Assembly (NCBI GenBank): GCA_903813345.2
Contig: CAIIXF020000001.1
Coordinates: 27,838,001 to 27,902,000 of the forward strand
Source of the DNA: Owenia fusiformis
Lineage: Eukaryota
Reading direction: 5' to 3'
DNA: 64,000 nt
Positions 1 to 64,000 of the stretch are shown in pieces. The position numbers and the translations under genes were made by a program. The notes beneath the pieces are model-generated. The model ran no database searches, was not told the DNA's origin, and worked only from the letters and a program-made list of their open reading frames with translations. Position 1 is the stretch's first letter; each line of letters starts with the position of its first letter.

Positions 1-220
1 TCCATAAGTTTTTGTGTGGAAATTCAAATGTTGTATCCCATTCAACATTGAAAAATATCAATTCTTTTGTTTCCATTCATTCCGGATAACAAGGATTAAA
101 TACTGAAACACATTCAACTCTCAGCTTACTGTTCGAACAAGAGGTAAAGAAGTGTCAGATCTACATGTACATTATCACTGGTAAGTATCAAGCGAAGGTT
201 ACGGCCGTCACCTTCGCATT

Positions 221-240
221 TAAGATGGCGGACAGGAAGT
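221..240. promoter_or_regulatory. Adjacent YY1-like (AAGATGGCGG) and ETS-like (CAGGAAGT) motifs, possible housekeeping promoter
   Basis: TAAGATGGCGGACAGGAAGT. A minus-strand ATG at 76 opens METKELIFFNVEWDTTFEFPHKNLW, which runs off the window start. Confidence 0.3.
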
Positions 241-348
241 ATTTATTTCGATATTTTCAGTTTTCATGGAATTAACTATTTGAAAGTTGTAATGCTTTGA
301 TATCATTTGAACTAAACCAAGCTTTTCTCATATGACTAACAAAGATAG

Positions 349-855
349 TAGTGGAATGGGTGATAGGTGTTTTTCGTGCGATGAAGTCTAAAAATTTTAA
401 TTGGTATAATCATTTAGGCCACCTAAAACTACATTTATTCATGAATTTTCAGTTTCCAATTTTTCAGCGTTAAGCGGCTGTTCCATTTTACCCCCCCCCC
501 TGAAAAACCAAAAGAGGGGTATGTATACAAATGCAGCCATTTCACCATTATACTTCGAGCAATTCTATTGAAAGTTCACGGGAACATACATTGTATAATA
601 GACATGTATCATGCAAAATATGAGTGTGAAAGCTCTACTTGTTGCCATGGTAACCACTCGTTGAATTATAAAAATGACTGAAAAAGGGCGATTTTCGTAC
701 ATTCGGATTGCAGTAAACTGAACTTATCTTGTTGTAAGAGATTGATTGATCAGTCTAAATATGCTTAAAAACTTCACAGATGTGTATGGTACAAATCTAG
801 GGGAAAAGTAAATTTTTGGGATGTTTCTTATATTTTACATGATTTTTTTAATATG
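349..855. repeat. Left terminal inverted repeat (~500 bp)
   Basis: Near-perfect reverse complement of ~6273-6781, with scattered substitutions and a C10 vs G13 run difference; degenerate similarity continues to ~1040. Confidence 0.95.
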
Positions 856-1405
856 CATACCCCTATTCAGGATCCATATGTGCTTTTCTTGTCTGTAATG
901 TCAAAAACATAGATATCTTCAATATTTCAAGTTGAATCTTTTCTTATATTATACTGGAAAGCTAAATGCATATTAATGAGATCCATGGTCAGGATTAATG
1001 TAATATTTGTATCTGTTGCTCTGGTGACCACATATAACTATTAATTTTTCGCACATGTTCCATGTTATATCGTGAAGACAGCAGATTTCATCATTTCAGG
1101 AATATTTGTCTTGCATCATTACATACACAATACACAGAGTAAAAGGTCTAAAGAGGTACTATATCTAGTATACTTAGATGGGGTTTGTCATGACTGACTC
1201 TTCAAAATTGAGGTTTTAAAAAAAAGCACATGTAATGAAAAATCAGAAAATGGAACTTGTTACAAGATTAAGTTGAAAACAGGTAAAATAAACTAATAAC
1301 ATTTATGACATATTATTCTCTTACATCTGAAGAAATTCAAAATACATTAAAACATAAATTTTCAGAATAGTTTACCATGAAATTAAGATTAAACTGAAAA
1401 AGTAA

Positions 1406-3046
1406 ATGTCAAACAATATATATTTCAGGGAAGCAATGAGTGAACGAGTCTTGAGAAAGCGTGTTGCACCTGCATCAGAGGCTCGCGGTGAGACATCTAG
1501 GCCAACATATCTGTTTTCCGATTCCAAATGTATTTTTTGTGATAAAACTATTAAATATCTGAAAAACAATAAGAAGGAATATCTTACACAATGTACTACA
1601 AAAATAACTAGAGCAACAATTAATCATGCTATGCATATAAGAGAGGATTGGAACTTAATTCGCAAAATTGGCGGACGTGATCTTCTGGCTGGAGAGGCTC
1701 ATTTCCATCAGGCTTGCAAGCGCTCATATTGTGAACCTAAAATTGTTGGAAAACCTGAGGTAGATGACTATGGTGATTTAATTGAAAAAACTACAGGGAC
1801 AAATGTCAAATTTGATGAAAAAGAACCAGAGGAATCCAATGACCCATCATTCACCTACATATGTGAAAGGATATCCGAAGACATTATGCTTAGGAAGAAT
1901 GTTGGTTCTCTTAATAACATTCACAAACAATATCAGACCCATAAACAAGAAAATGATCCCGTGAATTATCAAAAGGACTATCGCAGAAGTAGATTGAAAT
2001 CTCGCTTGCAGTCTCATTATGGTAATAGAATAGTTTTACAGCCTGGTAAAAATGAGAAAGACATTTTGATTTATAGCTCAAGTCTAACTGTATCAGATAT
2101 TGCCGACTCAGCTGCAATGGTAAATCAGACAAATGAACATGGATGCCTGCAGAAAGCAGCACATTATTTAAGAGACAAGATAATTGCTGCTAGTGAAAAC
2201 GTCTCTCCAACAAACTGGCCACCATCTGCTTCAGAATTATCAGCAAGTATGTTCCACACTATTCCACCAGAGTTGCAATATTTTCTTATACTTCTGCTAT
2301 CAGGCAATGACACAAAAATGAACAATACAAAATATAAACGCTTGACTCATACCATAGGGCAAGACATTTGCTATGGTGCAACAAATGGATCATTCAAAAT
2401 GCCAAAACATTACTTGCTTGCGATAGCTATTCATCATCTTACAGGGAGTGCAGAGTTGATCACACTACTGAATCATCATGGGTACTGCACCAGTTACACA
2501 GAGGTCCTAGAAATAGAGACTGCAATATGTGAAGAGATTAAACAGCAAGTGTCATCCTTACCACCATCAATATCCATTTTGTCAAACCAAGTTCTGATGT
2601 ATTGCTTCGATAATTTTGATCTCAATGAGCAGACTCCCAGTGGTTCAGGAACTACACATTCTACCCATGGCATTGTCATTCAAGAACAGAAATCTGTGAA
2701 TCCTCACTGTCATCAAGACACAGCTATGGAGGTTGACGCACATACAGAGTCTAGTGAAAGTCAAGGTCAGCTGGAGCCAATGGATGATGATGGTGGTGAT
2801 ATTTCTTCAGAATCTCAAGGTGGTGTGCCAATCCTTCTACCTCAGTCAGATGAACATGTTGATGAAATTGTTGATTCTAGTGCTCAGCCTCCATCACTTG
2901 AACCAACTAAGGAACGCTACCCTAATGCAAGGAGATCAGTTAAACTGACAGAGGACATATTACCACCATGTTATGCAGTTAACAAAGCAGAACCACCTAA
3001 AGGGTTTGATGTCTTCACAATCTCAGAGGAAAGTGGCATTAGCTAA
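1406..3046 (+). CDS. Academ transposase, N-terminal part (Zn-finger and first catalytic Asp)
   Basis: 546-aa ORF with CIFC...C...EAHFHQACKRSY Cys/His cluster, MPKH..LAIAIHHLTGS..LI.LLNHHG.C.SY and FDNFD..EQT.SG..TTHST.GI.IQ. The true start may be spliced in (TTTCAG acceptor at ~1428) or be the Met at 1436. Confidence 0.8.
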   Translation: MSNNIYFREAMSERVLRKRVAPASEARGETSRPTYLFSDSKCIFCDKTIKYLKNNKKEYLTQCTTKITRATINHAMHIREDWNLIRKIGGRDLLAGEAHFHQACKRSYCEPKIVGKPEVDDYGDLIEKTTGTNVKFDEKEPEESNDPSFTYICERISEDIMLRKNVGSLNNIHKQYQTHKQENDPVNYQKDYRRSRLKSRLQSHYGNRIVLQPGKNEKDILIYSSSLTVSDIADSAAMVNQTNEHGCLQKAAHYLRDKIIAASENVSPTNWPPSASELSASMFHTIPPELQYFLILLLSGNDTKMNNTKYKRLTHTIGQDICYGATNGSFKMPKHYLLAIAIHHLTGSAELITLLNHHGYCTSYTEVLEIETAICEEIKQQVSSLPPSISILSNQVLMYCFDNFDLNEQTPSGSGTTHSTHGIVIQEQKSVNPHCHQDTAMEVDAHTESSESQGQLEPMDDDGGDISSESQGGVPILLPQSDEHVDEIVDSSAQPPSLEPTKERYPNARRSVKLTEDILPPCYAVNKAEPPKGFDVFTISEESGIS

Positions 3047-5981
3047 TGCTTCTAGAAGTGATCTGATGTGGATTTTGTGTCGTCATCAACAGTCAGAAAA
3101 TCAGAGTGTCCCTAGCTGGGCAGGTTGGGTGTCACTAACAGGCAAGGGCTCAACTAATGTACCAGTTCAGTCTGTTATAGACTATCTTCCTCCAATAAAC
3201 CACCCAATAACTGAGAATGCTACAGTTCAAGAGTGCCTGAATATTGCTATGCAAGGAACAGCTGAGGTGGGCCAACATTACACATTAGTAACATTTGATC
3301 TGGCAGCAGCCAAAAAGGCCCTGAACATTGTATGGCAATTTCAAAAATACTGTACTGTGATAGTAATGTTAGGTGTTTTCCATTCGCTGTGTTCTTATTT
3401 CTGCACCATTGGAAAATTTGTGAGGGGCTCTGGTTTTGAAGAGATACTGCTTGAATCAGAAATTTGTGCTAGTGGATCATTAGATGCAGTCCTTAATGGA
3501 AAAAATTACAACAGAAGCCTGAGAGTTCACAAGATAATGTATGAAGCACTGGAACGTATGTTGTTGGAGAAATTCCAGCAGGAACACCAACTAAATCCAG
3601 CTGCAAAGAAGAAACTTCAAGATCTAGCTGAAAACCTAAATGAAGAGCTTCTGCAGCAATCCCTCTCTGATAAAGATGTTAGTGAATTCTGTCAAAAATT
3701 CTTCCAGTTCAAAATGGACATCAGACAAGGGAAAATGGGTAAAACTCCACAGTTTTGGGTCCAGTACAGTGATATGGTTGGCACTGCACTTCAGTATATC
3801 CGTGCCACAAAGGAAAATGATCTCAACCTCCACATTGGAGCACACTCAGCCATGAATAGTGCATTCTTTGCCATGGACCATCAAAATTATGCCAGATTTC
3901 ACTGTTACCAATTTCTCACCCTTCTCAACCTGGATAAGACACATCCTGGTGCAACAGAGCTCATCTCAAACAATGGATTCTCTGTTTCAAGATCAGATGT
4001 ATCATGCTCACGAAATCCTGTGGACATTACCATAGAACAAACTATCAATTGCAATGCAAAATCTAAAGGTGGTATTGTTGGTTTCAGTAGGAACAAGGGT
4101 GCATATCAGCGCTGGTGCGTTACACGAACACAGAGAGGACTGTATACAGAGGCTGCCCTTGATATAGCTGGAATGAGAGACTCAGACGATATCCTCCATA
4201 GAGACAACTCATTAGCCCAAGTAACAACATCTGAAGCTGGTGTAAAGTCAGTAATGCAGGCATTCAAAAACTTCATCAACCCATTTGACATCAATGAGCC
4301 TGCTCTTCACTGTGTATCATCTGGTTTGCCAGCCCCAGCAGAAGTTCAAGGGCTGACTGATGCATTACAGAAAGGTTACCAAGCAAGTGAACAATTCATT
4401 GATAGACTGAGAGATCAAAACTCAGAACTTAAGTTTCACGATAGCATAAAAAAGATGAAAGTCGCAACATTTGCAAATTCTGCTGTGACCAAGAAGATGA
4501 CAACTTCAAAAAATAAGGTTGTTGAAATCAGCGCCACAAGAAACCTATTTGGCCAACTACTTAATGTATCTCAAAACAGTGAGATTAGTCTTGAGAGGCT
4601 CATGGGATATTGCATGGGTCCTGTTCCTTGGCCTCTTGCCCTACCTGATGGCTCTCTAGAAAAAACACCAAAGTCAACACTCATTCATGAGCTGCAAGGG
4701 AATGACAGTATTCCATCTCCCCCATCTGAATCAATAACTATCTTGGATGGAAATATGAGTTTCTATCAAATGGAAAAAATAGCACCAACATTTGGTAAAG
4801 TTGCAAGAGACATATTCACACACTTACCAAAATCCAAGAACGTACATTTTGTAACCGATTCCTACCATGAAAACTCCATTAAAGATCTTGAGAGAAACAA
4901 AAGGGGGCAGTCAGATCCAATTATCCTGAAGGGAGCCCACACTAAAACCCCATCAAAATCATGGAATAACTTCCTAACAAGTGGCAAAAATAAAGAGGAA
5001 CTTATCAAGTTCCTGTTACGTGAATGGCAAACCAAGAAGTATGCCAGTGATCTGAAGGGAAGAAACATCTACTTCTCAGACCAAGAGAATACAATTCTAC
5101 TCACAAGTGATGGTGAAAAGGTTTATACTTCCCCAGTAAATGACCTAGCATCTAACCAAGAAGAAGCAGATACAAAGATAATTCTTCACATGCTGTTCGC
5201 TGCAAGACATGGAAAACCAGTAATTGTTCGATCCCTTGATACCGATGTCTTTCTAATACTCCTAAGGTATGCTGACAGGGTCGATGTACAGATATATTTT
5301 GACACTGGAAAAGGAGATGGGCGTCGCCTCCTTGACATCCAAGCAATAGCCTCCCGCCTGGGCCAGCAACTTTGTGAAGCACTGCCCAGCTTCCATGCTT
5401 TCACGGGGTGCGATAGCACTAGTGCATTCATTCGCAGAGGCAAGATAAAGCCACTCAAAATTCTTACCAGAGGTCCTCCAGATGAAAGGAATCGTTTCCT
5501 GAAACTGTTTACTACAATGGGAAATACTGTTGAGGTTACCAACCAAATGGAATCTACTGCTGAGGACTATGTTTGCAAAATGTACTCTAGAAAAACCAAG
5601 CTAAGGAACATCAACAAACTTCGCTATGAACTATTTCAACAAAGATATTCCCCCAAGAAATCAGGAGATGCTTTGACTTACGATGGAACTGACTTGTCAC
5701 TGTTACCCCCCTGTAGAGACTCTATAATTCAAAAGTTGAAAAGGAGTAACTATCAAAGCTATATCTGGAAACAATCACACATTGCTGTCAGTGAACTCCC
5801 AAATGCCACGTTGCATGGCTGGCAACTTGATACCAATGGTAACATTGAGCCACAATGGTCTAGTTTACCCGTCTTACCGAAAGACCTTGTAGATCTGCTT
5901 GATGAGGTTGCTGAGCCTATTGTACTTGAAGATGCAGACTTCTTGGGAAGTGTTGAGGGTGGAGATGTTCTAGACAGCTAG
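2973..5981 (+). CDS. Academ transposase C-terminal part fused to an XPG/FEN-like (PIN plus H3TH) nuclease
   Basis: 1002-aa ORF. Transposase core: TFDLAAAKKA, MLGVFH, HQNYARF, DITIEQTIN..KSKGG. Nuclease motifs: ILDG, FVTDSY, QEEADTKIILH, DTDV, FHAFTGCDSTSAF, LLPPC...RSNYQ..IW. In the +1 frame relative to the upstream ORF. Confidence 0.85.
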   Translation: MQLTKQNHLKGLMSSQSQRKVALANASRSDLMWILCRHQQSENQSVPSWAGWVSLTGKGSTNVPVQSVIDYLPPINHPITENATVQECLNIAMQGTAEVGQHYTLVTFDLAAAKKALNIVWQFQKYCTVIVMLGVFHSLCSYFCTIGKFVRGSGFEEILLESEICASGSLDAVLNGKNYNRSLRVHKIMYEALERMLLEKFQQEHQLNPAAKKKLQDLAENLNEELLQQSLSDKDVSEFCQKFFQFKMDIRQGKMGKTPQFWVQYSDMVGTALQYIRATKENDLNLHIGAHSAMNSAFFAMDHQNYARFHCYQFLTLLNLDKTHPGATELISNNGFSVSRSDVSCSRNPVDITIEQTINCNAKSKGGIVGFSRNKGAYQRWCVTRTQRGLYTEAALDIAGMRDSDDILHRDNSLAQVTTSEAGVKSVMQAFKNFINPFDINEPALHCVSSGLPAPAEVQGLTDALQKGYQASEQFIDRLRDQNSELKFHDSIKKMKVATFANSAVTKKMTTSKNKVVEISATRNLFGQLLNVSQNSEISLERLMGYCMGPVPWPLALPDGSLEKTPKSTLIHELQGNDSIPSPPSESITILDGNMSFYQMEKIAPTFGKVARDIFTHLPKSKNVHFVTDSYHENSIKDLERNKRGQSDPIILKGAHTKTPSKSWNNFLTSGKNKEELIKFLLREWQTKKYASDLKGRNIYFSDQENTILLTSDGEKVYTSPVNDLASNQEEADTKIILHMLFAARHGKPVIVRSLDTDVFLILLRYADRVDVQIYFDTGKGDGRRLLDIQAIASRLGQQLCEALPSFHAFTGCDSTSAFIRRGKIKPLKILTRGPPDERNRFLKLFTTMGNTVEVTNQMESTAEDYVCKMYSRKTKLRNINKLRYELFQQRYSPKKSGDALTYDGTDLSLLPPCRDSIIQKLKRSNYQSYIWKQSHIAVSELPNATLHGWQLDTNGNIEPQWSSLPVLPKDLVDLLDEVAEPIVLEDADFLGSVEGGDVLDS

Positions 5982-6272
5982 AAAAGAAAAATGACTATAA
6001 ACATGTTAAACTTCAAAACAATGCTAATGGAGGTAAATTTGTACTCTCATACTGTTTTGTGACATTCTCCATTTAATATGTGGTTACCATAGCAACAGTT
6101 ACAAAATTTTTTCTGAAGTGTATCTTAGCTCCTCACTGTAGATTGAGTTTTCCTATTAATTATACAGTGAAATATTTCTGATAGCCTACATAGTATACTA
6201 TAAGAAACTCATTTTGACATTTTAATAGACATTGGAGAAATAATCACTTTCTCGTCTTGAATGAGGGTATGA

Positions 6273-6781
6273 GTATTAAAAAAATCATGTAAAATATAAG
6301 AAACATCCCAAAAATTTACTTTTCCCCTAGATTTGTACCATACACATCTGTGAAGTTTTTAAGCATATTTAGACTGATCAATCAATTTCTTACAACAAGA
6401 TAAGTTCAGTTTACTGCAATCCTAATGTATGAAAATCGCCCTTTTTCAGTCATTTTTATAATTCAACGAGTGGTTACCATGGCAACAAGTAGAGCTTTCA
6501 CACTCATATTTTGCATTATACATGTCTATTATACAATGTATGTTCCCATGAACTTTCAATAGAATTGCTCGAAGTATAATGGTGAAATGGCTGCATTTGT
6601 ACACATACCCCTCTATTGGTTTTTCAGGGGGGGGGGGGGTAAAATGGAACAGCCGCTTAACGCTGAAAAATTGGAAACTGAAAATTCATGAATGGATGGA
6701 GCTTTAGGTGGCCTAAATGATTATAACAATTAAAATTTTTAGACTACATCGCACGAAAAACACCTATCACCCATTCCACTA
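6273..6781. repeat. Right terminal inverted repeat (~500 bp)
   Basis: Reverse complement of 349-855; degenerate extension inward to ~6070. Confidence 0.95.
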
Positions 6782-7576
6782 TAGCCTAGAGCCATCTTCA
6801 CCCCATGCAAGATATTGCATCTTTCATCCTAAAAAGTCACACGTGCAAGATGAGATTTAGTTGTGACATCACTTGTTTAAAAACATCAATAACATAGCAA
6901 CAAATATACGGAGTTTTTGGTTTCATGATCCTTACCATATCATACATTTCCATTAACCTTCCATTAAGCGTCACCGTACAGCTGATGTCGCTGCACAAAT
7001 CTGATCTTTTTTAAATACACACAATGAATGGTTATTTGCTGAATCTTCGCCCGTTCTAAAATGTGTAAGTTACAAATACATATTCTCATAAAAATAATCC
7101 ATACTCTCAGACGGTAGGAAAAATAATAACCAAACGAAATGTGGAAAAATCAACTTTTTTCACTTTGGTCGATTATGTGGGCCGATTCACTCAGAAAAAA
7201 TCCGGACAGTGCTCGTAGTCCCCAATGGACCATACTTCAGCCTCCTCTCATTGTAATCTACTATCTATATTCTCACTACAGTATGTAATTAAATGTCGAT
7301 CAAAACTACATAGAGATTTTATATGTACACATACAACATTATTCTTAAACTTGAATTTTTAATTGCAGAGATTGTTGGCAGTATTGATATGAAGGCATTC
7401 AATTTCATTTCTGTACATGACTAGTGCACTACTGTACCTGTATGTAGACACACTTGTAAAACAAAGCTGGAATCCCACAGTCTGGAATTCAGTTTTAATT
7501 GACACTGTTGGCTTTCCTACATGTCCTATGTACTTCTGTAATACAACAGTTTGGAACTTAGTAGACAGTAACTTTA

Positions 7577-7709
7577 CTATGCCGATGGCGATGCCCCCGG
7601 CGATGCCCATCGGCGTGCCGACCTGTGCCTATCGACGTGCCGATCGGCCTGCCGACTACGCGCCTATCGACGCGTCGATGGGAGCATGCCGATGTGATTT
7701 TAGGCATAG
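7577..7709. mobile_element. Small GC-rich MITE-like element
   Basis: TA|CTATGCC ... GGCATAG|TA ends; CpG-rich interior of repeated GCCGAT/ATCGAC motifs in otherwise AT-rich DNA just 3' of the CRAL-TRIO stop. Confidence 0.55.
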
Positions 7710-7810
7710 TATGTAGTGTACTTGTATTTAGAAATTGTTCAATTTAAATAGACATAAATATCTCTGTCAATCCATTGAAATGTGAAAGTTTTCATATTTC
7801 ATTGTGCGTT

Positions 7811-10800
7811 TTAATCAACACTGCTAGCTTTCCTATATACTCCTGGTATACAAGCGTCAATTGGGTCAGTTGTGTCTAGATCCACACTCTCTAATCCTGT
7901 TAAAGTTGAGGTATCTCCCTCAAGGGAATACTCGGATAGTTTCTCAAAATATTGCTCTGAATTTAGTAATTGCTCAGCCCAAACGGAGTTAGAGTATTGC
8001 GAGAGACATCCTCCAAAGTCCACTGGTAACACCTCCACAGAAATCCCCTCTGATTCATATAAAGAGTTGAAGTCTGTATGTACGTGAAGCTGCAAAAATA
8101 AGGGATTAGGGATTGTTATTTCAGCTTTATTTACACATATATGATTTTACTTTAAATAGAAATGGTCTTGTTTTGAAAATAGGCGAGCTTTTGAACCAGG
8201 AGTCATGTGGGAGTTTTCTGTATTGATGTTGAACAAAAATAACTTAGAATTGGACTCCTATCGACACAGGTTTTAAAGCAAAAATGGTCCAAAAGTGAAT
8301 TTCCTGAGACAAAAATGGTGACCATTTTGAAAATAGGCGAGCTTTTGAACCAGGAGTCATAGGGGGGTTTTCTATATTGATGCTGAACAAAAATAACTTA
8401 AAACGGGAATCCTATTGACAGGGGTTTAAAAACTGGCTTGATGACAGACGGACAAGTGAGTGATTGCAACAGCTCACCATGTGAGCAAACAAGACACAGA
8501 GTGAACAGAATCGTACCCTTGAATAGAATAGACAGTTTTCAGGATGGAAAATCCAAAATGTCCACCCTAACATACCATAACATGTATACCCAGACTGCCC
8601 AAAAACTAACCAGTGTTGCTGAAAATGTCAGATGAATCCCGAAAATGGAACCCATAGATATGTTGACAAGCCTTGATGGACAAGATTTCAGGATGGAAAA
8701 TTAAAAATTTCAGGTGAATCCCTCAAATGGTTTGGCTAGAAACCTGTAGACATAGTCAAGACTTGACTGACAGGATTTTAGGATGGAAAATCTAAAATGG
8801 CCACTTTACATTTACTCAGAATGCCCCAAAAATAATCATTTGTAAACTTTCATAGGTAACATCTCTGAAAATTTCAGATGAATACCTCACCCCATAAAAC
8901 AATTTGGCTGGGAACATGTCAGCGGTGGCGGTAGGCATATATTCTTGTGAGTCATCATGACTCAGGTAGTTTCAAAAAAGTGAGTCACAAGAAAAAAAGT
9001 TGAGTCAAAGCTATAAAAGTGTTTTTCTTGAGTAAAAATGCATACAAAATGTAGAAACCACATACAAAATCTATTTTTTGATTTTGTGCATACGTTTTAT
9101 TGTACTCTTATAGCACATTAACAACTAACAATTAATTAATTAGGCAATTGCAAGAAAAATGTCACTATTAATCATTTGATTATCTGGTCCAGCGAGTCAT
9201 GGGTGTGAATGGAGTGGGAGAGGAGTTTCTCCCTGTGTGGAGTTACACAAATTGGGGTCAAAGCGTTTCATGTTGAAATTCAACATTTTAGCAATCATTC
9301 CAAAGTCTAAAACGGCAATATAAGTCCGACCACAATACTGGGCATCATTTAAATTGAATACGGTAGAATCTTGTAATTATAAAATGAAACCGAAAGTAGA
9401 TTTGTTTTCATACCTAATTTATCATCATTACCCCCCTAATGTGCGATCGACTGGATTTTCATGTGCCCATTATCTATCTTCATAGGATCAGCTTCAGATC
9501 TAGTGAATCGAAGATCTTAACTTGAGGGAGTTAATTGAAAATACTTGGTGAAAACTTACGATAGATCGGTCACTGTGAGCACCATTGATAAACCTACTGC
9601 GCATTACATCTGCGCATGCTGATGAAGGGGACGGCTCAAGGAAACTTGCTAACTTAGCGAAGGAATTTTGCGAACTTGCGAAGGAAACTAAAGGTTCGTA
9701 AATCTAGCGTGTGAATATTCAAGGAAAGATTTTATGCGGTAATTTAGATAAATATACGATCACTAAAATCCTTAGAAGGGAGTATGAAATTAATAAATTA
9801 TTGTTCAATGTTATGTTCGTTTTATTGCATTTTTGATACGCCCCCTAGCACACGAGATAAACAAATCGAGGGATCGATCAATGTTTTCAAGTTTATCATT
9901 GAATCTGAATCACAGGGCTTTAAAAATTATATGAAATACCGAAATAAGAAAATGATCGGTAGGAAGGAGGCTCGATTGCGCTGAACGAAATGTTAGATTT
10001 CCGGAATTAGCAAAATTATAAATTTGATCAATCACGTATTTTCACGTATAGGGATCAATTTAACCAAGTACCAAGCGGGGATTTTGCATGTGAAACAAAC
10101 GTGCGTCAGAAAGACTCGGTAGACAATGAATATTTGCGTCAGAGTTGCAAAAATGTGAGTAAAAAACGTAAAAAATTGCGTTAACGCCACCTCTGATGTA
10201 GACAAGTCTTGACTGACAGGATTTCAGGACAGAAAATCCCAAATGGCCACCTTAACATTTACCCAGAATGCCCCAAAACTAATCAGTTCTAAACGTTTAT
10301 AGGTAGAAATATCCTTGAAAATTTCAGATGAATTGTTCAAATGGTTGGAAGCATGTAGACAAGATTTATCAGGACAAGCGCACTGCCTGCCCATCCACCT
10401 CCACACCTATCAACCCACCTGGCAACTGTTCACAATATAGACCCAAGGGTGCCATAAAAAAATTCTGAATAAATTTGAAAAGATTTCTTGAAAACTTTTG
10501 AAAATATCCCAGGTGAATGTACGATCATTTGTGATACTGCATCATTTGTTTCAAAGAGACGATTGGCAAATTATTTCCTACCCTACTGGCAAGTTTCTCT
10601 TTCAGGAATCCTCGAAGTACAGCAAATATCACACTGAATATATAAGGTGCATTCACATAATGGATTGCCTTCACCCGAGCAGGAAATGCCTCCTGAAAGA
10701 AACGATATGAACTGCCATCAAACAATTTAATTAGATGCAGCGGTTAAACATGTTAAACTGATTTGTTTAATTTGGTATAATTTCAGAGTTACCTCTAATG

Positions 10801-12912
10801 GTTTTTTGATTTGGTTAATTTGGGTATAATTTCATTATTGATTTCAGTACGCCTTTTCATTGTACATTTTATGAAAACCCAGCAAATACCATGGCTACCT
10901 CAATAATTCTGCTCATTCTTTTGGCCATGCTTGGGCCTATATGAGTGACATGACTGAGTGTAGTGTCCTGTAGATCTGCTAACACTATCACACCATTGAT
11001 CTGAGTTGCCTCATCCTGGAAATAAACATAATTAACAATATTTAGTGGTAAAAATAGTTAACACTTTAGCAAAATGTACACATATGGCACCTTATAAAAT
11101 CCCTCTCGGGTAGAATCCTATACCCACAAGGCATCAACCTTTAAAATTTGGATGAAATCCAATAAGTTATGGTGAATTATATTTTTTCCTGAAAAAAGAC
11201 AGCCATTTTGAATTCAACAACCATCTTGAAAGCTACACAGAAGGCTTCTCTATTATCCTTACTCGAACTTTGATTGGTGGGATATAAAACTGACTTATAA
11301 CTTATGAGGTCTTGGAATTGTATACCTAGAAGTATCCCTAAATAATATAAAATCAATTCAAAAAGGTATTCTTCTGAAAATACACGATGACTTCCCTGGC
11401 TGCTTGCCTGGCAGGACATGACAATTGACAAGTATATCTTTGTCTCATTTTACCTCATTTTGCCTCCTTGTCTAAATTTACACCTCAACATTTTTTTCCA
11501 ATTTGTATATCAAAAAGGCAGTTACAGTTGATCTAAGGTTTTTATGGGCCTTGGAACAATCAACATTATTTCCCTTAAGTTTATTTTTTCTGAAAAGAGA
11601 CTTGGTTCAGGACTTACCATTGTTAGTAGTTCCAGGGTCATGACCATGGCTCGCATACAGTCTGTAGTGGGGTATTTAGAGGGGCACCACTTCCCTACAA
11701 CAATTAAATGAGAATGTTTTTCATTATTTGTATTGCTTGGGGCATTACACTTTGAACATTTAGGACAAAATGTACATGTATACATTTGTCTCTTAATTGT
11801 TCCTTTTATAACTGTGAACAATGAATACTTTTTTTTCCCGGCTGTCTGGTTCTTGTGCACCTGTCCAATGTGAACACCATGGGACCAGTCAAAAGTGTTC
11901 AGATAAGCAAGTGTTCAGATTACAAGTTTTTACTACGTGAGACAATGGGATATCATAAATTTGGGATGTAGAAATCGTTCACATTGAGAGTTTAGATTAG
12001 AGGTTTCACTCAATACAAATGCACCTGGTATGAACATGAGCATGAGATGTAAAATAATATTCTCATGTACATGTAAAATCATTAATTAAAAGATCTACTA
12101 GAACATGAATGCAGCAAGGACCTTTTGCATTTAATTTATTATTATGAAGAAAAATAGGGAGGGGGTGGTAAAATACAAAACTTCTATTAAATAAATAAAC
12201 ATGGCCTCGCCTAAAATTTCAAATACTATACAGATATATAATTACCTGGACGGAAGATTATAACCTTACGACCTGAGAGATCTCTGTTCTCCAACACTCC
12301 AATCACACCATCATCAAGCACATGTTTGATTTTAGAAGGTTTAAAGTCATTGAACATTGTAACATCTTCTTTCCTAACCTTGTAGTAGCGCAGCAGTTGA
12401 TTTAGGGCCCTGTCATAGTCGAATTTTCTCGAGCGTAGGAAGCGCAGCAAGAATGCATCACTGACACATGAATTTAAACCTGAAAGTGAAATAAAAATAA
12501 TGGCTTTGCCTACAACTACACAAGGATTTGATTAAAGGGAAAAGGTACCATGGTTAGAAGTACACCATTGAAGGCCCTTCTGATATGCTCTTTTTCTATT
12601 ACTTTCTCTTGAAGAAAAGTATCAATGTTTTATGATTGACCGAAGATGAATTATATTCTGTTTTACTGATTTGTATAGGACAAGCATACTTGATACAAGT
12701 ATTCAGAAATATAAATATAAAGTATGTTTTCACCATCCAGTGATCCATATCGCATATAATAAAATACCTGGGTGAGCTTTCACCATTTCCCTCAAAGCTT
12801 CAATATCTCGTGACACCCATTCTGGCTTCTCCTTCAGTTCATTCGCAGCCTTTTCCCTTAGCTCAGGTGACAAGTTGTTCACATACTGATTCTCTCCTTC
12901 TAAGAACTCCAT
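7811..12912 (-). CDS. CRAL-TRIO (Sec14-like) lipid-binding protein, alpha-tocopherol transfer protein/clavesin-like, ~320 aa
   Basis: Six GT-AG exons with consistent phase: 12768-12912, 12246-12479, 11618-11694, 10899-11015, 10582-10692, 7811-8089. Motifs AANELKE, DAFLLRFLRSRKFD, TQINGVIVLADL, AFPARVKAIHYVNAP, EVLPVDFGG. Confidence 0.93.
8158..8490. repeat. Degenerate two-unit tandem-repeat element ending in a GACA/GACG microsatellite and short hairpin (Helentron/DINE-like)
   Basis: TTTTGAAAATAGGCGAGCTTTTGAACCAGGAGTCAT occurs at ~8170 and ~8325, followed by GACAGACGGACA and GCTCACCATGTGAGC. Confidence 0.5.
8488..10460 (+). mobile_element. Helentron/DINE-1-like non-autonomous element with internal tandem repeats, interrupted by the 1276-bp insertion
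   Basis: 5' AACAAG..GTGAACAG..TACCCTTG; degenerate repeats (GATTTCAGGATGGAAAATCCAAAATGGCCAC); CCCA/CCTG microsatellite; 3' CTGTTCAC..CAAGGGTGCCATAAAAAA. Confidence 0.55.
8920..10195 (+). mobile_element. 1276-bp non-autonomous TIR DNA transposon, copy 1 (hAT-like CAG termini)
   Basis: Ends CAGCGGTGGCG...CGCCACCTCTG; ATGT duplicated on both flanks; same length and, by eye, same sequence as 30124-31399. Confidence 0.92.
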
Positions 12913-13120
12913 GCTGTGTCACAATGTTGGCTGCTGCATGTTGCAGGTCATCAACGTAGGCCAATCACATCGTCCACAGTGAATGTTGTGCACACTTGAT
13001 CTGATTAAATCTAGGAGTTAAAGAAAATATACTGTTTTCTGAATATATTTTCTGAATCATTCATCTTAAATATGAGTGAGAATATGAGGGTTCGCTTTTT
13101 TGGACCACCTAGACCACCCT

Positions 13121-13319
13121 CAGTGGCGGATCTAGAAGCTAACAAGGGGAGGGGGGGGGCTTATTTCAAGACAGAAAAATTGTGGGCCCATAGAAACAAT
13201 TTAAGGCCCATTTTTGATAATTTGGCCTAAATATAAAAAGAAAGGCCCAAAAAGGCCAAGTAATTTTAGTGGAAGGGGGGGGGGCTTGGCCTCATGCACC
13301 CCATATACATCCGCCAGTG
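13121..13319. mobile_element. Short hAT-like MITE (CAGTGGCGGAT...ATCCGCCAGTG, G-runs)
   Basis: Terminal inverted repeat and poly-G runs; related to 59172-59475; no clear TSD. Confidence 0.55.
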
Positions 13320-14740
13320 TCCTTGTATTTCTTGAATTATGATAAGCTTGCCAAAGATTTGAACTTCTTTAAAGAGGATTATAATCCCCAATCGGGATTG
13401 GACAGATTACCAGAAAAATTAACAATAGAAAAATAACAAATGACAAGTAATGTTTAAAGTATTTTATTCCTACTAATTGCACATCATGTATAGTATAGCA
13501 CTAGCTCTGAGACTAATTCAAACATCTAACAATAGTAAATCATCATAAATCTATACTGACAACATAAAGAAAATCTAGCCAAAATATTTTCATGCTGATA
13601 TACTTTTACCTTCTTCTAAGGCCACTGTATCGTGGCCTTCGTCCAAAGATAAATTCCTGCATGTACAACGGGTCATGTCGTAATCATAAAATTTGAAATC
13701 AAATGTCCACCATTTTTCCACATCACAATTTGAATTTTGAGTTTTTGTCTTATTACCTCACCAAAAATTCCAAACTCACATGAAGTGATCAATGTATTAG
13801 TTCACATCTTCTGGATCGCTAACTTAGAATTTATAGCCAGTTACTAATCATGTCAGACATTAACGATATTTGGACCAGTTTTCGAATATCGCCATTTTTC
13901 TTGGAGCCATTTGTTTTAATTTTAAACGAAATCATGCAATATCTCATCAAGGAGCCCAGCCGGTCCAATTTTAATTAATGATTTATTTATCTGGCGATTT
14001 TTAAAATATTCAATAAAATTATGACACGCTGGCCAGCTATTTTCAAATGGCGTTCACAGTGTTCCAGATGAAATTACTTCTAGAGCCAAGAATTGGCTAG
14101 AGACTCGAGTAACTATACTTCTGCATACTACTTGATAATGTGTAGACAGATTTTAATGCAAAATAGGCCTGCAATAATCGAAATAATTACAAAAATATAT
14201 TGACCTCATTTTGACAGACACAAAGCCAAGTAGAAGGCAAATGTACTTGATTTTGAACAGACTATTATAATATAAAATAAAATACATTGATAAACAGAAA
14301 TCTACAGAAATATAATATCAGAAATAATACAAGTACAGTGTTGTTGCCCTGTTATTAAACATTACAACATGGAGATCACAAATATTTGACAGACACAAAG
14401 CTTAAAGAACTTTAACAGAATATTACAGTATAAAAACATAATAATAAAAAATCTAAACTAATACAAGTACAGTGTAATTGCCCTGTTATCAAACATCAAG
14501 CTATGGAGATCACCAATTTTTGTCACACTAAGCCAAGTACAAGGCAAAGATACAAGTACTTGACGAATCAAAGTGACAAATGCAAATTAAGTTATTTTTT
14601 TAGATTTCACATGTTTTTAATGGTGACTTGTTACAAAATTTGTTCATATACTCCTCGACCACACTCCGAGAGTAATACTCTTCACAACTCCTTTTCTCTA
14701 CTTGCAAACTGTTAAAAAATGCCATGGTATATCATGGCAC

Positions 14741-15556
14741 TTAATCCATCTTTTCACCACGAGTGTAGTCCATTCCATTTGATAACAAAGGGGAAGATAT
14801 CCAAGGCAAAAACCAAACAGCAATAACTCTCTGACCAACAATCGCTTTCAGATTGAACTTCAACCCTCGATCATATTGTTCAATCTTTTTCTTCCATTCA
14901 TATTGTGTCTGTCCATGTTGCAACTGGACAAGCTGTAACCCTAGCAACCATGTAAACATCACCAGGAAATATACCCCAAGTGCTGTCATTACCCGAATGT
15001 AAAAATCATATGCAGTATACCAGCCTAGCAATAGACCCACATGAGGACCAGCAAGAGTTACAGCTAGGTCTCCAAAAGTTCTTATATGGTACATATTGAA
15101 TTGAAGATTGTATAAATTAGCATATACGGCAGCTATCCATACATAGAGTATCATGACAACGTAGTAGCGGTGATTGTTATGCCCGATACAAGTTGCAGCG
15201 AACCAACAATGATGATCACGTTTCAGAATACATTTATCACATAATTTACAATGATGTGACCGTGGTGGTACTCCAATAGCACATTTCATACATTTTTTCC
15301 CATCCGTTTGGTCTTTAGGCTTAGTCCAAAGTGACTGTGGTACTATATTTGATGTGATGTTTACATAATACAAGTTCCAATATGTTTCCAACATTCCAAA
15401 CATCCCAATACATACATGGAAATAGATCCAGCTTGGATATTGGTCTCCAAAATAATGTCCCGACACTATGTAAAACTCATAGAAAAATGTATAAGGTCCT
15501 CCAAGTAGGAATACACTGAGGGCAATTCGATCTATTACACTAGAAGGTAATGCCAT
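14741..15556 (-). CDS. DHHC-type palmitoyltransferase (ZDHHC24/22-like), 271 aa, single coding exon
   Basis: CMKC...PPRSHHCKLCDKCILKRDHHCWFAATCIGHNNHRYY domain, about four hydrophobic segments, GQTQYEW and YDRG...NL motifs. Confidence 0.95.
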   Translation of the reverse strand: MALPSSVIDRIALSVFLLGGPYTFFYEFYIVSGHYFGDQYPSWIYFHVCIGMFGMLETYWNLYYVNITSNIVPQSLWTKPKDQTDGKKCMKCAIGVPPRSHHCKLCDKCILKRDHHCWFAATCIGHNNHRYYVVMILYVWIAAVYANLYNLQFNMYHIRTFGDLAVTLAGPHVGLLLGWYTAYDFYIRVMTALGVYFLVMFTWLLGLQLVQLQHGQTQYEWKKKIEQYDRGLKFNLKAIVGQRVIAVWFLPWISSPLLSNGMDYTRGEKMD

Positions 15557-15771
15557 ATCTACCTATATATCCTGAACCGACAGGTTAGTTTAATTCACCT
15601 GCAAGGTATAAAACGCTAAAATAATATATCTGAACAGAAAACTAAAAATTATAGTTGCAAGTATCGTGATGAACAAACATACACTTTTCCTGAATCAAAA
15701 TAAGTTAATAGTAGTTCCGACGATGCCTTTCGGAGTTGGACCTGTAGTACATTAGAACTTTGCTATCCAAG

Positions 15772-15897
15772 GGGTCATTAACAGAAACTTCATGAAATAT
15801 ATCAATTCCTAAGTTCATTGTTCTTTTACTATTATGTAATTACATGTATATCCATGGTTAAGAATTCCTAACTTTACAAAGTTTCTGTTAATGACCC
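15772..15897. mobile_element. Small MITE (Harbinger-like GGG termini)
   Basis: GGGTCATTAACAGAAACTT ... AAGTTTCTGTTAATGACCC inverted repeat. Confidence 0.6.
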
Positions 15898-16097
15898 GAA
15901 GGCTCACTACATATGCATATAATGTATATTATATAATGTTAGAAATTCTCCTTGATTTGTCCACACAACAAATAAACTGATAATCAAGAAACAAAACAAA
16001 AAAGTTAATAACAGCTGAGACATTAATAACGAGTCGTGCATTAATCAAACCTAAAAAGTAAGCAATCAAAGGATGACAGTAACAGGTCTCTCAACCT

Positions 16098-16335
16098 CAC
16101 ACAGGAATAGCCTGACAATGGTAAAGTCAGATACTGTTGTCACAAATGGCGGACATAACCGTTGCTTCAACTTTTCAATCACTTGGTCCTCGTTTCATGG
16201 GACTTTATCGTCGCTAATTCTGTGCATGTGTTAAGCTTGTGTGATGATGCATTATATGAAATCCCAATTTCTATCAAATGGGGTCGTGAATCGCCACAAT
16301 ATAGCATCTTTGATATCATCCATGACAACGGAATA
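16098..16335 (-). mobile_element. Partial copy of the Transib-like MITE at 42945-43468
   Basis: CACACAGGAATAGCCTGACAATGGTAAAGTCAGATAC... matches the reverse complement of ~43250-43468. Confidence 0.75.
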
Positions 16336-19106
16336 ACATGGGCTTTCAATTAGTTGAAAGCCAATGACAATAATCAGAAAAATGTGTATTTGCGTGACAT
16401 ATTCTGTCACACAAAAAATGGGCATGACTTCAATTTATTCAGCAAATGCATGCATGACAAATAAGCAAATTGCGAGACAGTTGGGTTGACCTGCCTGCAC
16501 TACACTATTTTATTGAAAAATATTTTCATATATAAGAAAGAAACATTTGTATAATTCAGCATTTATTTTCTATAAACAACAAGAGGTAAACACATTTAGT
16601 TCTTACGTTTGATTGACACACGACACACCACAACAACTGAACTTGAAATATTTGTAAAAAATTGATTTACTTTTTCATGTTTTCGATTGGAATAGATATT
16701 GTGTGAATAAAATGCATGCGTTTATTGAAAGATGGTATCCAATCTGATATTTATATGACATTTTTGTACATAGAATACAGTTATATATTGTTATAAACTG
16801 CATAAATGAAAAAAATACTCACGGTCAATATTTTTTCTAGTGGGCGATAATAGGTGCTTTGGGTGAACAGAGATGAGCGCCTTCTTACAGTCACAAACTT
16901 AAACGATGTTAATCTTAATCTTCATGAGTGCAATAAATCAATTCACATTCAAGACAAGTGAGTACTTATCGACACACTTGTTGGTCAAGAATATTGATCA
17001 TCGATTCCCTCGAATACCTATTTGTAACACTGTACATTTTGTTGACCCACAATGGGGGGGGGGGGGGGGGGCATGTCCGTGGGGTCACGATGAGCTGATA
17101 AATTCAATAGCCTAAAGTACAGTATGTTATATTGATGTCGTTTTATGATTTTTGGTACGATGGAAGACACCATCTAATTTGACAACAGTCGAGGCATTGG
17201 AATAGGCCTAGGCCTACATGTAGATCTGGTCCAGTGGTCATCTTATTGAGTGCTTTCCGGCAAAATAATGGCTTTACCATGATGAAAAATACTAAGAATT
17301 GTTCCCTTTATTATTTAGACGCCCGAGTGCCTACTATGAACATGTTCATGGACTATGGGCAATAATCATTGAAAGCCACGTATCCGAAGAATTTATTATT
17401 CATTTGCACTAGTCATATCTACAATGTCTAGTATAGCATTGCTAATATTCCTGTCCAAGTCGGTATTTTTTACTTATCTGATCTTGAATTATTACATATA
17501 CCTGTAGAAATCAAAATAAGCAAAAGAGAACGACTTGGGCAAGGCTACATTGCTAGGTATTTCCCCGTATTCCTTATGGATTTGTTTCATTTTAAAATGA
17601 TATAAGTAGACACCTGTACGAGGCTTCTTTGTGCGGCATACTTTAAGTTATTGGGGCTTGTTTTATTATGGGCTGTTGGCACATGTCACTACCATAATTT
17701 GTTGCATATTTACTTATTTACTGCAGAGACATATAAAACATGTTTTATATGTCTCTGTTTACTGTGGCATATAATTTTACATTTTTAAACGATTTGGCGT
17801 TATGACTCAATTTACAACAGGTATGCCGTTTCGTGATATAAAATATACATACAATGATTAAATATATAATATAGATGCAACACAAATGAGTTTAGGTCGA
17901 AATATAACAAGTTTTATTTAGTGAATTCCTGTCTCATCATGTTCATCAATCATTCATTTAGTTCTACAACCTTCAATTATGTCCATCTGATGTGTAGATT
18001 ATCACGGTGCTCAAGTCTTAACAATGGAAATGGTTCCGGACATGTCTTTCAAACGATTTAGACGTATTTTGTAAGAACATGGAATACGACATTCGTTAGA
18101 ATGGAGCAAAAAGGTAAGAATATTCTATATTTTACAAACTTACATTACTTGTCTTCTCCCTAAGATGTTCTTCTTCATACCCACGTATCTATTTTGGCGA
18201 TCATTCCATCATACTTCATAGTACTGCACATATTGTGAGTACTTTCCTTATGAATCGATGTATTCATTGAATACGATTTTCAGGCAATAACATGTGTAAC
18301 ACTGCCAGAATCGCTCATTTTCCGATTTAACAAGGCTATGGCATATATTCGTGCAAATAACGCGTTTGCGGATACCTGAAGTTAGGATATATAGTATGGT
18401 AAGCAATATAAATTACGTACATTTACATAAAGTCGAGTGACAGTAATTTTATAACCAAATTTATCAACCTACATGTACCTCTCAAGTTTTCCAAAAACAC
18501 GTCTAAATCGTTTGAAAAAACACGTCCGGGACAATCTCCACTGTTAACACTTGGTCACCGTGATTATGATGGTTTAATAGTCATGTCCCCTGGCTCAGTA
18601 TCTACTCTCTAAAGTGACGTTAGGTCTGATGAGCGGGTGATCTGATTCGCAGGTGATATATGTATATCACCCGCTCACTTCAGATATCAAGTATTCCTGC
18701 ATGTTATTTACCTATAACACTACTAAGTATGGAATAATATGCTAGGATAAAGATGTCCTAGGATGAAGATATCCTAGATACATGGTGCAAGTACATTATT
18801 TGTGCAATTGTATATCAAACAAAGCAAGTGATTTTAGACTGACATGTTTCTAACATCTGACGTATTACTCAATATTAGCGAGTGTAAAAATAAACATAAT
18901 TTTGAAAAATAATCGATATGGGGTCATCATCCCATCGAGGTCATATTGATATTTTTGCCATCCCATGGACTTACCTTAGTAGATAACTCACTGCTTTAAT
19001 GAAAAACGTTTTAAATAATAAGATTTAAAATGGTCATTGTAAAATCACTTGCCATAGCATACGTGGTTCTTTCTACTTGACGAATGCCTTTTTTTGTTTA
19101 TTTTAT

Positions 19107-22100
19107 TCATGAAACGCTTTCACCAAATTTGCTCCTAACTGAACCTAACTTTAAATTCCCTGTATATCTTGCATAATACACAGGCACCTGGTCAACCACG
19201 TCATAATCAGGCTCAGGGATATCCAAAGTACCATTTGACTTCTGTGCGTTGGCAGTTGATTTGTAATCAGGTGTTTTGTATTCATAGCCTTCATTTTGTG
19301 CAAATGATGAATCATATGAAGGGTTATGGAATGTATCGTCGTCATAGTCTATAGGTGGCTCTCTTATTTTAGACTTTCTGAAATATATATTTAGATATAA
19401 AACATAATTGAGAGATTTATTATTTGATGTAATACAAGTTTTTGGAAAAACAATTTTTGCATGGTAGGCCTATTCTAAATAGCAGTACACAAAGTAGAAC
19501 CAAACACTTACTTGCTTTTCCAAACCAAACCAACAATTGCTATGACAAGCAGAATGATTGCGACTATGCCAATGATCATACCAACCAGAACACCTTTATT
19601 CAAATAAATACAAATACGATAGATGTATGCAATCGGATTTCTGTCCTTTTAGACAAGACGCGGCTTCGATAAGCTAATTTACTCAAATAATATTATTGTT
19701 TCGTTAGCTGATTAGTAAGTAAAAAATACACTTGCTGAAAAATAATTTTCAAAGCACACCTTTGTTTCTTGCAAATATGTTGCCACTTGCTCCAACTACA
19801 GATGGCTTCCCTGTACTCTTCGTGATTGTTGGTGGTTTTACTGAAGAAATCTTTGTTGGAATAGGAGTTGACACTATTGTTGGTCTAACTACTGTTGATG
19901 AAGTTGAATCCTCTATGGTTGCCGATGAACCTTTTCCACTCGTTGTTGATGAAGTCTTATCCTCTGTTGTAGTCAAGGAAAATGCCAGAGTTGGTGATGC
20001 TGAGGACGCTGTTGTATTCACTTTAGTCATCTCTTGGGTTGTGTGTTGAGAAATGGAATTATTCCTCCATATTGTTTTTAAGGCGTTTGTTGCAGGAAGT
20101 TCAGTTGTCACAAGAGTTGTGGTGTGAATTTCTGTGGACAAATTAATTTGCTATCAATGTTAGCAATTCCTGAATCTATTTATATTTCTTGTCCACCCGG
20201 ATATCTCAGTGGTAGGGTGGTTTACCAATAATGATTATGGATTTGATCCCCGGTTCATGCAAGATAACTCTACCACTCGTACAAAAAGGCTGTGTATAGA
20301 TGTATGCCTGTGTATCAGTGCTGTGTATAGATGTATGCCTGTGTATCAGTGCTGTGTATAGATGTATGCCTGTGTATCAGTGCTGTGTATAGATGTATGC
20401 CTGTGTATCAGTGCTGTGTATAGATGTATGCCTGTGTATCAGTGCTGTGTATAGATGTATGCCTGTGTATCAGTGCTGTATATAGATGTATGCCTGTGTT
20501 ACAGTGCTGTGTATAGATGTATGCCTGTGTATCAGTGCTGTGTATAGATGTATGCCTGTGTATCAGTGCTGTGTATAGATGTATGCCTGTGTATCAGTGC
20601 TGTGTATAGATGTATGCCTGTGTATCAGTGCTGTGTATAGATGTATGCCTGTGTATCAGTGCTGTGTATAGATGTATGCCTGTGTATCAGTGCTGTGTAT
20701 AGATGTATGCCTGTGTATTGGTGCTTATAAAAACACACACGTTTGAAGACCCAAAGAAGTAAGTAATAGGGGTATACGAAAAAGACCAACCGCCAATCGG
20801 TGGTCGGTCTTTTACACAGATATAATTAAATGATTAGATTAAATACATGTCATATGTCATAATGTCATATTTTTAAGTGATGTCTTAGTTGTTAGAAGAC
20901 CAATTTTCATTCTGACCACTTTGGATTATAATGAGAAAACGGACGTAACATTACATTATGTTCAGTATGAAAAATAACAAAGAACACACACACGTCGGTC
21001 TTTAAAATCATATCATCATCTTTTAAAAGATAATAATACGTAATGTTTGATTTCTCAGTTGTTAAACGTCAATGTGGTAAAAACTACATTCAAGACGACA
21101 AAAATAGCTAATGACGTGCTTTTAAAAATGGTTAGTCAATTTTGATCCTGACAAGAGAACGCACGTAACATTACATCGTGTTCAGTAATCAGTATAACAA
21201 TAACAAATCATTTTTATTAGAAATGTGTTATTTTCATTAAATATAGGCCTACGTTGAATTTCAGTAAAAATTAAGATAAGTTTCCGGAGAAACGATAGGT
21301 TGGCAGGTCAGGTACTTAAGTGTTTATCTGCCCTTCGTTTAACTTAATTGAAAGAACAAAATGGGTTAAAAACGTGCCTACGTTTACTATGTATTCAAAA
21401 ACTATAAAAATAATTCAAGGTTCAAATATGGTCGGTCTTTTACACATGATATGGCCGGTCTTTTACAATTATTATGGTCGTACTCTCCATTGATTTATAT
21501 GGCCTTATACACAATCAGGGCCAGTAAGGGCCGATTAGAAAAAGGACCATAATCCCCAGGGGACCATAATTTCTTTCACACCGGGATCAAATTAATATTT
21601 AAACGTATTTAAGGCATGCGATTCATGATGTGTTCTGAACATTTGCTATATTTGTACTGGTAGTATACACATGTACTGTACTTTACCTGTGCATTTTCCT
21701 AGTGATGTATTCCAAGTTCCATCGTGCAGACATACGAGCCGGAGGGAAAAAGAACCATTCACAGAGAAACCATCATCACAAATTAACTCGACCCCCGCAC
21801 CAACTGAATTGTTGTCACTGGACAAGCTTCCCTTATTTGGTTTTTCTAAAGCAGGACATCTTATTCCTGAAATGTAGAAATTATTCCAATGACACAGTAA
21901 ACATAGTGAGAAGGCAAGCAAGCAATACCTGTTAACGAACCGCGCAATTACCTGCGCATTTTCCAAATAATGTATCATTCCAAGTTCCATTTGACAGACA
22001 TGTGAGAATGGAGGAACCATTTACATAGAACCCCTCATCACAAACTAACTCGACTTCTGCTCCGATTGAATTATTGACACTGGACAACGTTCCGTTATTT

Positions 22101-25100
22101 GGTTTTTCTAAAGTTGGACATGTTATTTCTGAAAGAAAGAAGAATGCGTGCAAACAAAAACATACAAATGATGCGTATGATAGGTTGATATGTAGGCTAC
22201 GGTAAAAACATTTGACATAAAGTAGTTACATTCAGTGCTCAAGAATAGCGTTTTTACCTGTGCATTTTCCAAATAATGTATCATTCCAAGTTCCATTTGA
22301 CAGACATGTGAGAATGGAGGAACCATTTACATAGAACCCCTCATCACAAACTAACTCGACTTCTGCTCCGATTGAATTATTGACACTGGACAACGTTCCG
22401 TTATTTGGTTTTTCTAAAGTTGGACATGTTATTTCTGAAAGAAAGAAGAATGCGTGCAAACAAAAACATACAAATGATGCGTAATAGGTTGATATGTAGG
22501 CTACGGTAAAAACATTTGACATAAAGTAGTTACATTCAGTGCTCAAGAATAACGTTTTTACCTGTGCATTTTCCAAATAATGTATCATTCCAAGTTCCAT
22601 TTGACAGACATGTGAGAATGGAGGAACCATTTACATAGAACCCCTCATCACAAACCAACTCGACTTCTGCTCCGATTGAATTATTGACACTGGACAACAT
22701 TCCATTATTTGGTTTTCCTAAAGTTGGACATGTTATTTCTGAAAGAAAGAAGAATGCGTGCAAACAAAAACATACAAATGATGCGTAATAGGTTGATATG
22801 TAGGCTACGGTAAAACATATGAAATAAAGTGGTTACATATACAGTGCTCAAGAATAGCGTTTTACCTGTGCATTTTCCAAATAAATCATTCCAAGTTCCA
22901 TTTGACAGACATGTAAGAATTGAGGACCCATTGACGTCGAACCCCTCATCACAAATAAGCTCAACCTCTGCTCCGATTGAGTTATTGAAACTAGACAAAA
23001 TGCCATTGTTTGGTTTTTCTAAAGTAGGGCATGTTATCTCTGAAAGGAGGAATGATGAATTGTGAACTTGCAATACTCAAATAGGCTCCATTTCTTGAAA
23101 GCACAAATACTTTTGAAATATCAAAAGTACACAATTGCACACAACATGCACTACACATACCTTCACAAATTCCAAGTCTTCCATTCCAAGTGCCATTTGA
23201 TAAACACATAACAAAGGATGTGCCATTTACGAAATATCCGTCGTCACAGTTCAATTCTACTTCGGTCCCCACAGATGTGTTAAGATTCGACACACGGCCT
23301 ATTCTTGATATATTTAGAATTGGGCATGAAATGGCTGAAACGAAGATAAATGAATTGTATCTTGTACAATTAACATTTGAAACATACGATCTTTTTGCAG
23401 ACGGCTTCGAACATGTGTGCCGAAAGGAGACTCAGAGCAGACTCGAAACACTTGACGTTGCATTTCAATTTTTATGGGCATGAGTTTGTATAACTTGTGC
23501 TGAGGATGATAGGGGGATGGGGAATCACAACCGATAGGGAAGAGACCTGTTGTAATTTTTACACACTTGATTAATATTATTACCTTCACATGATCCAAGA
23601 TTTGCATCCCAAGTGCCATTCGATAAACATTGAATCGTAGATGTTCCATTCACAAAGAAACCTTTGCTGCAATTCAATCTTACTAATGCTCCTTCCGTTC
23701 TAGAATTGGTGCTTAAAACTCCATTTCTTATGACTGCATTGTTCAGTGAAGGACATTGTTCTAGATAAGAGGAAAGGGAAAATAGTAGGCTATGTAAAGA
23801 TACAATATCGAACTTCACTTATAAATAATAGCAGAAATGCATTAACATCAAAAACTTGAATCTCTGCGTCAAAACAACCCCGTCGAGAAGTAGGCTAAAC
23901 GATCACGATAATGCGATGACCACTGATCAATGGATATGAGTGCATGACTTGAATATCTTTGCTGTACATGTACTTTGATCATCAAAGACTTACTCAAACA
24001 TTTTGCCTGAATTCCGGTCCACGTGCCTTGGATTCCATTTTGCACACAAGTCCTTGTGTTAGACCCTTCTAAGGTGTACCCATCATTACAGCTCAGTGTG
24101 GCAACACTTCCAAGAGATACCCCGGATGTAAAAGTCACATTTCCGTCATCCGGGGACTTTAACTTGTCACATTTGATTTCTAAAAAAGATTGCCACAGAG
24201 TTATTGAATCTGTTACATCTGTTATTGAATGTTCGAAATATAAGTTAGATTAACGTTATAAGTTTATTAAGTGGTGGCACATACCAACGCACGTGTCCGA
24301 TAAACTCCATGTTCTGTCCCCTAAGCAAGAGACAGTAACATTGTTTCCCGTACCAGCGGAGGAGGTAAAGTTACTTTGACATGTCAGTGTAACGTTAAAA
24401 CCGAAGTCATAAAACGCTGATAAGTTTCCTTTGAAAGTGGAAATTACGTTTTCCACTCGTGGTGCATCAGCTATTGGACAACCAATGACTGGAACAGAGA
24501 GGGTATGATTAGTATTTTATGAGTCTTTTTTGTTCATCGTAGTTGTACCTTAAAATTCTATTTATTTGGTTTTGGATTTGTGATGAATTTGTATCTATCG
24601 TTTGATGAAACTTGGGACCTCATATATCATCATCGCAATCACTTAAAAGTAGCAATACATTTATCGACAAAATATGAGGGTACAAAACAATTTCAATTGC
24701 ATCATTAAAGAACCATACCATACCATAAATGATTTTGCAATTGGTCACAAAACACACCAAAGCTTACCTTCAAACTTCAGCCAAAAGCCTTTAGTGATCG
24801 TTCCCTGTGTTTTACTATATAGCAATGTCACAAAATAGGAATCCGTAATTATTGATCCGGAATCAGTCTGAGCCATGTCGCAAATGTCCTCCTGCCTAAT
24901 ACCAGCATCCGTTGCCAAATCACCATGTCCCACTCGTAGATAGTCTATTGTACATCCTTTCGAAGATATCTGCATTCCTATGTCTTCAAAGAAAAGCTTC
25001 ACTCTTTGGCCAGGCTTTCCGGAAAGTATCTTCCATTGGCATCTCGACGAGTCTTTTGCCCTTGGGTAACGTACTGAGACTATCTCTCCAGAAACATCTT

Positions 25101-26268
25101 TCAAAATGCCCCCACATTTTTGCAGAGCTAAAAAGCGTATGATGCATGTAGAAACAAAACATAAATAATCAAATTGAAAATACAATGGTCAACTCCAGAA
25201 CACCGTAGCACTCCGCAAACTTTATTATCATTGAAAACTTACCCTTAGCTTCGATTTGAAACCCCTTAGCTCTATTATCACGAACATTGTTATCTCTAAA
25301 GAACTCCAAACATGCCTCGTGTCCGTTTATGAAAATATTATCTCGGAATTTATCACCAGTTTTAAAATCCACTCTAATAGTTCTAATTAAGGTACTGAAA
25401 AACCCGCAGTAATAGCCATCGTAAATATCAATGACATCTCCTGGGTTAACGTCCCAGTGTTTGATTGTGATACGAAGAGTAGTGCTAAAAGATGAAAGTC
25501 CTGGTATCACGGCTACTTGTCGCCACACACAGGAACTCCCTGGGGTATAGGGATCGGGCCAACCCGGCGATGTGATGGTTTTCCATTTGGTACCAACATT
25601 AGGACAGGTTTGAGAAGTAACTAGAAATATATATTACTTCAAGAATTAGTAACAAAAAACATAAACCTACATGTGACAAATCTAGAGAGGTACAATGAAT
25701 CAACAAAAAATGAACACAAATGTGATAAGTAAAATTTAAAATAAAATTTTGATGAAATCTTACAATCACTTCACAGTTACAGCCTGAGCTAAATGTATTT
25801 GGGATTTTGAAGTTGGAGGCCTCGAGACTGTTGTTGTAAAGGTGGTCCAATGGATGAATAAGACTATGAAATACTTTCAGTGGTAACTTTCGCATATTAA
25901 TTATGTTTAATATTTTATGTTTTATTCGCGCAAGTTCTTGGCATCTTATCGACACACTCTCGACCAAAGACGAGTCTCTGCAAAACGAACACAGTTAATT
26001 TTCATAATAGTTGTTTTCAATTTGATTTTTTTAATTTCTGATATAATTGCTGAAATGCATAATGTCGAAAATGAAGAAAGAGTAATATTGAGGCTAATTA
26101 TATAATCTAGATGGAGATAAACAACAGAAACAACAGTTCTTTGTAAAATTTAATATAGCGTTGGCTAAAAAGGATGGCACGTTACTAACCTGATGTGAAA
26201 TATCCAACAAAAGCTAAATTGAAAAGAGTGCAGACACTCCATGAATATGAAAAAGATCCTCGGTCCAT
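19107..26268 (-). CDS. Type I membrane protein: signal peptide, 2 CUB, 9 Sushi/CCP, Thr/Ser-rich stalk, TM, Tyr-rich tail (~1055 aa)
   Basis: 15 GT-AG exons in frame: 26190-26268 (signal), 25243-25620 and 24768-25127 (CUB; ITSPGWPDPY..C.W, CGG..SGEI.S..YP), Sushi 24285-24488, 23994-24179, 23584-23760, 23161-23334, 22866-23039, 22562-22738, 22258-22434, 21952-22128, 21687-21866, stalk 19760-20131, TM 19512-19593 (VLVGMIIGIVAIILLVIAIVGLVW), tail 19107-19377. All domain exons are phase 1-1. Confidence 0.9.
20289..20722. repeat. 31-bp minisatellite, ~14 copies
   Basis: Unit GCTGTGTATAGATGTATGCCTGTGTATCAGT, head-to-tail with few variants, in the intron before the stalk exon. Confidence 0.97.
21950..22900. 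repeat. ~304-bp tandem duplication (Sushi exon plus intron), ~3 copies
   Basis: Exon starts at 22128, 22434 and 22738; introns as well as exons are nearly identical. Confidence 0.95.
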
Positions 26269-27379
26269 TATAGTTTTCTAAAAAGTTTATAAAAACGCCA
26301 TACTGATGTAAATGTCCTTCTTTCTAGGCTTCACGCTCGAGTACAGAATTCTTCCAAAACTTCAAGAACAACACTTTAGTGACATGAAATTGACATGAAG
26401 TGACATGAAATTATCTTTGCTATACAATGTAAATAAATAAAATTAATAGTAAATGATTATATAGTGGATATGTATTTACAGTGATGCTGATTAGAATGTT
26501 GGACATTAATACCTCAACTGATTAAAGTATCTGTTCATCCTACTCTTATTTGAGTACCGTGTAGGAAGTTGGAGAATCGTACGATTAAACGTGTATTTTG
26601 ATCAAACGGAATCATGGAAGTTTATAATTTTGATAAAAACTAAGCCTAGAAGTCAAGAAACCTTAAAAAGTATTTCTTAAAATACAGTTTGTTGTCATTA
26701 TCTTAAAGCCTGACAACGTTTTGTCAAAGCATAACTTGTTATACTAGTTTTCTAATTACATATTATGGACATTAAGAGGTTTAGCATGTAATCTTACGAG
26801 ACTGTTAGGGTTGTCAAACATCGCAGGGGGAATATAATCACATTCTTTAATTAATACACTTTAACGGATTTATTATTAATAATGTTTATGCACTAAAAGT
26901 GAAACTTGCTGAAAACAATGAAGATTCGAACATTTTTTAATTGGCGACAAAGTTCCCTTGGAATTGTATGTTGGTGTCTCTCTTACAATTAGTTTTCAAA
27001 ACATATCCACCAACTTTGTATGTAACATACGTATTATAACATTGTGACATGAATGAAATTTGCAAAGATTCATGGAGTTGGATTTTCTATTACATGATCA
27101 CTTCTTTAAATTGATCGTTTCAAGATATGTTTGAAAGTCTTTTATAGTCACTTAACTCAAGGCCGCTTTTAGACTAAATTCTTAAAGAGAGTGACAGTGT
27201 AGTATGTGCAAGAGATGTGGTAAATATAAAGGTGATCGATGACCAATACAAATCAATAAACATAGGACTTATTGAGTCGTATTGATAGTCGAAACATAAA
27301 TAAACGTAGTTGATATACGAGATACGAGGGTTGATTCAAAACTATAATGAACATTTAATATTTAATATCAGCTAGATCA

Positions 27380-27740
27380 TTGTAACCACGAATTAACAAA
27401 GGTGGACACATATTTCTAAAGACAGTAACTAGTAAATAATGTTGCAATCTCAATTACAATTGTCAATCAAAATCCAGATTATTGCATTCAAGGTATTTTA
27501 ACATTCTATAAATATGACAGGTCCTAAAATAGACCCCTGTGATACCCCAAAAGTAAACATACCATATTGAAACTTGGTGATTTTCTAAAATCGTACAACT
27601 AAAATCTTCTGTGCATTTAATTGTTTCATCCAAAAGCTGAAGTTAATATGTATGTTGAAATAATATATAATATGTATTATGATAAATTGTGTCAAATGCC
27701 TTCGAGAGGTTTAGATACAGTATTCATATCTACTGTATCT
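27380..27740 (-). pseudogene. Old CR1/L2-type LINE reverse-transcriptase fragment
   Basis: Minus strand reads FGVSQGSILGPVIFI (~27510-27555) and an LSKAFDTI-like motif (~27685-27710); disrupted. Confidence 0.6.
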
Positions 27741-28854
27741 TGCCAATATTATTTGTGTTTCATGTATTCCGTTTGTACTCATCAAGAAATGAGATGCAGT
27801 GAAATTTCTAATTGGTTGTGTCGAGGAAAATGAAACATATCTAATGGCAAAAGGCTGACACTGACTTTAATTTTTTTGTGAGCTTCATAGTACCATAACC
27901 GTTGACCTATATTACAGTCTTAGTAAACAAAATTTCTAAAGATAACAAATTATTTCTACAGAGAGCCAACAAAACATTCTAAAGACCAAGCACAAATACT
28001 GGTACTACACTCGAATACGCTGTTACCGAAATGGATCCGTTTTGGTAACAAGATGGATACGATTCCGGTTGGAAAGTCCGGTAAGATTTTTTCTTTTTCC
28101 TTGATTTCTCGAGACCATTTCTCGAATTCATCCCAATCGTTTCGGCACAAACATTCACAAGTATCATATGTTTCTAGAAATTCAAACAAAATGTTGTGAG
28201 AATTCTGCTTACTCGTGAAATGAAGAAAAAGTTCAAACTGGACATGCTCCGACGGGAAGGTGATCTATAATTTTGAATTCAAAATTCAATGGCGACTATA
28301 CGACGTTATTGCCGTACCTCGACCCTACTACATTGTAGGGACGCACTGACGACGTTATACAATCGGATATCAAATTCCAGTATACGTGTGCACATCGATA
28401 TTGTGCAACCTGAAAGAAGTACAAATGAGATGGACGTATGAAGACTGTTTATGAACGAAGTAGCTAATTATTTTAGACATATTTCCCGACCACAGCCAGA
28501 TTTAGCCCGTTTACGACATTTTTGTAGGACTAGAAAGAACGGTTGAGAACTAGTTTAGTGCGATAGAGGTTACTTACTACTTGGAACCGGTAGTTCTTAA
28601 ACTAAGCCTTTTGAGAAAAAAAATTGTTGGCTCTAGAAACAGAAAACGGGGGCATTGATGTCCCCATTCTGGTTCGAAGATGCCCAAGGAAATCTGTAAC
28701 GGTGAATTTCGAAAGGTATCGGAAAGTAACGTGAGTGTTGAGTGTTGAGTGTCGAGTGTCGAGTTTGAATAACGTCTTCCAATCCTCTTTTTTGGATTTT
28801 TATAAGCCTTATATGGATCTATCACATGGATAACAAGTGTCTCAATATCAATTC

Positions 28855-31800
28855 TTTTTTTATAAAATTATTTATTCAACATATATACAAGTTACAAAAT
28901 ACATTTACACATGCATTTACATCTAATATAAAAGGATATACATGTTATAAAATAAAACAGGTTATTTTAGAAATTCACTTAAGCATCTTTGTAAAGAGTT
29001 ACAAATTTTGTTCTTATATGATTCAAAATATACTGCTATTTTTTATTTAAAACATGACTTTTTATAAGATTCTGGATCTTCAGAGTTTTTCAACTAGAGG
29101 TTATGAATACATCTCATAACTATTGTAATGATAAGAGTTCTATATTTCAAAACATTGCTATTACTCTGGTATCCTAAAAGAAGTATCTTCCAGGAGATGT
29201 TACACTTAAAAAACTTTTCCAAGATGACCCAAATATGTTTTACAATTTTACAGTTAAAAATTAAATGTTCGATATCTTGATCAACTTTACATTCAATACA
29301 TTTTTTAGAAACATTTCTGTACCACTTACTCACAAGTTTACCACAAGGTAGAATATTATGTAGAAGTTTAAAATTGAATTCGGACAATTTTTGGCAGTCA
29401 ATGTTTTTGATTTTAAATTCATGGATCTTCCTGGTATATGATTGGCTAATATCTTGATTAAACATTTCTTTCCAATTCTTTTCTGCTATTGGTTTTACAA
29501 ATTTTTCATTTGTTAAAATCTTATAAAAGAAGTTTGACTTAAAAAATTATATATTTTTAAAGCCACACTCTTTATACAGAAAGAGATTTGTATAAATTAT
29601 ATTTGTAAAATTCATGTGTTTCCTTTCTTGGTGTGTTACATGTTTTAAAGCCATTTTGATTTTCATATATTCTATCATCCAATTCCTACTATTTTGAAGT
29701 CTTCGTAGTAGATGTCTTTCATCTATAAAATTACCTTCTTCATTAAAGAAATCTTTTACATACATATATCCTGCATCTCTCCAATTTTTATAGTACATAT
29801 ATTTATCTTGGTAGAGAAATCTTTTATTCAACCAAATTATTTCAGAACCTGGATTTCGTGAATTGTTTATTTCTTTACACTTATTATGTGCAATAAAGAT
29901 TGATTTGTAGAAATGATATCTGTTCAAAATTTAAGTATTTTCATCAAAATTCGTTTTTAGAAAATCGTCAATTGTAAAGCCAATTCTTTTTATTATAAAA
30001 GTTGGAATGATTCACCAGGATGTATCAGCGTTTTTTAGACGTTTTACCCATGCCGCTTTGAGAGCTTCAATTTTGCTTTGTATATGCACAAGGTTGATAC
30101 CACCATCTATGACATTACCTATTCAGCGGTGGCGGTAGGCATATATTCTTGTGAGTCATCATGACTCAGGTAGTTTCAAAAAAGTGAGTCACAAGAAAAA
30201 AAGTTGAGTCAAAGCTATAAAAGTGTTTTTCTTGAGTAAAAATGCATACAAAATGTAGAAACCACATACAAAATCTATTTTTTGATTTTGTGCATACGTT
30301 TTATTGTACTCTTATAGCACATTAACAACTAACAATTAATTAATTAGGCAATTGCAAGAAAAATGTCACTATTAATCATTTGATTATCTGGTCCAGCGAG
30401 TCATGGGTGTGAATGGAGTGGGAGAGGAGTTTCTCCCTGTGTGGAGTTACACAAATTGGGGTCAAAGCGTTTCATGTTGAAATTCAACATTTTAGCAATC
30501 ATTCCAAAGTCTAAAACGGCAATATAAGTCCGACCACAATACTGGGCATCATTTAAATTGAATACGGTAGAATCTTGTAATTATAAAATGAAACCGAAAG
30601 TAGATTTGTTTTCATACCTAATTTATCATCATTACCCCCCTAATGTGCGATCGACTGGATTTTCATGTGCCCATTATCTATCTTCATAGGATCAGCTTCA
30701 GATCTAGTGAATCGAAGATCTTAACTTGAGGGAGTTAATTGAAAATACTTGGTGAAAACTTACGATAGATCGGTCACTGTGAGCACCATTGATAAACCTA
30801 CTGCGCATTACATCTGCGCATGCTGATGAAGGGGACGGCTCAAGGAAACTTGCTAACTTAGCGAAGGAATTTTGCGAACTTGCGAAGGAAACTAAAGGTT
30901 CGTAAATCTAGCGTGTGAATATTCAAGGAAAGATTTTATGCGGTAATTTAGATAAATATACGATCACTAAAATCCTTAGAAGGGAGTATGAAATTAATAA
31001 ATTATTGTTCAATGTTATGTTCGTTTTATTGCATTTTTGATACGCCCCCTAGCACACGAGATAAACAAATCGAGGGATCGATCAATGTTTTCAAGTTTAT
31101 CATTGAATCTGAATCACAGGGCTTTAAAAATTATATGAAATACCGAAATAAGAAAATGATCGGTAGGAAGGAGGCTCGATTGCGCTGAACGAAATGTTAG
31201 ATTTCCGGAATTAGCAAAATTATAAATTTGATCAATCACGTATTTTCACGTATAGGGATCAATTTAACCAAGTACCAAGCGGGGATTTTGCATGTGAAAC
31301 AAACGTGCGTCAGAAAGACTCGGTAGACAATGAATATTTGCGTCAGAGTTGCAAAAATGTGAGTAAAAAACGTAAAAAATTGCGTTAACGCCACCTCTGC
31401 TATTAATGTGTTTCTTTTTATCTTATCCTTTTTCCACAAGAACTTAAACATAATTTTGTTAATCTTATCAATGATTTTATCAGGTATTTCTAGAATACTA
31501 AAATTATATATAAGTTGCGCAATACCTAAAGTGTTGATAATATGGGCTTTACCAAAAAGAGTTAGTTTTCGTTTTTTCCATGATTCAAACATTTTTTCTA
31601 TGTTCTTTATTTTATTATTCCAATTTCTTTCAGTGCATTCATTTTTGTCATTTCCTAAATAAATACCGAAACATTTTATCGGTTCTTACTTAAAAGTAGT
31701 ATTTTCAAATTTTTCTCCACTGCCCTTGTAATTACCAAGCCATATACCCTCTGTTTTCTCTAAGTTTTTAGTAAACTCATTTATTGTTTTGATTGCTTCT

Positions 31801-31945
31801 TTGATAGAGTGCTTCTTTGATAGAGCGAGAGTTGTGTCATCTGCGTGTTGGACTATTTTTTGATTTTATCTTTTTCAATTTTAATTCCTTCAATTTTACA
31901 ATTATTTCTTAATTTGTTTGCCAATTTGTAATTTGTTAATTTGTT
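28855..31945 (-). mobile_element. 5'-truncated Tx1/L1-clade non-LTR retrotransposon, decayed, with a nested DNA transposon
   Basis: TSD TGTCTCAATATCAATTC at 28838-28854 and 31946-31962; AATAAA plus short poly(A) at the 3' end. ORF2 pieces: QHADDTTL (~31830-31856), WKKRKLTLFGKAHIINTL, NTLIGNVIDGGINL across the insertion, and zf-RVT FNFKLLHNILP...C..C...EHLIFNC; several frameshifts. Confidence 0.92.
30124..31399 (+). mobile_element. 1276-bp non-autonomous TIR DNA transposon, copy 2
   Basis: Same termini as copy 1; 5-bp TSD CTATT. Removing the element and one TSD copy restores the LINE reading frame locally. Confidence 0.93.
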
Positions 31946-32810
31946 TGTCTCAATATCAATTCTGATCTTTTGGAAATCCCCACTCCGGGACCAATTATGT
32001 CAATAATGGATGAGTAATAACACTTCAAAATCAGTACAATTAGCTACTCTTCTGAAAAAAACATCAACAAAAACACGGCCTTTTTATTAGCACTTTTTGA
32101 ACGTCCTGTAAATATCTTATAGGTTGTTTACCTGTGTATAATCTGCCAAGGGGAGCATACCCGGATTTTCCCGACAGTTAGAAAGGTGTGTGAAAAACAA
32201 AAATAATTCAATGTATTGAATGACAAGTATTGAATGTGTATGGTATTGTGTTGCAATGTATTGTGTTTTTCAGTTGCCATTGTTTTTTTTCAAGTACACA
32301 TTTCACCTTGCTATTATTGATTCCAGAATTGATGACACCGTAACATCATTGTGTCATTTGAGACAATGAATATCTATCCTATGCGCACGTAGGCCTGACG
32401 TAATACTAATAATCCAATGAATTTGAATTTTTACTTGATCATATATCAATAGGACACGATCATGTAATGACGATGTTCGAGTACTGATTGATTATTTGCT
32501 GGATTCTTGACCTGTACGTAGATACTGTAGATCCTTTCCCCAGAGAACTTAAACTGCTGATTGGCTACTCAGATGCGGCTGTTCAACCTCATTTGATTAC
32601 GCAAAGGCACTGTACTTTTAACCATGTAAAGTGCCCTGAAATATGAAACTAAATGGTCAAAATATTGAATATCACTTGACATCTAAACCTTGACAATTAA
32701 TGTAAAATCAAGAATAGATAACCTTGTTTCAAAATATGTACATTGTCACGGAGTGCCCATAACTTTTGATTTTGGTGACGATATAACTTATTTACCGATA
32801 ACTGTTTTAA

Positions 32811-33235
32811 ATATTTATAGGATATCCTATGATTTTGAGGAATATCATTTTTATCTACGAGGTGATATTGATATCTGCACGAGAGAGCGAAGCGAACGAG
32901 TGCATTTATCAATATCACAGAGTAGATTAAAATGATATTCTGAAAAAATCATAGGATGTTCTTATTATCCTACACTTACAAGGAAAGTACTAAATGTATA
33001 ATATCATTGCAAAATGAATTCCATGCCAAATAGAGTCAATTTGGCGGGAAATCAACAAGCGGAGTATATCGTCACGATATCCTCCGCATATTGGGGTTTC
33101 CGGAGTATATCGTCACGATATCCTCCGCCCGGAGTATATCGTTACGATATCCTCCGGATATTCATTTTGCCAATAAATATCAAATTTATTTTTTAATGTT
33201 ATTATACATTTAGTATACTAAGTGTAGGATAATAA
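32811..33235 (+). mobile_element. Hairpin-rich non-autonomous element (long stem around GAGCGAAGCGAACGAG, then TTATTAT..ATAATAA inverted pair)
   Basis: Stem 32818-32960; TTATTATCCTACACTTA / TAAGTGTAGGATAATAA; internal repeats of CGGAGTATATCGTCACGATATCCTC (33060-33160). Confidence 0.7.
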
Positions 33236-35214
33236 TTGATATTAATTGATATGTGTCCTGATATGTGTCTAATTTGATTGGATGAGATTAAATTTGACCA
33301 ATTATGCTACTTGCTTTATCACAGACCGAATGTAAACTTAATGCCAACCGGGACATATCATTTTGAAGCGGCAATGTAACTGCATGTCTTCATAGGGAGC
33401 AAATCATGCGAGGGGCGTGGTTTATATAATTTGGTCTGAAAAGTTCAACATTACTTTTGATTGGTCATAAGTATTTATATTCGATGAATTAGAAACAGTC
33501 AGAGGGTATATCATACGTGAAATCAAGGATTTGTAAAAAGAAATGCGCATAATGCATACCAGTATTTATATTTTTTCATTTTATGAACAATCTCTTTGAT
33601 AATCAATGCCGTAAATACGTCAGAGAAGTTTTGCTTTGATAAATCTCGTTTTTTCAGGAGCATCACATGATCATTACTTACAATGTGACAGTCACTGTAT
33701 ACCTTCTTTTATTAAAGTAAAAATAAGAATAAAAAAATATATGTATATCAATTTCAATTATATGCAATTCAATCGGAGCCCTGATAAAGATTAACGCTTG
33801 ACGTATATTTCGAAATTTATTAATTTTCCTGTCCATATGGTCATTATGGTATATATATGGTCATCAGTAAAACGATCATCAGTATTGTCACCGAGACACC
33901 CAACTATTATGATGTTATAATAAAACGACACGATCATAATAAAGCTACATAGCGTTATTTCCAGGATATAACCTAATTAGATTAATAGTCTCAATAGAGA
34001 CATCAAAATAGAAAACACGCTATTTTTATATTCAACAACATCATTTTCTGAAACCTCAAATACTAAATTAAGGTTACACACTGGTGAAAAATATTTCAAT
34101 GCTATATCATACTGGCAATGATTTGATGAGTGTTCAGCTTTAGGGTTAAATCATTTTGTGATATCAGACTTTTGAAAATGACTTTCTTCAGTATAATCTT
34201 GGATAAACATATCTTGGATTGATTGAATAACACCCTGTTACCTGTACTGGCATTTAAATGCATTTTTGATAGTAAGATAATTCACCAGATAACAGAAGAA
34301 AACATACAAAAAATAAAAAAAAACTTCAATGACATTATGCTTCGTTCGTTGGAATAATAAATGTTAATAGCCTAGTTGCTTGTGCAGCATATGTCCTCTG
34401 AAGATTTCAAAGCTCTTGGAATTACAGTTTTCGGTGTTTACTCGATAACATTTAACAAAAAGTAGGACTGTCATTTTCAGGGAACTTTCTTGTGTTTAAA
34501 GTCAATGGCAGGTTTCATGATTGTCATCAATGGCCACACAAATTAACACTGTTATTGGTATCAAGTCATATCCACATTCGTTTCATGTACAGTATAACCA
34601 TAGAGCCTATTTGACCTGTAATCGCCATCTCCCAAGTTTGCCCGGTTCCCTAGAATTTTCTAATTTTGACGCAAAAATGACAAATTTTCTTTAAATATCG
34701 AATAATTGATTTTCTTTTGATTTCTGTAAGATATGAAAGAAAATTCAAAACTGAGAATGAATTATGGCATCAACATGAATTTTAGACCTTTCTCTACAAC
34801 ATGTGATGATATGAGCCAATTCACGTATGTATTAAGGAATATATAGCCTGTTGCAGCGGTTGGCCTTTTGGACCACCCTGTACATATACAGTATGCGCAT
34901 GTTGTGTGGCAGTTACTCTTGTATAGGGTTGAAAGATAAAGTTAAATTTTCATATGAATTTATTGTTGCGCCATTGAATGTGTCGTAACGTGATGAGCAG
35001 GCTTAAATGCAGATCATCATTCTTAACGCCACTCGTCCTTTGAATTAAATTGTTGAATGATATCTGATCATCTCTGCGATGCTAATCGATCCTTAAGCGC
35101 AACACCAATCCTATATATATGATAAAAACCTCGACAAACTTGCGACAAGAACCATTCTGGAGGAACTAGGTTTCAAAACAGGGAACTTCGGCAGTGAAGT
35201 AGCGCAATCGTAAT

Positions 35215-38200
35215 ATGGATGTTGTTGAGGACTTTCATATAAAAATCAACTCAAATGAGACGATCGGTGACGGGAAAGAAGATGCCGTTGCTCATTTTAC
35301 AGACTCGAGTGTATTCTTATGGGCCACGATGTTGACGTATGGAGCGTTTTCACTTGTTGGAACGTTAGGTAACTGAACCGTTTATTTTTCATTCAGATCC
35401 TCGTCAAATCTTTTTTGTTTTCTGTATGATCAAAACTGAGAAGAAATGTGTTAACCGAAATTCTCGGAAAGAAAACTAGAATGTAAGATTGCTTGCATTA
35501 TCTTCATGTAATTCCCACTGGAATTTTTTAACGTAAACAGTATAAATATAGAATTCTCAGTTTGTTAACTGCGTTTGTATCAGCATTCAGCAATGAGTGT
35601 TGTCAAGAACCTTTGAAAACCTATTATGATAACACCAAAATAAATCATTCCGACATTACTCTTGACAATTTAATACACTTATTAAGAGAAAGATGGAGAG
35701 CTCCGATTCTATTGTATTTCATGAATAAATCCATTTCGAAGGTTGCAAAGTTGAGGGCTTTTACATTACATTCTGCAAATTTTTCAAGTATTTGGCTTTC
35801 TATTGGTGGCCATTTTGAATTTTCTCGAAAATCATTTTACCGCATTTAGACCAATATAACTAGCAACCACTTTGTAGAATGATCCATTTCAGAGATTGCT
35901 CTTGTTATAAGAAGACTTTCTGATCTGAGAATATTTAGGAATTGAAATTAAAGGCTTTCCCCCATGAAAATCTAAATATGATAGGCAAAAGATTGGGGCA
36001 TAAGTATCTTACCCGTAGCCAACTTAATTTACCAAGAGGGGGAGCTTTTTTATAGTATTGGCTAAAATATCATGCGAAAGGTGTTCGGAATGGTGAAAAC
36101 TGCATGATTTTGAAAGAACTTCCAGTCAGGCGACGGACCTTATCAGTGCCGTTATTTTCACGTATCAGACCACGATGTTTTCTAACGAACCATATTCAAT
36201 AATTCAATGATACGTCTAATGTTCCAGCTCTGAAGGTTCATTAGATGTCTTGTAGTGAAACCTCCCTTGAGCCGAGTTTACGTCACACGCTAAACTATAT
36301 CTAGTAGCCATAGTGTCAATTGGAACATAACAGACGTTGATATTCCCATTGGAATAACGAAAATCGATGGAGCTGAATCAATAAGAATTTAAAGTTTTGG
36401 ATGTTTTTTAAATGTGATTGACTGTTGAAAAAACATTGAATTAACAAAATCCTATTTATCATATACAAGACATTAACATATAAAATAATGTCACTACCTG
36501 ACATACCAACCACAATCCACAAAAAATTTGGAGACAAAAATGTCACCACTTCTTATAGTTAAATAAAAAAGCTATTATCTTTCAATTTTTAACATAAACT
36601 ACTGTTTTAGGTAACCTGGTCGTAATTGTTGTAGTAGCAGCCAACAAGCCCTTACATACTATGAGCCAGTTCCTGATAACACAGCTGGCCATTGGTGACC
36701 TGATCACTCTTCTATTTTGCATGCCCTTCTCTGTCACGTCTGCTTATTTGTTTAAGGTAAAGGTAACATAATACTAAAGTAATATGCAATTAGAAAATGA
36801 AACGTATGACATAAATACTGAAATCTAGACAGTTTTCGCAGCTTTCTTGATGAAGTGTATAGAATTCTAAACAAAGAATATTCATCTCCTTTCTTGCAAC
36901 GGAGCAATCTAGCTATGAACACAAATCATGGTAATACATGATCTGAAATCTATAAAAATCGTATCATTTACTCACATAAAGATACTGAAGAAGAAATGCG
37001 AGGATCAACCGTTTAACTGATCACTGATCAAGTTGCAGTTGAAGAGATGTTTATGTACACGTTGACAACACTCTTAAAAATGAATTACTTGAGTATTTCC
37101 CAAGTATAAAAATTACTTAAAGTTAAATACTTAGTTTTACTTCATTTTACTTAGGTTTTACTTATATTGTCATTTTGAGTTTTTTAATTGCTTAATTATG
37201 TAAATGAGTATTACAATTACTACAGTAAGTATTTCAATTTCTCTCCTTGCATTAGTAAATTCACCATAAATTCAGAGTGCCTGTGAAGTCATTTGAATTT
37301 TTTTAAATTAATATAATATATATCATTGTTTTAAATTACTTATAATTACTTTGAATTACTTAAAAATTATTCAGTAGTTCAAGATTATTTAAGTAATTTT
37401 TTACTTAAAATGAGTAGTACAAGTTCTCAATATAAGGAAATCCAAGTAATATTTTTTAAGAGTGAAATGACCACGTGCAGTATGGCAAGTGATTTTAGAC
37501 GGTCATATCTTTCACCATGAGTACTTTCTGGGCATAAATACAGTGTTTTTTATTAAAACAAAATGTTTCGAAAAATTATGAATAGGGACCCCATCTCAAC
37601 ATTTTTTCAAAATATTCAACCTATTTACTCAAAAGAGGATCTTCTTTTTCTGATTTTTATTGCATGAAAACATTATTCAGCAAGGGGTCTAAGACATGTT
37701 CAAAAATAGAATGGTATTGAAAGTCTAGTTTTGAAGATATTAATTTTCGATGACCAAAATTATGCTGAAAGCAATGGATAGCACGAGTTTTCCCTATGGG
37801 AAAATAACATGGGATATGTGTTAATATTTCTTTTTAGAAAATAAGCCTAACATTTTTCAAAAGGTGCCACGGTGGGCCCTATTCCATAATTTTTCAGAGA
37901 GTTAGATTGATATTTTATTATCATGGGGACTTCACTTGAAAGAAAACATATTGTTTTAATAAAAGCCAAGTCTTATGACGTGCACGGACCTGGGGACAAT
38001 TCGGGAAATACGGGCTGATTTCAGCTTTGAGCGTTAATCTCTGCCTTATTTAAAAAGCTAGCTATGTGTTTTATATCATTTTGAAGTATTTTTTATTCGC
38101 ATTTCAGTGAAATTATTTTTTCTTCAAAATTTTGATGGGATCCAACATATTTTTTAAGTTAAACATATCCCAAAATCGTCAAATACGCTGTAAGACGTAA

Positions 38201-41200
38201 CACTTTACACTTACAGGGCTCGTAGAAACTGGGATAACTTTTGAAATAATGATCAAAATCCCACTAAAATTTCACAATTTATTCAATGGAACATGTTCAT
38301 TTATGAAATCACAATTGCTTATGGCTACAGTTCAAATTATCATATATGAACGCTTTTAAAATTTTCAAAATTGTGTAAGGTTTTGAAGGCGAATGGGACG
38401 AGCAATAAGTTTACCTTCATTTAACCTTCTAATTCAAGTCTGATTTGAAAGAAAAATTAACTGCACAATATTGTCATGGCGAAATTTACAAAACAATAAC
38501 CAACCAGTTTGTTTATTTTGCAAATAATATCAAAATAAGAGCTGGTTTTCGTGACTTGAAAAAATGTGACGCATCGATTTTCTACCACAAATTCCATATA
38601 TATCAATTTTTACCAACGCCCCAAGTGGATTTCTTGACCGTTTTCCAAAATTCAAAAACATTTTAGAAATATTGTCCTCGAGATCTTGCTACCCTGTGAA
38701 TTTTGTCATGATTAGATAAGGATAAAGTATTTTATTTTTAGGTTGACGTTGTAAGGCTGTTTGCGCCCTATGCTGCTCATTGTTTTGTCTTGGTTTTTTG
38801 ACGCCATAATGTTACGCTAATTGTCCCCAGTTTCGTGCGACGTGTAACTGTATTTATGGCCAGAAAGCACTCGTGGTGAAAGATATGACTGTCTAAAATC
38901 ACTTGCCATACTGCACGTGGTCTTTTGGTGAAACTAACCCACAACAATGTAATATAAAAAGAATCTACCTATATCTACCAGGGGTGTAACCAGCAATTGT
39001 CAAGGGGTGCGATTTTTTGACTTACATCACTGCTAGCAAAGCGAGCCCCAAAAAGGGGTATATGGGTTCACGCCCGGAAATTAAAAAAATCATTTTGTAT
39101 ATGACCTGCATTTCAAGAATTTCAAACTATGATTTGTAAATGTTTTTCAACAACTTTTTTCTTTTTTTTGTGGGGGTGGGGGAGGGGTCACCCCCTGAAT
39201 ACGTCCATGTTACCTACCGTCAATAAAATGCTGAGTTAGTATTCACATAATGTTAAGTTATAGCAGAGACTCAGAATGTTTGAATTTTATTCTAATCTGA
39301 AAACATTGTTATACTACATTTTAGAGCTGGCCATTCGGTGAATTCATGTGTTATTTTGTGGCATTTGGAGGATGTATAGGTCCAAGCGTCTCAATTCTAA
39401 CCCTGTTGGTGATGAGCTTTGAGAGGTGAGGCAAATAATATTTTTTATTAATTTATAAAATATGCCCTATATCGGATCACTGGAGATAAAATCAACAGAA
39501 TGATTCCATTGTTATTAGCGGTAAACAACCAAAACGCTGCTACATTTACTTCAGAGCGTTTCATTCACCTTTAACCGCTTCGGAGCTGAAAACTGGCGAC
39601 AAACGAAGACCTAACGATGACCGTAAGTATTCTTTCACTTGTTTCTCTTCATCTCATACGTTAAGGTGACATAGTACAGTATGTACCATTCGAAGACCAA
39701 CACTTTAAGCTCATTCACTCAACGTCTGGTGGTGAACTGATTGATCAGTGAACGAATGATGAATTGGGTTATGGTTATTGAATGGCAACAATTTAATTTC
39801 AACAAAACTTATGTGTTATATGATTGATTTAGTAAACCCAAACGACATTGTCTTTTGTTCTTTTCTACCAATTCTTTGGAGTGAAATGAAACATCTGTCT
39901 AAACCTCGTAAGAACAAAATAACAAAAACAATGTACTTAGTTCTCAATAATATTGTAGTTGCTGGGAAAGCTAAGTTGATTTAGAACAAGTGTCTAAAAA
40001 ATAAAATAAATACACCCTCTCCCATTCTATATATATTTATACCCAAGATACTTTTTAGAGAGTTTCTATATGGCTGAATAAAGCTGATCTTAATAGATGT
40101 CACCCTTGTTTATTTTTGTATTGGTTGGGCCAGACTGCCATAGACAACCATGTTGAAAACTTGCAATAGCCACTTAATTTAATGATTGAGAAAATAGTAT
40201 ATTGGTTGAATCCGTCTGAAATGGTATACTATGGATTGACCATGTCAATGTATATATTGTGATTAGGCTCTTGAATACCAACAATGACAAATATATCTGT
40301 CACAAACAAAATCCATTTGGAACCCAGAGCGACAGATATATCTGGCACATTTTTCACTAAAACTGCTCTAATTTTGGCAATTTTTATCCAATCTTCACAA
40401 ATCATGTTATAAAATGGGTCTATGTTTACTATTCTTATGAAATCAAAAATCAAACATTTTGTTTTTAAATGTAAATATCCAAAAATTGGCAAAAATGAAA
40501 GATCCTCTGGTTTCAAACCATTTTTAGAGGCTGGTATTCAAGAGGTTAAAATGTTGGTTGTCAAACGTTTAAACCACGATTCCAAAGAATTTTGATATTG
40601 CATCAATGGGGATTTGGCCAGAGTTGTTTTAGAAAAGTTGAAAAAGTCATGGGAAATGATTTAATATAATGACATAACTGTATTAATCAAAGTTATTATT
40701 GTAGAACATTTTTTTACTGAATTAAAATATGCTGGTAAAGAGGAGGAAAAGTAAGTCATTAAAGATCATTGTAAAGAGGAGACACGTGGCTTTATGGTGC
40801 ATTGGGTGAAATCAATGCTGTTATCACCGGTTTTGTGCTTTTCCGAGATAACAATCTGTTGCGTTTTTTATACGCACTGTATAAAAACAAAATACAGTGT
40901 CGGATGAGTTTTCTTAGAATGATTAATATAATTTTTCAAATGAAAAATTTTAGAAACGCTTTTTGCCACTTTATTATGATATTATTTCGAGATGAGTAGA
41001 GAAGAGTAAGATATCGTACATTTCTCTCCTCAGTGTGAAATAGGTCCCTCTTTGTTTCTTGTGCCACTTTTTATGTGGAGCATTTCTGTATAGGCCCCTT
41101 AAATTGGTTGTATACGTTAGATGGTGATGGTGTGTTTTTAGTTAAATTATGCGTTATTATATTGTATTTAACGAATCGAATGTATATCAAATTACACATT

Positions 41201-42115
41201 CCTTCTATATTCCAATTATCATCGAAATACCAGACCCGGGTTTCTCGCCATTTTTCTTACTCTGGAGCGTTTTCCTGTTTGGATTCAGTGGTGAGACGCT
41301 CTGGTGTGAATGTAGCAGCGGTTTCGGTGCAGTGGGTTCCGGTTGTACACAGTGCTATCATAATGAATACTTTATATGAAAGATTGCACCAATCGCACCT
41401 CCTCTGGCTACGTCCATGTGACTGTCATGACCTTTTCTCCAGGTATCTGGCTGTAGTCTACCCGTTGAAGGCAAAATCGTTCTGGACTAAAGGCAAAGTT
41501 TGTTTGGCCTGTGCGTTTATCTACCTTGTGTCTTTTACGCGTGCCCTGATCCGGCCTATTTTGGTGAAGAACTATTCTATTGTCTACTCAGAAGACGACA
41601 CGGGAAAAGGCAAGTGTAGCTCCACAGTTGGGTCCATAGAGCTTATCGTTTTCAATGCAATAGGTGGAGTTGGCTTCTACTGCATCCCTCTTTTGATCAT
41701 CGGGTTTTGCTACGCGAAGATCCATACTGAAATACGAAAGAGCATCAAAATGGCTGCTGGCTCTGATGACATTATAAAAAAGAGGGAAAGGGCAACTAGA
41801 GTTGTGTTCGCTATCATCATTCTATTTGGAGTTATGTGGCTCCCTATCTACATCGTTACTCTTATGTACGTCACTGATGATATCAAGGTTTTTGGCAAAG
41901 AGAATTGGTTCATCGTGTTTGTGTTTGTTGCGCGTATCTTAGAGTATGGGAATGGTGTCGTCAATCCTATATTCTATTCTCTCCTTAGTGATAAATTCCG
42001 GAAATGTCTGAGAAATCCAGCGTGCTGTGCTCCAGGAGTAAAAGAAGGATTGTCGGAGACTTCAGCCTCCACTTCTAAAACTACATCGACTACAATCCTC
42101 GATGATAAGAAATAA
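35215..42115 (+). CDS. Class A (rhodopsin-family) GPCR, peptide-receptor-like, ~357 aa
   Basis: Exons 35215-35368, 36611-36756, 39325-39425 and 41443-42115 join in frame: GTLGN (TM1), LAIGD (TM2), WPFGEFMC, SFERYLAVVYPL (ERY), FGVMWLP (TM6), NPIFY (TM7), C-terminal CC and Ser/Thr tail. Confidence 0.93.
37069..37464. mobile_element. AT-rich MITE with CAC termini and 2-bp TSD (EnSpm/CMC-like)
   Basis: AA|CACTCTTAAAAA...TTTTTAAGAGTG|AA; interior full of TTACTT/AAGTAA motifs. Confidence 0.7.
37469..38922. mobile_element. ~1.45-kb non-autonomous TIR element (~75-bp TIR)
   Basis: GACCACGTGCAGTATGGCAAGTGATTTTAGAC... with its reverse complement at 38847-38922; degenerate relative at ~18820-19068; TSD unclear. 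Confidence 0.8.
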
Positions 42116-42944
42116 CAGGTCAAACGAGCACGATGAGCACAAGCCACTGACACAAACCCGTATATCATTTTGTATATAAATGAATTAAGGATGCACATCA
42201 TGATAGAGGACACGCATAGGCTAGTAGATAAATGTGTTATATAGTGCAGAGACATATAAAGCAATTATATAAGAGTATAATTCGTATATATGCTTTCGTT
42301 AACACTCCGATTTTTTGTGATAGGGATATCGATAAAGTTCGATCCATGGTTAAGATGACATCGCACTTGAAAGATCTTCATAGATTATTTGCATAATATA
42401 CAGTTGCCCCAGCTATCGAATAAATAGCATTCAAAGAATGAGTCATGGAAGACTCCATCATTATCATTGTTTTTGAAAATTGCAGAAATCAAATTTAAGG
42501 AATGATTCTATCGAAATTAGAATAATGGTCATAAGAAGAAAATATGTCATGATTATATATTAAAAGTGTTTGTTAATCGATCGAGGAGCCATCTTTATCA
42601 CTTACCCCCACTTTATTTACTTTACTTTCCATTTTATATCAATAGACCTATTGGCGCAAGATCAAAGATCTGTAAATACCTATTTTTCTTCTATCAAGAG
42701 AACACAGATGTAAAGATTAAAGATCAATACACATTTTTTTGTGTTTCATAACCTCCTTGTTTATGTCACACATCAGATATCTATTTTTGACGATAACTAT
42801 AATTTTGAGAAATTGTGCAAAAAGGTCGCAGTTGCAATTATCAAAAATCCTGGAAATATGTTTCAAACATATCCAATCATTATATAGATACTACGTACAG
42901 TAGCTCTCACGATTTCAAACATAATCTCCCATGATCAACAATAT

Positions 42945-43468
42945 CACCCCGGAATAGCCTGACAACGGTAAATTCAGATACCGTTGTCACAAATGGCGGA
43001 CATAACCGTCGCTTCAATTAGATTTTCACGAACTGTATGTTTAATAGAGCACCTAGACTAAATTCCTTTGGAACAACAATCAATCAAAGTGCCTTAATAC
43101 TCAATGTACAGTTAATAATCTACCATCGAAAGAAAGTCTTTAATTTAACCGATCAAAATGAGATACAGTACGGGACAACGGACACTGTAATTACCACATG
43201 CCGTTGTCTTACTAAATTACTCTAATTCAGATTCCGTTGTCATTGACGATACCGAAGACGCTATATTGTGGCGACTCACGACCCAATTTCATCGAAAATG
43301 GGATTTCATATGATACATTATCACAAGAGCTTACTGCATGCACAGAATTAGTAACAATAAAATCCCATGAAATGAGGAGCAAGTGATTAAACAGTTGAAG
43401 CGACGGTTATGTCCGCCATTTGTGACAACGGTATCTGACTTTTACCGTAGTCAGGCTATTCCGGAGTG
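42945..43468. mobile_element. Transib-like MITE
   Basis: CAC...GTG termini, ~70-bp TIR, 5-bp TSD AATAT (42940-42944 and 43469-43473). Confidence 0.8.
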
Positions 43469-43779
43469 AATATGCCATTATAATTTTATCAATTGTAGAC
43501 AAAGCATTAACATGCAAAATGTCACCACCAGCCATTTGTTACATACGCTGATCACCGAACGCCAAACACCAACCATCGAACACCGTCCACATGAAGAGAC
43601 TAAAAGATGAATACATAATTGTAAAAATCTTTAGATTACCTCAAATAAAGTATGGATTCTTGGAGTTTTTAGAAAATAGACACGACAAGGAATGGTATGA
43701 GCGGAGCCAAAAATATGAAACAATTTTTGTTTAGGCTACTCGGTAGATCTGATAATACTATATCATTAAACAGTAAACA

Positions 43780-43898
43780 ATTGTTGACCGCTAATCAGCC
43801 AATCAGAATCGAGTATTTAAGTTGAGGTACTAACAATACATATTGTTGATCGCTAATCAACCAATCAGAATCGAGTATTTCAGTTGAGGTACTAACAA
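43780..43898. repeat. ~60-bp direct duplication containing CCAATCAG
   Basis: TTGTTGA(C/T)CGCTAATCA(G/A)CCAATCAGAATCGAGTATTT..GTTGAGGTACTAACAA occurs twice. Confidence 0.8.
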
Positions 43899-44110
43899 AA
43901 TATATAGGCCCACATTTTACGAATATACAATATATAAAATATAGATAGCGTGTATGCTGGGGCAATTACTCAAGACACTCGTGTCAATTAATATCTCTCA
44001 CTTCTATGCTATCAACTTATTCAAGTGAGTACACCATTAGTACGTTTAATTAGCTTACCTAGATTACCACCTGTGATGTCCGAAACCCCCGCCTCTCCCT
44101 CTGTTTGACT

Positions 44111-44936
44111 AAGCTTGTATTCGCAAATGCAACTAACGCCTGTCGGCTACCGGATTAATCTACTATTTTATGGGTAACTCATTTAAATATAAATAGTACC
44201 TGCCACTATTCCATTAAGATCTAAATCAGTTTGACATTAAATAGTAGGTTAATCCGGTAGCCGACAGGTGTTAGTTGCAATTAACGGTATGCACGACAGG
44301 TACTGTTCATATTTAAATGAGCTTAGCTTATACGACAGGTACTGTTCATATTTAAATGAGCTTAGCTTATACGACAGGTACTGTTCATATTTAAATGAGC
44401 TTAGCTTATATTCGCAAATGCAAATAACTGCAGCTGTCGGCTACTGTATGCGATTAACCTACTTTTTATGGCAAAATCATTTAAATATGAATGGAATATA
44501 TAGTGGCAGGTACTAATTATATTTAAATGAGTTTCCCATAAAATAGTAGGTTAATCCGGTAGCCGAAAGTTGCATTCGCGAATACTAGCTTGTATTCGCG
44601 AATGCAACTTTCGGCTGTCTGCTTCCGGATTAATCTATTCTTTTTTATAAATTAACCCGTCAATTAGCGAATTAGCGAAGCAGTTACACGGCAGGTACTT
44701 TCATATTCAACTCATTAACTATGAATAGTACATGTACCTGCCACTATTCCTTGCGACTTGCGGCAACCGGGTTGATTGCAGTTTGATGGCAAACTCATTT
44801 CATATGAATAGTATCTGCTTGGAACCCGGTAGCTGATTCGCACATTCGCTTTTAATTTTGACGGGTTAATTTATGAAAATTCAATAGGTTAATCCGATAG
44901 CCGGCAGCCGAATGTTGCATTCGCGAATACAAGGTA
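44111..44936. mobile_element. Cluster of adjacent palindromic MITEs (Harbinger-like) with an internal 39-bp triplication
   Basis: Termini AGCTTGTATTCGC(A/G)AATGCAAC and their reverse complements at 44111, ~44590 and ~44935; ACGACAGGTACTGTTCATATTTAAATGAGCTTAGCTTAT x3 at 44293-44409. Confidence 0.65.
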
Positions 44937-45179
44937 AGACTAATTCCATCATTGGAATAAATGTAAATACTAGTTCAGGTATTTTATATAATAATTCTAC
45001 CTAAGACACTTTTTAGAGTCAGTCCTTTTTGGAAAAGTATGCTCAATTAATTTGCAATTGAATTCAGCCTATGTCAAAATTTTAAAACAAGGCACAGCAC
45101 GTGAACGAGATCACACCATCAAATAGGCAGACACTATGAACCAGGAGAACTGTTCTCCTATTATGTTTACAAATTTCAA

Positions 45180-47490
45180 GAACAAGAAAACAAGATGGCC
45201 GCCCAAAAGTTAATCAGCTCTAGTACTTGATATCCTCTATCATTTGTGTAAATTTGAAGGAAATCCGATGAGCGGTTTTCCAGAAATGGCGATGACAAGA
45301 TTTTTCGAAAAACCTTCAAAATGGCCACCAGAAAACAAGATGGCCGCCCAAAAGTTAATCAGCTCTAGTACTTGATATCCTCTATCATTTGTGTAAATTT
45401 GAAGGAAATCCGATGAGCGGTTTTCCAGAAATGGCGATGACAAGATTTTTCGAAAAACCTTCAAAATGGCCACCAGAAAACAAGATGGCCGCCCAAAAGT
45501 TAATCAGCTCTAGTACTTGATATCCTCTATCATGTGTGTAAATTTGAAGGAAATCCGATGAGCGGATTTTCTGAAATGGCGATGATAAGATTTTTCGAAA
45601 AATCTTCAAAATGGCTGCCAGAAAACAAGATGGCCGCCCAAAAGTTAATCAGCTCTAGTACTTGATATCCCAAGGGAAAGATCAATACCCGGTGATTTCA
45701 GCGGGAAGTGGCGTTTCGTTCATTGGATGAGCTGCGCGCGCACGCATAAATGTGATTATCCAATATAATTTAGGGGAGGGCTATTTGAAGTAGTTTTTGG
45801 TCTCAGGCGCGACCCAGGGCTGTTGTCTTAAGGACATTTCGTTGAAAATGAGCCATTCGGCTGATAATTGGTAAGAGTTTGCGATCTTATAATGTATAAC
45901 TGTTACTCAGACACATATTTTGACACGATTCTGTTGGAAATAAGCTTTGAACCGAGAGATATTCACGATTGATATGCACATTTTTGATTGTGCCATTGCT
46001 TTTCTATTGCACAACCCATGTATTGATAGAAGAAACATTAATAATACAGATTGGTTTACCTTCAATACATGGCAGACACTACATATCGGTCTATTAATAC
46101 CAGTTTGTGCCTTAAATAGTTTTATATTTCCATCCACGGCCTGGAGCCTGGGTGTGTTTGTCTCTTATGTGTATGCTTGTGCATGGACTTCTAATCACTA
46201 GCAGAATTTAACATGATGCAAACTCGACATTATAACTCATGCTGTAACATTTTGACTTCGCTGGAAAACAATAGGAATTATTTTTCTTGCCAATCAATCA
46301 TGAATCACAATCAAAATTTCAGAATGATCAATCAGGCAATGATCCAAATCAAGTTATAACATTATATGATATTCAGCAAGAAGTCCGGTAGAAATACAGA
46401 ATATTTAAACATCAAAGCTGAAAGTTGAAAGCTAATCTGTCAATTTTCTGTCTGCAAAAGAGCGTCCCAAGAGCGTTTACATTTGACACAATAACAGACT
46501 GAGGCCTTGAAATCTAGGATTCCCCAGGAAAATATGACGTCATACTAATTAGCATAAGGATTTCCCTATTGGGGTGGGTCGAGCCTTGTTCGAAAACACA
46601 ATCCATAAATACATGCTAATTTCTAAGGAGATAGGAAGTGTATAACGTGTTTATCGATTTTGTTTAAAGATTTAATCAATTATCAAATTGTTTAAGTGGA
46701 TAAAGTGGTCACACTTGCTTCAATTCATAGCGAAATCGACGGATAGAAACTGACCGAATTCCCGATATCCTACCCCGTATTACTGTAGGCTATAAGCACA
46801 GTGACCTACAGAGGGCGCTATCACAAACAAGTACTGGACGAACCGATAAATTCCCGGGTATTGTAACGCCCTTGGATATCCTCTATCATTTGTGTAAATT
46901 TGAAGGAAATCCGATGAGCGGTTTTCCTGAAATGGCGATGACAAGATTTTTCGAAAAACCTTCAAAATGGCCACCAGAAAACAAGATGGCCGCCCAAAAG
47001 TTAATCAGCTCTAGTACTTGATATCCTCTATCATGTGTGTAAATTTGAAGGAAATCCGATGAGCGGATTTTCTGAAATGGCGATGACAAGATTTTTCGAA
47101 AAATCTTAAAAATGGCTGCCAGAAAACAAGATGGCCGCCCAAAAGTTAATCAGCTCTAGTACTTGATATCCTCTATCATTTGTGTAAATTTGAAGGAAAT
47201 CCAATGAGCGGTTTTCCTGAAATGGCGATGACAAGATTTTTCGAAAAACCTTCAAAATGGCCGCCAGAAAACAAGATGGCCACCCAAAAGTTAATCAGCT
47301 CTAGTACTTCATATGCTCTATCATCTCTGCGAATTTGGAGAAAATCTGATGAGCAGTTTTCCTTAAACGGCGATGACAAAAGCGGGACGATCACGATCAC
47401 GATCACGACCACGACCACGACCACGATCACGACCACGATCACGATCACGACCAGTATGACGACTATATCCCACCGATGGTGTGATAAAAA
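45180..47490 (+). mobile_element. Helentron/DINE-like element carrying 136-bp tandem repeats, an (ACGATC/ACGACC)n microsatellite and a 3' hairpin-like end
   Basis: About seven near-identical 136-bp units (CCAGAAAACAAGATGGCCGCCCAAAAGTTAATCAGCTCTAGTACTTGATATCC...), microsatellite 47387-47452, end ATATCCCACCGATGGTGTGATAAAAA. Confidence 0.7.
45671..46874. mobile_element. P-element-like non-autonomous transposon (1204 bp) nested in the 136-bp array
   Basis: CAAGGG...CCCTTG ends with an imperfect ~28-bp TIR (CAATACCCGG core); 7-bp TSD GATATCC (45664-45670, 46875-46881). Confidence 0.8.
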
Positions 47491-48534
47491 TGGAGCCCTA
47501 TAAATTTTGTCCAACTCGGTAATTTTTAGAATTATTAATACATAATGCAAGTAGAGGGTCTTAATGTTCAAGGCAGCGACGGATTAATTAAGTGCTTCAC
47601 ATTAAGTTACAGTTTCCAATGTTTTTCACTCTAAAATAATGTAAAATTATCGTAAGGAATTTCTTCATTGGTTCATGAATTTCGATACATTATTACAAAG
47701 ACCCAATGCGCTTTTAATTCATGGCTTGTTATATAAGGCATCGTTATAGAACATTCATAACTTAACACGATTCTAGATTTATTAACTTAAGGAAGGAGTA
47801 ATGAAACCATCCTTCCACCCACCTAATTATTCACAAATGATCCTGACGGAATGCGACGCCAAATTTGAAATCGGTTCCAGAAATAGAAGAGCATTGCCAA
47901 CCATCAACCAATAAAGCAAGAGAGCTATTTAAGATCGATATTAAAAGAATTAACAACGGAAACAGTGGTCTAAGATATTTTAATCTCAGGGACGGCACAT
48001 ACCAAGATTGGGAACAAAGGACTTAACATCAACGTTAGTAGTGAGTAAGTATATATTTTAGTATTATATAAAGTATATCGAAATGAAATCTCACACTTTA
48101 CGAAACCTATTTGATATCATTAATTGTTACATTATGCTTTAAATGTTTTTTATTTATCTATGGAATGCAAAATGACCCTTTTAAGAAACATCGCTGGAAG
48201 ATCTACTTTAGAAAACTTTATTTGTTCCTACGATTATGTAGTACAAACAAAAAGAGAAAGAGGTCCGTAGTGATTACTTAAAATCGAGATATGTTCACAG
48301 ATAAATTTCTTCCTCATAATTTTGATTTTTATTATTCACTTATTATATGAGTAAATAATCAACCTTGGTTTTCCCGAGGGCTCGCCTTAGTCTAATCAGT
48401 TTCTTTCAGTTACGTATATTTTCGAAATGCTAATTATGAATCGCCACTTATGTGTTATTTATAACTCAGATGAAAACAAACTCTCATAACATTTAATTGA
48501 AAATATGACGGAAGCAAAAACATAAACAAAACAA

Positions 48535-49225
48535 AGGAGCACGTAGGTTATCGCAAACAATTTTAGAAGGTTATATCTTGGATTATGACTATTTTCTGAC
48601 AATGAAGACATGTATATCTTTTAGATCAATTCATTATCTCAAAGAAAATTATATACAGTAATAATAAAGTCAAACAAACTCAGAGATATTTAACTAGCAA
48701 TCAACACACTTTTTCAAAGATGTTGACCCCATTTTCACCAAAAATGCAATCATTTTTTACAATGTTTAATGCATTTTTTTCTTTATTTTGATGTATCAAA
48801 AAGTTCTTGAGAGAAAAACTTAATTGCTTTAAGATAAGTGTTCCGCATGTTATTTGAAAAATCTCATGCTATACATTGGTTTCAGTTCATTTTGGTCATC
48901 CAAATTCAGTATCTTTAAAGTCCCTGGAGCAATCAACTTTTCCTTTTAGGAAATCGAACATGTCTCAAAGCACATTCTAATTATGCATTCAACAATATAA
49001 TAAAAGGTTGCATTTTTGGTGAAAATTAGGTCAACATTTTTGAAAAAGTATGTTGATTGGTCCATTGTCCCTTCAATATCACTCAGGTAACTAAATTAAT
49101 ATTATATATACTTTTCTTGAAGATAATGAATACATCTAAAAGATACACCCATGTTCATGATCAGAAAATAATCATAATTCAAGTTACAATTGTTTGAAAT
49201 TGTTTGCGATAACCTACGTGCTCCT
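48535..49225. mobile_element. Kolobok-like MITE with long imperfect inverted arms
   Basis: AGGAGCACGTAGGTTATCGCAAACAATT ... AATTGTTTGCGATAACCTACGTGCTCCT|TTAA; left flank ACAA. Confidence 0.7.
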
Positions 49226-49700
49226 TTAATTCAAATGTCATCTTGAGTAATTTATATTTTCTTGTTTCATGTACGTTTTTTAAATAGGCTCGACTGGCGG
49301 GGTACCATTATTGTTTGAGAAAATTCCGAGATTAACTCGATTTCACGATCGTTCGTCTTTGTTTTAACTAAGACAGACAAAAGAACAGAGAAAATTTACA
49401 AAAAGTTCATTTTTTGATTTGATATAAGACATGTTTTTGTTATTATTGGGCATTTTAATAATAGTAACACTTTCAAAATAGTGTTAAGATGGAACATCAG
49501 TACACAATAAGAGTATGAAAAGCATAGCCTTGAGGACACATTGTCGACTTCCATTGTCGTTTTGTTGATATGCAACCACTGTATTATCACTATCTAGGAA
49601 CTGTGTTTGCTTTAAATTAATTAAGTGAATGGTAAAGCAAAGCGATCCATGTCTGAATATCAAAAGGTAAAAATGTCATCTAGATGAATATAATCAAATA

Positions 49701-50794
49701 CGAGGGGTGATCAATAAGTAATGGACGCTTTTTTACACGGATGCTTTTTATTGACCAATCTCTTTGATTTTTTCACCAGTGATACATCATTCAATTATCT
49801 ATCAACTCTGAAGATTTGAAGACACGATATGTAATGCGTGTCGATATATGCTTGTTTTCGTGAAGGTGGTACATGTACACCGGGACCGACATTTACGTCA
49901 CATATTTTGAAGTTATGCCAATTTGGTATATCAGTTAGATTTGAACTTTTGATATGCCAAAAGAGTTGTGGTGTTTGCATATCATGCTACCTGTGGTAAC
50001 ACATAAAATATTACAGTATTGTGATGTCAAAATGTTGTATGGTCAGGGTTTGCAGGTTGATTTGAGAATGAACATTTGGAAAAAGGGGTTAGTAAGAGGA
50101 GGTAACACCATACTCCATGTGGACAATGCCCCTGCCCAAATGTCTCACCGAATCCATTCTCTGACATGGTAGCAAGCTGCAGTTGCACAGCTGGTTTTAT
50201 TTCATCAATTCAATGTCATTAAACCTGCATCCTTTATCTACAGAAATAAGTACTATAGAAATAAACAAGTCACGTGTGGCGAGATCATGACTAAAGGCTG
50301 CATGGGCCAAGGGCTTCATGTCCAGGGATATTGTATCCTGCATAGTTTGAGATATTTGGGCAGGGGCATTGTCCACTTAGAGTACAGTGTTACCTCCTCT
50401 TACCAACCCCTTTTTCCACAGTGCATTCTCAAATCAACCTGCAAATCCCTACCATACAACACTTTGACATCACAATACTGTAATCTTTTATGTGTTACCA
50501 CAGGTAGCATGATATGCAAACACCACAACTCTTTTGGCATATCAAAAGTTCAAATCTAACTGATATACCAAATTGGCATAACTTCAAAATATGTGACGTA
50601 AATGTCGGTCCCGGGGTACATGTACCCCCTTCACGAAAACAAGGATATATCAACACGCATTACATATCTTGTCTTCAAATCTTCAGAGTTGATAGATAAT
50701 TGAATGATGTATCACTGGTGAAAAAAATCAAAGAGATTGGTCCATAAAAAGCATCCGTGTAAAAAAGCGTCCATTACTTATTGATCACCCCTCG
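49701..50794. mobile_element. mariner-derived foldback element (~440-bp inverted arms)
   Basis: TA|CGAGGGGTGATCAATAAGTAA...TTACTTATTGATCACCCCTCG|TA; arms ~49701-50145 and ~50350-50794; transposase remnant ILHVDNAPA (cf. mariner LHDNAPAH). Confidence 0.88.
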
Positions 50795-53328
50795 TATAAT
50801 CAATTAATTGAAAGACAAACGTTTGTTCTTTGGAAATTCTTTGTCGAAATACTCCTCCAACAAATGAACCAATAAGGTATTGGGTAACAATATCATGATG
50901 GTCTCAGGTAACATACTTGTCATCAACAACCTGAATCACGTGATAATGTTAAAAGGGCGATTCCTGCGTCAACAACGACCTTGGGTTACACAATCCTCTC
51001 AATTAAAAAATTAAGTAACACTGTGAACTAATAAGACATATCCCGAGAATCAAAAACGTGACGTAATAGCACACAATAAAGCGACCTATGGGTGTTTTAA
51101 TCAAATTATGATATCGACCTTTTTATATTCAGCCAGCTTGTGAATACTTCAAACAACTCCTTGTTGACATAAAATGTTATGCTATTTTTCAGCCTCATTG
51201 GTTTTGTTATATACATATTAATTTGGAGTCAAGACAAAATAACATTTTGTAATTACTATCAGATACTAACTACTTGTTCTAGAGAAAGAGAACTAGTTTT
51301 CCTTACATGCTTTATAGTATCCAATATATTTTAAAATGTTGAAAAGGACTCACACTAGTATATAAGAAGACAATGGGAGACGAGTCAAAACAACGAGAAT
51401 CTATGGTTTTCTTCATCACAGGTTCTGCATGTACAGCGTAGCATTCAAAGTAGCACGCAGATCAATTCCAATTTGCAACTTGCAATTCTAAATCAATCTA
51501 GTCTCATCAAATTTAAATAACATCATGTTCTTTTATTGCTCCTATAAATCTAACGTAGACAACCGACAGGGTATTGTTGAGACCAAAGCTATTTAAGATG
51601 ACACTCTGATTCTGTAATAGCTAGGTCCAAGGAGGATTGGCTCCCAGAATGCAATCTCGATATTTTTCGACGATGAAAATGTCGTTGTTGACTGACTCTA
51701 AACTGGCTATAAATTCATAATCAGCTATCAAAAAATTCTGAGCTAATATCTTGATCACTTCTTGTGTTTAGAACTGCTTTGTCATGTAATAAGACCAAAA
51801 CACGCGATTCAAAATCTGAAGTGAAAAATGGCGTTTAGTTTTTTATTTCGTAACCATGACATTCTTCAAGATCGGGCTTATTCAAGCGGTAAATGGTTTG
51901 TTTAATACCCGGGGCTTAGTATATGTACCGAACGAAACGAAATGATAATTGTATTCTGGAAGCCAATTCCCTTGAGCTAGGTCGATGTAAAAACTTGAAA
52001 TTTTGGCATGTTCCTAACACAGAGACAGTAAAACCTGTGCTTGCGCACATACAGAAACACTTTCTCCTAATTAACTTATATGTTAATTTACGTTTTCTGT
52101 ATAGTGAAACCTATCAACCGTGAACATATATTTATATTTGCCGAAAAAATAAAATATTTTTTAATTGTCAAAAAATCCATCATTTAAGTGATAATTTTTT
52201 AAAAAGATAAGCAATTTTCCAAACAGGTACCTTGTGGTAATGATTGCTTAAAGTCTGGACAACAAAAAATAACACATTGCATGTCCATGAAATCAACATA
52301 TACATGTATGTCGCAGTCTCTAGTACAACAACAGATTTTTAAAATATCAATTATCGTAAACTGTCCCATATATACTGTATGTATGAAATACTGTGTTCGG
52401 ATTGGCTGGTATTGGACACACCTTGCCTACAGCTGCTTGCCTAGCCCTTTTTACTTATAACGCCCAAAAATAATATGATTCGTAAGCCTAATCATGATGT
52501 GGTGTTGTTTAACAAGGTCGTAGTACCTGTATATCAGGTATCTAATTCGCAAATTCGTTTTCTATTATGATTATTCGTGACCATGTTTTAAAGATTTGAC
52601 GGTCTCATTCAAATGGAATTAATTTCCCATTGTATTCTTTGATGATTCGATCCTTGAAGCAATCATCGAAGTTACATCATAATGAGCATTTTTAGAAAAA
52701 TAAAACACGTCGTGACATGTACTTGAATTGATCACTCACCGTAAGCATCTATATATGTGATAGAGAGACACTCAAGGATGAATTGATCATATCCTCGTCG
52801 ATGAAAATATAAACCCTGATCATGATACCGAGTGTTGTTAATGATAATGTTAACTTGCTTATTAATGATAATGTTAACTTGCTTATTACCCTCTGGATCT
52901 GCTATAAATAGATTCTTGACATACTTCTCAATTCACATTTTAAGAAGCGACATAAGTTCAAAAATCGAAAAAAGCGAAAAAACGTAAGTAATCATCAATA
53001 TCAGTCGACCACAATTAAGGTCAACATATTTATAGATAATACGATAATCCAAAACGAAGTTTTTTAAACGGCGCTTATATGTATAACAGCGTTTATATAT
53101 CACCACATTTAAGTGGTGACATATTTTCATCGTCTCTTTTTGTGACGGCGGTTGGCGTTGGCTTACTACTCCCAATATCTTAGCAAATACTGTTTAGACT
53201 GACTTCATTTTTTTCAAAATTATCTACAAGTTCTAAGAAATTCAAATCTGTTTTAGTGGTTCAATTTTTATATCACCCTTGCGTATCTAATAGTTATGCA
53301 AATTGAAATATGTCCAATAAAAGAAATT

Positions 53329-53635
53329 ATCGTATGATCTGTAAAATGAAGCTCTCTGGTTGGTCAGTTCTTGTGCTGTACCAATCTGTATTGCGACTGA
53401 GATTGTCCCCCTTGATCATCTCCGTCGCAATACAGAAAATATTGGTACGGAGGGGGCAATCTCAGTAACAATACAGAGGATCACACGATACAAACGTTAT
53501 TGAATGATTTGAAGTGCAATACAGGATATATTCTGTCTCGATATTCTGTATTGGCACTCGACTTCATCTCATTCCAATACTGAATTTCTCGAGCAGAATA
53601 TATCCTGTATTGCACTTCAAATCATTCAATAACTT
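53329..53635 (-). mobile_element. Hairpin-rich non-autonomous element
   Basis: ~135-bp near-perfect hairpin 53497-53632, plus nested inverted repeats in 53329-53490. Confidence 0.6.
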
Positions 53636-55259
53636 ATAATGCTATCTGTCCAAAACAAGAAAAGATATTTCACTCATATGCTTTTGTGATTTTATAACAT
53701 TGGGTCTATAGAGAATCTCCCCGAAATCAATATTATTTCTACTCGCATCTAGTCTATTGCCCAATTTTTTCAAAATCATCTACACGTTCTCAGAAGTTCA
53801 AATCTGACTTAGATTAAATATTGTGAGCAACTAGGTGGTGACATTTTGTCATCGTAATGCCTTGTTCCATTATATTACAACTGTTTAGCCAATAGCGGAC
53901 AGTTACAATAATTGGCAATACATCTATAAAAGTGACAATCATTTTCTTTCATGAAACATTTTATTACTCATGTGCTACAACTAGAAAAACATTTACATTT
54001 AACATTTATGAGGTGAATATTTACGTCGAAGCACAACTTGGAGCGAATAATGCCTTCCCTCATTATCGATTTATCACTGAACGAAACACTTAGTACAGAC
54101 CAGGTATTGTATCGACGAATAAATACCGGGCGAAATATTGACTTTTTACAGTTTAGAAGGCGTGAATACAGTCAGGTTCGAATGATGAATAAGCACAATT
54201 TGGAAACTCATCAAATGACCTCGTATTTAGGAATCTCAGACTTAGGATATGATCTTAGAGTCTTAGTCATAGATACTTTACTTTTGTCCACTCCTCAGAA
54301 TAGCAATTAGTATTTATGGTGTCACGACATGATTTAGATTTATTGGCTCATCATAAATGGATCAGCAATCCCATTTACTACCGTCTATATATTAGACTTA
54401 TAAGCTAATAGATGATCAGTAATTATTAAGCATTAGCACTTATTTTTCATTAGTTGAATGTTGCTATTAAGAATTACTTCACAATGACGACCGTCGGCCC
54501 GATTACATTTATAGACTCCGCAATGAAACCTAATCGAGTCAATCACTTCAAAAGAAAGCACATGATCACTGTATAACTCTAGTCTGTATTGAATTGATCC
54601 GAATTTTTGTTCTATGAAACCTTGCTCATCTGCGACAGGATAATCTTTTATTGGATTCTATTTCATCATATTAACAGTCTGCTTTGGATCGGTAATCTCA
54701 TACATGTTTCTGTTTGATCACACGTACGTCTTCTAAATAAAACGAGTACATTAGAAATAAAATAATGTAAATGGAATAACAGGTAACAATGAACTTTTAA
54801 TTGATATACAGCTGTATCTGCCTTATTTTTCGATCCCTAAAGCAACACACAAACACACATTTATAAACACTTTTCAATAGTATCAACCGATAAAAACAGC
54901 AATTTGCAGATTGACATAACTTTGTTAAAATTCTCAGTATGATGTGGCGGTGCGAAACTATGATATGGTTGATGAAATAAAAAGGTACCTGTCAACATAA
55001 TTGTTTACATTACTTAGTTTATGTGGATATACATGTACCGATTCAAATGGTTTTCAGAAGAAATGTAGCGATCCAGAAAAATCCAACAACAGGGGGTCAT
55101 CTCACTTCGTATCATCAGATAACAATCATAAGTTCAAATTTCATTTTGCTGATTTTCTCAATCGGTAAATTCATCTTTACTGAACCTTTTCACGATCATT
55201 GTGAAAAAGAAACTGTCATTTACTAAATTACTAGAGAGTATGGCTACTAAATATAAATT

Positions 55260-55540
55260 AACTAGAAAAACAGCAACTCCGCGGAGTGGTAAATCCCCAT
55301 CGAGCTGATAATGCGTGGCCATATTGAAAATCCCTTCTCGAACAGAGCTACTGCAGTGTCCCTAGGCATCAATATATAAAATCTGAACCAAATCCGTTCA
55401 CTGGTATTTGAGTTACCAAAGATTATGTTTTTACGAAAAATGGCGGCAATTTTGAAAATCAGTGGCCATCTCGAAAATCTCTTCCTGAGCAATGCTCCTT
55501 TGTCCCTAGGCCCCTAGAACTTTGTTCGGTGGGATAAAAA
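55260..55540 (+). mobile_element. Short Helentron/DINE-like remnant
   Basis: AACTAG start, AAAATGGCGGCAATTTTGAAA core, GGTGGGATAAAAA end. Confidence 0.4.
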
Positions 55541-56086
55541 GTGCGCATCAGTTGCTTTTGAGAAATCTTCCACAGAAAGTATTGCTATAGTATTATTAAA
55601 TTGATTTGAAAAATTTTGAAAAATGCAAGAAGTTCATCAGAGACACCATTCGAATCGATTTGTCGCCGAAAGGGAATACTGGCAATTTCCATTTTCATCT
55701 ATGAAGCGTTTCCATTTTCCTGGATTGAATTTGCGAATTGATTTTAGTACACATCTTTGTGCCGGTGAGCAAAAGTTTCCCGACACTTCGTAGCCATTAA
55801 AGGTTCGCTTATGTAAAGTTGAACCTGTATCACAATAAAGTCAATGGACTGAAATTTTTATTATTACCACCTTGCAGGGCCTGTTCTAGGGGTTTTAGTA
55901 CTAGTTGAGAAGGCATTTAAATTGCTATATTGACGTGAGCAATATTGTGTCGGGCGTTAATGACTTTAGTCGGGCAATAATGACATTATCCGCCCGGCTA
56001 TGTTTCCCGGGAAAAGTGATATCGTTCAGTGCGTAAGATTTTCTATTTCAAATTTGCTATTTCAGCCCTGGGCATTAACGGTGGTA

Positions 56087-56622
56087 ATAATAGTAATAAC
56101 GTCATTTCTGCGGCCAAAATAGTGAAATATTGGACCTTGGGCCCTTGGTCCAATATTGAACAAATATTTCACTCTATTGAGCTGAATACCTGTACATCTT
56201 TCACAAGTGATATTCCACGAAGCCCGAAGGGCAAGTGGAATATCACCTTGTGAAAGTGCTACAGGTATTCACCGAAAATAGAGTGAAATATTTGTTTTAT
56301 TATATCACTGTCTAGCTAAACATCCCTAATATTATTAAGTCATAGGTTAACATTGAAATACATTAAATCTACTCGGTTCGCCATTTTGACTTACATTGAT
56401 CTTAATTATTTACACTGAACGAAAACAAATTCTTTGAAAATTCCCGGGAGCGTGGGATATCGCTAGATATCTCACGGTTGTCTTATCTGATTAGTATTGC
56501 CATTGAATATCGCCAGATATCCCACGACATGTGACCCGGTTTTGACCAATCATACCGTCGCTAGCTAGATAGTGATATAATAATTCACTATATTGCCCTT
56601 TGAAATGACGTTATTGCACTAT
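56087..56622 (+). mobile_element. Hairpin element (GCCCGAAGGGC loop) nested inside a second palindromic element
   Basis: Inner stem 56161-56294 and TTATTATATCACT..CTAGCTA / TAGCTAG.TAGTGATATAATAA pair (56297-56583); outer AATAGT..AATAACGTCATTTC (56088) pairs with GAAATGACGTTATT..ACTATT (56602-56622). Confidence 0.65.
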
Positions 56623-57235
56623 TGTCGTTCTGAAAAAAATTGTATATCAGGTACAGATGACATGTGATTACTGATTAGATACAAATTGACCAGGTCTTGA
56701 TCTTCTGCATCAAGGGTACCCTGCGTGCAGAGTCTAGTTAAACTAGAAGACGAAGCTCTATTTTAAGAAGTGACGTCAAACGAATACAAAGGGTACATCA
56801 CAGTATGCCCCGAATATTCTAATATCTTCAAGAATGGACTTATACGTATAATGGTAATCATTTAATATTTATTTCATTTATTAGGTTCCGTTTTCTAATC
56901 ATTTCATTCATCATGATCATTTTCCGGAAAATTCTATTATCGCATACCAGTAATGAGCTTTTAACCAGATCTAAAGTCTTGTTATTCGGTTAAGATGTCT
57001 CCATTTAGCTAAAGTGGCTTTACAGTTTTATTTATAAAAAACATTTATCATTCTATTTAAATCAAGAAAGGAGTAAAACGGATTTAGTAATTTCTAAAAT
57101 GTTTCACATTTTTACAACTTCATGCTCTCATTCAGAAAAGACCAGAGAGGTTCTACCCAAGGGTTCAGTTGCACTGTTTATACTAACCAGAATATGGTGG
57201 TCTGTGAAAGAATGTTATAAGCAAATAACAGATCT

Positions 57236-57385
57236 TAATTCTCAAAGTATTATTCAAAATGATCAATTTGACTAAGTTGATTGAGAACTTTATTTCAATT
57301 TGATTTCCTTTAATTTCACATTCGTGAACATGATTTCCAAAGTCAAGTAAGCCTTATACTAAGTAAGCCAATAAGGGTGTCATAT
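57236..57385. repeat. ~150-bp dispersed direct repeat, second copy at ~59699-59846
   Basis: AATTCTCAAAGTATTATTC..AATGATCAATTTGACTAAGTTG.TTGAGAACTTTA...TAAGCCAATAAGGGTGTCA is shared. Confidence 0.75.
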
Positions 57386-58357
57386 TCACGGTTAGAATTG
57401 AGAAGATGGTTATCCGAGAAAGAAGGTTATATTGTATGCAAATCATTAGTATAATATAATTGTCCTTCTCTATTCATTTCGTTCGCATTGTCAAGCAGTT
57501 TAGAGTCTCATAACAAATTAATTAGACTTCATAATTGGGTGATACTTAAATATCTTTGTTTTGTATTTGATGCAATCATATGGATAATTTGCGTTATTTA
57601 TAACAATGTGTCTAATTATAGACACAATAGGGAGGTAATATTTACGACCTTCAGTGATTCCTGTCGAACTCACAGTTGGTATTTCGAGGAACCCAGTTAC
57701 ATCTACTTTTCTCATAGCTTTATCCCCGACCCGGCAGGTGAATATAACGAGGGGAGAACTAATCTCTGGATGACCATAATTCTACACGTTTACGTACAGG
57801 TTATTTTAAAAACGTGAAGCTTAACCTCTCTACTATTACCTGGAATCTAACATTTAGGTTCATGAATTTTACGAAATGTAATAGGAAAAATCGTATTCGA
57901 TGGACAGAGCAAAGTATAGTTTTGCCAGTTTAATTGGTACCTCATTGATACTCACAGCATCTTTCTGTTTCACCTGAAACATGCTCTGATATTATGAGGC
58001 ATATTCTGTGATCTGAGCACATCAGATGGGAAGAGTTATAACTGTCAATAATTGTCATTGTTATCATGTAATCACTTACTTTAATGCCAATACATTATAT
58101 GATAGGCATTGTATTTAACAGCAGATATTAGCACAGGCACATGTACACACGTTTTATGAGCTGGGATGAAAGATCTCAAAAATCCTCAATTTTGGGCTCC
58201 CCTGGATCGCCAAATCAAGCTCATCATATCATGGCATATTAGGGCTGAGACATTTTGATACTCATAGTATCTTTCTGTTTCCCCCATCTCAGGGCTGAGA
58301 AGAAATGAGATATCATGGTTCATCATGATGTAGGTACAGTGTACCTCAACAGGCATA

Positions 58358-58457
58358 GGCCCCGGGAACATGTATAAAATAGCGAGTCGACATCTGTATT
58401 ACTACTTCTTCAAGAAGACAGATGTCGACTCGCTATTTTATACATGTTCCCGGGGCC
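58358..58457. mobile_element. 100-bp palindromic MITE
   Basis: TA|GGCCCCGGGAACATGTATAAAATAGCGAGTCGACATCTGT...ACAGATGTCGACTCGCTATTTTATACATGTTCCCGGGGCC|TA, perfect 40-bp arms. Confidence 0.85.
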
Positions 58458-59171
58458 TACGTATGTCAACAGGCCTGGTACTCATACCATCCTTCCACAT
58501 TGTTTGCAATGCGTTTATTCCCAGAAAGGAGTCTGATAGAAACTAGAAAATCGTGGAATGTCTCGATGCCAACAGGCATTCGCTTACTTTGTCTTTATTT
58601 CCATAATCAAAAAGATGCTGAAAATTACAAGTTTATTAACTACCTCTTTTCACTATAGGCTAGTTAACATTAACAGATTAATCAAAGATCCAATTTATCA
58701 GATGTGCATTATTCAGGAGAGATAATAGGATGAGATTCAATAACAATTACCTATACGTTATTTCAAGTAATCTTTAGTCATATAAAAATTTGGTATTCAT
58801 TGGATTGCATCTCACCAGCATTAGTAAGTGTGGTCTAATTAATTTGGTTACTCCGAGTAAGTATGGCTGCAAGTACTCAAAGTGAGAGACAATTGATATA
58901 TATGAGCCAATAAGGACTGGAATCGATGGCCTACACGAACAATTGTGGTCGACAATTTGAAATATGTTTGACGGTAAATATGTAATCTAATGGCAATAAG
59001 AAATATTTTGAGAAAAGCACATGCCTATTCTTATAGATCAGACGAAATATAAGTTGAGCTGAAAGGTTTCGATATACCTCAAATCAGGGCTAGTCAGGGG
59101 TGCTGTAGTGTAAAAAGCCAGATACTAGACATTCATTGAAGGGGAGTGTGCAAAATCCAATGCCCTGTATG

Positions 59172-59475
59172 CACTGGCGGATTAGGGGGGGGGGGGGGGG
59201 GCTGCGGGCCCGCCCCCCCCCCCCTTGGGTGGGCCCAGAAAAAAAAATTGGGCCCAAAAAAATGTTGGGCCAAAAAAGGCCTTCAGGCCCCAATAAGTGG
59301 GCCTTTATGGTCATTACTGGGCCTTTAAGGCCTTATTTTTTAATTTCAGGCCAAATTTTGAAGAAAATGGGCCTCAAAATTTCAACAATTTTTTTTGCCG
59401 CGCAAGCGCGGACGTTTTTTCTCTGACTTGCAATTTGCCCCCCCCCCCCCTTGTTGATTCCAAGATCCGCCCCTG
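59172..59475. mobile_element. hAT-like GC-run MITE with 5-bp TSD
   Basis: GTATG|CACTGGCGGAT...ATCCGCCCCTG|GTATG; poly-G and poly-C runs, GGGCCC motifs. Confidence 0.75.
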
Positions 59476-60818
59476 GTATGTGTGGGAGTCGAACCAAGGA
59501 TCCTCCGCTCTGACGCTCTGGCTTGAGCAGCTGGGCTGGAGCATCCACCTGCTATCGAGGGTTATTACACTATGAATTGCCCGGGATAAATCGTCGTTTC
59601 CAGTTATGGGTTGAACAAGGAAATTGTCATAATGTTATATCGTGTTGTGCGTCATGTCACCTATAACCATTTAACAGGATCAATGTCAATGCCCGAATTT
59701 AATTCTCAAAGTATTATTCGCAATGATCAATTTGACTAAGTTGGTTGAGAACTTTATCCCATTTAATTTCCTTTAATTTTACATTTTTAACATGATTTCT
59801 AAAGTCTGCGTGAAGATCCACCCTGAATAAGCCAATAAGGGTGTCAAGCGAAAATTAAAATGATGGTACTTGACCGTAGCGGTTATACGGCAGTGAATGG
59901 TGCACTTAAGATGACAAAAAGCATGATTGCCTCGGATATGCTACGATTTGTGCACATGAGAAACGTTAAAATTGCATCAAGATTCAAATAATTTTTCTTG
60001 GAGAGCATACCCCTCACACTGGATTGGCGTTGGGTGGGTATATCACTCCAAATGTATATATAGCTCTTCGTCCTTGAGAGATAGTCTAGATATTTTATGA
60101 AATACAAATAAGTCAATTGGTCTTGAGAAATAATTTGGAGTATCTTTGTCCAATCCTTTCATTTTATTCATTTGTTCTCAATACATGCGCTCAATATAAT
60201 TTGATAAGGCAAAACCATCCTCACAAGTATGGCGGTCTTATAATGCAACCTAATTATAAATTGGGAGAACAAAATATTATTAAGTTAAAGTGGGTATAGC
60301 TTCTTTCACTTATTAGATTCAGCATTATGATATCTCATTACCCTACTGAGGAATAAAAGTGGGTTCTGTTATTTTGACTAATGATGAATAGTTTTGGGAA
60401 AAATCGTACATCAATGGTGGAACCTCCATAGAATTAACAATAATGCGTGGGACTCTGGGAACTCGATGGGGTACGTGATATTTTGCTCCATTGAGACATC
60501 TAATGAAATTAATCCTTCCTCAATGGTGGGGGAGGAAGGGTTGTGTGACCCTGCTTCTTGATGCGTTGGGTCGGGATATTGGGGTTTCTTTCACAAATTC
60601 TTGCAATATTTCATTTTCTCACTGAACGTTTTACTACTTTTTGGTATTTACTCGTTTGGCACACGTGCTTATATATTTAGGAACCCATTACCTGGTTACA
60701 TTGATGATTCTTTCCTCCCTCAGATAACCAAATAAACTGGTTTAGCCAATGGATATTAACTAATGAGATTGATTTATCTTTTAAAATGTACTTTCAGATA
60801 GTTTACTTCATTTTCTCA

Positions 60819-63360
60819 ATGAACATCCATACCTTCTCCGTTCTGCTTGTCTATACTGGACTTGGCGTTTGCTTTCCAACTAACGATGCCTCGGAAGACA
60901 ACCGACAGTTAGCTTTACTTACAGATATAGAAAATACAATAAAAACTATCAGGGTAAGTTTTAGCCAGGTTTCATCATCACTCTAGCTGCGTTGGCGAAA
61001 AGAAGAAAAGTCGAATAATTGACGCGTGGGCTTGGGGGCTCGTAAAATACCAGCCAGCGTTTTTATTCGTTTATCTATTAATAATGTTATACTCAATTTT
61101 GCGATTGTTTAATCTCGTGGTGACTTACACCACGCATTTAACCATATTAGATTTTGTAAGATTGTAATGCCTTGCATTGCCCATCTACCCAAAAATAAGA
61201 AAACGAAGGGTATCCCAAATTCATTTTTACCATTCTATAAATCACTTATAATATTTTCATTCAGGAATTGCATTTTGTAAAATGTCGTCTAAAATGACGA
61301 GACGCAATAGTTTTAGATATAACAGTTTGTTGATTAACAAAACGGTGTGTGATACACTAAAATGAATCAGCGAAAAAGGTAATATTACAAGCGATTGTGC
61401 GAATTATTAAAGCAATTATGATATTTTATTGCTGCTTCTAATGTAATAGCTTAATCTATCTTAATGACCAAAGAAAATCGCGTTATTATGGACCAGCGAG
61501 GTTAATGAAAGCCGTGACAAGATAAATGAAAAAAGATATAAGACGAAACTGATTTCAGAATTAATGTACATTTTCTTTGAGAGAAAGCATTTTATTCAAA
61601 CTAATTAGTTAGGCCTAATTCTATGAAATCAAAAGTTTCTGAACCAGGAGCTGAACATCTTCGACTTCCAAGGTGTTGTTCAACGCAATTGAAACCTAGT
61701 GAATCAAGATGGGAGCTGCATGGATCTGAATACTAGCATTACAGGCGACACGGATATCCCAAAATTTCGAACCTTTTTCTGACATCTTGGAAGTTTGTCT
61801 AAAATTACAGTAACTGTTATTATTTCACTTTAACCAAGTGTACTGCGTGCCATTCAAAAAAATGTGTGAGAATGTAAATTACGTTTTTTACATTATTTTG
61901 ATTAAGATCTGATGCTTATGATCTGATGAAATTATTTTTGTGTTTTCCGACGTAATAAAGCCCCATGGGCCTTATCTCACAAGTTCATTAATCAATAAAG
62001 TTTCACCAATAAGCGCTTATTTGAAAACTTAAAAAGCTCAAGACCAAAATTACCATTCCCATGCGTGATTTTAATAGTTTAATTTTGCTTCTTTAAGACC
62101 GAGCTTCATCTGCTTTCACTCAGAATACAACAAAATAATTTTTACAATAAAAATGAAATGAAACTCCAGTAACCAATGAATATTTTTTTAGAAATGTATT
62201 ATATCAATGCCCAGTGTGTCAAATATGACATGGCAAAATCCGGAAGCACACTCTTCTGGGAATAGAACTGTTGTCATGCTATTTTCTTCTCTATTAACCT
62301 ATTGATTTAGAGATATCGGCTTTGTTTGACAACCAATTAACGTATGAACACATCGTTATGGAATACTCTTTGATAACAAATTTATTGAAAAAGGCGCTAA
62401 ACTGTACTGAAATTAAGCTTTAATCATCTTGTAGCTATCAAAGATTCATAAATGGTACACAGGGCCTTCCATTTCAATGTTAACTAAATTGAATTACTAT
62501 ACCTCTAGTAATGGAAGTTCAAAAATTAAAGCTAGCGATTCCACAAATGTCAGTCAGTCACCGAAACAACTGCCAAATGGAATGTTATCTTTTATAAGAG
62601 AGGTGAAGGTCTACCATCGGGCTTTCTCGATTCTTGCTCAAATTAAAATAGGCGATGGTCTATTTGATTCGTCGAGTGTGACAAATGCCTTTAAATGGTG
62701 TCAAGTCTTAAAAACACATGGATGAATATTTTTCGAATTTTATCAGTCAATTATCTTTATATCAATAGTTATGACTAAAAATATTTAGCTCGCATAGAGA
62801 GCATCATTGATCGACACCATTGTTAACAAGATGACGTTTCTCCTGTTAGAGGCCTGTCCAGTCCATTGGATGGGCTTATCGGTGTGACATGGGCCCCAAG
62901 TCGTTTTGCGATTTTGAGAGTTCATTTTTGTGGCCAAAGACGTGAATCAGGATGCATCTGAAAATTGTCAATGTTTTGTTAATGATTGTTATCTTTCGTG
63001 AATGTAATAACCACGTGATTCTGATTTGTAACAAAAACTCGAGCCCGGAAACGTGACATACTCTCTATAGCAATCGAATACGTATTGTTACTTTATCTGA
63101 TGTGATGACGTGAAAATACCCCTGCTCTCCATAGCTTCTTCTTTAGGCCAATTCATTTTTTGAATTTTAGAGTGAGCTACTCAATCAAGATGGCTCCTCC
63201 TTAGAAGAACGACAATTCACTAATAATTTACCAGAGTACTCAGAGGACGCCACTAATTTGCTGCCAGAGCGTGAGGAACAGTTAGCAACTTTACAAAATG
63301 AGATATTCAACGGACTAACGGATTATATAAATTACCTTGAACAAAAGCGAGTATTAGGAG
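60819..63360 (+). CDS. Secreted prepropeptide-like (neuropeptide/hormone precursor-like) gene, 5' part; continues beyond the window
   Basis: Exon 60819-60953 (MNIHTFSVLLVYTGLGVCFPTNDASEDNRQLALLTDIENTIKTIR, then GTAAG) joins in phase 0 to exon 63171-63360 (SELLNQDGSSLEERQF...QLATLQNEIFNGLTDYINYLEQKRVLG, then GTAAT): signal peptide, acidic pro-region, KR site. Confidence 0.7.
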
Positions 63361-64000
63361 GTAATATATCCTTTATAGTTATCAGGCAGCCCTTCAAGGG
63401 GCCTCTTATAGTTTTTGTAATTATTGTTTATTTATTTATTTATTATTCTTTTTAGCACTTTTTCTCCAACTTCCAGCTAGGTTTCAGTTATCTCATATAT
63501 GGTCCTATTAGGGACCTGGTCTGGACTGGTTTTTTTTTTTTTTTTATTAATCATCTTTATTGTATTCCATAAAATACAGATATACAAACTTAAACAATTG
63601 CCAAAGTCTAATGACATTGACGGCAATTATGAGTGAAATCCAAAGGAATGTTATTAAGTTTTTACATAATAAGTTATTTTTATGTCATGTTATTGTTAAA
63701 ATAGATGAAAAAAAGTCAATAAAATATCATCACACTACACTCGTATATCACAAAAATGTGTAAGTTTTTTTTTTCCCCTTGGCCAGAGGGATTTCAGTTG
63801 TAACATGTTGTAATCGATTACATGTCCAAAAGATCTAGACCCTGGTGGATATAATATGCTACTATGTTCATTAGTTTCTCATTGACATCTATTGGAAATT
63901 TATTATCTCCAAAAAGTAAGAACTGGGATTGATCATGCATATTAAGTCCATCATAGTGGGTACGGATCCCTATCGTCTCCAATCCTGCAAGTAGTGTTAT

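Follow-up and report, generated by a model that had tools for sequence, protein, structure and literature searches.

A probable young XPG-bearing Academ transposon in Owenia fusiformis with a predicted DDE transposase, an EXO1-like nuclease domain and an acidic tail that lacks a Cys cluster

Academ elements are DNA transposons whose original description included a C-terminal Cys8 zinc finger; AcademH also differs in its domains, so the finger is not a defining feature of the superfamily. The XPG-bearing members are reportedly those termed AcademX. To our knowledge, the mechanism of Academ transposition has never been studied biochemically, and a literature search returned no paper on it. In the portion of the published account drawn on here, AcademX elements are given target site duplications (TSDs) of 3-4 bp, and the difference between nuclease and helicase is tied to the length of the TSD (PMC10045372). 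The curated bivalve libraries of Martelossi et al. (2023; PMC10294476) contain 100 consensus sequences of autonomous Academ elements. Over the part of the Academ-1 library that was compared, the first ~400 letters of each consensus in Additional file 31 of PMC10294476, the 5' end reads TAG in 90/100 sequences, TAGT in 75/100 and TAGTGG in 10/100. Judged by that part of the libraries, XPG-bearing Academ elements are already numerous, so the copy described below is an added example and not a new kind.

The stretch of Owenia fusiformis DNA that was analysed, referred to throughout as the window, is 64,000 nucleotides long, and one copy of a 6,433-bp DNA transposon spans its positions 349-6781. 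This copy very probably belongs to a young, multi-copy, cut-and-paste, XPG-bearing Academ (AcademX) family, and its features are as follows.

346..348, no strand: left TSD, TAG (possibly ATAG, 345-348); the empty-site joint runs from 345 to 6782 with a single TAG
349..872, plus strand: left terminal inverted repeat (TIR), 524 nt, beginning TAGTGGAATGG, with a poly-C tract at 491-500
873..1405, plus strand: 5' non-coding region, AT-rich, with stops throughout all three plus-strand frames and no trace of the N-terminal module of relatives
1406..3046, plus strand: transposase gene, frame 1, 546 aa, with a CxxC...HxxC finger (~nt 1529-1717), a helical region, DNFD as first catalytic motif and, at its end, a variable acidic linker
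3032..3033, plus strand: single break, filled by 5 extra letters in the DNA contigs from two other runs
3036..5981, plus strand: transposase gene, frame 2, with TFDLA and IEQT as second and third catalytic motifs and an all-helical insertion domain, then a linker, the nuclease domain and the tail
4668..5807, plus strand: predicted EXO1/FEN1/XPG-like 5' nuclease domain (model residues 15-394), with ILDG, VTDSY, EEADT, LDTDV and GCDS
5898..5978, plus strand: C-terminal tail, acidic and devoid of a Cys cluster, at the position equivalent to that of a CXC-type cluster in Cys-bearing relatives
5982..6254, plus strand: 3' non-coding region without a Cys-rich open frame
6255..6781, minus strand: right TIR, 527 nt, from the inverted-repeat alignment with the left arm
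6782..6784, no strand: right TSD, TAG, from the flank letters and the empty-site joint

The element ends with the complement of its own 5' end, and the TIRs of about 500 bp noted in a preliminary description of this DNA are found to be arms with 96.0% identity (506 matches in the 527 columns of a global alignment of 524 with 527 nt, the remainder being 18 mismatches and 3 gap columns). Subterminal direct repeats at the left end amount to just four weak two-copy families. The insertion occupies a TAG within a repeat of very high copy number, and contigs from other copies of this host repeat join 345 to 6782 with three shared letters, so that the empty sites have a single TAG. The 3-bp TAG duplication of the preliminary description is intact on both flanks, and ATAG at 345-348 and 6781-6784 would make it 4 bp in this one insertion. 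Since a single insertion was examined, TSD length and target preference rest on that event and on paralogous empty sites. The host repeat was also considered as a tRNA-derived SINE, a candidate rejected as no tRNA was found in 1-7400. In other runs of the same organism, DNA contigs terminate at the ends of the element, one contig of run X13 stopping exactly at 349, its left end; elsewhere in the 64-kb window there is no second copy of the Academ element. Among 80 metagenomic loci of relatives, L024 and L062 have long TIRs (440 and 123 nt, respectively) that extend as far as the contig ends, leaving no flanks there, and the candidate TAG...CTA termini in L033, L018, L074/75 and L080 either have no clean TSD or lie inside longer repeats.

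The coding sequence carries a single break, as had been described from the letters alone. The second open frame extends over 2949-5981 (1010 aa), with homology to relatives beginning at 3036, and overlaps the first at 2949-3046; both frames are matched colinearly by 10/10 relatives tested, so only one break is present. Five extra letters at 3032/3033 produce one open reading frame of 1,526 codons, and these letters occur in the DNA contigs of two other runs at a depth of 368.4 of 368.4 (X5) and 28.1 of 28.1 (X13). At 3032/3033 the window copy has lost 5 bases and is thereby disabled; other samples from this organism contain an unbroken form of the element. The earlier view of the copy as 'near-resurrectable' has been overtaken, because the unbroken form already exists in the contigs of those two runs. 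RNA reads at the break show the deleted form alone, with the extra letters in 0/3 and 0/1 reads of two RNA runs. A programmed frameshift or tiny intron that bridges the break, leaving the window copy functional as it is, is highly improbable: it has the overlap of the two frames in its favour and nothing else, no internal joint within 349-6781 appears among the joints listed for the two low-depth RNA runs, and the 5-letter indel seen in two DNA runs falls exactly at the required switch of frame, which fully explains the break.

The contigs of X5 and X13 differ from the window in 11 of 5,264 and 20 of 5,680 letters, and relative to low-depth sequence nearby, the element has a depth of 8.5x in X5 and 3.5x in X13, a ratio that does not equal copy number. 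Two RNA runs contain transcripts covering the element, and the positions of poly(A) signals are uninformative on their direction. An N-terminal module of ~100 aa, with the pattern C-I/V-I/V-H ... H-G-x-H-x-x-C-Y-x-x-F-T, is present in most close relatives; this Cys/His module has no counterpart in 873-1405 or in the rest of the element, so the unbroken form, too, may be non-autonomous. The element, which had been called complete, falls short of that in this module. The missing module, the frame break and the 4% difference between the TIR arms would all suit an extinct family, with the window copy as a decaying relic, the unbroken form as another dead paralogue and no autonomous copy. Such a history is unlikely, given that 1,526 codons stay open in AT-rich DNA but for the 5-base deletion, that copies or alleles differ by just 0.2-0.35%, that the catalytic residues are all intact, that transcripts cover the element, and that the second finger is likewise the starting point of some full-length relatives (P0165, P0012 and P0021).

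The four transposase motifs of the preliminary description are all located in the two frames, starting at nt 2609 (DNFD, 2609-2620), 3291 (TFDLA, 3291-3305), 3369 (LGVFH) and 4032 (IEQT, 4032-4043), and the consensus of the relatives in frame 1 reads CxxC...YHxxC and DNxDxxEET. In the 31 sequences of the closest clade, the second D and the E are invariant and the D-N-F-D columns nearly so. The fold was modelled on P0066, a relative 47% identical to the window protein, and not on the split window protein itself; in the model (pLDDT 89.2), DNFD lies on the first strand, TFDLA follows the fourth and IEQT is part of a late helix. Its matches to known structures in VIA are the P element transposase (Z 11.8, 350 residues aligned), ISCth4 (9.2), Hermes (9.2), RAG1 (7.9) and Tn5 (7.9), followed by integrases, and Foldseek gave none at E <= 0.001, the best being Hermes at E 0.065. 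A DDE (RNase H-like) transposase fold, as the preliminary description expected, is supported by this prediction from the relative.

The P element transposase being the best structural match raises the question of whether the element belongs to another DDE superfamily, for example a P-like or hAT-like one, that gained a FEN-like domain independently. Members of the P element superfamily have an 8-bp TSD and an N-terminal THAP domain, and that superfamily is ruled against by the 3(-4) bp TSD and by Pfam, which found no THAP in the window ORFs or in the 24 and 31 relatives searched. Nor did Pfam match a hAT-dimerisation domain, the relatives matching only DUF6589, weakly. The TAGT terminus is that of 75/100 Academ-1 consensus sequences in the compared part of the bivalve library, and relatives in the sister lineage carry a Cys cluster of the kind known from Academ. 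Membership outside Academ is accordingly very unlikely. Homology to reference Academ transposases is indirect; the TAG(T) terminus, the 3-bp TSD and the fusion of transposase and nuclease agree with the Academ assignment made at the outset.

Pfam gave no XPG_N or XPG_I match in the two window frames, where nothing but DUF4252 (E 0.58) was reported, and no XPG family match in the 31 clade members, and a single-sequence search of the PDB returned nothing relevant. The C-terminal part of the window protein is modelled with a pLDDT of 91.6, and the nuclease model matches human EXO1 best in VIA (Z 15.5, rmsd 3.4, 257 residues aligned), followed by FEN1 (Z 13.7), XPG (13.4), XRN1 (12.9), T5 exonuclease (11.6) and GEN1 (11.4); Foldseek points to the same superfamily. 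Residues 15-394 of the model align to EXO1 residues 2-312, with a PIN-like core, a helical gateway and an H2TH/H3TH motif, so that the PIN/FEN fold foreseen in the preliminary description is confidently predicted. A family profile aligns to EXO1 with E 0.0014, setting VTD against VFD78 and GCD against GCD225. Seven active-site carboxylates are expected; two are mapped by the HMM alignment (EXO1 D78 and D225), and five further ones are inferred from motif order (ILDG, EEADT, DTD). All of the acidic motifs listed earlier are located, starting at nt 4740 (ILDG), 4851 (VTDSY), 5160 (EEADT), 5235 (LDTDV) and 5406 (GCDS), and across the 31 clade sequences there is little or no variation at their acidic positions, namely the D of VTDSY, E/E/D of EEADT, D.D of DTD, the D of GCD and the nearly invariant D of ILDG.

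The domain begins ~1,100 residues into the protein, and its solved relatives align from chain residue 2-4; being internal rather than N-terminal, it may differ from them in its FEN-like chemistry. The same placement could be taken to mean that the domain is catalytically silent and acts as a DNA-binding or scaffold module only. This would sit badly with the conservation of the acidic motifs across the clade, and with a near-invariant K and R after the second D, which the HMM alignment places one residue away from EXO1 K85/R92, and a silent domain seems most improbable.

Beyond the nuclease, the window protein has 0 Cys in the 52 residues that follow a conserved GW, and no CXC-like or Cys-rich frame or exon is found in the element or in the rest of the window, so that the acidic tail reported earlier is not completed by a downstream Cys8 exon there. 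Relatives with complete tails (n = 90) fall into 40 with 0-3 Cys and 50 with 8-11 Cys, and the label maps to a single change on the tree, on a branch with support of 100 in both FastTree and IQ-TREE. Pfam PF03638 (TCR/CXC) is matched by 3/24 scanned relatives, one of them above the cut-off. On the evidence of these sequences, the absence of the Cys cluster is a lineage trait of a deep sub-lineage, sister to the Cys-bearing one, in keeping with the Cys8-less sublineage that had been proposed.

Taken together, the unbroken element would encode one protein of ~1,526 aa that consists of a CxxC...HxxC finger, a DDE transposase into which an all-helical domain is inserted, then a linker, an EXO1/FEN1-like nuclease and an acidic tail. 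In Tn7, TnsA cuts the 5' strand for TnsB. By analogy, the DDE site of the Academ protein would nick the 3' ends and join them to the target at positions staggered by 3 bp, and the fused FEN-like nuclease would cut the 5', non-transferred strand at the junction of transposon and flank. We propose this specific division of labour tentatively, as somewhat short of an even bet. The nuclease might instead trim 5' flaps, resect ends after cleavage, or assist in repairing the gap at the donor site or the 3-bp gaps at the target. EXO1, its best structural match, is a resection and flap enzyme, and the tie of the nuclease-helicase difference to TSD length, in the part of PMC10045372 considered, points to a role at the target or in the geometry of strand transfer and not in excision. 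Host FEN1 and EXO1 already perform such repair, however, and a dedicated, strictly conserved catalytic site is more easily explained by an essential step of transposition; a role in flap processing or repair is possible and, on balance, doubtful.

A broader reading joins two ancient XPG-bearing Academ lineages, not previously distinguished as such, one with a tesmin/LIN54-type CXC cluster and the other, with this element in it, having replaced the cluster by an acidic tail, to a family that is active now and has unbroken alleles segregating. We regard this combination as conceivable and rather unlikely; if it were true, it would offer a ready-made natural system for studying how a transposase with two different nuclease sites cuts both strands. 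A young family with a natural unbroken form and both active sites intact is in itself a practical starting point for asking how DDE and FEN/EXO1-type sites share the labour. What this copy adds in detail is a nuclease with an EXO1-like fold, the identification of the 'Cys8' finger as CXC, the deep split between Cys-bearing and Cys-less forms, and an internal site for a nuclease domain that is otherwise N-terminal.

Compared with described systems, the element resembles AcademX in its one large ORF with DDE transposase and XPG/Rad2-family nuclease, its TIRs, its 3-4 bp TSD, its size of ~6 kb, its occurrence in a marine invertebrate and the TAG(T) terminus of bivalve Academ-1; its TIRs are long, at about 525 bp. 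It differs from AcademX in having no C-terminal Cys8 finger, as in 40/90 relatives, and in lacking the N-terminal Cys/His module of most relatives in its clade. In the compared part of the bivalve Academ-1 library, consensus sequences are likewise of autonomous type with TIRs and TSDs, four displayed ones measuring ~6.1-7.5 kb against 6.4 kb here, and a TAGTGG start reads TAGTGGAGCGG... as against TAGTGGAATGG... in the window element, whose exact 19-nt terminus is absent from the first ~400 letters of each consensus (PMC10294476); no protein motifs occur in that material. Human EXO1, FEN1 and XPG share with the window domain the fold of the whole catalytic core, the acidic motifs and an H2TH-type GCD, yet sequence identity is 9-14%, and the window nuclease is internal and fused to a transposase. 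Tn7 TnsA/TnsB offers a functional analogy only, in that a DDE enzyme is paired with a second, unrelated nuclease; TnsA is restriction-enzyme-like and a separate polypeptide, whereas the nuclease of the window element is FEN-like and part of the same predicted protein.

The element at 349-6781 of the window, a 6,433-bp Academ-type transposon coding on the + strand, holds two long frames measured from stop to stop, one of 546 aa (1406-3046) and one of 1010 aa (2949-5981), which differ by one in register. In tblastn, 10/10 of the full-length relatives tested matched first the one frame and then the other colinearly (database protein P0151, for example, with residues 122-507 on the first and 565-1523 on the second), which leaves a single break, somewhere from 2949 to 3046. 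Two RNA runs of raw reads (X22 and X24) and two DNA contig sets (X5 and X13) that other studies obtained from the same organism were compared with the window over 1-7400. A long X5 contig spans 824-6082 of the element with 11 differing letters and a long X13 contig spans 606-6280 with 20, and in both, five letters absent from the window copy follow 3032, at full depth (368.4/368.4 in X5, 28.1/28.1 in X13). With these five bases the two frames share one register and form a single open frame of (5978-1406+1+5)/3 = 1,526 codons. The window copy has thus lost 5 bases by deletion, and the species also carries an unbroken form of the element. The single coding break of the preliminary description, made from the sequence alone, is accordingly borne out by the colinear relatives and by this indel, and the motifs it named are all present in the element's frames. 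Few RNA reads cross the break, and none carries the five letters (0/3 in X22, 0/1 in X24); among the RNA and DNA joints listed, at low depth, none lies inside 349-6781.

The same description called the element complete, which holds for its TIRs, flanks and motifs but not for its N-terminus. Most of the closest relatives (a clade of 31 sequences), and some Cys-bearing ones, have a module of ~100 aa ahead of a CxxC...HxxC finger, with the pattern C-I/V-I/V-H ... H-G-x-H-x-x-C-Y-x-x-F-T. The window frame starts 41 residues ahead of the first Cys of the second finger (C42 of frame 1), and every + frame over 873-1405 is full of stops. With 14 N-termini as tblastn queries, no credible match to the module (relatives' residues about 25-100) was found in the element; matches at E < 0.02 fall in the second-finger region, from 1406 onward. 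The module is also absent from the database relatives P0165, P0012 and P0021, possibly through truncation of gene models.

Transcription of the element is indicated by the RNA runs, which place 473 (X22) and 417 (X24) reads on 1-7400. First mates of X22 over 742-3705 reach 4-11x on the + strand versus 0-0.9x on the - strand, and depth is ~1-2x beyond 3705; such skewed coverage means that the library is stranded and the element transcribed, as RNA that may be sense or antisense to the ORF. The coverage is one-stranded and several-fold higher over the element's 5' half (742-3705 versus 3706-6175), ending near 3661-3705. RNA variants at 869, 1309 and 3022 agree with the letters of the X13 contig, and more than one copy or allele is therefore transcribed. 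On 1-7400 the RNA runs show 50 and 36 places of T>C versus 12-14 of A>G, and the two DNA sets 8 and 17 of T>C. A-to-I editing of minus-strand or double-stranded RNA, for which the long TIRs could pair, is one possible source of this excess, and bias of paralogous repeat reads is another.

The terminal inverted repeats (TIRs) were detected by a repeat finder as two adjoining pairs, 349-500 with 6630-6781 and 491-872 with 6255-6636. Joined, they form arms of 524 nt and 527 nt that are 96.0% identical in a global alignment (506 matches in 527 columns, 18 mismatches, 3 gap columns). A poly-C tract measures 10 C at 491-500 versus 13 C at 6624-6636 and is 2-3 letters shorter in the contigs of the other runs. 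The element starts at 349 with TAGTGGAATGG, the exact complement of which closes it at 6781, and TAG stands immediately outside on both sides (346-348 and 6782-6784). Because bases 345 and 6781 are both A, this single copy may also be read as having a 4-bp target-site duplication (TSD), ATAG, and a right end one base shorter. BLAST within the window returns only the element itself and its own TIRs, so that it contains no second copy.

The insertion lies in a very high-copy repeat, with a mean X5 word depth of up to ~77,000 in the sequence next to the element, versus 368 within it and 43 at a low-depth contig (7228-7400). This host repeat occupies ~171-348 and 6785-~6900, is transcribed from both strands and has many paralogous 'empty' copies in the DNA and RNA runs; the window holds no second copy of it, and no tRNA-like part was found in it. 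Thirteen of the joints listed skip the element, from 335-348 to 6782-6846, and derive from other copies of the host repeat. In one X5 contig 345 runs straight on to 6782, three letters being assignable to either side; this empty site has a single TAG, and the commonest empty forms read ...GATAG, then CCTACAT or CCTACAC, then AGCC.... These single-TAG sites support duplication of TAG upon insertion. Contigs break off at the element's ends or close to them (X13 record 3 begins at 349; X5 records span 354-466 and 6664-6776), and over the element the depth is 8.5 times (X5) and 3.5 times (X13) that of the low-depth contig close by, a ratio that is not a copy number. Both features are as expected when a de Bruijn method assembles a multi-copy family of nearly identical members.

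Among Academ elements, TSDs of 3-4 bp are described for AcademX and of 9-10 bp for AcademH, a difference tied to nuclease versus helicase (PMC10045372). A bivalve-specific Academ expansion has been reported, with 100 curated bivalve autonomous consensus sequences of mean length 5,565 bp (PMC10294476). Over the first ~400 letters of each consensus in the Academ-1 library of that study (Additional file 31), 94 of the 100 entries start with TA, 90 with TAG, 75 with TAGT, 10 with TAGTGG and none with CAG (PMC10294476); the window element begins with TAGTGG, as do 10/100 entries. Its exact 19-nt terminus is absent from the same ~400-letter starts. Of the four consensus sequences displayed, with lengths of about 6.1-7.5 kb, one begins TAGTGGAGCGG... 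versus TAGTGGAATGG... here. By its TAGTGG terminus, domain content and 3(-4)-bp TSD, the element is placed in the XPG-bearing Academ group, which supports its first identification as an Academ.

Relatives of the encoded protein are numerous. A full HMMER scan with the 1010-aa frame reached 16,251 cluster representatives at an E-value cut-off of 0.001, of which 1,025 had E <= 1e-30, and a word-indexed search, in which 7,999 candidates were scored, gave 159 proteins at E <= 0.001. Identity is 42-47% for the best of these, most of which have 1,540-1,570 aa. Named sources are molluscs (Nucella, Pinctada), a sea spider, a sea cucumber, cnidarians and amphioxus. Two full-length homologues (P0161 and P0248) are filed under bacterial metagenome-assembled genomes, of Candidatus Thiodiazotropha sp. 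and Sedimenticola sp., on contigs of 7.5 and 8.2 kb; the likeliest explanation is DNA of the host animal that was binned with the genomes of symbionts. The contigs of two metagenome loci that encode relatives (L024 and L062) start and finish in perfect or near-perfect inverted repeats, of 440 nt (99.8%) and 123 nt (100%), which extend to the very ends of the contigs; other family members therefore also have long TIRs, and assemblies break inside them. No Pfam family was seen in the two window frames. DUF6589 is weakly matched over the transposase part by 9/24 relatives, 3 of them above the cut-off, and at E <= 0.1 by 14/31 clade members, none of which (0/31) matches any XPG family.

Since the break splits the DDE domain of the window protein, a natural fragment protein of 558 aa (P0066), with 47% identity over the part that the two have in common, was folded in its place. 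The predicted model (pLDDT 89.2) has the expected DDE order of strands and helices: a DNFD strand (81), strand, helix, strand, helix, a strand followed by TFDLA (247), helix, strand and an all-helical insertion, past which IEQT (497) sits in a late helix. Foldseek gave no significant match for this model, the best being Hermes at E 0.065. An independent VIA-wide search returned a list made up almost wholly of DDE enzymes, headed by the following.

Leading VIA-wide matches of the predicted P0066 transposase model
P element transposase: Z 11.8, 350 residues, rmsd 5.3
ISCth4: Z 9.2
Hermes: Z 9.2
RAG1: Z 7.9
Tn5: Z 7.9
BbRAGL: Z 7.9
Transib: Z 6.8

Next come many retroviral integrases (Z about 6-8), Mos1, Sleeping Beauty, Mu, TnsB and piggyBac. 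Across the 31 clade sequences, the second D and the E do not vary and the D-N-F-D columns are nearly invariant; these columns, with the predicted fold of the relative, support the proposed DDE transposase.

For the nuclease, the last 451 residues of the window protein, aligned with 35 relatives (alignment A1), yielded a predicted model of mean pLDDT 91.6 and pTM 0.89. A Foldseek search of the PDB yielded 16 matches with E of at most 0.001, with XRN1/Rat1 on top and FEN-1, EXO1, XPG, GEN1 and T5 flap endonuclease further down. The top VIA-align match is human EXO1 (Z 15.5, rmsd 3.4, 257 residues; model residues 15-394 on chain 2-312), followed by FEN1 (13.7), XPG (13.4), XRN1 (12.9), T5 exonuclease (11.6) and GEN1 (11.4). 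The A1 profile finds EXO1 among PDB sequences at E 0.0014, aligning VTD.Y...K......R to VFD78G...K85......R92, with K and R one residue out of register, and the family's GCD to GCD225; PDB titles in the same match lists name the mutants D173A, D225A and R92A. Within the clade, the D of ILDG is nearly invariant, and no variation occurs at the D of VTDSY, the two E and the D of EEADT, the two D of DTD or the D of GCD. As modelled, the domain shares both its fold and its active-site pattern with active Rad2/XPG-family 5' nucleases, so the FEN-like domain first recognized from motifs is upheld, its predicted fold best matching EXO1, then FEN1 and XPG.

The preliminary description also placed the element in a sublineage lacking the Cys8 finger. 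When 113 relatives of at least 1,150 aa were aligned with the window frame and the residues past a conserved GW motif inspected, 24/114 rows were dropped as ending before GW or within 40 residues of it. Forty of the remaining 90 rows, the window included, combine an acidic tail with 0-3 Cys in the 80 residues past GW; in the other 50, 8-11 Cys form the pattern C.C...C...C.C......C..C.C, and the tesmin/TSO1 CXC family PF03638 is matched at the C-terminus of 3/24 relatives (1 above the cut-off). On unrooted trees built only from columns upstream of the GW-tail point, with a sample biased towards the query's relatives, the Cys label needs one change, across a branch with support 100 in FastTree (913 columns) and likewise 100 in an IQ-TREE quick search (875 columns). 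The Cys8-less sublineage is thus set apart by a fully supported branch, and with such a sample and unrooted trees the change on it may be a gain or a loss of the cluster. A literature search whose reach did not extend to the main Academ papers found no publication mentioning the split.

A spliced downstream exon supplying the finger was the alternative raised at the outset. Queried with the tails of all 50 Cys-bearing proteins, the element gave no counterpart, and its + strand has no stop-free 45-aa stretch with at least 6 Cys; such an exon therefore does not account for the lack of the finger. The best window matches of these tails (E 0.001) fall in or beside a tandem array at 20289-20725 (31-bp unit, 14.1 copies, 98% matches), whose translation contains Cys and matches CXC tails weakly and spuriously. 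Elsewhere in the window, long open frames at 14741-15562 (-), 25169-25633 (-) and 41039-42115 (+) look, by eye, like animal host genes, one with a DHHC-type Cys-rich motif (palmitoyltransferase-like), one CUB-like and one seven-helix receptor-like.

One polypeptide thus combines DDE and FEN/EXO1-type patterns, both intact, within a TIR-bounded element that makes a 3(-4)-bp duplication. The original observation is confirmed, and its interpretation is supported. By analogy, the DDE site would hydrolyse the 3' ends and then transfer them to a target staggered by 3 bp, and the FEN-like domain would supply the second-strand (5') cut at the transposon-flank junction. This assignment of 3' ends to the DDE site and of the 5' strand to the FEN-like domain is tentative, with somewhat less than an even chance of being right. 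A role of the nuclease in flap trimming, resection or gap repair, instead of the second-strand cut, is possible but rather doubtful. For the division of labour between a 3'-end and a 5'-strand nuclease, the analogy is with TnsA and TnsB of Tn7.

XPG-bearing Academ elements are a known kind, and the additions made by the window copy are modest: a naturally existing unbroken form; a nuclease assigned, from its predicted structure, to the EXO1/FEN1 group; a Cys finger in the sister lineage that is, as judged from sequence, of the CXC (tesmin) type; and a clean split into Cys-bearing and Cys-less lineages. In the solved eukaryotic relatives among the structural matches the nuclease domain begins at chain residue 2-4, whereas that of the element begins ~1,100 residues into the protein.
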